A DNA stretch of 32,000 nucleotides from Fibrobacter succinogenes subsp. succinogenes S85. Lineage in GTDB: Bacteria > Fibrobacterota > Fibrobacteria > Fibrobacterales > Fibrobacteraceae. The stretch spans positions 360,001-392,000 of the forward strand of contig NC_017448.1 of NCBI RefSeq assembly GCF_000146505.1. The letters are read 5' to 3'. The notes beneath the pieces are model-generated. The model did no database searches and was not told the origin of the DNA. It saw nothing but the letters and a program-made list of their open reading frames with translations. Shown in pieces: positions 1 through 32,000 of this stretch. The position numbers and the translations under genes were made by a program. Within the stretch, counting starts at the first letter, position 1. The number at the start of each line of letters is the position of its first letter.

Positions 1-582
1 CAATAAAAAATCTTCGGCGCAAGTGGTATCCTTGATAAAATAGATATAGCGCACAGAATCCGAGGAATTAGAGAGTTTGGTTTTATAGCCTAGGAGAATT
101 TCGGAATAAAGCAAAGTCTTGTACAAATCTTTAGATTCCTGCTTAATGTCCGAAGAATCTACGCGGGCAATCAGCGAATCCGCAATAGGCTTGTCAAAAG
201 GCGAAAGATGTCTGTACAAATAGAGATTTAAGCCATCATTTTCCCTAAGGCGCAAATCAAATTTCTTCGTGTATGCAGAATCTAGAAACGCACGCCTGCC
301 ATCCGTATAAATCGCGATTGCATTTTCGAAACGCTTGAGTTCCATATCCACTAGATATTCCTCAAACAATTCCAGCGGAGCGCCTGCACTCACGTTTTCC
401 CTAAGGTAATCAAAAGCGGTCGCAGCGCGTTCATAATCTTCGTTTTTCAAGGATTCATGCAGCACTTCGCGAGCACGCAAGAACAGAGACTTCTTGGAAA
501 CCATCTGCGATTCTTGCGCCCAAAGACTAGCCGATGCAAGGCAAAGAAATATCAAGACGAACAAAGAACGCATTTTCACCAT
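1..582 (-). CDS. Partial CDS (N-terminal 194 aa; continues past the left edge). Secreted helical-repeat plus beta-barrel family protein, paralog of the next two genes.
   Basis: This ORF is not in the supplied track, so I translated it by hand. The minus frame is open from the ATG at 582 to position 1: MVKMRSLFVLIFLCLASASLWAQESQ... (signal peptide) then SLFLRAREVLHESLKNEDYERAATAFDYLRENVSAGAPLELFEEYLVDMELKRFENAIAIY. This aligns with ELYDRARDVLRKSLECRDYERAGEALDYLKTNVENGAPLSEMEEYLVNLELGRFEDALVFY of 583..1839. The ATG directly abuts the upstream TAA stop at 583..585. Confidence 0.75.
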   Translation of the reverse strand, partial: MVKMRSLFVLIFLCLASASLWAQESQMVSKKSLFLRAREVLHESLKNEDYERAATAFDYLRENVSAGAPLELFEEYLVDMELKRFENAIAIYTDGRRAFLDSAYTKKFDLRLRENDGLNLYLYRHLSPFDKPIADSLIARVDSSDIKQESKDLYKTLLYSEILLGYKTKLSNSSDSVRYIYFIKDTTCAEDFLL

Positions 583-1839
583 TTACCAGAGTTCCGCACC
601 AATACCAAAAGCAAAAGTATGTCTAACGGCGCTAAAGTCCTTGCCGTTGTTACAGCATTTTTCTTCAACAGAACCAATATGCATCATGTACTTAAAGCGC
701 AACAAGAACGAATGCGCATAAGCCCCCACAGACGATGGCTGAGCCGCATAAAAACGGAAGTCGACATTATTGCCCAACATAAATTCAGGAACAAGCGTTG
801 TACTTGCAAGATGATCATATCTCAGGCTAGACACACCGACAAAAGGTTCTACTCGCAAATATTTCGAATCGTAAGCAACAAACCCAAGACTTGCGCCAAC
901 CGCCCACGTTCCTTCACGTCCATAGATATTTATACCCCCCGAAGACATCTCCTTTACATCAACATCGCACTTTTTAAAATTATATCCGGTAATATAACCA
1001 AACGACCAGAACAAGCTCAAATCAAAGCGCTTCACACGGAAATCCAAGCCAAGCATAATGGGCGTATCCGATTCGTAATTCAGATAATCGCTCCCCTCGC
1101 CTGTCATAAAGCCAAAGCCCATGTACATATAAAATCCAAATCCACCCGTATAGTACTTTTGTCCCAAAGGATCCTGTTTGAACTGTTTTTGCTCTTCCAA
1201 ATACTTTTGGACCGGGCCAATAAACAAATCCTTCAAATACGCGGCATGATCCGAATAAGGATACTCCTCAACATACTTTTTGATCAAAGCGAGGAATTCC
1301 TCAAGAGAAGACAAATCTTCATTATAGTTCAAAACAACAACGTCGTCCCCTTCACCCACCGTAGAAGCGTGAGCAGCAACAAAGTCCAAATAAATGAGGG
1401 TCTTGTGCAAAAGTTTGTACTCTTGCCTTTCATCCGAAGCATCTATGCGCACACATAATGAATCAACAAATCGCTTATCCATTTTATTCGTTTGTATCAG
1501 ATAACGATTCAACAAATCTTCAACTTCAACACGGCTTACAGCAGGGCGCGTGTAGTTTTTATCAAAGATATCCCGGTGAATGTCTCCGTAGAAAACAAGA
1601 GCATCCTCAAATCGGCCCAATTCAAGATTCACCAAATACTCTTCCATTTCCGAAAGCGGAGCACCATTCTCCACATTCGTTTTCAAGTAGTCCAACGCTT
1701 CACCGGCACGTTCGTAGTCTCGGCACTCCAAAGACTTTCGAAGAACATCTCGAGCACGGTCATACAGTTCTTTTTTGGATGGCTGAGAGAAAGCCACGAC
1801 ACTAAGCAAAAGCAATGAAAGTAGAATTCGCATTTTCAT
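583..1839 (-). CDS. Secreted protein with an N-terminal helical (TPR-like) region and a C-terminal outer-membrane beta-barrel-like domain (family paralog 2).
   Basis: 418-aa ORF with signal peptide MKMRILLSLLLLSVVAFSQP. The C-terminal half has alternating hydrophobic/Gly-rich strands (GFGFYMYMGFGF, ASLGFVAYDSKYLRVEPFVGVSS, NNVDFRFY) and ends in an aromatic residue (...GIGAELW), as typical of OM barrels. It is a clear paralog of 1843..3141 and 1..582. Confidence 0.85.
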   Translation of the reverse strand: MKMRILLSLLLLSVVAFSQPSKKELYDRARDVLRKSLECRDYERAGEALDYLKTNVENGAPLSEMEEYLVNLELGRFEDALVFYGDIHRDIFDKNYTRPAVSRVEVEDLLNRYLIQTNKMDKRFVDSLCVRIDASDERQEYKLLHKTLIYLDFVAAHASTVGEGDDVVVLNYNEDLSSLEEFLALIKKYVEEYPYSDHAAYLKDLFIGPVQKYLEEQKQFKQDPLGQKYYTGGFGFYMYMGFGFMTGEGSDYLNYESDTPIMLGLDFRVKRFDLSLFWSFGYITGYNFKKCDVDVKEMSSGGINIYGREGTWAVGASLGFVAYDSKYLRVEPFVGVSSLRYDHLASTTLVPEFMLGNNVDFRFYAAQPSSVGAYAHSFLLRFKYMMHIGSVEEKCCNNGKDFSAVRHTFAFGIGAELW

Positions 1840-1842
1840 AAT

Positions 1843-3141
1843 TTACCACAAATAAATTCCAAGTCCAAGATTGAAGAAAAAGCTAGTCGTTTCGCCCTTA
1901 ACATACTTATGATCAAAATCAATATTTGAAAAACCAAGTTTGCCTACAAGAGAAAAACTGGAGAAAGCATGATCGGCATAAAAGAGGAAAGCCGTAATGA
2001 ACTTGAAATCCACATTCACAGCAGCAGTAAAAGTCATCGGGCCAGAATCATTGCCATAAGCCACCCATTCGTCATCTTTCGGGCGCATTTCCATAAACGA
2101 TTTACCCCAAGCGATATAGGGGCGCACCTTAAGATAACGGCTGTCAAACGCCACAAAGCCAAGCCCGACCTCATAAGTATGGCTACCCGTCATTCCATTA
2201 TTGACGAGTTCACCCAAAATGGCAAAGCGCTTTATTTGAGCATAGATTTCAATGTTTATAGGTAAATTTTCGACTTCAAAGCGTTCCCTGTTGTAAAAGT
2301 TCTTGGAACCAGAAGCTCCACCCAATGAGATAAAGAGAGCGTTCAAGCCAAAGCCGCCAGAATAGAGTTTTTCCTGAATGATATTCTCTTTTTGCTCCTT
2401 ACGCCTTTGCAACATGAATTCCACAGGATCCATCCTTGAAAGAGGCAAGTAAATGCAATTCTTTATCCACGGAACATCAGGATCATTCGAATAGTCAGCA
2501 ATAAGCGATTCCGCCAAATGCAAAACAATCGTTCCATACTTTTCGCTCTTGTACGCTTCAGGGAGCAAGAGCAACATTTTGAGCTTATCGCGTTTGCGCT
2601 TCGGAAGCTTTTTCAGGACTTCTTCATTCAATGAATAAAATTCATTTTTGAATTCAGTGCGTTCACGCAATCTCTGTTGAAGATATATTTCCAATCCGTC
2701 TTGAGATGCAAACACGACATTCTGTTCGTAACGGGACGTATCATAAACACCACGATAAAATTCTACTAAATAATCAAGCAGCTTATCGTACTTTTGGATT
2801 TCAATATAAATCACTTCCTTTTCAATAGAACTCAACGGAATGACCATGCGATTTTCCATTGTCGAGAGTGTATCCATAAGTTTCAAGACTTGGGAATAAT
2901 CCTTTTCCTTCAATGATTCAAGAAGGTTATCACGAGCTCTGTAAATCGGCTCCATATCTGAAGATTCTGCCATCAGGCTCTGTTCAAATTTGTCTAGGCT
3001 TGGTTGTTCAGATTCGGCCGAATTTTCGGCAGAACCGTTGAGCATCAGACTCTTTTCAAATTCGTCAAAATTTTTATTTATTGATGGCTGTGCAAACGAG
3101 GCTATAGAGCAAAGCAATATCAAAAGGAAGAATGGTTTCAT
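1843..3141 (-). CDS. Secreted protein with an N-terminal helical region and a C-terminal outer-membrane beta-barrel-like domain (family paralog 3).
   Basis: 432-aa ORF with signal peptide MKPFFLLILLCSIASFAQP. Shared family motifs are GFVAFDSRYLKVRPYIAWGKS and VNVDFKFI, and it ends ...GLGIYLW. Its stop lies 3 nt from the ATG of the next gene, and the junction sequence is conserved with the 582/583 junction (cgcattttca[c/t]a[a/t]tttacca). Confidence 0.85.
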   Translation of the reverse strand: MKPFFLLILLCSIASFAQPSINKNFDEFEKSLMLNGSAENSAESEQPSLDKFEQSLMAESSDMEPIYRARDNLLESLKEKDYSQVLKLMDTLSTMENRMVIPLSSIEKEVIYIEIQKYDKLLDYLVEFYRGVYDTSRYEQNVVFASQDGLEIYLQQRLRERTEFKNEFYSLNEEVLKKLPKRKRDKLKMLLLLPEAYKSEKYGTIVLHLAESLIADYSNDPDVPWIKNCIYLPLSRMDPVEFMLQRRKEQKENIIQEKLYSGGFGLNALFISLGGASGSKNFYNRERFEVENLPINIEIYAQIKRFAILGELVNNGMTGSHTYEVGLGFVAFDSRYLKVRPYIAWGKSFMEMRPKDDEWVAYGNDSGPMTFTAAVNVDFKFITAFLFYADHAFSSFSLVGKLGFSNIDFDHKYVKGETTSFFFNLGLGIYLW

Positions 3142-3149
3142 TTGTGAGC

Positions 3150-3488
3150 CTATTCCGGAAGATAGTACAGGTCAACAACAGACGCGGTAGAGCCATAATA
3201 CTCGCCTGTCTTTTTCACAAAAACAAAGTTTGCACCTTGTTTCCTGGCTACGCTTTTAAAAACTTCCTCGTTACCAAAAGCACTTCCTGTCAACAGAAGC
3301 GTATTCACATGTTCTGCTTTTTCAGGAATTATCGGGAGCAAAGATGCCGGTATAATGGCAACTTCAACAGATTCATCAAGCGGCGCTCGTCGCAAGGATT
3401 GCTGAGTCCCATTTTGATTTGAACCTGCACATCCCGCAAAAGACAATGCGAGCAATGCAATAGAAATTTTCTGCCCAACCAATCTCAT
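3150..3488 (-). CDS. Small lipoprotein of unknown function.
   Basis: 112-aa ORF with a signal peptide and lipobox (LALSFAGC AGS). It lies 8 nt upstream of paralog 3 on the same strand and is probably the first gene of that operon. Confidence 0.7.
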   Translation of the reverse strand: MRLVGQKISIALLALSFAGCAGSNQNGTQQSLRRAPLDESVEVAIIPASLLPIIPEKAEHVNTLLLTGSAFGNEEVFKSVARKQGANFVFVKKTGEYYGSTASVVDLYYLPE

Positions 3489-3594
3489 TTATCATCCTTC
3501 TCAAATTTATCAAGATAAATATACAAATTCACATCAGTCGGCAAGACAAACTCATTAAAAATTCAGTTCAAACAAACACAAACAACGTTTATTA

Positions 3595-6500
3595 TTATCT
3601 ATTGGAATCGGCCATGTATACATCGTTCCATTGATATGTATTCGATTTGAAAGATTTACTTAGCGAAGAGCCGTCAACAAGAGTTATGTCGCTTGATTTA
3701 GCCCTTTCTTTAGCATCTACTCCAAATTCACTATTGGTAAAAACAACAGGCTTAAAAACCTTTCCCGAATATTTTTCCTTGTAGACATTTGCGCCAACAG
3801 CCACTTCGCCCAAAGCTTCAACACCGACTTTGTTACGAGAATGTTTGCACTGAATAGCCAAATTGTCTTTGGAACCAAAAGCAAGCACATCGACGCCCTT
3901 ATCACCACTGCGCGGAGTAACAACAGTCTTATACCCTAATGCAGCATAGAAAACAGCCACAAACGCTTCGAACAGATATTCATTCATATCATCAATATCC
4001 TCGAGAGCAACATAGGATTGGTCGTCCGCCATGGTCGTACCAAAAAGTTTTCCATCAAGTTCCTTCTGAACCACTTCAATACGATCGGTAGGATACAATG
4101 ATGCAGACGCAAGGTGCGTTTTATTTTGTAGAAGAGCATCCAGCACAACATCAAACGAATCAAAGTTATCACACACAGCCATTGGGAAATGAACATAGAC
4201 GTCCTTGGTCTGCCCAATACGATAAACACGATCTGTCGCTTGCATTTCCTTCGCAGGATTCCAATGACGGGAATAATGAATCACATGGTTTGCACCCACC
4301 ACATTCAAGCCGACACCAGCAGCAAGTTGCGACATAATGATAACGTTGAAGCCGCTTTTTTCCTGGAAAATATCAACCGTTTTTTGGCGCGAGACTTTAT
4401 TGCCCCTGTCAGATGTCGATGTATCGCCGTTGATGACACTCGCCTCGATTCCAAACTTTTGGAGCAAAATACGCTGGAACATCCGTTGCATATCGCGACG
4501 GTCCGTGAAGATAATCACCTTTTCGTTTTTCGCCCGAATATCTTCAAGAATCCGCATCGTTGCAGACAACTTTGCAGAACTACGAATCAAGTCATCTACA
4601 GAAAGGTGGTCTACATCCTTAAAATCCAAATACGGATGGTCACTGATTTTTCTCAAGCTCTGAATGCGTTCAAACGGATGGGCGTGAGTCTTTATTCCCA
4701 AGTTAATTGCGGCAACATAGCGGCTGTATTGTTCAGAAGGCATGGGAACTTTGTGATACTCCACATGTTTTTCGGGCAAGTCCTTACTCACTTCAGACTT
4801 AATGCGGCGAAGGAAGTAGCCACCCAATTCATGCCTCAACTTGTTTCCCAACATGGCGATATCGGTTTCAGCATCTTTGAGCGGGTCTTGGTACTTTCGG
4901 GCAAATTCCTTAGCGTTTCCAAGCAATCCCGGTACTGCAAAATCCATAATGCACCACAAATCCATGTAGGTATTTTCAACAGGAGTACCCGTCATTGAAA
5001 TGCGCAAATCGCTTTTCAATGCTTTCGCTGCATTCGTCACCATAGCACCAGGGGCCTTCACTTTTTGCGCTTCGTCCAACACAATTACCGCAAAATCAAT
5101 CGCAGCAAGAGTAAACTGTCCACGGCGCATAGCCTCATACCCCACAACCATGATATGCTTATAGGCATGAAATGCAACAAAGCCCTTATTTTCATTAGGA
5201 ATGCGCTCTACAATTTCAATATTCATTCCTTCTTTAAAGAATCGCTTGTATTCACGAACCCAGTTTTCAAGCAAAGACACCGGAGCAACAATGAGATACG
5301 GTTTATTCGCAGCATTATTAAATCGAGAATGCCAATCGAGCATGTAAAGCACTTGAAGGGTTTTTCCAAGCCCCATATCATCGGCCAAAAGCCCGCCTTT
5401 TGCATTTTTAGCCAAATTCTGCAACCACGCAATACCTTCAACCTGATGGTCTTTTAGCTTGAATTCTTTTTGAAGATAAGGATTTTCTTCCAACGTAAGA
5501 TGCTTTGGCAAATAATTCTGTTCCTTGGTGACATCGTAACCAGTCACTTCCAGATTTTCTTCAATCAGAAGCACTTCGTGCTGTTTCTTTTTCTCTTCAA
5601 TAGAATTCGGGCCTGTCGCGGTAACAGCTTCTTTTTTACGAAGCTGTTCTTTAGCAAACTTTTCCATTTTCTCGGCTTCACCGATGGAAATATTCGCGCC
5701 CTTGTATTCGCAATATGGTTTATTTTCTCGCTTTGCCGTAGCTATAGCTTCGCTAAATTCAGCGAGTTCCGTTGCATTCTTTATGGCGATTTTCGTTGTA
5801 CCATTCGTACGGTCTTCAACTTCGAAAGAAGGAATCCACTGCGATTTATAAGGCGTAATAAACGGATAGACTTTCGGTTCATACAAGCCCTTTCCTATCA
5901 CTCGGTCGCTATAAAAAGCAGACAAATCAGTCACTTCGGGATCAAAGAATTCTTCCGGATGTTCTACAATGGCCTTGATTTCTTCTGGATTTTTGACTTT
6001 GCGTTTTTGCTTGACTTTCTTGAGCGATTCCTGAACCGGAGTATCCAAGACAACAATAGTCTTCTGTACCCCTTTTGCCATCGGATAATGGTCATGGACT
6101 TCCGAACTGCCATCAAACTTTTTAACAAATTCATCATTTGATGAATCATCAATGGAGGGAGTAATTTCAAGTTCACCATTGTTATAAGAAATGTCAAGCC
6201 GAACATTCTTTGGCAAAACGACATTTCTGTTATTTAAAGTTTCGTCAAGCGCCGAAGCAGATTCTTTAGACAGCTCCTTGATTTCGGCAAAGCTCTTGTA
6301 AGACTCCAATTTACTTTTAGACTGCAATCCATTAAATTCAGCCAACGCTTTTACAAGGCGATATTGTTCTAGAGTCAGCAGATATTCAATCTGTTCACCT
6401 TTGACTATCAACGAAACGACAGGTCCTTTCTGCTCTTTTTTAGGAAGTTCATCGCCACACGGAGCAAAAGACTTGTAAGAGACCTCATAGGTGAATGCGG

Positions 6501-6732
6501 GCGTAAAGGGAATTCCCTGATGGGAAACAAGAATTTCAAACGGATAGAGTGGCGGAAGCCCCACAATTTCGCGTTCAAATTCATTTAGCTCATAGACATT
6601 TTCAAAGGGAACATCTATACCGCCATCCGCAAGTAGCGTGGCAAAACCATTATCCGTCAACGTCTTCAAAAAAGGAGCGTTGGTATTATCAAAGACAAAA
6701 CTTGTTTCCGTAATTTTGATACTATCTAACAT
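3595..6732 (-). CDS. zorD: ZorD-like SNF2-family helicase/ATPase with a C-terminal Mrr-like (PD-(D/E)xK) restriction endonuclease domain.
   Basis: 1045-aa ORF. SNF2 motifs: LADDMGLGKTLQ (motif I, K457), VLDEAQKVK (motif II), MTGTPVEN (motif III), and in helicase-C VIIFTDRRDMQ, GVGLN and QATDRVYRIGQTKDV (motif VI). The C-terminus carries GDKGVDVLAFGSKDNLAIQCKHS, which matches the Mrr_cat D...QxK signature. It is the last gene of the zorA-zorB-X operon, and its start overlaps the upstream stop by 11 nt. Confidence 0.9.
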   Translation of the reverse strand: MLDSIKITETSFVFDNTNAPFLKTLTDNGFATLLADGGIDVPFENVYELNEFEREIVGLPPLYPFEILVSHQGIPFTPAFTYEVSYKSFAPCGDELPKKEQKGPVVSLIVKGEQIEYLLTLEQYRLVKALAEFNGLQSKSKLESYKSFAEIKELSKESASALDETLNNRNVVLPKNVRLDISYNNGELEITPSIDDSSNDEFVKKFDGSSEVHDHYPMAKGVQKTIVVLDTPVQESLKKVKQKRKVKNPEEIKAIVEHPEEFFDPEVTDLSAFYSDRVIGKGLYEPKVYPFITPYKSQWIPSFEVEDRTNGTTKIAIKNATELAEFSEAIATAKRENKPYCEYKGANISIGEAEKMEKFAKEQLRKKEAVTATGPNSIEEKKKQHEVLLIEENLEVTGYDVTKEQNYLPKHLTLEENPYLQKEFKLKDHQVEGIAWLQNLAKNAKGGLLADDMGLGKTLQVLYMLDWHSRFNNAANKPYLIVAPVSLLENWVREYKRFFKEGMNIEIVERIPNENKGFVAFHAYKHIMVVGYEAMRRGQFTLAAIDFAVIVLDEAQKVKAPGAMVTNAAKALKSDLRISMTGTPVENTYMDLWCIMDFAVPGLLGNAKEFARKYQDPLKDAETDIAMLGNKLRHELGGYFLRRIKSEVSKDLPEKHVEYHKVPMPSEQYSRYVAAINLGIKTHAHPFERIQSLRKISDHPYLDFKDVDHLSVDDLIRSSAKLSATMRILEDIRAKNEKVIIFTDRRDMQRMFQRILLQKFGIEASVINGDTSTSDRGNKVSRQKTVDIFQEKSGFNVIIMSQLAAGVGLNVVGANHVIHYSRHWNPAKEMQATDRVYRIGQTKDVYVHFPMAVCDNFDSFDVVLDALLQNKTHLASASLYPTDRIEVVQKELDGKLFGTTMADDQSYVALEDIDDMNEYLFEAFVAVFYAALGYKTVVTPRSGDKGVDVLAFGSKDNLAIQCKHSRNKVGVEALGEVAVGANVYKEKYSGKVFKPVVFTNSEFGVDAKERAKSSDITLVDGSSLSKSFKSNTYQWNDVYMADSNR

Positions 6733-8089
6733 ATCGTTTCATCCACATAAGAAGAGGATATTCCCAGTTACTCGATTTATGGACCATTCTGCAACTGTAA
6801 GCGTAAGAAGTATCCATATTCGGAAGATAAGGCTTTTTCAAATCATTTACCGAATATATGCGATTAGCACCCAGGAGTTGGTCCACATTTTCATCATTTC
6901 GGTAGATGTACAAGGCATTTCCCTTTTCCGAAAATTCAATAAACTTGTACGAACCAATGGTCATTACAAACGCATACGCACTGGTCTGCGACGCAGTAAC
7001 CTTAAAGCAGTAATCCAAGGAATCCTTCAACGATTCAATTCGCGACAAGCGCCTCTTGCCATCTGCGGGTCCAATGACTTTAACATCCGAAATAGTCTTA
7101 GTCAACTGTAACCAAAATTCTTTACGCCGCGGGTCAACGATCAACGTTTGGAAAATTTCGTTGATATATTCTTGAATCAGCCAAAAATTCACGATTTGCC
7201 GTGCATTTTCAACTTTTTTCTGCAACTCGGAATCTCTCTTATCAAATAGAGTCCATTTGCCTTTATCGGCCGGATGACCAATCCGACGCAATGCCATAGA
7301 CTGTAATTTCAATTGATCGCGTTTTACCGAGCGTTCTTCACAACCCCTTATAAAATCAGAAAGAACAATCATGCTCGTATCAGAGTTGCCATGTTCTTCA
7401 AGCACGTTATCAAGAGACTGCGGAATCCCTTTCCCGACATCCGCTGTATAGAAAGTACGAATGACTTTCTGGAAATATTCTGAATGGATCATATCCTTGG
7501 GAAAGTCGATAACTGACTTAAAATCCAAAGGAGATTCATAACCCATTCTCAAATTTTTCCCAAGATTTACAGCACCATTTAATACTCTCGTGTTCCCCGC
7601 TTTAAAATAATCCAGTTTTTCTTTCCACTCGTTGTAACGGGATTGAGGACCTTTATAAGCTTTCAACTTTTTCAGAAAAAGATCATGCATTGGAGCAATT
7701 TCATCCGATACACTATTCCATTTGTTAAGGCAAACTCTCATCAAAGGAGCCAAATAGCGATCACCCCAGCCAGTATTAATTATCGTTGCAATTTTTTCAT
7801 AAGTCACGGGTCCACCGACAATATCCCCCGCAAAATAGCACATCAGACGGCGTTCCCGAATAGAGAATGGATCCTGTTCTGGGGTATTACGAAAATACGC
7901 TACAATTTTACGCCTTATCGCAAGAACCGCACTTTCTGAAATCTCAGTTTCTTCGACAACATCAAGTTTTGCAACAAGCGCCTCCATTTTTTGAAGGTGC
8001 TCATTCAAGAGAACTTCTAACTTAGCAGGAAAAACATTCTTCGCTCTTTTTACAAAAGCTTTCTTGTCGAAATCAGGGAGATTGATCAT
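6722..8089 (-). CDS. zorC: ZorC-position protein (candidate EH-signature-domain protein). I recognise no motif by eye.
   Basis: 455-aa ORF with no TM segment or signal peptide. It lies between the MotB-like gene and the SNF2 gene, which is the position ZorC occupies in type I Zorya. It starts 10 nt after the zorB stop and overlaps zorD by 11 nt. The assignment rests on synteny only. Confidence 0.6.
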   Translation of the reverse strand: MINLPDFDKKAFVKRAKNVFPAKLEVLLNEHLQKMEALVAKLDVVEETEISESAVLAIRRKIVAYFRNTPEQDPFSIRERRLMCYFAGDIVGGPVTYEKIATIINTGWGDRYLAPLMRVCLNKWNSVSDEIAPMHDLFLKKLKAYKGPQSRYNEWKEKLDYFKAGNTRVLNGAVNLGKNLRMGYESPLDFKSVIDFPKDMIHSEYFQKVIRTFYTADVGKGIPQSLDNVLEEHGNSDTSMIVLSDFIRGCEERSVKRDQLKLQSMALRRIGHPADKGKWTLFDKRDSELQKKVENARQIVNFWLIQEYINEIFQTLIVDPRRKEFWLQLTKTISDVKVIGPADGKRRLSRIESLKDSLDYCFKVTASQTSAYAFVMTIGSYKFIEFSEKGNALYIYRNDENVDQLLGANRIYSVNDLKKPYLPNMDTSYAYSCRMVHKSSNWEYPLLMWMKRYVR

Positions 8090-8099
8090 CAGAAAGTTC

Positions 8100-8831
8100 T
8101 CACTTTAAAGTTTTAATAATTTCTTCAATCTGTTCCTGAGCCTTGGTCCTGACTCTGATTTCAACACGTCTCGATTTTTCTTGTGTCGCTCTAGGCTGAC
8201 TAAAAGAAAGCCCCGTTGCAATAATATATTTTCTCGCAAATTCCAAAAGTGTGGTATCTTTGGAAACATCCGTTTCTGTAAGTCCATATCTTAGCACATT
8301 TCGGCTACGAGCTTGCGACAAGTTCATATTGTACAGATAATTGCGTTCAAGAGTTTTGCACAAGCTGTAGCAGGGAGTTGAATCCGTATGTCCTTCAATA
8401 CGAATTTCCTCAATATGCTCACGGAATTTTTCGCCATCCAAAATTTCAAGATACTTTGGAAAGAAAAACTTCATCATCGATTTATACCGAGGCGGGAGCA
8501 AGGTATCCCCCGAAGCAAACAGGACCGGAGTTCCATCCAACGCAATTTCATTGAAACGAACGGTCAAAGTTGCAGAATCCAATTCTGCACCCCACACATT
8601 CAAAGAATCTTTAAACGTAGATTTCAATTCCTTGTATATTTCGTCTCTTGTATCCTGATACTTGTTAATGGCCTGTTTTTTAATATTGTCCTGTTTTGTA
8701 ATCTGCCAAACAAGGGCGATAATCAAAAGAACAAAGACAAACATCAAACCAGACATCATGTCACCTGTAGACATCGCAAACGGATTTTGGTCACCGCCTG
8801 CATCTAAAGTTATTTTATGACGTCTAGCCAT
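8100..8831 (-). CDS. zorB: ZorB-like MotB/OmpA-family peptidoglycan-binding stator subunit.
   Basis: 243-aa ORF. It has a conserved Asp just before a single TM (MSTGDMMSGLMFVFVLLIIALVW, D24), analogous to the proton-carrying Asp of MotB/ExbD/TolR. The C-terminal OmpA-like motifs are IRIEGHTDSTP, LSQARSRNVLRYGL and SRRVEIRV. Its start shares one nucleotide with the zorA stop (TAATG overlap at 8831). Confidence 0.85.
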   Translation of the reverse strand: MARRHKITLDAGGDQNPFAMSTGDMMSGLMFVFVLLIIALVWQITKQDNIKKQAINKYQDTRDEIYKELKSTFKDSLNVWGAELDSATLTVRFNEIALDGTPVLFASGDTLLPPRYKSMMKFFFPKYLEILDGEKFREHIEEIRIEGHTDSTPCYSLCKTLERNYLYNMNLSQARSRNVLRYGLTETDVSKDTTLLEFARKYIIATGLSFSQPRATQEKSRRVEIRVRTKAQEQIEEIIKTLK

Positions 8832-10585
8832 TACTTTCTTGCTCCATTCAGCACATTCGGGAGTTTTTCCAAAGTATCACTCAATTCCCCATAAGTATTT
8901 GAAAGACTTTCAGAAACCTTGGTCACATTCTGCGTGTAGGCATCCAAAAATTCTTTAGTCCGCTTCGCAACAGTTTCAGAATACTGATTCAGGCCATCAC
9001 TCAGTTCCTTGAAGATACCTTCTAGCGACTCGCTAATTTCCGAGAATTCCTGAGCATATTGCGCAGAAACTTCCTTCGAGTGGTCCAGCGATTCTTCAAT
9101 TTGCTTGAAAGTATGATCCGTTTCTTCGATGGATTTCTTATAAGTCTGCACCAAATTATCTTGCGATTGTTGCAATGACGTAGCAGAATTTTCAACATGA
9201 CCAGAAGCAGATTCCAATTTGCTAGCCGCAGATTCCACAGTCTTATGCAATCGTTCAAATTTTGTAAGCAAGGCTGCAGTTTCTTTCAGAGTTGCTGTCG
9301 ATGCATTTGCCTGCTTTTCAAATTCCTGCATAAGAGCCACAGACTTGTCATTCATCTGAGACTGCTTTTCAACCAAATTTGCACCCACTTGAGCCGTTTG
9401 TGCATTAGCGGCAGAAATCTGTTCGCTCATCTGCCCCACATTATTTTGAATATTCTCTGTCAGTTTTTGGAGGATTTCAGGCAAAGTTGACATCGTATCG
9501 GATGCGTTATCCAATTGACGCCCAAGAATTTCAAGTCTTTCGGTAGTTGCATTTGACACAGAATTCTTAAGTTCATCAATCATTTCCATGATGCTCCTGC
9601 GCAAGTCATCACCAATGCTACTTGCCATCGATGCCGCAGGGCTCTGAATTGCCTTGGTCAGTTCATCCAATTTTTGCATCAAAGGTTCAAGAGCGCTTTC
9701 TCTCAACCCATCGCTCAAGCGGTCATAGAATTCTTCAAGCACACCTTCAATCATGGATTTCTGTTCGGCGCAGGATTTCATCACAGCATTCAGCATATTG
9801 CCCGAAGTTACCGTATTGCCATTGCCATCGATCGCGGTAAAGTTTTTGGTCATTTCAGCCGCAACAAACTTTATCTGAGAATCCATAGACTTGTTCATTT
9901 CAGAAACAAGGCCCTTGACAAGATAGGACATATCCTTCTTTTGACGTTCCTGAATAATAGTCTGTTTTTCAAGTTCCGAGATATAGTACACTTCATCAAG
10001 CTTGTCCGATATAGTGACACACTTTTTAGTCAAAATATTCAAGCTATATTTTTCAGCCAAGGTATAAATCGTAGAAAGAAGCATACCAGCCACAGAAGTG
10101 ACAAAAGCGGTTTTCATACCCGCAATCAAGCCTCCAACACCTTTGATTAATTGGTCAGGATTGTCTTTTATCTGAGTCAAATCAATATCACCAAGACCAA
10201 TCGTAAGGCCAATGAATGTTCCCAGAACACCAATACCGACAAGGATGCCAGCAGCAGCGCCCATTGCATTGACATTAATTTTAGCAGCTGTCAGAATGGC
10301 TCCCAAATTGAAATAGTCCGATGCAAATTCCGATGTTTTAAGCGAATCATCTCGGTCCTTAAAACAAATCGTTCTTTTATACTCTTTAGAGATAAACCTC
10401 GTCACCAAATAGGGCTTTTCAAGGTATTCCAGCAAATTCGGTCGATTGGCAACATTCCCTATTTGAGAGATGGTAATCTTGCATATTTTAATAACTTTCC
10501 AAATATAGTAGACAAATATGATAAACAAGAAAATCAGAACAACGAGGGTGCATGTATCACCCATAATTTTTCCAATGAAATTCAT
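8831..10585 (-). CDS. zorA: ZorA-like MotA/ExbB/TolQ-family ion-channel subunit with a long C-terminal coiled-coil tail.
   Basis: 584-aa ORF with TM1 (TLVVLIFLFIIFVYYIW). A MotA_ExbB-type helix pair follows (MGAAAGILVGIGVLGTFIGLTIGL ... GLIAGMKTAFVTSVAGMLLSTIYTLAEKY). The remaining roughly 400 aa are heptad-like, Ser/Glu/Gln/Leu/Lys-rich helical sequence with no other recognisable domain. Confidence 0.85.
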   Translation of the reverse strand: MNFIGKIMGDTCTLVVLIFLFIIFVYYIWKVIKICKITISQIGNVANRPNLLEYLEKPYLVTRFISKEYKRTICFKDRDDSLKTSEFASDYFNLGAILTAAKINVNAMGAAAGILVGIGVLGTFIGLTIGLGDIDLTQIKDNPDQLIKGVGGLIAGMKTAFVTSVAGMLLSTIYTLAEKYSLNILTKKCVTISDKLDEVYYISELEKQTIIQERQKKDMSYLVKGLVSEMNKSMDSQIKFVAAEMTKNFTAIDGNGNTVTSGNMLNAVMKSCAEQKSMIEGVLEEFYDRLSDGLRESALEPLMQKLDELTKAIQSPAASMASSIGDDLRRSIMEMIDELKNSVSNATTERLEILGRQLDNASDTMSTLPEILQKLTENIQNNVGQMSEQISAANAQTAQVGANLVEKQSQMNDKSVALMQEFEKQANASTATLKETAALLTKFERLHKTVESAASKLESASGHVENSATSLQQSQDNLVQTYKKSIEETDHTFKQIEESLDHSKEVSAQYAQEFSEISESLEGIFKELSDGLNQYSETVAKRTKEFLDAYTQNVTKVSESLSNTYGELSDTLEKLPNVLNGARK

Positions 10586-10634
10586 AGAAGAAAGCCTCTA
10601 CTAATAGCAATTATTTTTACTAATAATAATTTTT

Positions 10635-11159
10635 TTACTCGCAATCCAAGCAAGTCCATTCGACAACGCCGTCGCCATGGCCATCAAAACGTTCACGAGT
10701 GTACTTTTCAATATCAATAAGGAATCCAATATCGCCCGCATTTTCGGTACAACAACCATCGCAGTCGCTATCGGAACACATATCATAAACTACGGCGTCA
10801 ATCGTGGAGCCGTTCATGCGGAGTCTAAAAGTTTTGAGCTTATACTGTTTCCAGTCCTTTTCGTGAACGGCAATGATGTTGTGCTGGCTCACCCATTCTT
10901 CGGTCATTTGACCTTCAACACCGGCAAAGTAGCCAGCCCATGTGCAGCCATTGTACTCGATGCATTCTTCGCTGTCGGGTTCCGGCCAAGACGTGTACCA
11001 TGTGAGATTTGCCTGATGCCAAACGGTATCCGCGACGGTTTCGCTCGAAGACGAAGGCGCGCTCGCCGAAGATGAGGAGTCCGGAAGGACCGTTGAATTA
11101 TCCGTTGTACAAGCCACAAATGCACCTGAGGCGCAAGCAACAGCGAATGCAAAAAACAT
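10635..11159 (-). CDS. Secreted or lipid-anchored Cys-rich protein, possibly with a double-psi beta-barrel (barwin/expansin/GH45-like) fold.
   Basis: 174-aa ORF with hydrophobic N-terminus MFFAFAVACASGAFVAC, a Ser-rich linker (SSSSASAPSSSSE), then NLTWYTSW...CIEYNGCTWAGYF...IDAVVYDMCSDSDCDGCCTENAGDIGFLIDIEKYTRERF. This resembles the x-T-x-Y ... V-x-D-x-C ... D-L/I-s pattern of DPBB proteins. The fold call is weak. Confidence 0.55.
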   Translation of the reverse strand: MFFAFAVACASGAFVACTTDNSTVLPDSSSSASAPSSSSETVADTVWHQANLTWYTSWPEPDSEECIEYNGCTWAGYFAGVEGQMTEEWVSQHNIIAVHEKDWKQYKLKTFRLRMNGSTIDAVVYDMCSDSDCDGCCTENAGDIGFLIDIEKYTRERFDGHGDGVVEWTCLDCE

Positions 11160-11198
11160 ACTTCATAAAAAATTTCATCAAAAAAGAACCTTTAACTT

Positions 11199-11870
11199 TT
11201 AATCCATAATCGCTATACCGAGGCTTATCGCGAATATGTGATTGATATAGTAGTTTTCGTGTTTGACATCGCGGTATTTATCGGAGAATGACCCAAATTC
11301 CGCAATATACTTAAGACGAAGCATAAGTCCCAAATTAAAACCGATTTCACCCGCATTAATATAGCCCGAATCAAAGCGAAAATCTACGTTTCCTCCCATA
11401 ATAAACGTAGAGAAATCCATATCATCATTACCATTATTGAAGATATTTCCACCAAAACCAATAAAGGGCTGTAATTCCACATAACGTGAATTGAAGACCG
11501 CATAACCTAAAGTAAGCCCAAGAGATTCGTCTGTTTCTTCATGACTGCGGTCATATTCAGTAAAGCAAACACCATCGTAGAGGTAAGGTAAACTATGTAT
11601 CAGTCCCCAACCATAGTAAAAGCCTACCGCCACTCGCGATAGCTGCAATTCGAAATCAATAATGAACGGGAACCCCATCCTCACATCAAGATACTTATTC
11701 ACATCACCCGTAGTAGTACCAACCCACGAGCCAAAGAATAAAGCGATATCGATCCAATAGCTCCGTTCGTCATCGGAACTTTTCCCGGATGTGCCGACTG
11801 GTTCTGCCCACAGGCAGGTCGATGCAAGCAGTAGAATGGCCAGCAGACTTTTAAATTTGTTCAGAATCAT
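11199..11870 (-). CDS. Outer-membrane beta-barrel-like protein, a barrel-only member of the same family as 583..1839 and 1843..3141.
   Basis: The likely start is the internal Met at 11870 (MILNKFKSLLAILLLASTCLWAEP signal peptide). The track start at 11903 would run through the terminator hairpin. Family motifs are LGLTLGYAVFNSRYVELQPFIGFGGN and GGNVDFRF. Confidence 0.75.
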   Translation of the reverse strand: MILNKFKSLLAILLLASTCLWAEPVGTSGKSSDDERSYWIDIALFFGSWVGTTTGDVNKYLDVRMGFPFIIDFELQLSRVAVGFYYGWGLIHSLPYLYDGVCFTEYDRSHEETDESLGLTLGYAVFNSRYVELQPFIGFGGNIFNNGNDDMDFSTFIMGGNVDFRFDSGYINAGEIGFNLGLMLRLKYIAEFGSFSDKYRDVKHENYYINHIFAISLGIAIMD

Positions 11871-11883
11871 TTGATAGAAATAT

Positions 11884-11916
11884 AAAAAAAGAACCCGCAA
11901 CAAACGGATTCTTTTT
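11884..11916 (-). terminator. Rho-independent terminator downstream of glyQS (potentially bidirectional).
   Basis: Plus strand reads aaaaaaa-gaacccg-caacaaa-cggattc-ttttt. This gives an 8-bp stem with one mismatch (agaacccg/cggattct), a 7-nt loop, an A7 run on one side and a T5 run on the other. Confidence 0.65.
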
Positions 11917-11984
11917 AGTGGTTAGTACGCAGTGACTGGTAAACAGGGGAAGACAATTGTGGAGCTAAGCTCCACCACTGTCAA

Positions 11985-12007
11985 CTGTCTACTGCCTACT
12001 GTCTACT
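11985..12007. repeat. Degenerate 7-nt tandem microrepeat (gtctact / gcctact / gtctact) abutting the glyQS stop.
   Basis: Read directly at 11987..12007. Together with 13521..13547, 22664..22690 and the 14-mers at 25568..25609, it forms a set of 7/14-nt periodic intergenic repeats. Confidence 0.6.
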
Positions 12008-12009
12008 AA

Positions 12010-13422
12010 TTAGCAGCCGAGCTTTTCGAAGAGGTAAGCTTCGAGCTTGTCGATAGCGACGAGTTCCTGTTTCATGGAGTCGCGTTCGCGAACAGTCACG
12101 TAGCCAAGCTTTGCCGGATCGGATTCACCCTCGCCAACAGTGTCGAAGTCAACGGTCACGCAGAACGGCGTGCCGAGTTCGTCCTGACGGCGGTAGCGCT
12201 TACCGATGGACTGCGTTTCGTCGTATTCGACGTTCCAGCGGTTGAGGAGCTTCTGATAAAGTTCTTCGGCCTTTTCCTTGACCTTGCCCTTCTTCACGAG
12301 CGGGAGCACGGCAACCTTGACCGGAGCAACCTTCGGATCGAAGTGGAGCACGGTACGTTCGTCGTTTTCGAGCTTTTCGACTTCGTAAGCGTTGCAGAGA
12401 AGCACGAGGAGCAAACGTTCCACACCGAGAGACGGTTCAACAACGTACGGGATGTAGCGTTTGTTCTGAACCGGGTCAATGTATTCCTGCTTGACCTTGG
12501 ATTCGTTCTGGTGCTGCGTGAGGTCGTAGTTCGTACGAGATGCGATACCCCAGAGTTCGCCCCAGCCGAACGGGAATTCGTATTCGACGTCGGTGGTGCC
12601 GTTACTGTAGTGGGAAAGTTCTTCCTTGGCATGTTCGCGGAGGCGGAGCTTTTCACGCTTCACGCCGAGATCGTTCACGAGCCATTCGAAGCAGTACTTA
12701 CGCCAGAAGTTGTACCAATCGAGTTCAGTACCCGGTTCGCAGAAGAATTCAAGTTCCATCTGTTCGAATTCGCGAGTACGGAAGATGAAGTTACCCGGAG
12801 TAATTTCGTTACGGAAAGACTTACCGATCTGACCGACACCGAACGGGATGCGCGGGCGGACGTTGTCAACGATGTTGCGGAAGTCCACGAAGATACCCTG
12901 AGCGGTTTCCGGACGGAGATAGACCTTGTTGCCTTCGCCTTCAATCACGCCGATTTCAGTCTGGAACATGAGGTTGAATGCACGCGGCTTTGTCCAATCG
13001 GTCTTGCCGCAAGTCGGGCATTCAATCTTGTTGTCCACCATCATCTGGTGAACTTCGTCAAAATTCTTGCCAGCGCAGCAGCCTTCACCGAGCTTTTCTT
13101 CGAGGAGCTGGTCAGCGCGGAAACGTTCGTGGCAAGCGAGGCAGTCCACGAGCGGGTCAGAGAAGTTGCCCACATGGCCAGAAGCCTTCCAAACGCGGGG
13201 GTTCAAAAGAATAGAGCTATCGAGACCAAGCACATCGTGGCGGGAAGTCACGAACTTCTTCCACCAGAGATTCTTGATGTTGCGCTTGAGTTCCACGCCA
13301 TACGGACCGTAGTCCCAAGTATTGGCGAGGCCATCGTAAATTTCGGAGCCGGGGAAAATGAAGCCGCGGCGTTTGCAGAGGGAGATGATGTCCTTGAGGG
13401 CATCCTGAACTTTCTTTGCCAT
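12010..13422 (-). CDS. glyQS: Glycine--tRNA ligase (class II, homodimeric GlyQS type).
   Basis: Hallmark sequence MAKKVQDALKDIISLCKRRGFIFPGSEIYDGLANTWDYGPYG, class II motif 2 region FRNEITPGNFIFRTREFEQMELEFF, and GVERLLL. I prefer the Met at 13422 (MAKK...) to the track start at 13449. Confidence 0.95.
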   Translation of the reverse strand: MAKKVQDALKDIISLCKRRGFIFPGSEIYDGLANTWDYGPYGVELKRNIKNLWWKKFVTSRHDVLGLDSSILLNPRVWKASGHVGNFSDPLVDCLACHERFRADQLLEEKLGEGCCAGKNFDEVHQMMVDNKIECPTCGKTDWTKPRAFNLMFQTEIGVIEGEGNKVYLRPETAQGIFVDFRNIVDNVRPRIPFGVGQIGKSFRNEITPGNFIFRTREFEQMELEFFCEPGTELDWYNFWRKYCFEWLVNDLGVKREKLRLREHAKEELSHYSNGTTDVEYEFPFGWGELWGIASRTNYDLTQHQNESKVKQEYIDPVQNKRYIPYVVEPSLGVERLLLVLLCNAYEVEKLENDERTVLHFDPKVAPVKVAVLPLVKKGKVKEKAEELYQKLLNRWNVEYDETQSIGKRYRRQDELGTPFCVTVDFDTVGEGESDPAKLGYVTVRERDSMKQELVAIDKLEAYLFEKLGC

Positions 13423-13520
13423 TATATATCCTTTATCGGCCGTGCCCATGAGGCATGTTTTGGCCGGACTAGGAACCTACCTGGATGATAGGCCCTGACG
13501 GGGGGGTAAATATAGAATTT

Positions 13521-13547
13521 AGACGAGAGACTAGAGACGAGAGATAG
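13521..13547. repeat. Tandem 14-nt microrepeat (agacgagaga-ctag, two copies) upstream of glyQS.
   Basis: agacgagaga occurs at 13521..13530 and 13535..13544, separated by ctag. The 11-mer agacgagagac recurs at 17349..17359, just upstream of the pgpA ATG. Confidence 0.6.
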
Positions 13548-13560
13548 AAAAATCAGAGGA

Positions 13561-14205
13561 TTACCAAGCGTCTTTCATTTCATCTTTTAAATCATATAAG
13601 GTCTGCAAGAGACGGTTCACCATGTAATTATCATATTTGCCGACTTCAATACCGATAAAATTCATGCAAAACATATCGGCATATTCGACACCAAAGGATC
13701 CTGTGTCAAAACGATAATCAAAGAGGTTTTCAACAAATATTTTCGCATGGTTTATTTTCCGAACACTGGGAATTTCGCAAATTTCAGAGTGATGTTCGTT
13801 CAAATAGTTGTCCAAGATTTTATTGGGGCCATTTCGCTTAACGCAATGCGGAATAAAGCCATCCAGCGGATCTTTTGCGCACAAAGTCATTTCGCTATTC
13901 GATGAATCCAGCAAATCCTGACGGTACGAATAAAGATTTACTCTTTCTACTGTTACGTCTATAAAACGAAAGACTCTTTCTTTTTGTACTTGTTCTTCTT
14001 CCCATTCTTCATCTGTCGCTGTTGAATCGAGCCATTTATACTTCTCTACGCTATGCAAAGAAGGCAATCCATATGATGTAGCAAGTTCTGTAGAATGCGG
14101 ATGCTTGACATAATAAAAATCAAATTCATTAAAATGGTACAGCAGCAAAGCGATACTCAAAATTAAACCGCAAAGAAGAATCTTGTTAACAGGCCCCTTA
14201 ATCAT
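13561..14205 (-). CDS. Hypothetical membrane-anchored protein.
   Basis: 214-aa ORF with a single N-terminal TM (ILLCGLILSIALLLY). I recognise no motifs. Confidence 0.65.
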   Translation of the reverse strand: MIKGPVNKILLCGLILSIALLLYHFNEFDFYYVKHPHSTELATSYGLPSLHSVEKYKWLDSTATDEEWEEEQVQKERVFRFIDVTVERVNLYSYRQDLLDSSNSEMTLCAKDPLDGFIPHCVKRNGPNKILDNYLNEHHSEICEIPSVRKINHAKIFVENLFDYRFDTGSFGVEYADMFCMNFIGIEVGKYDNYMVNRLLQTLYDLKDEMKDAW

Positions 14206-14218
14206 AAGCTCAATTTAC

Positions 14219-14245
14219 AAAAAAGACCCCACTTGCGCAGGGTCT
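14219..14245 (-). terminator. Rho-independent terminator after the Ser-rich secreted protein gene.
   Basis: Plus strand reads aaaaaa-gaccc-cacttgcgca-gggtc-t. The stem agaccc/gggtct is 6 bp with a 10-nt loop, followed on the minus strand by T6. Confidence 0.6.
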
Positions 14246-14277
14246 CATTTAGATTGGGAGTATCTTAACGTTACGTT

Positions 14278-15849
14278 TTATCGTACATTTACTATTTGCT
14301 GCTGAGCACCTACACGGAGCAAATAAGATCCGCTACGTGGCACTTGCATCGAGAAATTCGGAACACTTGCACGACTGCTGTAAATCACACGGCCCTGCAT
14401 ATCAAGCAAATTAATGTCGCTTCCAATTTTAGCGCCCGAAATCTGGAGATTGCGGCCATTCACAAAAGCGGAGAATTTTGCAATAGGAGTTGTCTTTTCC
14501 AAACCCATGCCCGGATTAAACTTTGTCCAAACTCTAGATTTGCAGACAAATACAGTTTTCAAATCCGTAACATAATAAGTCATGTTTTCACGCTTGGCAG
14601 TGCAACTCGGCATATCTTCTTCGGTGCCCACAGCTTCAACAACGATATCCGGGATAATGCTAGAGCTGGATACAGCCTTTGAACTAGACGATGTTGATTT
14701 TTTGCTGCTAGAAGAAGAAGCCTTGGCAGAAGAACTGGAACCAGATTTTGCGCTACTAGAAGATGCCGGTTTTGCAGAAGAACTCGATGCAGCCTTCGCA
14801 CTACTTGAAGACGCAGGCTTAGCACTGCTCGAAGAAGCCTTAACGCTGCTAGACGATACAGCCTTTGCGCTAGAGCTAGAAGCCGGCTTGACAGAAGAAC
14901 TAGAAGCAGGTTTCGAGCTGCTCGAGGATTCCACCTTGACGCTACTAGATGATGCAGGAGCAACGCTAGAGCTAGAGGGAGTTGCGCTAGATGACGACGA
15001 AGTCACTGAGGAACTAGAAACCACGACACTCGAGCTAGACAGTGCAACACTAGAACTTGAGAGAATATTGCTAGAACTAAACTGCGCAACGCTAGACGAA
15101 GAAGGCGTTTCAGAAGAACTAGAAAGCTCAACGCTAGAACTCGAGGCAAGCGTTTCACTGCTTGACGAAACTACTTCCACACTTGAGGAGGACAGATCGG
15201 CGGACTCTGCAACAAACGTAGCGCTCACTTCAACATCAAAATTCGGCATATCGAAAGCACAACTTCCTTCGACAGCAGTGCTACCCATTCCCCACATTCC
15301 TGGATTCGTTACATTACCAGGTTCAACAGTCGTGCAAGGCACAATTGTTTTAGAATCTAGGGAACGGTTCACGCTAACCGAGGCCACTTTGTAACCACTT
15401 GCCGGATTCGGGTTCACAGTCACCTTTACACCCGGTTTGGTACGATCACGATAACGGTCACTAAACGAAAGCGTCACATTTCCGTTATCTGTATTTTTTA
15501 CAGTAAGGTAATAGCGCAAGGATTCAAAAGAAGCCGAAACAAAAACATCATGATCCGGCATTAAAAATTTTGATTCGCTTTTTTCAACAGTAGAAACTTT
15601 TCGTTGATTGTAAGCATCACCGTATTCATCGTAAACAGTAAAGCCCACAAAAACTTTTCCATCAGGAATGATTGGAGCTACATCAAGCCAGGATCCCGCA
15701 GGTGCTTCACCAACAACAGCTTGGTTTAGCATGACGTTAAACGATTTTTCTTCATCGTTTCCGACTTTGTTGATTTTATAATTTTGAGCATAAGCGCTCA
15801 TGGCGAACGCAAGCGTCGCCCCCATTCCAAGGCAGATTTTTTTCCTCAT
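14278..15849 (-). CDS. Secreted protein with two beta-rich repeat domains, a roughly 180-aa Ser-rich linker and a C-terminal sorting-domain-like beta-sandwich (T9SS CTD-like).
   Basis: The likely start is at 15849 (MRKKICLGMGATLAFAMSAYAQ signal peptide). Two internal repeats end in F-x-MP-x-x-DV-x-VSA-x-F. The linker is SSSSAKPASSSSAKAASSSS-type. The C-terminus is NLQISGAKIGSDINLLDMQGRVIYSSRASVPNFSMQVPRSGSYLLRVGAQQQIVNVR, which resembles Por secretion tail domains. Confidence 0.8.
   Translation of the reverse strand: MRKKICLGMGATLAFAMSAYAQNYKINKVGNDEEKSFNVMLNQAVVGEAPAGSWLDVAPIIPDGKVFVGFTVYDEYGDAYNQRKVSTVEKSESKFLMPDHDVFVSASFESLRYYLTVKNTDNGNVTLSFSDRYRDRTKPGVKVTVNPNPASGYKVASVSVNRSLDSKTIVPCTTVEPGNVTNPGMWGMGSTAVEGSCAFDMPNFDVEVSATFVAESADLSSSSVEVVSSSSETLASSSSVELSSSSETPSSSSVAQFSSSNILSSSSVALSSSSVVVSSSSVTSSSSSATPSSSSVAPASSSSVKVESSSSSKPASSSSVKPASSSSAKAVSSSSVKASSSSAKPASSSSAKAASSSSAKPASSSSAKSGSSSSAKASSSSSKKSTSSSSKAVSSSSIIPDIVVEAVGTEEDMPSCTAKRENMTYYVTDLKTVFVCKSRVWTKFNPGMGLEKTTPIAKFSAFVNGRNLQISGAKIGSDINLLDMQGRVIYSSRASVPNFSMQVPRSGSYLLRVGAQQQIVNVR
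14659..15201 (-). repeat. Low-complexity Ser-rich coding repeat (degenerate tandem SSSS-A/V-K-P/A-A units).
   Basis: Covers residues about 235-415 of the ORF. The DNA shows repeated gctgct/agaaga/gaaga-type units, and the complement gives a spurious L/E-rich 270-aa ORF. Confidence 0.8.
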
Positions 15850-16130
15850 ACAAATCCCTAACTTTTGTATTCTCAAATTTAGTATAAGTTTTTTCATGTG
15901 CAATATATCACAATTAACGAAATATTACAAATAAGGAATTTATATGCAAATAAACATTGAAAAAATTTCAAAAAACACATTTCTGAAATATTGAGAAATT
16001 CAGAACACCACAAATTAGGTAAACAAACCATTACAGTCTTTTTAATAGATTCACCATATTCCATTTTAGTCCGTAAAAAAACGCTTTTATTTTTTGATAT
16101 ATTTCTACCGAATTTAAGCCAATAGAATAT

Positions 16131-17327
16131 ATGGAAGAACCTAAGAAAAAAGGCGCCAAGCCCGTCGAACATAAGAAAGAACAGGAACGATGCATTCTAG
16201 TGGGCATCGCCACACCCAAAATTCGTCCGTGGCTTGCAGGCGAGCAACTCGCAGAGCTCGGTCGCCTCGCAGAAACTGCTGGCGCATACGTTACACGTAG
16301 TTTCTTGCAGCGCGTTCAAAACTTTAGCCCGGCAACGCTCATTGGCGAAGGCAAGGTGGGCGAAGTCAAGCGCGCTCTCGAAGAAGACAACGCCAAGATG
16401 GTCGTGTTTGACGACGACCTCTCGGGTTCGCAAGTGCGCAATCTCGAAGAACGCATGCCCGGCATCAAGGTTCTCGACCGCACAGGACTTATTCTCGATA
16501 TTTTCGCAAAGCACGCCGTCACGGCAGAAAGCCGCCTGATGGTTGAAGTGGCACAATTGCAGTACATGATGCCGCGTCTCACCGGTGCGTGGACGCACCT
16601 TTGCCGCCAGCACAATGGCGGCATCGGCACCAAAGGGCCGGGCGAGACGCAGCTTGAGACAGACCGCCGCATGATCCGCAAGCGCATCCAGGAACTCAAA
16701 AAGAAGCTTGAGAAAATCGAAGATGCGCGCGAGCAACAGGCCGACAAGCGAAACGACATTTTCCAAGTGGGCATCGTAGGTTACACGAACGCCGGCAAAT
16801 CGACACTCACGAACCGCTTGACCGGCGCTGACGTTTACGTTGAAGACAAACTCTTTGCAACGCTTGACAGCACGACGAGAAAGCTATTTCTCGATGGCGA
16901 AAACATCATCCTTTCCGATACGGTCGGATTCATCCGCAAGCTCCCCCACAACTTGATTGAAACGTTCAAGAGCACGCTCGGCGTGGCCGCGCATGCGGAT
17001 TGCATCTTGGAAGTTGTTGACGGAAGCGCTCCGGACTACCGCGACCACTTGGAAGTCACGCACAAGACGCTCGAAAGCATTATCGACAAGGATACGCCGC
17101 GCCTCCGCGTTTTCAACAAGGTCGAAGTCGCAAGCGAAGCGCGCCGCACAGAGCTCTTGCAGAACTATCCTGACGCCATCCAAATCAGCGCGAAGGAGAA
17201 CATCGGCATGGAACGCTTGCGCGCAGCCTTCAAGGAACAGCTTGAACGCTGGCACGAGAAACGCGCCGTTGCAGAAGCTAAAGAAAAGGAAATTGCAGAA
17301 GCCCCATGGCCGCCGGAATTAGACTAA
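16131..17327 (+). CDS. hflX: GTPase HflX.
   Basis: Has the HflX N-domain (LVVFDDDLSGSQVRNLE, LILDIFAKHA, LQVEVAQLQY-like MVEVAQLQYMMPRL, GPGETQLETDRR) and G-domain motifs GYTNAGKST, DTVGF and NKVE. Confidence 0.95.
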   Translation: MEEPKKKGAKPVEHKKEQERCILVGIATPKIRPWLAGEQLAELGRLAETAGAYVTRSFLQRVQNFSPATLIGEGKVGEVKRALEEDNAKMVVFDDDLSGSQVRNLEERMPGIKVLDRTGLILDIFAKHAVTAESRLMVEVAQLQYMMPRLTGAWTHLCRQHNGGIGTKGPGETQLETDRRMIRKRIQELKKKLEKIEDAREQQADKRNDIFQVGIVGYTNAGKSTLTNRLTGADVYVEDKLFATLDSTTRKLFLDGENIILSDTVGFIRKLPHNLIETFKSTLGVAAHADCILEVVDGSAPDYRDHLEVTHKTLESIIDKDTPRLRVFNKVEVASEARRTELLQNYPDAIQISAKENIGMERLRAAFKEQLERWHEKRAVAEAKEKEIAEAPWPPELD

Positions 17328-17364
17328 AGAACGGCGCAAAGCGCCTACAGACGAGAGACGAAAG

Positions 17365-17994
17365 ATGAATCGAGAAGAACTTAAAGAAAAGTATGGCAAG
17401 AAGCGCGTTCCGCATGAATGGCGCAAAACAGACTGGTTCACCACCCTCGTCGTGACGTTTTTCGGCTCGGGAATGAGCCCGAAAGCGCCCGGCACCATGG
17501 GTAGCCTCGCCGCTGCAATTGTCGCCTACCCCATGGCCATGTTAAGTTACGCCTACCCCATCGTCATCAACGACAACGCGTTCAACACGAAAGATGCAAA
17601 TGCACTTGAATCATTTGCCGCCATTTTCCTCGCGGTTCCCAAAAACTTTATGATTGCAGCGCTGCTCATCTTTTTCGCCGCCATCCCGTTTGTAAAAAAA
17701 GCGATGAAAGATACCGGCACCGAAGACCCTGGCTGGATTGTGATTGACGAAGTCTGCGGAATTTTCATGACATTCGCCTTTATCCGCCCCGAATGGATTC
17801 TGAACGCCCCCTGGATCTTAATCATCGGCTTTGCGCTTTTCCGCTTTTTCGATATTCTCAAGCCGCTTGGCATCCATAAAATGGAAAAACTCCCCGGAGC
17901 TTGGGGAGTTATGGCAGACGACCTGCTCGGCGGAATCTATGCCGGGTTAGTACTCACCATTGGCCTTGTTTTACCCGCCGTATTTTTGATGTAA
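17365..17994 (+). CDS. pgpA: Phosphatidylglycerophosphatase A.
   Basis: PgpA motifs are FFGSGMSPKAPGTMGSLAA, IVIDEVCG, FRFFDILKP and GVMADDLLGGIYAG. It starts 37 nt downstream of hflX. Confidence 0.9.
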   Translation: MNREELKEKYGKKRVPHEWRKTDWFTTLVVTFFGSGMSPKAPGTMGSLAAAIVAYPMAMLSYAYPIVINDNAFNTKDANALESFAAIFLAVPKNFMIAALLIFFAAIPFVKKAMKDTGTEDPGWIVIDEVCGIFMTFAFIRPEWILNAPWILIIGFALFRFFDILKPLGIHKMEKLPGAWGVMADDLLGGIYAGLVLTIGLVLPAVFLM

Positions 17995-18002
17995 GGCACT
18001 TA

Positions 18003-18740
18003 TCACAGCGGATTAAACGTCACGCCAGCCTTGATAGCGACCGAAGACCAATGGGCCAAACCATCTGCAAAGCGTTCGTTATACTTGTGATAGAACTTGG
18101 CATCCAAAAGCAAGTCTAAATAGATTCGTTCATTGACGCGGAAACCCACGCCCAAAAGCATACTAAATTCCATAGACGAGTCCAGTTCCCTATCGCGTGC
18201 ACCATCTAACTCCAGCTTATCGAAAAGCGGTATGGAAATCTGAGAGCCAAATTCGAACGACACAAAGCTAGACCGCGGCTTGACAGCAAAAAGTATCGGG
18301 AACGCAATCCGCCCCTGCGACAGGCCTCCTTCAGTAACACGCTTGTCTTCCCCATTGCCGTCTTCAACATATAAAGGTTCCGACAAAAACAACGGAGCAT
18401 ATTCAAACAGCACGCCAAGCCTTACCACTAAATAATATTTCAGCAAAGGCCATTGAACAGACGCTCCCGCCTGGAAAAAAGCACCCTCAAAAAAGACAAC
18501 CCGTTCAACCTTTTTGTAACGGCTCAACTGCTTTTCGTTATTTATAACTTTAAAGCCCACATTCAACGTCATCCCGACCAAGAAATCGAAAGGGACTGAG
18601 TTTTTCTGAATCCGTTCCGCATTCCTGACGCTATCGCGGTGCGCCTTCGCCTGCATCCACCGGTCATAATCACTAACGCTTTCGTCTTGAGCAAAAGCAG
18701 ACATAGCAATAAGCAATACAAATAGAAAAAAGCGACTCAT
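18003..18740 (-). CDS. Hypothetical outer-membrane beta-barrel-like protein.
   Basis: 245-aa ORF with signal peptide MSRFFLFVLLIAMSAFAQ and alternating beta-strand-like segments. Function is unknown. Confidence 0.65.
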   Translation of the reverse strand: MSRFFLFVLLIAMSAFAQDESVSDYDRWMQAKAHRDSVRNAERIQKNSVPFDFLVGMTLNVGFKVINNEKQLSRYKKVERVVFFEGAFFQAGASVQWPLLKYYLVVRLGVLFEYAPLFLSEPLYVEDGNGEDKRVTEGGLSQGRIAFPILFAVKPRSSFVSFEFGSQISIPLFDKLELDGARDRELDSSMEFSMLLGVGFRVNERIYLDLLLDAKFYHKYNERFADGLAHWSSVAIKAGVTFNPL

Positions 18741-18774
18741 TTATCTCAAATATACTCTCATAAACCTTAGATAC

Positions 18775-18809
18775 AAAAATATCCCGACAAAACGATCGTT
18801 TGACGGGAT
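18775..18809 (-). terminator. Rho-independent terminator after the NSS transporter gene.
   Basis: atcccgacaaaacgatcgtttgacgggat is a near-perfect 29-nt palindrome (about 13 bp of stem with one mismatch and one bulge). It is followed on the minus strand by a T5 run (plus-strand aaaaa at 18775..18779). Confidence 0.7.
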
Positions 18810-18833
18810 AAAGCACAGGATGATTGCTAAAAG

Positions 18834-20243
18834 CTATCCGAATATCTTATCGTAAACACTCGGGGCGAACTTTTGCATGTAACCAAGCACGAAAATCACG
18901 GAAATGATAATCGGCAAGCCCCACTTAAAGTAGAGGTGCAAAATCTTCAACTTCGGGAACTTCATGCCAACGCCCAAGTTCGCTTCAGAGATAAACTTGA
19001 ACTGTCCCCAGCCATAGCGGGAATTGCAGAACAGCACAAAAATAAGCGAACCCAGCGGCAAGAGCGTATTCGAAACGAGGAAGTCTTCCAAGTCCAAAAC
19101 GCAGCTACCAGGTCCAAACGGTTCAAAGCCCGAAAGCACATTAAAGCCAAGCGCACACGGGAGCGACAGAATCACAATCGCGACAAAGTTCCACTTCACC
19201 GCCTTCTTGCGTTCCACATTGCGCACGTCCATCCAGTAAGCGACAATGTTTTCAAACACAGCCACAAGCGTAGAGAGAGCCGCAAACGACATAAAGAGGA
19301 AGAAAGCTGCGCCGCAAACACGGCCCGCCGGCATCTGCGCAAACACGTTCGGAAGCGTTGCAAAAATAAGGCCCGGACCTGCATCCGGCTTGAGCCCAAA
19401 CGCAAAGCAAGACGGAATAATGATAAGGCCCGCAATCAAAGCGACACCCGTATCGAGCACGCAAATATGGGCCGCTTCGGTCAAAAGCGAATGTTCCTTC
19501 TTGATATAGCTACCGAAAATGCTCATGGAACCAATGCCAAGGCTAAGCGTAAAGAACGACTGGCCAAGAGCAGCAAACACAACTTCACCAATTCCTGCTT
19601 CCTTGAGCTTTGCAAAATCCGGCAGCAAGTAGAACTTAAGACCTTCGCCAGCACCCGGGAGCGTGAGCACGCGGACCATCAGGATGACCATAATGACAAG
19701 GAGCGCAGACATCATCGTCTTCGTGATGCGTTCCACACCGCGCTGGAGCCCAAGCGCCACAATCGAAAGACCCGCAAAAGTCGCGACCACCATCCAGAAC
19801 GAGAGCAAGGGACCATTACCGAGCATATTCGTGAATTCAGCCCCGACTTCGGCAGGAGACAAATTCATGAGGTCGCCCATCGTCACCATGCGGTAGAAGT
19901 AATAGAGCATCCACCCCGTCACCGTCGTATAAAACATCATCTGGATGTAGTTGCCCGCAATCATCGGGACACCCGCATAATGCCACTTATGCCCAGGCTT
20001 TTCAAGGATGGCAAAAGAACGGCCCACGCCACGCTTAGACGAGCGGCCAACCGCAAATTCCATCACAAGAATCGGGAAACCGAAAATCAAGAGGAAGAAG
20101 AGGTAAATCAGCACAAAGGCGGCACCGCCATACTGCCCCGTGATAAACGGGAATCGCCAAACGTTGCCAAGCCCGATGGCGCAACCGGCCGCAATCAGAA
20201 TAAAACCTAGACGGGACTTAAAGTTTTCTCTTTCTGTCATCAT
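18834..20243 (-). CDS. Sodium-dependent neurotransmitter:sodium symporter (NSS/SNF) family transporter.
   Basis: Carries the signature GCAIGLGNVWRFPFITGQYGGAAFVLIY and about 11-12 hydrophobic helices. Confidence 0.92.
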   Translation of the reverse strand: MMTERENFKSRLGFILIAAGCAIGLGNVWRFPFITGQYGGAAFVLIYLFFLLIFGFPILVMEFAVGRSSKRGVGRSFAILEKPGHKWHYAGVPMIAGNYIQMMFYTTVTGWMLYYFYRMVTMGDLMNLSPAEVGAEFTNMLGNGPLLSFWMVVATFAGLSIVALGLQRGVERITKTMMSALLVIMVILMVRVLTLPGAGEGLKFYLLPDFAKLKEAGIGEVVFAALGQSFFTLSLGIGSMSIFGSYIKKEHSLLTEAAHICVLDTGVALIAGLIIIPSCFAFGLKPDAGPGLIFATLPNVFAQMPAGRVCGAAFFLFMSFAALSTLVAVFENIVAYWMDVRNVERKKAVKWNFVAIVILSLPCALGFNVLSGFEPFGPGSCVLDLEDFLVSNTLLPLGSLIFVLFCNSRYGWGQFKFISEANLGVGMKFPKLKILHLYFKWGLPIIISVIFVLGYMQKFAPSVYDKIFG

Positions 20244-20260
20244 TTACCTCATACACAAAT

Positions 20261-21247
20261 TTAGAACTTGATCGGGTACAGCAAGTACCAGTGGAACTCC
20301 GGATACACCTGAATTGTCGGCGCCGGGAGCTTAAAGTAATTCAGCATCTTCACGAGATAGCGTGCCAGGCGACTCTGCGGACGGAACGCTTCAAGGTCAT
20401 AGTCAAGCGCCAAATAGACTTCACGGCGCGGGTGCGGTTCACCGGTAAACACCTTGTCGTCAATACTCAGGCCAATCGCAAAAGCAAGCCAGCTCGGGTA
20501 ATACCTGCGTGCAGATTCCGGCAAAAGCCTATAGGGTTTCACAGAAAGCCAGAAAGTCTGGTTCACGTAGTCGTCAGTAAAGACCCCACCCGAAGCCTGA
20601 TGCTCCTGGTCATAATACGCATTGGAATTGATCCAGTAGCTCCACTTGAGATCTATATACTTAAATACGGGAACATAGCGCTCCGCCATCGGCAAGAAAC
20701 CGCCAAGACCGCCCGAAAGCACGTCAAAAATGCTAAAGCCCCACGATGGAGCAAAGCCATCCTTGATATCAATCGCGATATGGGTTGCCAAAGCCGTCAA
20801 ACCCGCAAACAGATATGACTGGAATTCGCTTGCACCCGCCCAGCGGTATCCCTCATAAAAGGACTCGCCTATGACGACACCCGCCGCAAAATGGCCGAAC
20901 TTGTCCAGGTTCAAGGCATAGTCAAAATCGTTTTCCCAATGGAAACCACGACCGCCATTATCATCCCACCAGCCCTTTTCAAAGACAAAGCCGTAAGCGG
21001 CCCCATAAGCAATCAAGGTGAGCGAAGCCACGCCAAAAAGCTTAGCCGGCTCAATCTCGGACTTAATGTCAGTAGGATCTTCACTTCGATAATCCCAGGT
21101 GGAATCGCGCCACGTGAGCGGATCCCCTGGAGACGACAAAGCTGCCGCCGGGAACACCAGCGACAGCATAAGCAAAAACGCACAGATTTTAGCGTTTATT
21201 TTACGAGAAGCGGAAGAGCCAATAGCAGAACTGTTGGCCTTACGCAT
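20261..21247 (-). CDS. Hypothetical secreted/OM-associated protein, possibly DUF2279 (YfiM)-like.
   Basis: 328-aa ORF with an N-terminal hydrophobic segment (ICAFLLMLSLVFPAAA). It has an LDKFGHFAAG motif reminiscent of the DKxxHF motif of YfiM-like proteins, and a C-terminal Phe. Its start shares one nucleotide with the fabF stop (TAATG at 21245..21249). Confidence 0.6.
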   Translation of the reverse strand: MRKANSSAIGSSASRKINAKICAFLLMLSLVFPAAALSSPGDPLTWRDSTWDYRSEDPTDIKSEIEPAKLFGVASLTLIAYGAAYGFVFEKGWWDDNGGRGFHWENDFDYALNLDKFGHFAAGVVIGESFYEGYRWAGASEFQSYLFAGLTALATHIAIDIKDGFAPSWGFSIFDVLSGGLGGFLPMAERYVPVFKYIDLKWSYWINSNAYYDQEHQASGGVFTDDYVNQTFWLSVKPYRLLPESARRYYPSWLAFAIGLSIDDKVFTGEPHPRREVYLALDYDLEAFRPQSRLARYLVKMLNYFKLPAPTIQVYPEFHWYLLYPIKF

Positions 21248-22491
21248 TAATTCCTCGCGAAAATGATAACTCCATTTTGGCCTCCGAAGCCAAAGCCGTT
21301 GCTCATAGCGTAGTCAATCTTCTGGTTGACAGCACCATTTGCACAGACATCGAGATGAATTTCCGGATCCTGTTCGAACACGTTGAGTGTACCATGAATC
21401 TTCTGGTTCATCACAGACATGATGGTCACGACGGATTCGAGAGCACCTGCAGCACCCAGGCAGTGGCCGATCATGGACTTGGACGAATTGACCTTGAGGT
21501 TTTCGAGAGCCGATGCAGAGGACTGCTTGAAGAGTGTTTCGATGGCAGAGCATTCTGCAATGTCACCGAGCGGTGTGGATGTACCGTGAGTGTTAATATA
21601 GCTAATATCCTTAGCTTCGATGCCAGCTTCCTTCATGGCATTGGCCATTGCGAGCATCACACCCTTGCCATCCGGACGCGGAGCGGAGATGTGGTGAGCG
21701 TCAGAGCTAGCACCGACACCAGCGATACGGGCGAGAATATTTGCACCACGAGCCTTAGCGTGAGATTCGCTTTCGAGCACAAGGACTGCTGCGCCTTCAC
21801 CGATCACGAAACCATCGCGATCCTTGTCGAACGGGCGGGAAGCCTGTTCCGGAGCGTCATTGCGCTTGCTGACGGCCTTCATGCTGGTAAAGCCAGCGAG
21901 GCTGAGCGGGTTCACCGTTTCGTCGGCACCACCAGCGAGCATCACATCGCAGCGGCCGAGACGAATCATGTCATAGGCATTGGCGATGGAGTGGTTGGAA
22001 GTTGCGCAAGCGGAAGTGACCGTGTAGGACGGTCCCATCCAGCCAGTCTTGTTGCAAACTTCACCAGCCGGCATATTCACGATGGCCATCGGAATATAGA
22101 ACGGGGAAACGCGGGACGGACCACGATTGCTGAGAGCCACAGCGGCATCATAGCAATACTGCAAACCACCGATACTGCTACCAATGATAGCACCGCAACG
22201 TTCTGGATTTTCGTTTTCCGGAGAGATGCCAGCCATCTTCAAGGCCTGGAATGCCGAGTAAACGGCATACTGGATGCAGCGGGAGAACCTGGACTGGTCT
22301 CTGGTGCTATAGATTTCCGAAGCGTCGAACTCACGGATTTCGCTAGCCATGCGAGAAGTGTAAGCCGAAGCGTCGAAACGCTGAATGGGAGCGATGCCAG
22401 ACTTGCCCTGGAGCAAGTTCTGCCACAATAATTCGGGGGAGTTTCCAAGAGAGGAAACGCAGCCCATACCTGTAATAACAACATTTTCCAT
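21247..22491 (-). CDS. fabF: 3-oxoacyl-[ACP] synthase II (beta-ketoacyl-ACP synthase II).
   Basis: MENVVITGMGCVSSLGN start (I prefer the Met at 22491 to the track start at 22563). Active-site Cys context is TVTSACATSNHSI, the His motifs are NTHGTSTPLGD and SMIGHCLGAAG, and the C-terminus has GFGFGGQNG. Confidence 0.93.
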   Translation of the reverse strand: MENVVITGMGCVSSLGNSPELLWQNLLQGKSGIAPIQRFDASAYTSRMASEIREFDASEIYSTRDQSRFSRCIQYAVYSAFQALKMAGISPENENPERCGAIIGSSIGGLQYCYDAAVALSNRGPSRVSPFYIPMAIVNMPAGEVCNKTGWMGPSYTVTSACATSNHSIANAYDMIRLGRCDVMLAGGADETVNPLSLAGFTSMKAVSKRNDAPEQASRPFDKDRDGFVIGEGAAVLVLESESHAKARGANILARIAGVGASSDAHHISAPRPDGKGVMLAMANAMKEAGIEAKDISYINTHGTSTPLGDIAECSAIETLFKQSSASALENLKVNSSKSMIGHCLGAAGALESVVTIMSVMNQKIHGTLNVFEQDPEIHLDVCANGAVNQKIDYAMSNGFGFGGQNGVIIFARN

Positions 22492-22663
22492 AATGCGCCA
22501 AATATAATAAAAAAAACGGTAACATTTTCGTAAGTGTTGTAAGAAAAAGACAATTTGTAACAAAAAATTACATTTTTAAGAATAATTTTATAACTTTGTG
22601 AGAATTTATCCATATATATAGCATTTCCTTTCATTTTCATTACGCAACACTTACAACCAGTTA

Positions 22664-22690
22664 TTGGTCATTGGTCAATAGTCATAGGTC
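22664..22690. repeat. Degenerate 7-nt tandem microrepeat (ttggtca, ttggtca, atagtca, taggtc) in the fabF/orn divergent spacer.
   Basis: Read directly from the sequence. Confidence 0.6.
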
Positions 22691-22726
22691 GGGACAGGTT
22701 CCGGCGGGAACGACGAATCAAAAAAA

Positions 22727-23284
22727 ATGCTATTATTCGCGCGTATGCCAAAGAGTTCTCGAAATTTAGTTTGGATGGACCTGGAAATGTCCGGCCTCTA
22801 TCCTGAAAAAGATGTCATTCTCGAAATTGCGACCATTGTTACCGACGCCAATTTGAACATTCTCGCCGAAGGCCCCGTCATCGCCATCCACCAGTCCGAA
22901 AACGTTTTCGAAAGCATGGACGAGTGGAACACGCGGCACCACAACCAGAGCGGACTCGTGGACCGTTGCCGCCGTTCGCAGTATTCCCTCAAGGACGCCG
23001 AACTCGAAACACTCCGATTCATCAAGCCATTTACCGAAAAAGGCAAGAACCTCCTCTGCGGAAATTCCATCACACAGGACAGGCGCTTTTTGTACAAATA
23101 CATGCCCGAAATTTCGGAATGGCTCTGCTACCGCAATATCGACGTGAGCTCTATCAAGGAACTCAGTTACCGCTGGTACCCGAACCTCGAAGATTTTCAG
23201 AAAGAAAAACGCCACGAAGCGTTAAACGACATCCGCGAAAGCATCGCCGAACTCGCCTACTACCGCAAGACCATCTTCAAGTAA
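22727..23284 (+). CDS. orn: Oligoribonuclease (DEDDh 3'-5' exonuclease).
   Basis: NLVWMDLEMSGL (Exo I), GNSITQDRRFL (Exo II) and HEALNDIRESIAELAYYR (Exo III). The true start may be the Met at 22745. Confidence 0.92.
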   Translation: MLLFARMPKSSRNLVWMDLEMSGLYPEKDVILEIATIVTDANLNILAEGPVIAIHQSENVFESMDEWNTRHHNQSGLVDRCRRSQYSLKDAELETLRFIKPFTEKGKNLLCGNSITQDRRFLYKYMPEISEWLCYRNIDVSSIKELSYRWYPNLEDFQKEKRHEALNDIRESIAELAYYRKTIFK

Positions 23285-23288
23285 TTCT

Positions 23289-24662
23289 ATGGAAAGACTC
23301 CCCTACGCCCAGAGAATGCGCAACCGCTGCATTGCGATTACCGTCCTCGTTACGATTATTGTTGCCATTGTTCACTGTTCCACCAAAGACGATCCGGAAT
23401 CCGCAAAAGAAACCACCGAGCAGCAAGCCGCATTAGCAGCAGACACGCTCGCACAAGCGATAGCTCCTAGCGACACCAATCCCTTCGACGAATCATACAC
23501 AGCAGAAGCATCTGCAAAAGAAAACCCGAACGGACTATCCGCCCTGAAAGGCATCGAAGACGAAGACTTCGAAAATGCGAACAACACCGCAGCCGGGAAT
23601 GCTGCAAGCACCACCAACGCAACAGCAGAAAACACAGACAACGTCCGCGACACCGTTCACATCAAGTCGCAAAAGGATCCAATTCTCGCCGATAAAATCG
23701 ACGTTCTCCTCCGCCGCTACCGCCCGGATTTGGGAGTCATCCTCGTCGTGAACACCAAGACAAACGAAATCATCGCCTGGGGCGAACGCCGCGATGGCAA
23801 GGTGCAGAACAAACCGGATTGGATTGGACGCCCCACCTTCCCCGCCGCATCGCTTGCAAAACTCGTGACGATAGCCGCCGCCATGGAAAGCAACCGCTAC
23901 TCGCTTAACACGCCCATCCCGATGATCGGCCGTCACCACACACTTTACTTGAACCAGCTCCGCGTCCCTGAAAAATACAACGGCCCCACGATGGAACTTT
24001 CCGAAGCGTTCGCCCGTTCCGCAAATCCGCCGTTGGCTATTGTCGGAAAGAATGTCGGCGCCAAGCGCCTCAATGCAGCCGCCGCAAAGCTTGGCTACAA
24101 CAAGCGATTCCCCGGAAACGCCCCAAACACATCAAGCTACACAGCTCCGGACACGGGTTACGGCCTAGCCGAAGTCGCCTGCGGTTTTACAACCTCGACA
24201 ACCCTTACGCCGCTCCTCGCCGCAGCGCAAGTCCGTGCAGTCCTCACCAAGAAGCCTCTTGAAATTCCATGGGCTCGCGACATGGCACCTTTCGCTCCGC
24301 AAAAGCCGCTCGCCCTCGATGTCGGAAAGTTCAGCGAAAACACGTACTACGGCCTTCGCGAATCCATGCTCCGCTCCGTGACGCAAGGAACCGCCCACAA
24401 GCACATGTCCACAAAGAACATGGCCCGCAAGAACTTCGAAGCTCTCCGCCTCGGCGGAAAAACTGGATCTCTCGACGGAACAGACCCCGCCGGCCGTTAT
24501 GACTGGTTCATGGGATTTGCCGAAGCGAAAAACGATCCGAGCAAGTCCATTGTCGTGATCGTAATGCAGATGCACAGGGAAATTCGTTCGCAACCGGCAA
24601 CACAGGTGGCAGCCACCGTCATCAATTACTGGGCTCACCAAAACCTGGACCTGAAAAAATAA
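23289..24662 (+). CDS. Membrane-anchored penicillin-binding protein transpeptidase-domain protein.
   Basis: N-terminal TM (CIAITVLVTIIVAIV) and a low-complexity linker. Transpeptidase motifs are SxxK (AASLAKL), SxN (RSANP) and KTG (GGKTGSL). It starts 4 nt after orn. Confidence 0.85.
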   Translation: MERLPYAQRMRNRCIAITVLVTIIVAIVHCSTKDDPESAKETTEQQAALAADTLAQAIAPSDTNPFDESYTAEASAKENPNGLSALKGIEDEDFENANNTAAGNAASTTNATAENTDNVRDTVHIKSQKDPILADKIDVLLRRYRPDLGVILVVNTKTNEIIAWGERRDGKVQNKPDWIGRPTFPAASLAKLVTIAAAMESNRYSLNTPIPMIGRHHTLYLNQLRVPEKYNGPTMELSEAFARSANPPLAIVGKNVGAKRLNAAAAKLGYNKRFPGNAPNTSSYTAPDTGYGLAEVACGFTTSTTLTPLLAAAQVRAVLTKKPLEIPWARDMAPFAPQKPLALDVGKFSENTYYGLRESMLRSVTQGTAHKHMSTKNMARKNFEALRLGGKTGSLDGTDPAGRYDWFMGFAEAKNDPSKSIVVIVMQMHREIRSQPATQVAATVINYWAHQNLDLKK

Positions 24663-24695
24663 TTTAGATTTAAACACAAAAGAAGAAGGTTTATC

Positions 24696-25565
24696 ATGGA
24701 ATTATCTTGGTGGAACTTAATACCGACTTATTTTGATGGAACAGCATTCCAGCTCGGAAGTTTTCCTGTGCGCTGGTACGGCATCATGTACATTTTTGCG
24801 TTCGTGACCGCCTACATCACCATGTGGAAAATCAGCCAGAAAGAAAAGCTCGGCTACACCAAGGATCAGCTTGACAACTTCTTCACATGGATTATCGCAG
24901 GCATTTTGCTCGGCGCCCGCCTCGGTTACGTCTTCTTCTACAAGGCTAGCTATTACCTTGCCAATCCCACCGAAATTATTTTCCCGATGATCCATGACGA
25001 CCTCGGTTACCATTTTGTCGGAATTTCCGGAATGTCGTACCATGGCGGTCTTGTGATAGGGCTCATCTTCATGTACATCGGTGCAAAGCGCAACAAGCTT
25101 GACGTTTGGAAGACCTTCAACCTCGCCTTTTTGGTAACGCCACTCGCCTACACCTGGGGACGTTGGGGCAATTTCATCAACGGAGAACTCTTTGGCGAAG
25201 CCACCACTAGCGCCATCGGCATGTGGTTCCCGCTTGCCCACGACAGCACGCTTGCAAACCCGATTCTCCACCACCCGAGCCAGCTTTACGAAATGGTCTT
25301 CGAAGGTATCGTGCTCTTTATCGTCTTGTACAACCTGCGCAAGATTCCGAAACTCCACGACAAGGTTCCTTGCCTCTATTTGATGGGTTACGGGCTCTTC
25401 CGTTTCTTCATTGAATTTTTCCGCAAGCCGGATGCACACCTTGGACGCGTGGACCTCTTTGGCATGAGCCGTGGACAGACGCTCTGCTCGGCAATGATTA
25501 TTGCCGGCCTCGTGTGGATGATCTATTTGTTCTACCGAGAGAAAAAAGCAACCGGAAAAGTTTAG
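24696..25565 (+). CDS. lgt: Phosphatidylglycerol--prolipoprotein diacylglyceryl transferase.
   Basis: Lgt motifs are FPVRWYGIMYIFAF, GARLGYVFFY, GRWGNFINGELFG, HPSQLYE and RGQ. Confidence 0.93.
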   Translation: MELSWWNLIPTYFDGTAFQLGSFPVRWYGIMYIFAFVTAYITMWKISQKEKLGYTKDQLDNFFTWIIAGILLGARLGYVFFYKASYYLANPTEIIFPMIHDDLGYHFVGISGMSYHGGLVIGLIFMYIGAKRNKLDVWKTFNLAFLVTPLAYTWGRWGNFINGELFGEATTSAIGMWFPLAHDSTLANPILHHPSQLYEMVFEGIVLFIVLYNLRKIPKLHDKVPCLYLMGYGLFRFFIEFFRKPDAHLGRVDLFGMSRGQTLCSAMIIAGLVWMIYLFYREKKATGKV

Positions 25566-25661
25566 CTGGCAGAACTTAGTTGGCAGATCTTAGTTGGCAG
25601 ATCTTAGAGAAGAACTATATTCTAAGATCTAAGTTCTAAGAGCGAAGCGAGCTAAGTTCTA
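25566..25661. repeat. Palindromic intergenic repeat element, copy 1 (likely bidirectional terminator between convergent genes).
   Basis: The left arm has three tandem 14-mers ([c/t]tggcaga[a/t]cttag). The right arm is tctaagatctaagttctaagagcgaagcgagctaagttcta and contains the complementary ctaag[a/t]tct words. The 33-nt core at 25629..25661 is identical to 29838..29870. Confidence 0.8.
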
Positions 25662-27353
25662 GTATCCCTTAAACAGATTTTCCCAGAGGTTGCGTTCTTC
25701 TTCGAACTTCTGGGCAAATAGCTTGCTCACATGCTTATAGACGGCCTTGATATGCTTGGCCAATTCATCTGTAACGTACTTTTCGGCCTTGCCATCATCG
25801 GCGCCAGCCTCGTTCATCAGCTTAGACCACTGGCTTTCCTGATTCTTGCTGCCAAGCGTTGACGAAAGCGAAGAATCTTCGAAGCACTTACTGTGCATAT
25901 AAGATTTCCAGACTGTATCCGGAATTTTTTCAAGGAACTTTTTGAGGAACGGTTCCGCATTCGTTGAATAACCATACGAGTTACCGATCAAGCAAACTAG
26001 CGGAACGTTAATCACACGGCCCACATTCACGCGACTCCAGGATTCGCTTGTCATCTCATGTGCGGCGTTGAACAAATCTTCGGCAGGTTTCGGCTCGTTA
26101 TAGAAATTGTCAATTCCCAGATGGGCATCACGCAAGCGGTTCAGGTAATCCGACAGTACAGAAGTATCATCCGCCGTGGAAATATCCGCAAGCCCAGCAT
26201 TCACCGCCGAGGCAAGCGAAGCCGCCTTCCCGTCCACATGATCCGTCGTTTTGGGCTTCACATTTTCTGCCTCGTTCACGACATCACACTGGTCCATGAC
26301 CGTTGAATCAAACGACGAGGACACGCGGAACTTGTGGTAGAACCTGATGTTCCCTTCTTGCGACTGGAAGTAAAGAGCCTTGTAAAGTTCATTGTCCTTG
26401 AACAAATTTGCAAGAGCCCTGTAAGCACGGTGCCTTGCACCACCCGACGTAAACTTACCGCGGTGGATAGAAACAAAGCAGTGGAACGCACGCACGCAGC
26501 CATTCGTATCAATCACCGTAATGCCATCGTAATTGAGCATCGAGATGAACATCTTGCGGATAAAATTCTGTTCGTACAAATCGCGGTAGGATTGCGAATC
26601 CAGCATGGAGTCCGGCTTGATCTGCATTTCCTTGTAATCGTCAAAGACGATCTTACCGCTATCGAAATTGTCGTCCTTGTTGCCATCCCAGGCCGGGTCG
26701 ACAAAAAGGCAAATGGTACCGTGAACTTCCCTCTTGATTTGCGAGAACAGGCCGGCCCAGAATCCCTTCGGGTACGATTCCAGGTCCTTGTCTTCCAGGT
26801 CATCCGAGAACTCATTTTCGTCCAAGTCAAAGCGAATGAGCAAGTAATCGCTCACGCCTGCCGGGGTATGAGAATTTATACAAATCTTGGACCGGTTGAC
26901 GCATTCAATCAGCAAAAAACCTTTTTCCAGAAGGGCGCGTTCCGTCTCCCCCGCATTTCCCAAGTCCGACTGGAAAACGCCTACCTGGATAGACGGCTCG
27001 GTCTTTTCACGAGCGGGCATCTGCTGGATAATCAAGTCGCAGCCGCTCTTGCAAAAATGGATGACATCCTTCAAACAGGCCTTGACCCGTTCCTTGAACA
27101 AGTTTTCAAGAGCTTCACCCGCAAATTCGTAAATACGGCGATTCCAACCCATCGGCGGGTTGCCATTTCCCATGATGATTCGGAACGTGAAGTGGTCGTT
27201 CTCTTCCTGGTAGTGAGGAACACTCGGCAAAATTTCGATAATAGCGTCAATAACCGCTTCCTTCATCTCCGGAAGCTTGCGTAAAAAGAAATCCTTGATC
27301 TTTTTTCGGTCGAGTCCAATGACACTCGAAGAATTGTCAGTTTTGTCACTCAT
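25659..27353 (-). CDS. Uncharacterised 564-aa protein with a central DisA_N/diadenylate-cyclase (DAC)-like domain.
   Basis: Residues about 195-340 align by eye to the DAC consensus. HGTICLFVD matches GALIVIE, NYDGITVIDTNGCVRAFHCFV matches hDGAviid..g.i.aag, SGGARHRAYRAL matches lGTRHRAAlgi, and ALYFQSQEGNIRFY matches aivVSEetG.is. The N- and C-terminal regions (about 190 and 220 aa) are unrecognised. There is no TM segment. Confidence 0.7.
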   Translation of the reverse strand: MSDKTDNSSSVIGLDRKKIKDFFLRKLPEMKEAVIDAIIEILPSVPHYQEENDHFTFRIIMGNGNPPMGWNRRIYEFAGEALENLFKERVKACLKDVIHFCKSGCDLIIQQMPAREKTEPSIQVGVFQSDLGNAGETERALLEKGFLLIECVNRSKICINSHTPAGVSDYLLIRFDLDENEFSDDLEDKDLESYPKGFWAGLFSQIKREVHGTICLFVDPAWDGNKDDNFDSGKIVFDDYKEMQIKPDSMLDSQSYRDLYEQNFIRKMFISMLNYDGITVIDTNGCVRAFHCFVSIHRGKFTSGGARHRAYRALANLFKDNELYKALYFQSQEGNIRFYHKFRVSSSFDSTVMDQCDVVNEAENVKPKTTDHVDGKAASLASAVNAGLADISTADDTSVLSDYLNRLRDAHLGIDNFYNEPKPAEDLFNAAHEMTSESWSRVNVGRVINVPLVCLIGNSYGYSTNAEPFLKKFLEKIPDTVWKSYMHSKCFEDSSLSSTLGSKNQESQWSKLMNEAGADDGKAEKYVTDELAKHIKAVYKHVSKLFAQKFEEERNLWENLFKGY

Positions 27354-27502
27354 AATCGCCCAAAATAATTCTTACTATTAATATACATTCCTGTTGCATT
27401 TTATGTACGGAACGTTCCCAAATTAATGGTCTAAATTGCGGTATTTTGCCTAGAATCACAAAAAAGACTATCTTTGGACAAGTAACTAGCAGGAGTTGAA
27501 AA

Positions 27503-28102
27503 ATGGCAGGTATTACTTACGAAATTGACGACAAGAACATTGTTGAGCAAATCAAGTCTGACGCCATGAACGTCGCAGCGGAACTCGTCGAGACCGCAAG
27601 GCTCAAGAAAGGCGATATCGTCGTTGTCGGCTGCAGCACCAGCGAAACTTTAGGCAACCAGGTCGGAAGCCACTCCGTCCCGGAAGTCGGCAAGGCCATC
27701 TTCGATGGCCTCCAGAGCATCTTTGGCGCCAAAGGCATCTACATTGCGGCCCAGTGCTGCGAACACCTGAACCGAGCCATCATTATCGAGCACGAAGCCG
27801 TCCCGAATGCAGAAATCGTGAACGTCGTGCCACAGCCCAAAGCAGGCGGCTCCTTCGCTACCGCTTGCTACGCAAGCTTCAAGGCTCCCGTAGCGCTCGA
27901 GCACATCAAGGCAAATGCTGGTATTGACATCGGCGGGACCCTTATCGGCATGCACCTCCGCGAAGTCGCCGTCCCCGTGCGCCTGAAACATAACCACATC
28001 GGCAAGGCCATAATCATCGCCGCCCGCACCCGCCCCAAGTTCATCGGCGGTGAACGAGCCCAATACAACGAAGCTCTTAAAAACGGCTACCCGGAATTTT
28101 AG
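27503..28102 (+). CDS. UPF0340 / TIGR01440 family protein (YwlG-like).
   Basis: LKKGDIVVVGCSTSETLGNQVGS and IYIAAQCCEHLNRAIIIEHEA are typical of this family. An AGGAG Shine-Dalgarno sequence lies 8 nt upstream of the ATG. Confidence 0.85.
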   Translation: MAGITYEIDDKNIVEQIKSDAMNVAAELVETARLKKGDIVVVGCSTSETLGNQVGSHSVPEVGKAIFDGLQSIFGAKGIYIAAQCCEHLNRAIIIEHEAVPNAEIVNVVPQPKAGGSFATACYASFKAPVALEHIKANAGIDIGGTLIGMHLREVAVPVRLKHNHIGKAIIIAARTRPKFIGGERAQYNEALKNGYPEF

Positions 28103-28141
28103 CACATTCCTTGTTGCTTTTTTCATTTTTTTTTCTTACAT

Positions 28142-29785
28142 TTGGCATATATGAGAAAACGAGTTGCTTTACTTTTCGTTGTTTTCGGTGTATTCTTAGC
28201 GATCTGCACCGGTTGTAATGGATTTTCCGAAGAGCCCCCCGCACAAGCCTCTAAAGCCAATTCGCCCAAATACAAAATCGGCGTCGAAGAAAAATCAAGT
28301 ATATCAGAAGGGGTTGCAAGCCAGCTCCCTAAAGCACAAATCAAGCATTATCCCGACTTAATAACCGCCTATTTTGCCCTTCAGGTTGGCGATATCGATA
28401 TTTTGGCTTATGACGAGAACGTCCTCACGCATACATTCAACGACAGCATGAGCGGTCTCACATACATCGAAAACGATATCGACGTTCCAAACGAATTCGT
28501 TATCGGCATGAACAAGCACAGTTCCATTCCTGACATAAAAGGAATCATCAACCGCCTCATCGATAGCTTGAACGCTGCAGGCACACTCACCGAGCTCAAC
28601 GAGCACTGGAACAAGAACTTAAAGACTAATCCACTGATTAGCACCAAGGAAAGCGGCTCTGAACAAATCTTGAGGATCGCCACTTCAGCAGATGTCCCTC
28701 CGTTCTCTTTCATGAGCGGGAACCAGATCGTAGGCCTTGACGTAGACATTGCAAAGCTCCTCGAAGAAAAGCTGAACATCAAGACTTCTATTATCAAGAT
28801 GGACCGCAATAAACTCGTCACGGCCCTCAAGAACAACGATGCAGACCTTATCATTTCGGCATTTACCATCTGCGAATGCCTACGACACGAAATCGATTAT
28901 TCAAAGCCCTACTATATCGGGAAAACCGCATTTGTCATCCGAAATGACTTTGGAAAAGAAGCAACTCTGAGCAAAGTCCCCAAGATGACTTACCTCGAAC
29001 CGAAAAAGCCTGACGAAATCTACAAGCTAGCCGACCTTTCCGGGAAATTTGTCGGTGTCCAGACAGGAACGACACTTGACGAACAGGTGCAACAGCTTAT
29101 CAAGCTGCCACGCATCCAGTATTATGCAAACATTCCCGAAATGACCAAGGCTCTGGAAGAAAGAGAACTGGACGGCATCGCCGTGGACTATTCCGTCGCA
29201 GAGACTATCCTCAAGCACCATTCCGATTTCTCAATTCTGAAAGAACGTCTGAACAAGGATGTATTCGGCATCGCCATGAGCAAGAACAGCCCGCTCAAGT
29301 CAAGCATTGATTCATGCATCAAGGTCCTCCAGAAAAAAGGCGAAATTCAGAAAATCAAGGACAAGTGGTCCAAGAACATGTCCGCCGTCAGAGTCATCAA
29401 GCAGGACTGGGTTGGAACGGACACGCTCGTTGTCGGAACCGAAGCACTCTACGCCCCTTATGAATTCTACCAGTGGGGCGAACTTTCGGGCATCGATATC
29501 GATATCATGTACACCATCGGCAAGATGCTGAACAAGAACATCAAGTTTGCAGACATGAATTTTGACGTGTTGATTCCGTCACTCGTGAACGAGAAGACAG
29601 ACCTCTGTATTGCAGCCATGAGCATCACCGAAGAACGCAGCAGTCTAATCGACTTTTCGATTCCTTACGACAAGAACGAATCCGTAATTGTGGTTCACAC
29701 GCCACAACACGCAATTGAGGTCATCGGAGATTCTACGGGCGCTCTAAGCCATATTTTCCAGAAAATACAAGACTTGTTTGATTAA
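28142..29785 (+). CDS. Lipoprotein with tandem, permuted type-3 periplasmic solute-binding (SBP_bac_3, amino-acid-binding-like) domains.
   Basis: Lipobox VFLAICTGC. The lobe-I-type segments are LRIATSADVPPFSF...GLDVDIAKLL...ADLIISAFTI...IDYSKPYY and LVVGTEALYAPYEF...GIDIDIMYTIG...TDLCIAAMSITEERSSLIDFSIPY. The lobe-II-type segments are KIGVEEKSS...DIDILAYDENV...FVIGMNK...LNEHWNK and GKFVGVQTGTT...LDGIAVDYSV...FGIAMSKNSPL...IKDKW. Confidence 0.85.
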   Translation: MAYMRKRVALLFVVFGVFLAICTGCNGFSEEPPAQASKANSPKYKIGVEEKSSISEGVASQLPKAQIKHYPDLITAYFALQVGDIDILAYDENVLTHTFNDSMSGLTYIENDIDVPNEFVIGMNKHSSIPDIKGIINRLIDSLNAAGTLTELNEHWNKNLKTNPLISTKESGSEQILRIATSADVPPFSFMSGNQIVGLDVDIAKLLEEKLNIKTSIIKMDRNKLVTALKNNDADLIISAFTICECLRHEIDYSKPYYIGKTAFVIRNDFGKEATLSKVPKMTYLEPKKPDEIYKLADLSGKFVGVQTGTTLDEQVQQLIKLPRIQYYANIPEMTKALEERELDGIAVDYSVAETILKHHSDFSILKERLNKDVFGIAMSKNSPLKSSIDSCIKVLQKKGEIQKIKDKWSKNMSAVRVIKQDWVGTDTLVVGTEALYAPYEFYQWGELSGIDIDIMYTIGKMLNKNIKFADMNFDVLIPSLVNEKTDLCIAAMSITEERSSLIDFSIPYDKNESVIVVHTPQHAIEVIGDSTGALSHIFQKIQDLFD

Positions 29786-29870
29786 GTTGGCAGAACTTAG
29801 TCGGCAGAACTTAGAGATCTGAGCATTGTTCTAAGCTCTAAGTTCTAAGAGCGAAGCGAGCTAAGTTCTA
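29786..29870. repeat. Palindromic intergenic repeat element, copy 2.
   Basis: Sequence is gttggcagaacttag tcggcagaacttag agatctgagcattgttctaagctctaagttctaagagcgaagcgagctaagttcta. It has the same orientation as copy 1 and again sits between convergent genes. Confidence 0.8.
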
Positions 29871-30656
29871 AATAGCCTTGTGGTGTCGCATGGCGCGGAT
29901 GTTGCGCGGCAGGACTTCCTTGTGCCACTTGATCCATTCATCGTAATAGATGTAGCGTTTTTCGCGTTGGCGGAATTCTCGCCCATGCACAACGCGGCGC
30001 CCGCCACGTTCCTCGACAGGAATAACGATATGCAGGCACTCGTGATAAACCACGCCTGCAATTGCATATAAAGGACAATTAGCAGCATCGTAGCCACGGC
30101 TAATGCTAATCAAATGGAAGCTCTCGCCCGTCACCGGATCCTTGCGCACCGAATGGAAACTCAAGCCGCCCACGCGGTTACTCCAGGTGATTCGGCAAGT
30201 GAGCGTTCCGTCAAAATACGTGTCGTTTATCGCGGCAAGCACGTCCGTCAAGTTGTGATGAACACCCTGCGGGCGGATCGGCGGCAAACGCCCCTTGCTC
30301 GCCAGCGGAGTTTCACCTTTATCTGTAAAAATCTGGTCTACAGTCTGCCAAAAGCGATTCACCAAGTCCTTGACAATAGCCTTGTTCTTTTGCGTCTTAC
30401 GGCGTACTGCATGTTCAGCCCATTCCGCAGCAAGTTCACGCGCTGCGGCAAATTCCGGCCCCTTCATGTACGCAGGCAGCAACACCTCCGGATGCCCAAA
30501 CAAGAATCCCCCCTTACAGCGGATGCTCTTTTTCATAAGCGGATTGTACTTGAAGTGTACAAGGCCATTGGCCGAGCAATCCGGCGAAGGAACCTTGACT
30601 TCGGGTTCCGTTAGGGGCGCTACAAAGCCGAACAAGTCTAACTGACCGTCGTTCAC
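29868..30656 (-). CDS. SprT-like zinc metallopeptidase-domain protein.
   Basis: INDTYFDGTLTCRITWSNRVGGLSFHS, then VVYHECLHIVIP (HExxH) and HGREFRQRE, matching the SprT-like domain pattern. Confidence 0.8.
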   Translation of the reverse strand: MNDGQLDLFGFVAPLTEPEVKVPSPDCSANGLVHFKYNPLMKKSIRCKGGFLFGHPEVLLPAYMKGPEFAAARELAAEWAEHAVRRKTQKNKAIVKDLVNRFWQTVDQIFTDKGETPLASKGRLPPIRPQGVHHNLTDVLAAINDTYFDGTLTCRITWSNRVGGLSFHSVRKDPVTGESFHLISISRGYDAANCPLYAIAGVVYHECLHIVIPVEERGGRRVVHGREFRQREKRYIYYDEWIKWHKEVLPRNIRAMRHHKAI

Positions 30657-31417
30657 TCGCCCAGCACTCCTTCATAGCCATTCAGCGCCAAGAGACCGCC
30701 AAAAAAGCTTTCCGGCAACTCAAGCGCCGCATAATGTTCCGAGATTCCGTACACGGCATCTTCGACAACATCTGGCATATAAACTATATAACTATCGTTC
30801 TGTTCGGTCTGGAGCATATCAGGCGTGCAATACTTTGGATCCGTTTCGCTAAAGTACATACGGCAAGAAACTGTACGCAACGGATAGACGGTGCAATCCC
30901 CCACCTCGTTTGAAAACGGGCAAGAACGCCACCAGGCAAAGTAATCGTGCAAAGCCCTATCTTCGGCATCGTCTTCGGAAAGCCCCTCTTCCTTGCGAGA
31001 CTCGAACAGCGAATCAAACTTGTCCGAACGCATCTGGCAGGCCTCCATCAACGAGAGGAGGTCGTCCCTCTTGCGAAGTTCACTGTACATGAAAATCAGC
31101 TCGAATGGTTCCACCGACATCGGGTAGTGGTGGCAGCAGTTTCCGCAGGCAGGCCTGCACTGGATGGGCCTCGGCTGTTGTACAAGGACCGCCTTCAGAT
31201 ACTGGTCATAGGCGGCGTGATACGCTTGCGTGAACTTGAGTATCTCCGGCAACTGTTCCCGCAGATTGTCGGGACCAATGGCACATTCCCGCCCCAAGCT
31301 TTCGGCAATGGAGTCTAGGCGATCCCTTTCGACCCTGAGCAGGGAGGAAAGCCGCATTTCAGCAATACGGTAGGCCTTCGTCGGAAAATACTCTTTATAA
31401 GCATTCATTGAGCGCAA
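30653..31417 (-). CDS. YkgJ/UPF0153-family Cys-cluster (CxxxCxxCC) putative Zn/Fe-binding protein.
   Basis: CRPACGNCCHHYP motif plus downstream CPF...GDCTVYPLRTVSCRMY. It overlaps the SprT-like gene by 4 nt (30653..30656). Confidence 0.75.
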   Translation of the reverse strand: MRSMNAYKEYFPTKAYRIAEMRLSSLLRVERDRLDSIAESLGRECAIGPDNLREQLPEILKFTQAYHAAYDQYLKAVLVQQPRPIQCRPACGNCCHHYPMSVEPFELIFMYSELRKRDDLLSLMEACQMRSDKFDSLFESRKEEGLSEDDAEDRALHDYFAWWRSCPFSNEVGDCTVYPLRTVSCRMYFSETDPKYCTPDMLQTEQNDSYIVYMPDVVEDAVYGISEHYAALELPESFFGGLLALNGYEGVLGE

Positions 31418-31540
31418 ATATATTTTTTTACGGGATTACCGAAAAAACTGGCAATAAAAAAAAGCGGATTATTCATTTTTGTAAGAATGAAGTTATTTTA
31501 TTGTACGGAGTAATGAAATAATTTTTTCAGGACCGGCAAT

Positions 31541-32000
31541 ATGAGAAAAATTTCGCAAGGCAATTGGATGTGGCCTATCACAATCGCATTGTCACTCGGC
31601 ATAGCAGGTTGCAACCTGTTCCACCCGACTGGCAGCCGCGACGCCGACAGCAGCGATGCTGCAGCACTGACTCACGACGGATACCTTGAGTATCAAAAGT
31701 CAAACTACGATGTCGCCCGCAATTTTTTCAGCAAGGCCCTGCGTGCGGACTCCGGATATTCTGAAGCATGGGTTGGCCTTTGCAAGACGGTCCTAAAAGC
31801 GCAAGAAGGAATCGACGCCTTTGAGCTTGCCTCCTACGCACAAAATCAGCAAGACGAAAACGGCAAGGTGACCAACGGGTTCCTCGTCATGAGCGACGAA
31901 AAAGCGGACTCCATCTCGCGTGGTATTGATTCAGTCATGTTCTATCTGAACCAGTTTGTCGCCCGCGACACAACCGACAGGACCGACAAGAAAGTTCGAT
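31541..32000 (+). CDS. Partial CDS (N-terminus): lipoprotein with a TPR-like repeat; continues past the right edge.
   Basis: Not in the ORF track, so translated by hand: MRKISQGNWMWPITIALSLGIAGCNLF (lipobox IAGC) ... GYLEYQKSNYDVARNFFSKALRADSGYSEAWVGLCKTVLK (TPR-like). The frame is open to the window end. Confidence 0.7.
   Translation, partial: MRKISQGNWMWPITIALSLGIAGCNLFHPTGSRDADSSDAAALTHDGYLEYQKSNYDVARNFFSKALRADSGYSEAWVGLCKTVLKAQEGIDAFELASYAQNQQDENGKVTNGFLVMSDEKADSISRGIDSVMFYLNQFVARDTTDRTDKKVR

What the first reader, a model, noticed from the sequence alone, without database searches (positions are those of the whole stretch)
3595..10585. Zorya type I-like anti-phage operon: MotA-like with long tail, MotB/OmpA-like, unknown protein, SNF2-Mrr
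Seen in sequence: four co-directional minus-strand genes are packed with translational coupling. There is a TAATG overlap at 8831, a 10-nt gap at 8090..8099 and an 11-nt overlap at 6722..6732. Gene 1 has a MotA/ExbB-type TM core followed by about 400 aa of coiled-coil-like sequence. Gene 2 has the pre-TM Asp (D24) and an OmpA-like peptidoglycan-binding C-terminus. Gene 3 is a 455-aa soluble protein with no motif I recognise. Gene 4 has all SNF2 helicase motifs plus a C-terminal Mrr-type D...QxK nuclease motif. Established knowledge: this gene order and domain content define Zorya type I (ZorA, ZorB, ZorC with an EH-signature domain, ZorD SNF2-type helicase/nuclease), a membrane-anchored proton-channel-like defence system. 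Inference: this is a functional Zorya-family locus in a lineage where no flagellar, Tol or TonB partner genes are adjacent. Its component sizes differ from what I recall for the E. coli prototype: ZorA 584 aa versus roughly 700 or more, and ZorC 455 aa versus roughly 550. It may therefore be a divergent subtype.
Basis: partly seen in the sequence, partly recalled or inferred. Interest (0 to 1): 0.9.

Follow-up and report, generated by a model that had tools for sequence, protein, structure and literature searches.

The report
Type I Zorya anti-phage gene cassette
This is a complete four-gene Zorya type I anti-phage system (zorABCD) inserted as a strain-specific 7.1-kb cassette in the rumen bacterium Fibrobacter succinogenes S85, so it is a well-known kind of defence system, in a common compact form that differs from the E. 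coli version studied experimentally.

Summary
The interpretation, Zorya type I, is supported. All four proteins match type I Zorya models best. ZorC carries an EH_Signature domain, and its predicted fold matches only E. coli ZorC in the PDB. The ZorA ion-filter residues, the ZorB Asp and the ZorD Walker A, DEAQ and Mrr motifs are intact.

The window is Fibrobacter succinogenes S85. A related strain has the two flanking genes 17 nt apart, an empty site. zorABCD is therefore a self-contained insertion of about 7.1 kb, at 41% GC against 49% for the rest of the window. The flanking unknown genes are a Fibrobacter-specific outer-membrane protein family that does not travel with Zorya elsewhere.

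The "divergent subtype" idea is only partly right. The small sizes mark a widespread architecture class of type I: ZorD with an Mrr domain, ZorC without a C-terminal globular domain, and a shorter ZorA. In 43 dereplicated related loci the ZorD Mrr domain and the ZorC C-terminal domain never co-occur.

Verdict: a new member of a known kind that standard tools would detect. Interest is modest, about 0.3. Function is inferred; nothing was tested experimentally.

The parts
8831..10585 (-). zorA (584 aa): MotA/ExbB-like membrane motor subunit (aa 1-~202) followed by a cytoplasmic helical tail of about 380 aa (aa ~203-584, window 8834-9979)
   Evidence: PADLOC ZorA1 1.7e-31. Best PDB match is Shewanella type I ZorA 8vvn_C, 1.5e-23 over aa 64-559. 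A PF28082 ZorA-like_t1 hit is precomputed for this protein. The E. coli ion-filter residues T147 and S184 align to T123 and S164, which are invariant in relatives.
8100..8831 (-). zorB (243 aa): single-TM stator subunit with the essential Asp (D24, codon 8760-8762) and an OmpA-like peptidoglycan-binding domain (aa ~104-232)
   Evidence: PADLOC ZorB1 6.6e-63 and ZorB2 1.3e-59. Pfam OmpA 30.9 bits against a cut-off of 27.2. PDB 8vvi_A 1.3e-27. D24 and the N168..L171-S172..R175 motif are invariant in relatives.
6722..8089 (-). zorC (455 aa): EH-signature protein, core domain only. It ends 18 aa after the signature His and has no C-terminal linker or globular domain
   Evidence: Pfam EH_Signature 3e-17. 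E385, H437, D319, R322, W326 and W449 correspond to E. coli E400, H443, D332, R335, W339 and W458 (PMC11946911). AF2 model pLDDT 83.8. The only significant fold match is 8r68 E. coli ZorC. An HMM of the C-terminal domain finds nothing in the six-frame window.
3595..6732 (-). zorD (1045 aa): N-terminal domain, SNF2 ATPase (aa 429-840; K457, DEAQ 553-556) and a C-terminal Mrr-type PD-(D/E)xK nuclease domain (aa 913-1026, window 3655-3996; D948, Q961, K963)
   Evidence: PADLOC ZorD1 PDLC00631, 1387.7 bits over the full length. Pfam SNF2-rel_dom, Helicase_C and Mrr_cat. E. coli ZorD 8qy7_A matches at 1.7e-110 but aligns only to aa 266-883, so the E. coli protein has no Mrr domain.
10586..10634 (-). 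49-nt AT-rich spacer between the stop of the native upstream gene (u180) and the zorA start. This is the upstream edge of the inserted cassette
   Evidence: Sequence compared with the empty site in L016.
3489..3594 (-). 106-nt spacer between the zorD stop and the native downstream gene (d112). This is the downstream edge of the cassette. Its last ~20 nt (AAATTTGAGAAGG...) match the empty-site spacer
10635..11177 (-). u180, a native lipoprotein-like gene flanking the insertion. It is not part of Zorya
   Evidence: In Fibrobacter sp. UWB12 (L016) the homologue (81% identity) is followed 17 nt later by the d112 homologue, with no Zorya between them.
583..3488 (-). d112, d432 and d418: a native small lipoprotein and paralogous outer-membrane proteins flanking the insertion. 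They are not part of Zorya. A fourth paralogue, d419, runs off the left end of the window
   Evidence: Paralogy. Present without Zorya in other strains. Absent next to Zorya in other taxa. The d418 model is a helical domain plus an 8-strand beta-barrel.

Best explanation
Window 3489-10634 is a self-contained, horizontally acquired zorABCD cassette, a type I Zorya anti-phage system. It sits in an accessory locus between proS and hisI of Fibrobacter succinogenes S85.

The likely mechanism is inferred by homology to the E. coli, Shewanella and Serratia systems. Five ZorA and two ZorB subunits would form a proton-driven inner-membrane motor. Phage perturbation of the envelope would let the ZorB OmpA-like domain grip peptidoglycan. 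Ion flow through ZorB D24 and ZorA T123/S164 would then turn ZorA and its cytoplasmic tail, which I estimate at about 50 nm. That would recruit or activate ZorC (EH-signature DNA binder) and ZorD (SNF2 ATPase) to destroy incoming phage DNA near the membrane.

This locus belongs to a compact architecture class. ZorD carries a canonical Mrr PD-(D/E)xK nuclease domain that E. coli ZorD lacks. ZorC lacks the C-terminal globular domain that E. coli ZorC needs. The ZorA tail is about 25% shorter. In this class DNA cleavage is most likely done by the Mrr domain.

Shown here: gene content, motifs, homology, fold, cassette boundaries and architecture statistics. Inferred: stoichiometry, trigger, nuclease assignment and anti-phage activity.
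For: - Family assignment. PADLOC type I models hit all four proteins. Pfam finds EH_Signature, SNF2-rel_dom, Helicase_C, Mrr_cat and OmpA. NCBIfam best hits are all Zorya families. The best PDB sequence matches are Zorya chains 8vvn, 8vvi, 8r68 and 8qy7.
- ZorC fold. The only significant PDB fold match is 8r68.
- Functional residues. E. coli ZorA T147, S184, P163, D217 and Y220 align to T123, S164, P143, D197 and Y200. ZorB D24 is conserved. All six ZorC EH-network residues are invariant. ZorD K457, DEAQ 553, D948 and K963 are intact.
- Operon. The three junctions indicate translational coupling.
- Synteny. zorABCD is conserved in 5 genomes of Fibrobacter, Bacteroidales, Melioribacteraceae and a Senegalimassilia MAG, and in most of the 80 metagenome loci whose contigs reach far enough upstream.
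- Cassette. The empty site in L016 has u180 and d112 17 nt apart. GC is 40.8% against 49.3%. Only 1 of the 8 proS contexts shown carries Zorya.
- Architecture class. In 43 dereplicated loci the counts are Mrr+/ZorC-C-terminal-domain- 29, Mrr-/C-terminal+ 9, neither 5, both 0. Median ZorA length is 517 against 662 aa.
- Mechanism. Taken from PMC11946911 and PMC11890865.
Against: - No experiment exists on this locus or on any Fibrobacter Zorya.
- All four proteins score far below NCBIfam's curated equivalog cut-offs: ZorA 82 against 100, ZorB2 128 against 400, ZorC 40 against 490, ZorD 514 against 1500. Equivalence with the E. coli proteins is therefore not established.
- Pfam MotA_ExbB did not hit ZorA at E<=0.01 in the local Pfam copy.
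- ZorC lacks the C-terminal domain, and ZorA is shorter than some E. coli truncation mutants. Both kinds of change abolish defence in E. coli. The E. coli mechanism therefore cannot be transferred unchanged.
- No promoter or terminator specific to the cassette was found, so expression may depend on read-through from u223/u180.
- ZorB resembles type II ZorB more than type I ZorB.
Confidence: 0.87

Rival explanations
1. The unit is a larger ten-gene envelope module. In this reading zorABCD works together with the co-directional flanking genes, with u223, u180, d112, d432, d418 and d419 acting as outer-membrane sensors or partners of the ZorAB motor.
For: All ten genes are co-directional and closely spaced, and all have low GC. 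The flanking proteins carry signal peptides or lipoboxes. d418 is predicted to be an outer-membrane beta-barrel with a periplasmic helical domain. Zorya is thought to sense envelope perturbation (PMC11946911).
Against: In Fibrobacter sp. UWB12 the homologues of u180, d112, d432, d418 and d419 (81-91% identity) sit in the same order with no Zorya, and u180 and d112 are 17 nt apart. Other strains carry arrays of the paralogues without Zorya. None of the five related Zorya loci, including two Fibrobacter MAGs, has a homologue of any flanking gene within 10 kb.
Confidence: 0.04
2. The locus is a housekeeping MotAB, ExbBD or TolQR-type stator pair that happens to lie next to an unrelated SNF2/Mrr restriction-like enzyme.
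For: The ZorA motor core and ZorB belong to the MotAB/ExbBD superfamily. ZorD alone also hits DpdE, DrmD and BrxH models.
Against: Zorya models far outscore MotB models for ZorB (128 against 27.7 bits or less). ZorA has the Zorya-specific long tail, which aligns to Shewanella ZorA over aa 64-559. An EH_Signature gene sits between the two pairs. The four genes move together as one cassette and stay syntenic across phyla. No Dpd, DISARM or BREX partner genes are in the window.
Confidence: 0.02
3. The cassette is a genuine type I Zorya relic that is no longer functional or is not expressed in S85.
For: No dedicated promoter or terminator was detected. The cassette interrupts a probable native transcription unit. 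ZorC lacks a domain that is essential in E. coli.
Against: All four ORFs are intact, with coupled junctions and every catalytic or signature residue preserved. Identical or >=90%-identical copies recur in many independent assemblies. The short ZorC form is the majority form among relatives, at 109 of 149, so it is not a truncation.
Confidence: 0.07

Closest known systems
E. coli type I Zorya (EcZorI, NCTC 9026; PDB 8qyd ZorAB, 8r68 ZorC, 8qy7 ZorD; Hu et al. 2024, PMC11946911)
   Same: The gene order zorABCD is the same. ZorA has the motor with the T/S ion filter plus a long helical tail. ZorB has the essential Asp and an OmpA-like peptidoglycan-binding domain. ZorC has the EH core with the same six-residue electrostatic network. 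ZorD has the SNF2 ATPase with a DEAQ box.
   Different: ZorA is 584 aa against 729, so the tail is about 380 aa against about 507. ZorC is 455 aa against 560 and lacks the linker and C-terminal globular domain required for DNA binding and defence in E. coli. ZorD has a C-terminal Mrr nuclease domain that E. coli ZorD lacks, and a shorter N-terminal domain. Sequence identity is low: E-values against the PDB chains are 1e-5 for ZorA, 2e-8 for ZorB and 2e-3 for ZorC.
Shewanella sp. ANA-3 type I ZorAB (PDB 8vvn; Mariano et al. 2025, PMC11890865)
   Same: This is the closest solved ZorA, at 1.5e-23, and the alignment extends through the tail (aa 64-559).
   Different: Shewanella ZorA is 696 aa. Its ZorB is only a distant match to the ZorB here (3.9e-8).
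Sulfuricurvum kujiense type II ZorAB (PDB 8vvi)
   Same: This is the closest solved ZorB, at 1.3e-27 over nearly the full length. The NCBIfam ZorB2 model also outscores ZorB1.
   Different: Type II systems pair ZorAB with ZorE (an HNH nickase) and have a much shorter ZorA (378 aa). This locus has ZorC and ZorD and no ZorE.
Compact Mrr-bearing type I Zorya loci in Fibrobacter MAGs, Bacteroidales bacterium F22 and many metagenomes (L008-L010, L020-L052 and others)
   Same: The architecture is the same: ZorA 504-628 aa, ZorC 455-505 aa without a C-terminal domain, and ZorD about 1045-1140 aa with Mrr. The PADLOC ZorD1 model PDLC00631 matches over its full length.
   Different: ZorD identity is 40-73% for all but two loci; L020 and L021 are near-identical copies at 97% and 87%. 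Many of the more distant loci have the order zorB-zorA-zorC-zorD, whereas this locus has the canonical zorABCD.

Membership tests
Zorya type I | ZorA: a MotA/ExbB-like three-TM motor subunit with a long C-terminal cytoplasmic helical tail | tested here: met
   PADLOC ZorA1 1.7e-31. PDB 8vvn_C 1.5e-23 over aa 64-559. PF28082 ZorA-like_t1 is precomputed for this protein. T123 and S164 align to E. coli T147 and S184. The Pfam MotA_ExbB model itself did not hit.
Zorya type I | ZorB: a single TM helix with the conserved Asp, plus an OmpA-like peptidoglycan-binding domain | tested here: met
   D24 is invariant. PADLOC ZorB1 6.6e-63. Pfam OmpA is above its cut-off. PDB ZorB chains match.
Zorya type I | ZorC: an EH_Signature domain with the Glu/His motif | tested here: met
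   PF15611 scores 63.5 bits against 27.5. E385 and H437, plus D319, R322, W326 and W449, are invariant. The fold matches 8r68 only.
Zorya type I | ZorD: an SNF2-family ATPase, with a Mrr-like nuclease domain as in the original description | tested here: met
   PADLOC ZorD1 scores 1387.7 bits over the full length. Pfam finds SNF2-rel_dom, Helicase_C and Mrr_cat. K457, DEAQ 553, D948 and K963 are present. The Mrr-like domain is cited from Doron 2018 in PMC11890865.
Zorya type I | Four genes on one strand in the order zorA-zorB-zorC-zorD, tightly linked | tested here: met
   The four genes move as one cassette.
Zorya type I | ZorA5:ZorB2 rotary complex | not testable with these tools
   No multimer prediction or experiment is available.
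Zorya type I | Protection against phage infection | not testable with these tools
   No experimental data were found for this locus.
E. coli-type ZorI (NCBIfam equivalogs ZorA1, ZorB1, ZorC, ZorD) | Scores above the curated equivalog cut-offs | tested here: not met
   ZorA1 42 against 750, ZorB1 60 against 400, ZorC 40 against 490, ZorD 514 against 1500. The proteins are homologous but not equivalogs.
E. coli-type ZorI (NCBIfam equivalogs ZorA1, ZorB1, ZorC, ZorD) | ZorC with a long linker and a C-terminal globular domain, which is required for DNA binding and defence in E. coli | tested here: not met
   ZorC ends 18 aa after H437. An HMM of the C-terminal domain of long relatives finds nothing in the six-frame window. 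Whether that domain is homologous to the E. coli one could not be shown.
Zorya type II / type III | ZorE (HNH) for type II, or ZorF and ZorG (DUF3348, DUF2894) for type III, next to zorAB | tested here: not met
   No such genes are in the window. ZorB alone resembles type II ZorB.
MotAB / ExbBD / TolQR housekeeping stators | Best match to MotA_ExbB and MotB, ExbD or TolR models, with flagellar, Ton or Tol partner genes nearby | tested here: not met
   PF01618 gave no hit at E<=0.01. The best MotB-type NCBIfam score is 27.7 bits or less, against 128 for ZorB2. No partner genes are in the window.
Dpd / DISARM / BREX (which share SNF2-like helicases with ZorD) | Other core genes of those systems adjacent | tested here: not met
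   Only ZorD gives secondary hits to DpdE, DrmD and BrxH. No other PADLOC hits occur in the window.

The most novel reading that the evidence does not exclude
The Mrr-bearing, compact form of type I Zorya found here may be a mechanistically distinct subclass. It combines a short ZorA tail, a ZorC without its C-terminal domain and a ZorD with a PD-(D/E)xK nuclease. In this reading the ZorD Mrr domain takes over the role played in E. coli-type systems by the ZorC C-terminal domain and/or the unusual nuclease activity of the Snf2 domain, and ZorA tail length co-evolves with effector architecture. The strict mutual exclusion of the two C-terminal domains in 43 dereplicated loci is the lead.
Probability: 0.3. 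Interest if true: 0.5.

Novelty: new member of a known kind. Interest (0 to 1): 0.3.

Why it matters
Zorya is one of the most widespread and mechanistically unusual defence systems, coupling a membrane rotary motor to cytoplasmic nucleases. This locus adds little to that picture by itself, because PADLOC-type tools would call it. Two things are useful.

First, the empty-site comparison shows that zorABCD alone is the transferable unit. It gives exact boundaries for cloning (3489-10634).

Second, the locus represents a common natural architecture that contradicts a simple transfer of the E. coli results. ZorC has no C-terminal domain, the ZorA tail is shorter, and ZorD has a dedicated Mrr nuclease. 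It would therefore be a good comparator for asking which features of Zorya are universal.

It is also, as far as the searched literature shows, the first defence system pinpointed in the cellulolytic rumen bacterium F. succinogenes S85, for which phages are barely known.

Tried and rejected
- A megablast of the locus against E. coli genomes gave no match.
- No tRNA genes, no Rfam families and no terminal direct or inverted repeats at the cassette ends were found. There is no integrase or transposase nearby. The insertion mechanism therefore stays unknown. A possible 5-bp AAATT duplication at the junctions is too AT-rich to be meaningful.
- The sigma-70 promoter and terminator scans gave nothing specific at the cassette edges.
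- The flanking ORFs have no Pfam, PADLOC or NCBIfam families. The idea that they are Zorya partners was rejected by the empty site and by their absence next to Zorya in other taxa.
- A profile search for ZorC in the word-indexed database found no proteins beyond the first nine.
- The diverse ZorC alignment A5 was too divergent to seed a metagenome scan. A ZorD alignment was used instead.
- Attempts to show that the C-terminal domain of long ZorC relatives is homologous to the E. coli ZorC C-terminal domain failed. Both the single sequence and the profile align only the EH core. The domain has no Pfam family.
- Literature searches for the locus tags, and for Zorya or phage defence in Fibrobacter, found nothing specific.

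Full report
**Observation**

I read the three junctions directly from the sequence. There is a TAATG stop/start overlap at 8831, a 10-nt spacer at 8090-8099 and an 11-nt overlap at 6722-6732.

**Identity of the four genes**

- PADLOC models of type I Zorya are the best hits for all four proteins: ZorA1 1.7e-31, ZorB1 6.6e-63 (ZorB2 1.3e-59), ZorC1 6.8e-21 and ZorD1 at 1387.7 bits over the whole length.
- Pfam finds OmpA in gene 2, EH_Signature in gene 3 (63.5 bits against a cut-off of 27.5), and SNF2-rel_dom, Helicase_C and Mrr_cat in gene 4.
- The local Pfam copy gave no MotA_ExbB hit for gene 1. A precomputed PF28082 ZorA-like_t1 hit is on record for this exact protein.
- Against the PDB, the best sequence matches are Zorya chains. 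ZorA matches Shewanella type I ZorA 8vvn (1.5e-23, aa 64-559). ZorB matches Sulfuricurvum type II ZorB 8vvi (1.3e-27). ZorC matches E. coli ZorC 8r68 (1.6e-3). ZorD matches E. coli ZorD 8qy7 (1.7e-110). The chains were identified from PMC11890865.
- NCBIfam's best hits are also all Zorya families, but every score is far below the curated equivalog cut-offs. MotB-type models reach at most 27.7 bits, against 128 for ZorB2. The pair therefore does not group with housekeeping stators.

**Functional residues**

The functional sites come from the E. coli work (PMC11946911).
- The ZorA ion-filter residues T147 and S184 align to T123 and S164. P163, D217 and Y220 align to P143, D197 and Y200. T123 and S164 are invariant in relatives.
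- ZorB D24 corresponds to E. coli D26. It and the peptidoglycan-binding motif are invariant.
- In ZorC, E385 and H437 correspond to E. coli E400 and H443. The network residues D319, R322, W326 and W449 correspond to D332, R335, W339 and W458. All are invariant in the subfamily.
- An AlphaFold2 model of ZorC (pLDDT 83.8) has a single significant PDB fold match, E. coli ZorC 8r68 (E=4.6e-7, probability 1.00, 435 aligned columns, TM 0.43-0.48).
It is not met, so the Zorya reading stands.

**Organism and context**

- The exact ZorC sequence maps to Fibrobacter succinogenes S85 (CP001792.1) and to many assemblies of the same lineage.
- Public names are partial. UniRef calls the protein "Zorya protein ZorC EH domain-containing protein". 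RefSeq calls ZorA "hypothetical protein".
- In the genome the co-directional cluster has ten genes. Two unknown genes lie upstream (u223, u180) and four downstream (d112, d432, d418, d419).
- d432, d418 and d419 are paralogues, and u223 matches their C-terminal half. None has a Pfam, PADLOC or NCBIfam family. Homologues appear only in Fibrobacter or in unnamed metagenome proteins.
- A model of d418 (pLDDT 86.8) shows a helical domain followed by an eight-stranded beta-barrel. The barrel resembles OpcA, OprG, OmpA, NspA, Ail and OmpW. These are envelope proteins.

**Are the flanking genes part of the system? No.**

- I looked up the neighbouring proS product and found other Fibrobacter strains with the identical ProRS. 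These strains have no Zorya between proS and hisI.
- In Fibrobacter sp. UWB12 (L016) the homologues of u180 (81%), d112 (89%), d432 (91%), d418 (83%) and d419 (84%) lie in the same order, and u180 and d112 are separated by only 17 nt.
- Comparing that empty site (...gcgaaTAAAATTTGAGAAGGAAAAAATG) with the S85 junctions places the insertion between the u180 stop (10635) and the d112 start (3488). The inserted cassette is about 7.1 kb and holds exactly zorABCD.
- Its GC content is 40.8% against 49.3% for the housekeeping part of the window. In other genomes related cassettes are 10-15 points below their flanks.
- The five related genomic loci were found with ZorD: two Fibrobacter MAGs, Bacteroidales bacterium F22, a Melioribacteraceae MAG and a Senegalimassilia MAG. 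All keep zorABCD synteny, and none has any homologue of the S85 flanking genes.
- No integrase, tRNA gene, terminal repeat or Rfam element marks the cassette.
- No other defence genes are in the window. The system is solitary and is not part of a defence island.

**Is it a divergent subtype?**

The sizes do differ from the E. coli system (ZorA 729, ZorC 560, ZorD 1080 aa), and three architectural differences are real.
- E. coli ZorD aligns only to aa 266-883 of this ZorD. The C-terminal Mrr domain is therefore extra here. A Mrr-like domain was, however, part of the original description of ZorD.
- ZorC ends 18 residues after the signature His. It lacks the linker and C-terminal globular domain that E. 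coli ZorC needs for DNA binding and defence.
- The ZorA tail is about 380 aa against about 507 aa.

These differences are not rare. An exhaustive profile search with ZorC found 988 cluster representatives at E<=1e-3. Among the best 149, 109 are 440-500 aa long and 34 are over 570 aa, the latter carrying a linker and a C-terminal domain of about 90 aa. An HMM of that domain finds nothing in the six-frame translation of the window.

A metagenome scan with a ZorD alignment gave 80 more loci, which I annotated with my own HMMs. Among 43 dereplicated loci (ZorD under 80% identical) with a complete ZorC, the counts are as follows.

| ZorD Mrr domain | ZorC C-terminal domain | Loci | Median ZorA length (range) |
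|---|---|---|---|
| present | absent | 29 | 517 aa (504-628) |
| absent | present | 9 | 662 aa (650-701) |
| absent | absent | 5 | 665 aa (592-869) |
| present | present | 0 | - |

The association gives Fisher p = 3.6e-6, without phylogenetic correction. The S85 locus is a typical member of the Mrr-bearing compact class. It is a variant architecture within type I, not a new type. PADLOC's existing ZorD1 model PDLC00631 covers it end to end.

I could not show that the C-terminal domain of the long relatives is homologous to the E. coli one. Only the EH core aligns. The comparison with E. coli on this point is therefore positional.

**Mechanism**

The mechanism is inferred by homology. ZorA5B2 would form a proton-driven motor in the inner membrane. 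Envelope perturbation by a phage would let the ZorB OmpA-like domain anchor to peptidoglycan. Ion flow past D24 and the T123/S164 filter would then rotate ZorA and its tail, and ZorC and ZorD would be recruited to degrade incoming DNA locally (PMC11946911, PMC11890865).

In this class I consider the Mrr PD-(D/E)xK domain the most likely nuclease. The ZorC core alone must suffice for whatever ZorC does. These two points, the stoichiometry, the trigger and the anti-phage activity itself are untested.

Expression may depend on read-through, for two reasons. The cassette sits between two genes that are 17 nt apart in the empty site, and no promoter or terminator signals were found at its edges.

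**Verdict**

The finding is an ordinary, detectable instance of a well-characterised defence family in a little-studied host. Its exact mobile-unit boundaries and its membership of the Mrr-bearing compact class add some value. Novelty: a new member of a known kind. Interest: about 0.3.

Noticed in passing
window 1-3488 and 10635-11869 (u223, u180, d112, d432, d418; d419 in L001 17508-18767): Secreted proteins flank the Zorya cassette on both sides. They include a Fibrobacter-specific paralogue family of about 420 aa with a periplasmic helical domain and a C-terminal 8-stranded outer-membrane beta-barrel, u223 (barrel only), and small lipoproteins. The array between proS and hisI varies in copy number and content between strains. 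Its function is unknown.
   Followed up: partly
L027-L038, L040, L042, L045, L046, L048-L050, L052, L054, L056, L059, L061, L071-L073: Many metagenomic relatives of this Zorya have the gene order zorB-zorA-zorC-zorD, with a ZorA of about 504-522 aa (591 aa in L046). This accounts for 15 of 47 dereplicated loci. Published surveys filter for the canonical zorABCD order (PMC11946911 methods).
   Followed up: no
related loci L007-L011 and L020-L099: In 43 dereplicated loci the Mrr domain on ZorD and the C-terminal globular domain on ZorC never co-occur (29, 9, 5 and 0). ZorA is about 145 aa shorter in the Mrr class. The test is not corrected for phylogeny. The ZorC C-terminal domain has no Pfam family.
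   Followed up: partly
L007 (CAVJTH010000004.1, Senegalimassilia sp. MAG): The closest genome-collection relative (ZorD 73%, ZorB 74%, ZorC 54% identity) lies at the end of a contig binned as Senegalimassilia, a monoderm actinobacterium. The cassette has 46% GC and its flank 56%. This is either recent transfer into a monoderm, where Zorya is said to be under-represented, or a binning error.
   Followed up: no
window 8100-8831 (zorB): This ZorB is more similar to type II ZorB than to type I ZorB. The PDB matches are 8vvi 1.3e-27 against 8qyd 1.9e-8, and NCBIfam gives ZorB2 128 bits against ZorB1 60 bits. ZorA and the effectors are type I. This fits modular exchange of ZorAB between types.
   Followed up: no
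window 14278-15903 (p523): This is a secreted protein of about 523 aa. It has a weak Flg_new_2 (InlB B-repeat-like) hit and a low-complexity region of about 200 aa made of Ser-rich repeats (SSSS-x-K/A-P/A). Its length differs between strains, from 480 to 669 aa.
   Followed up: no
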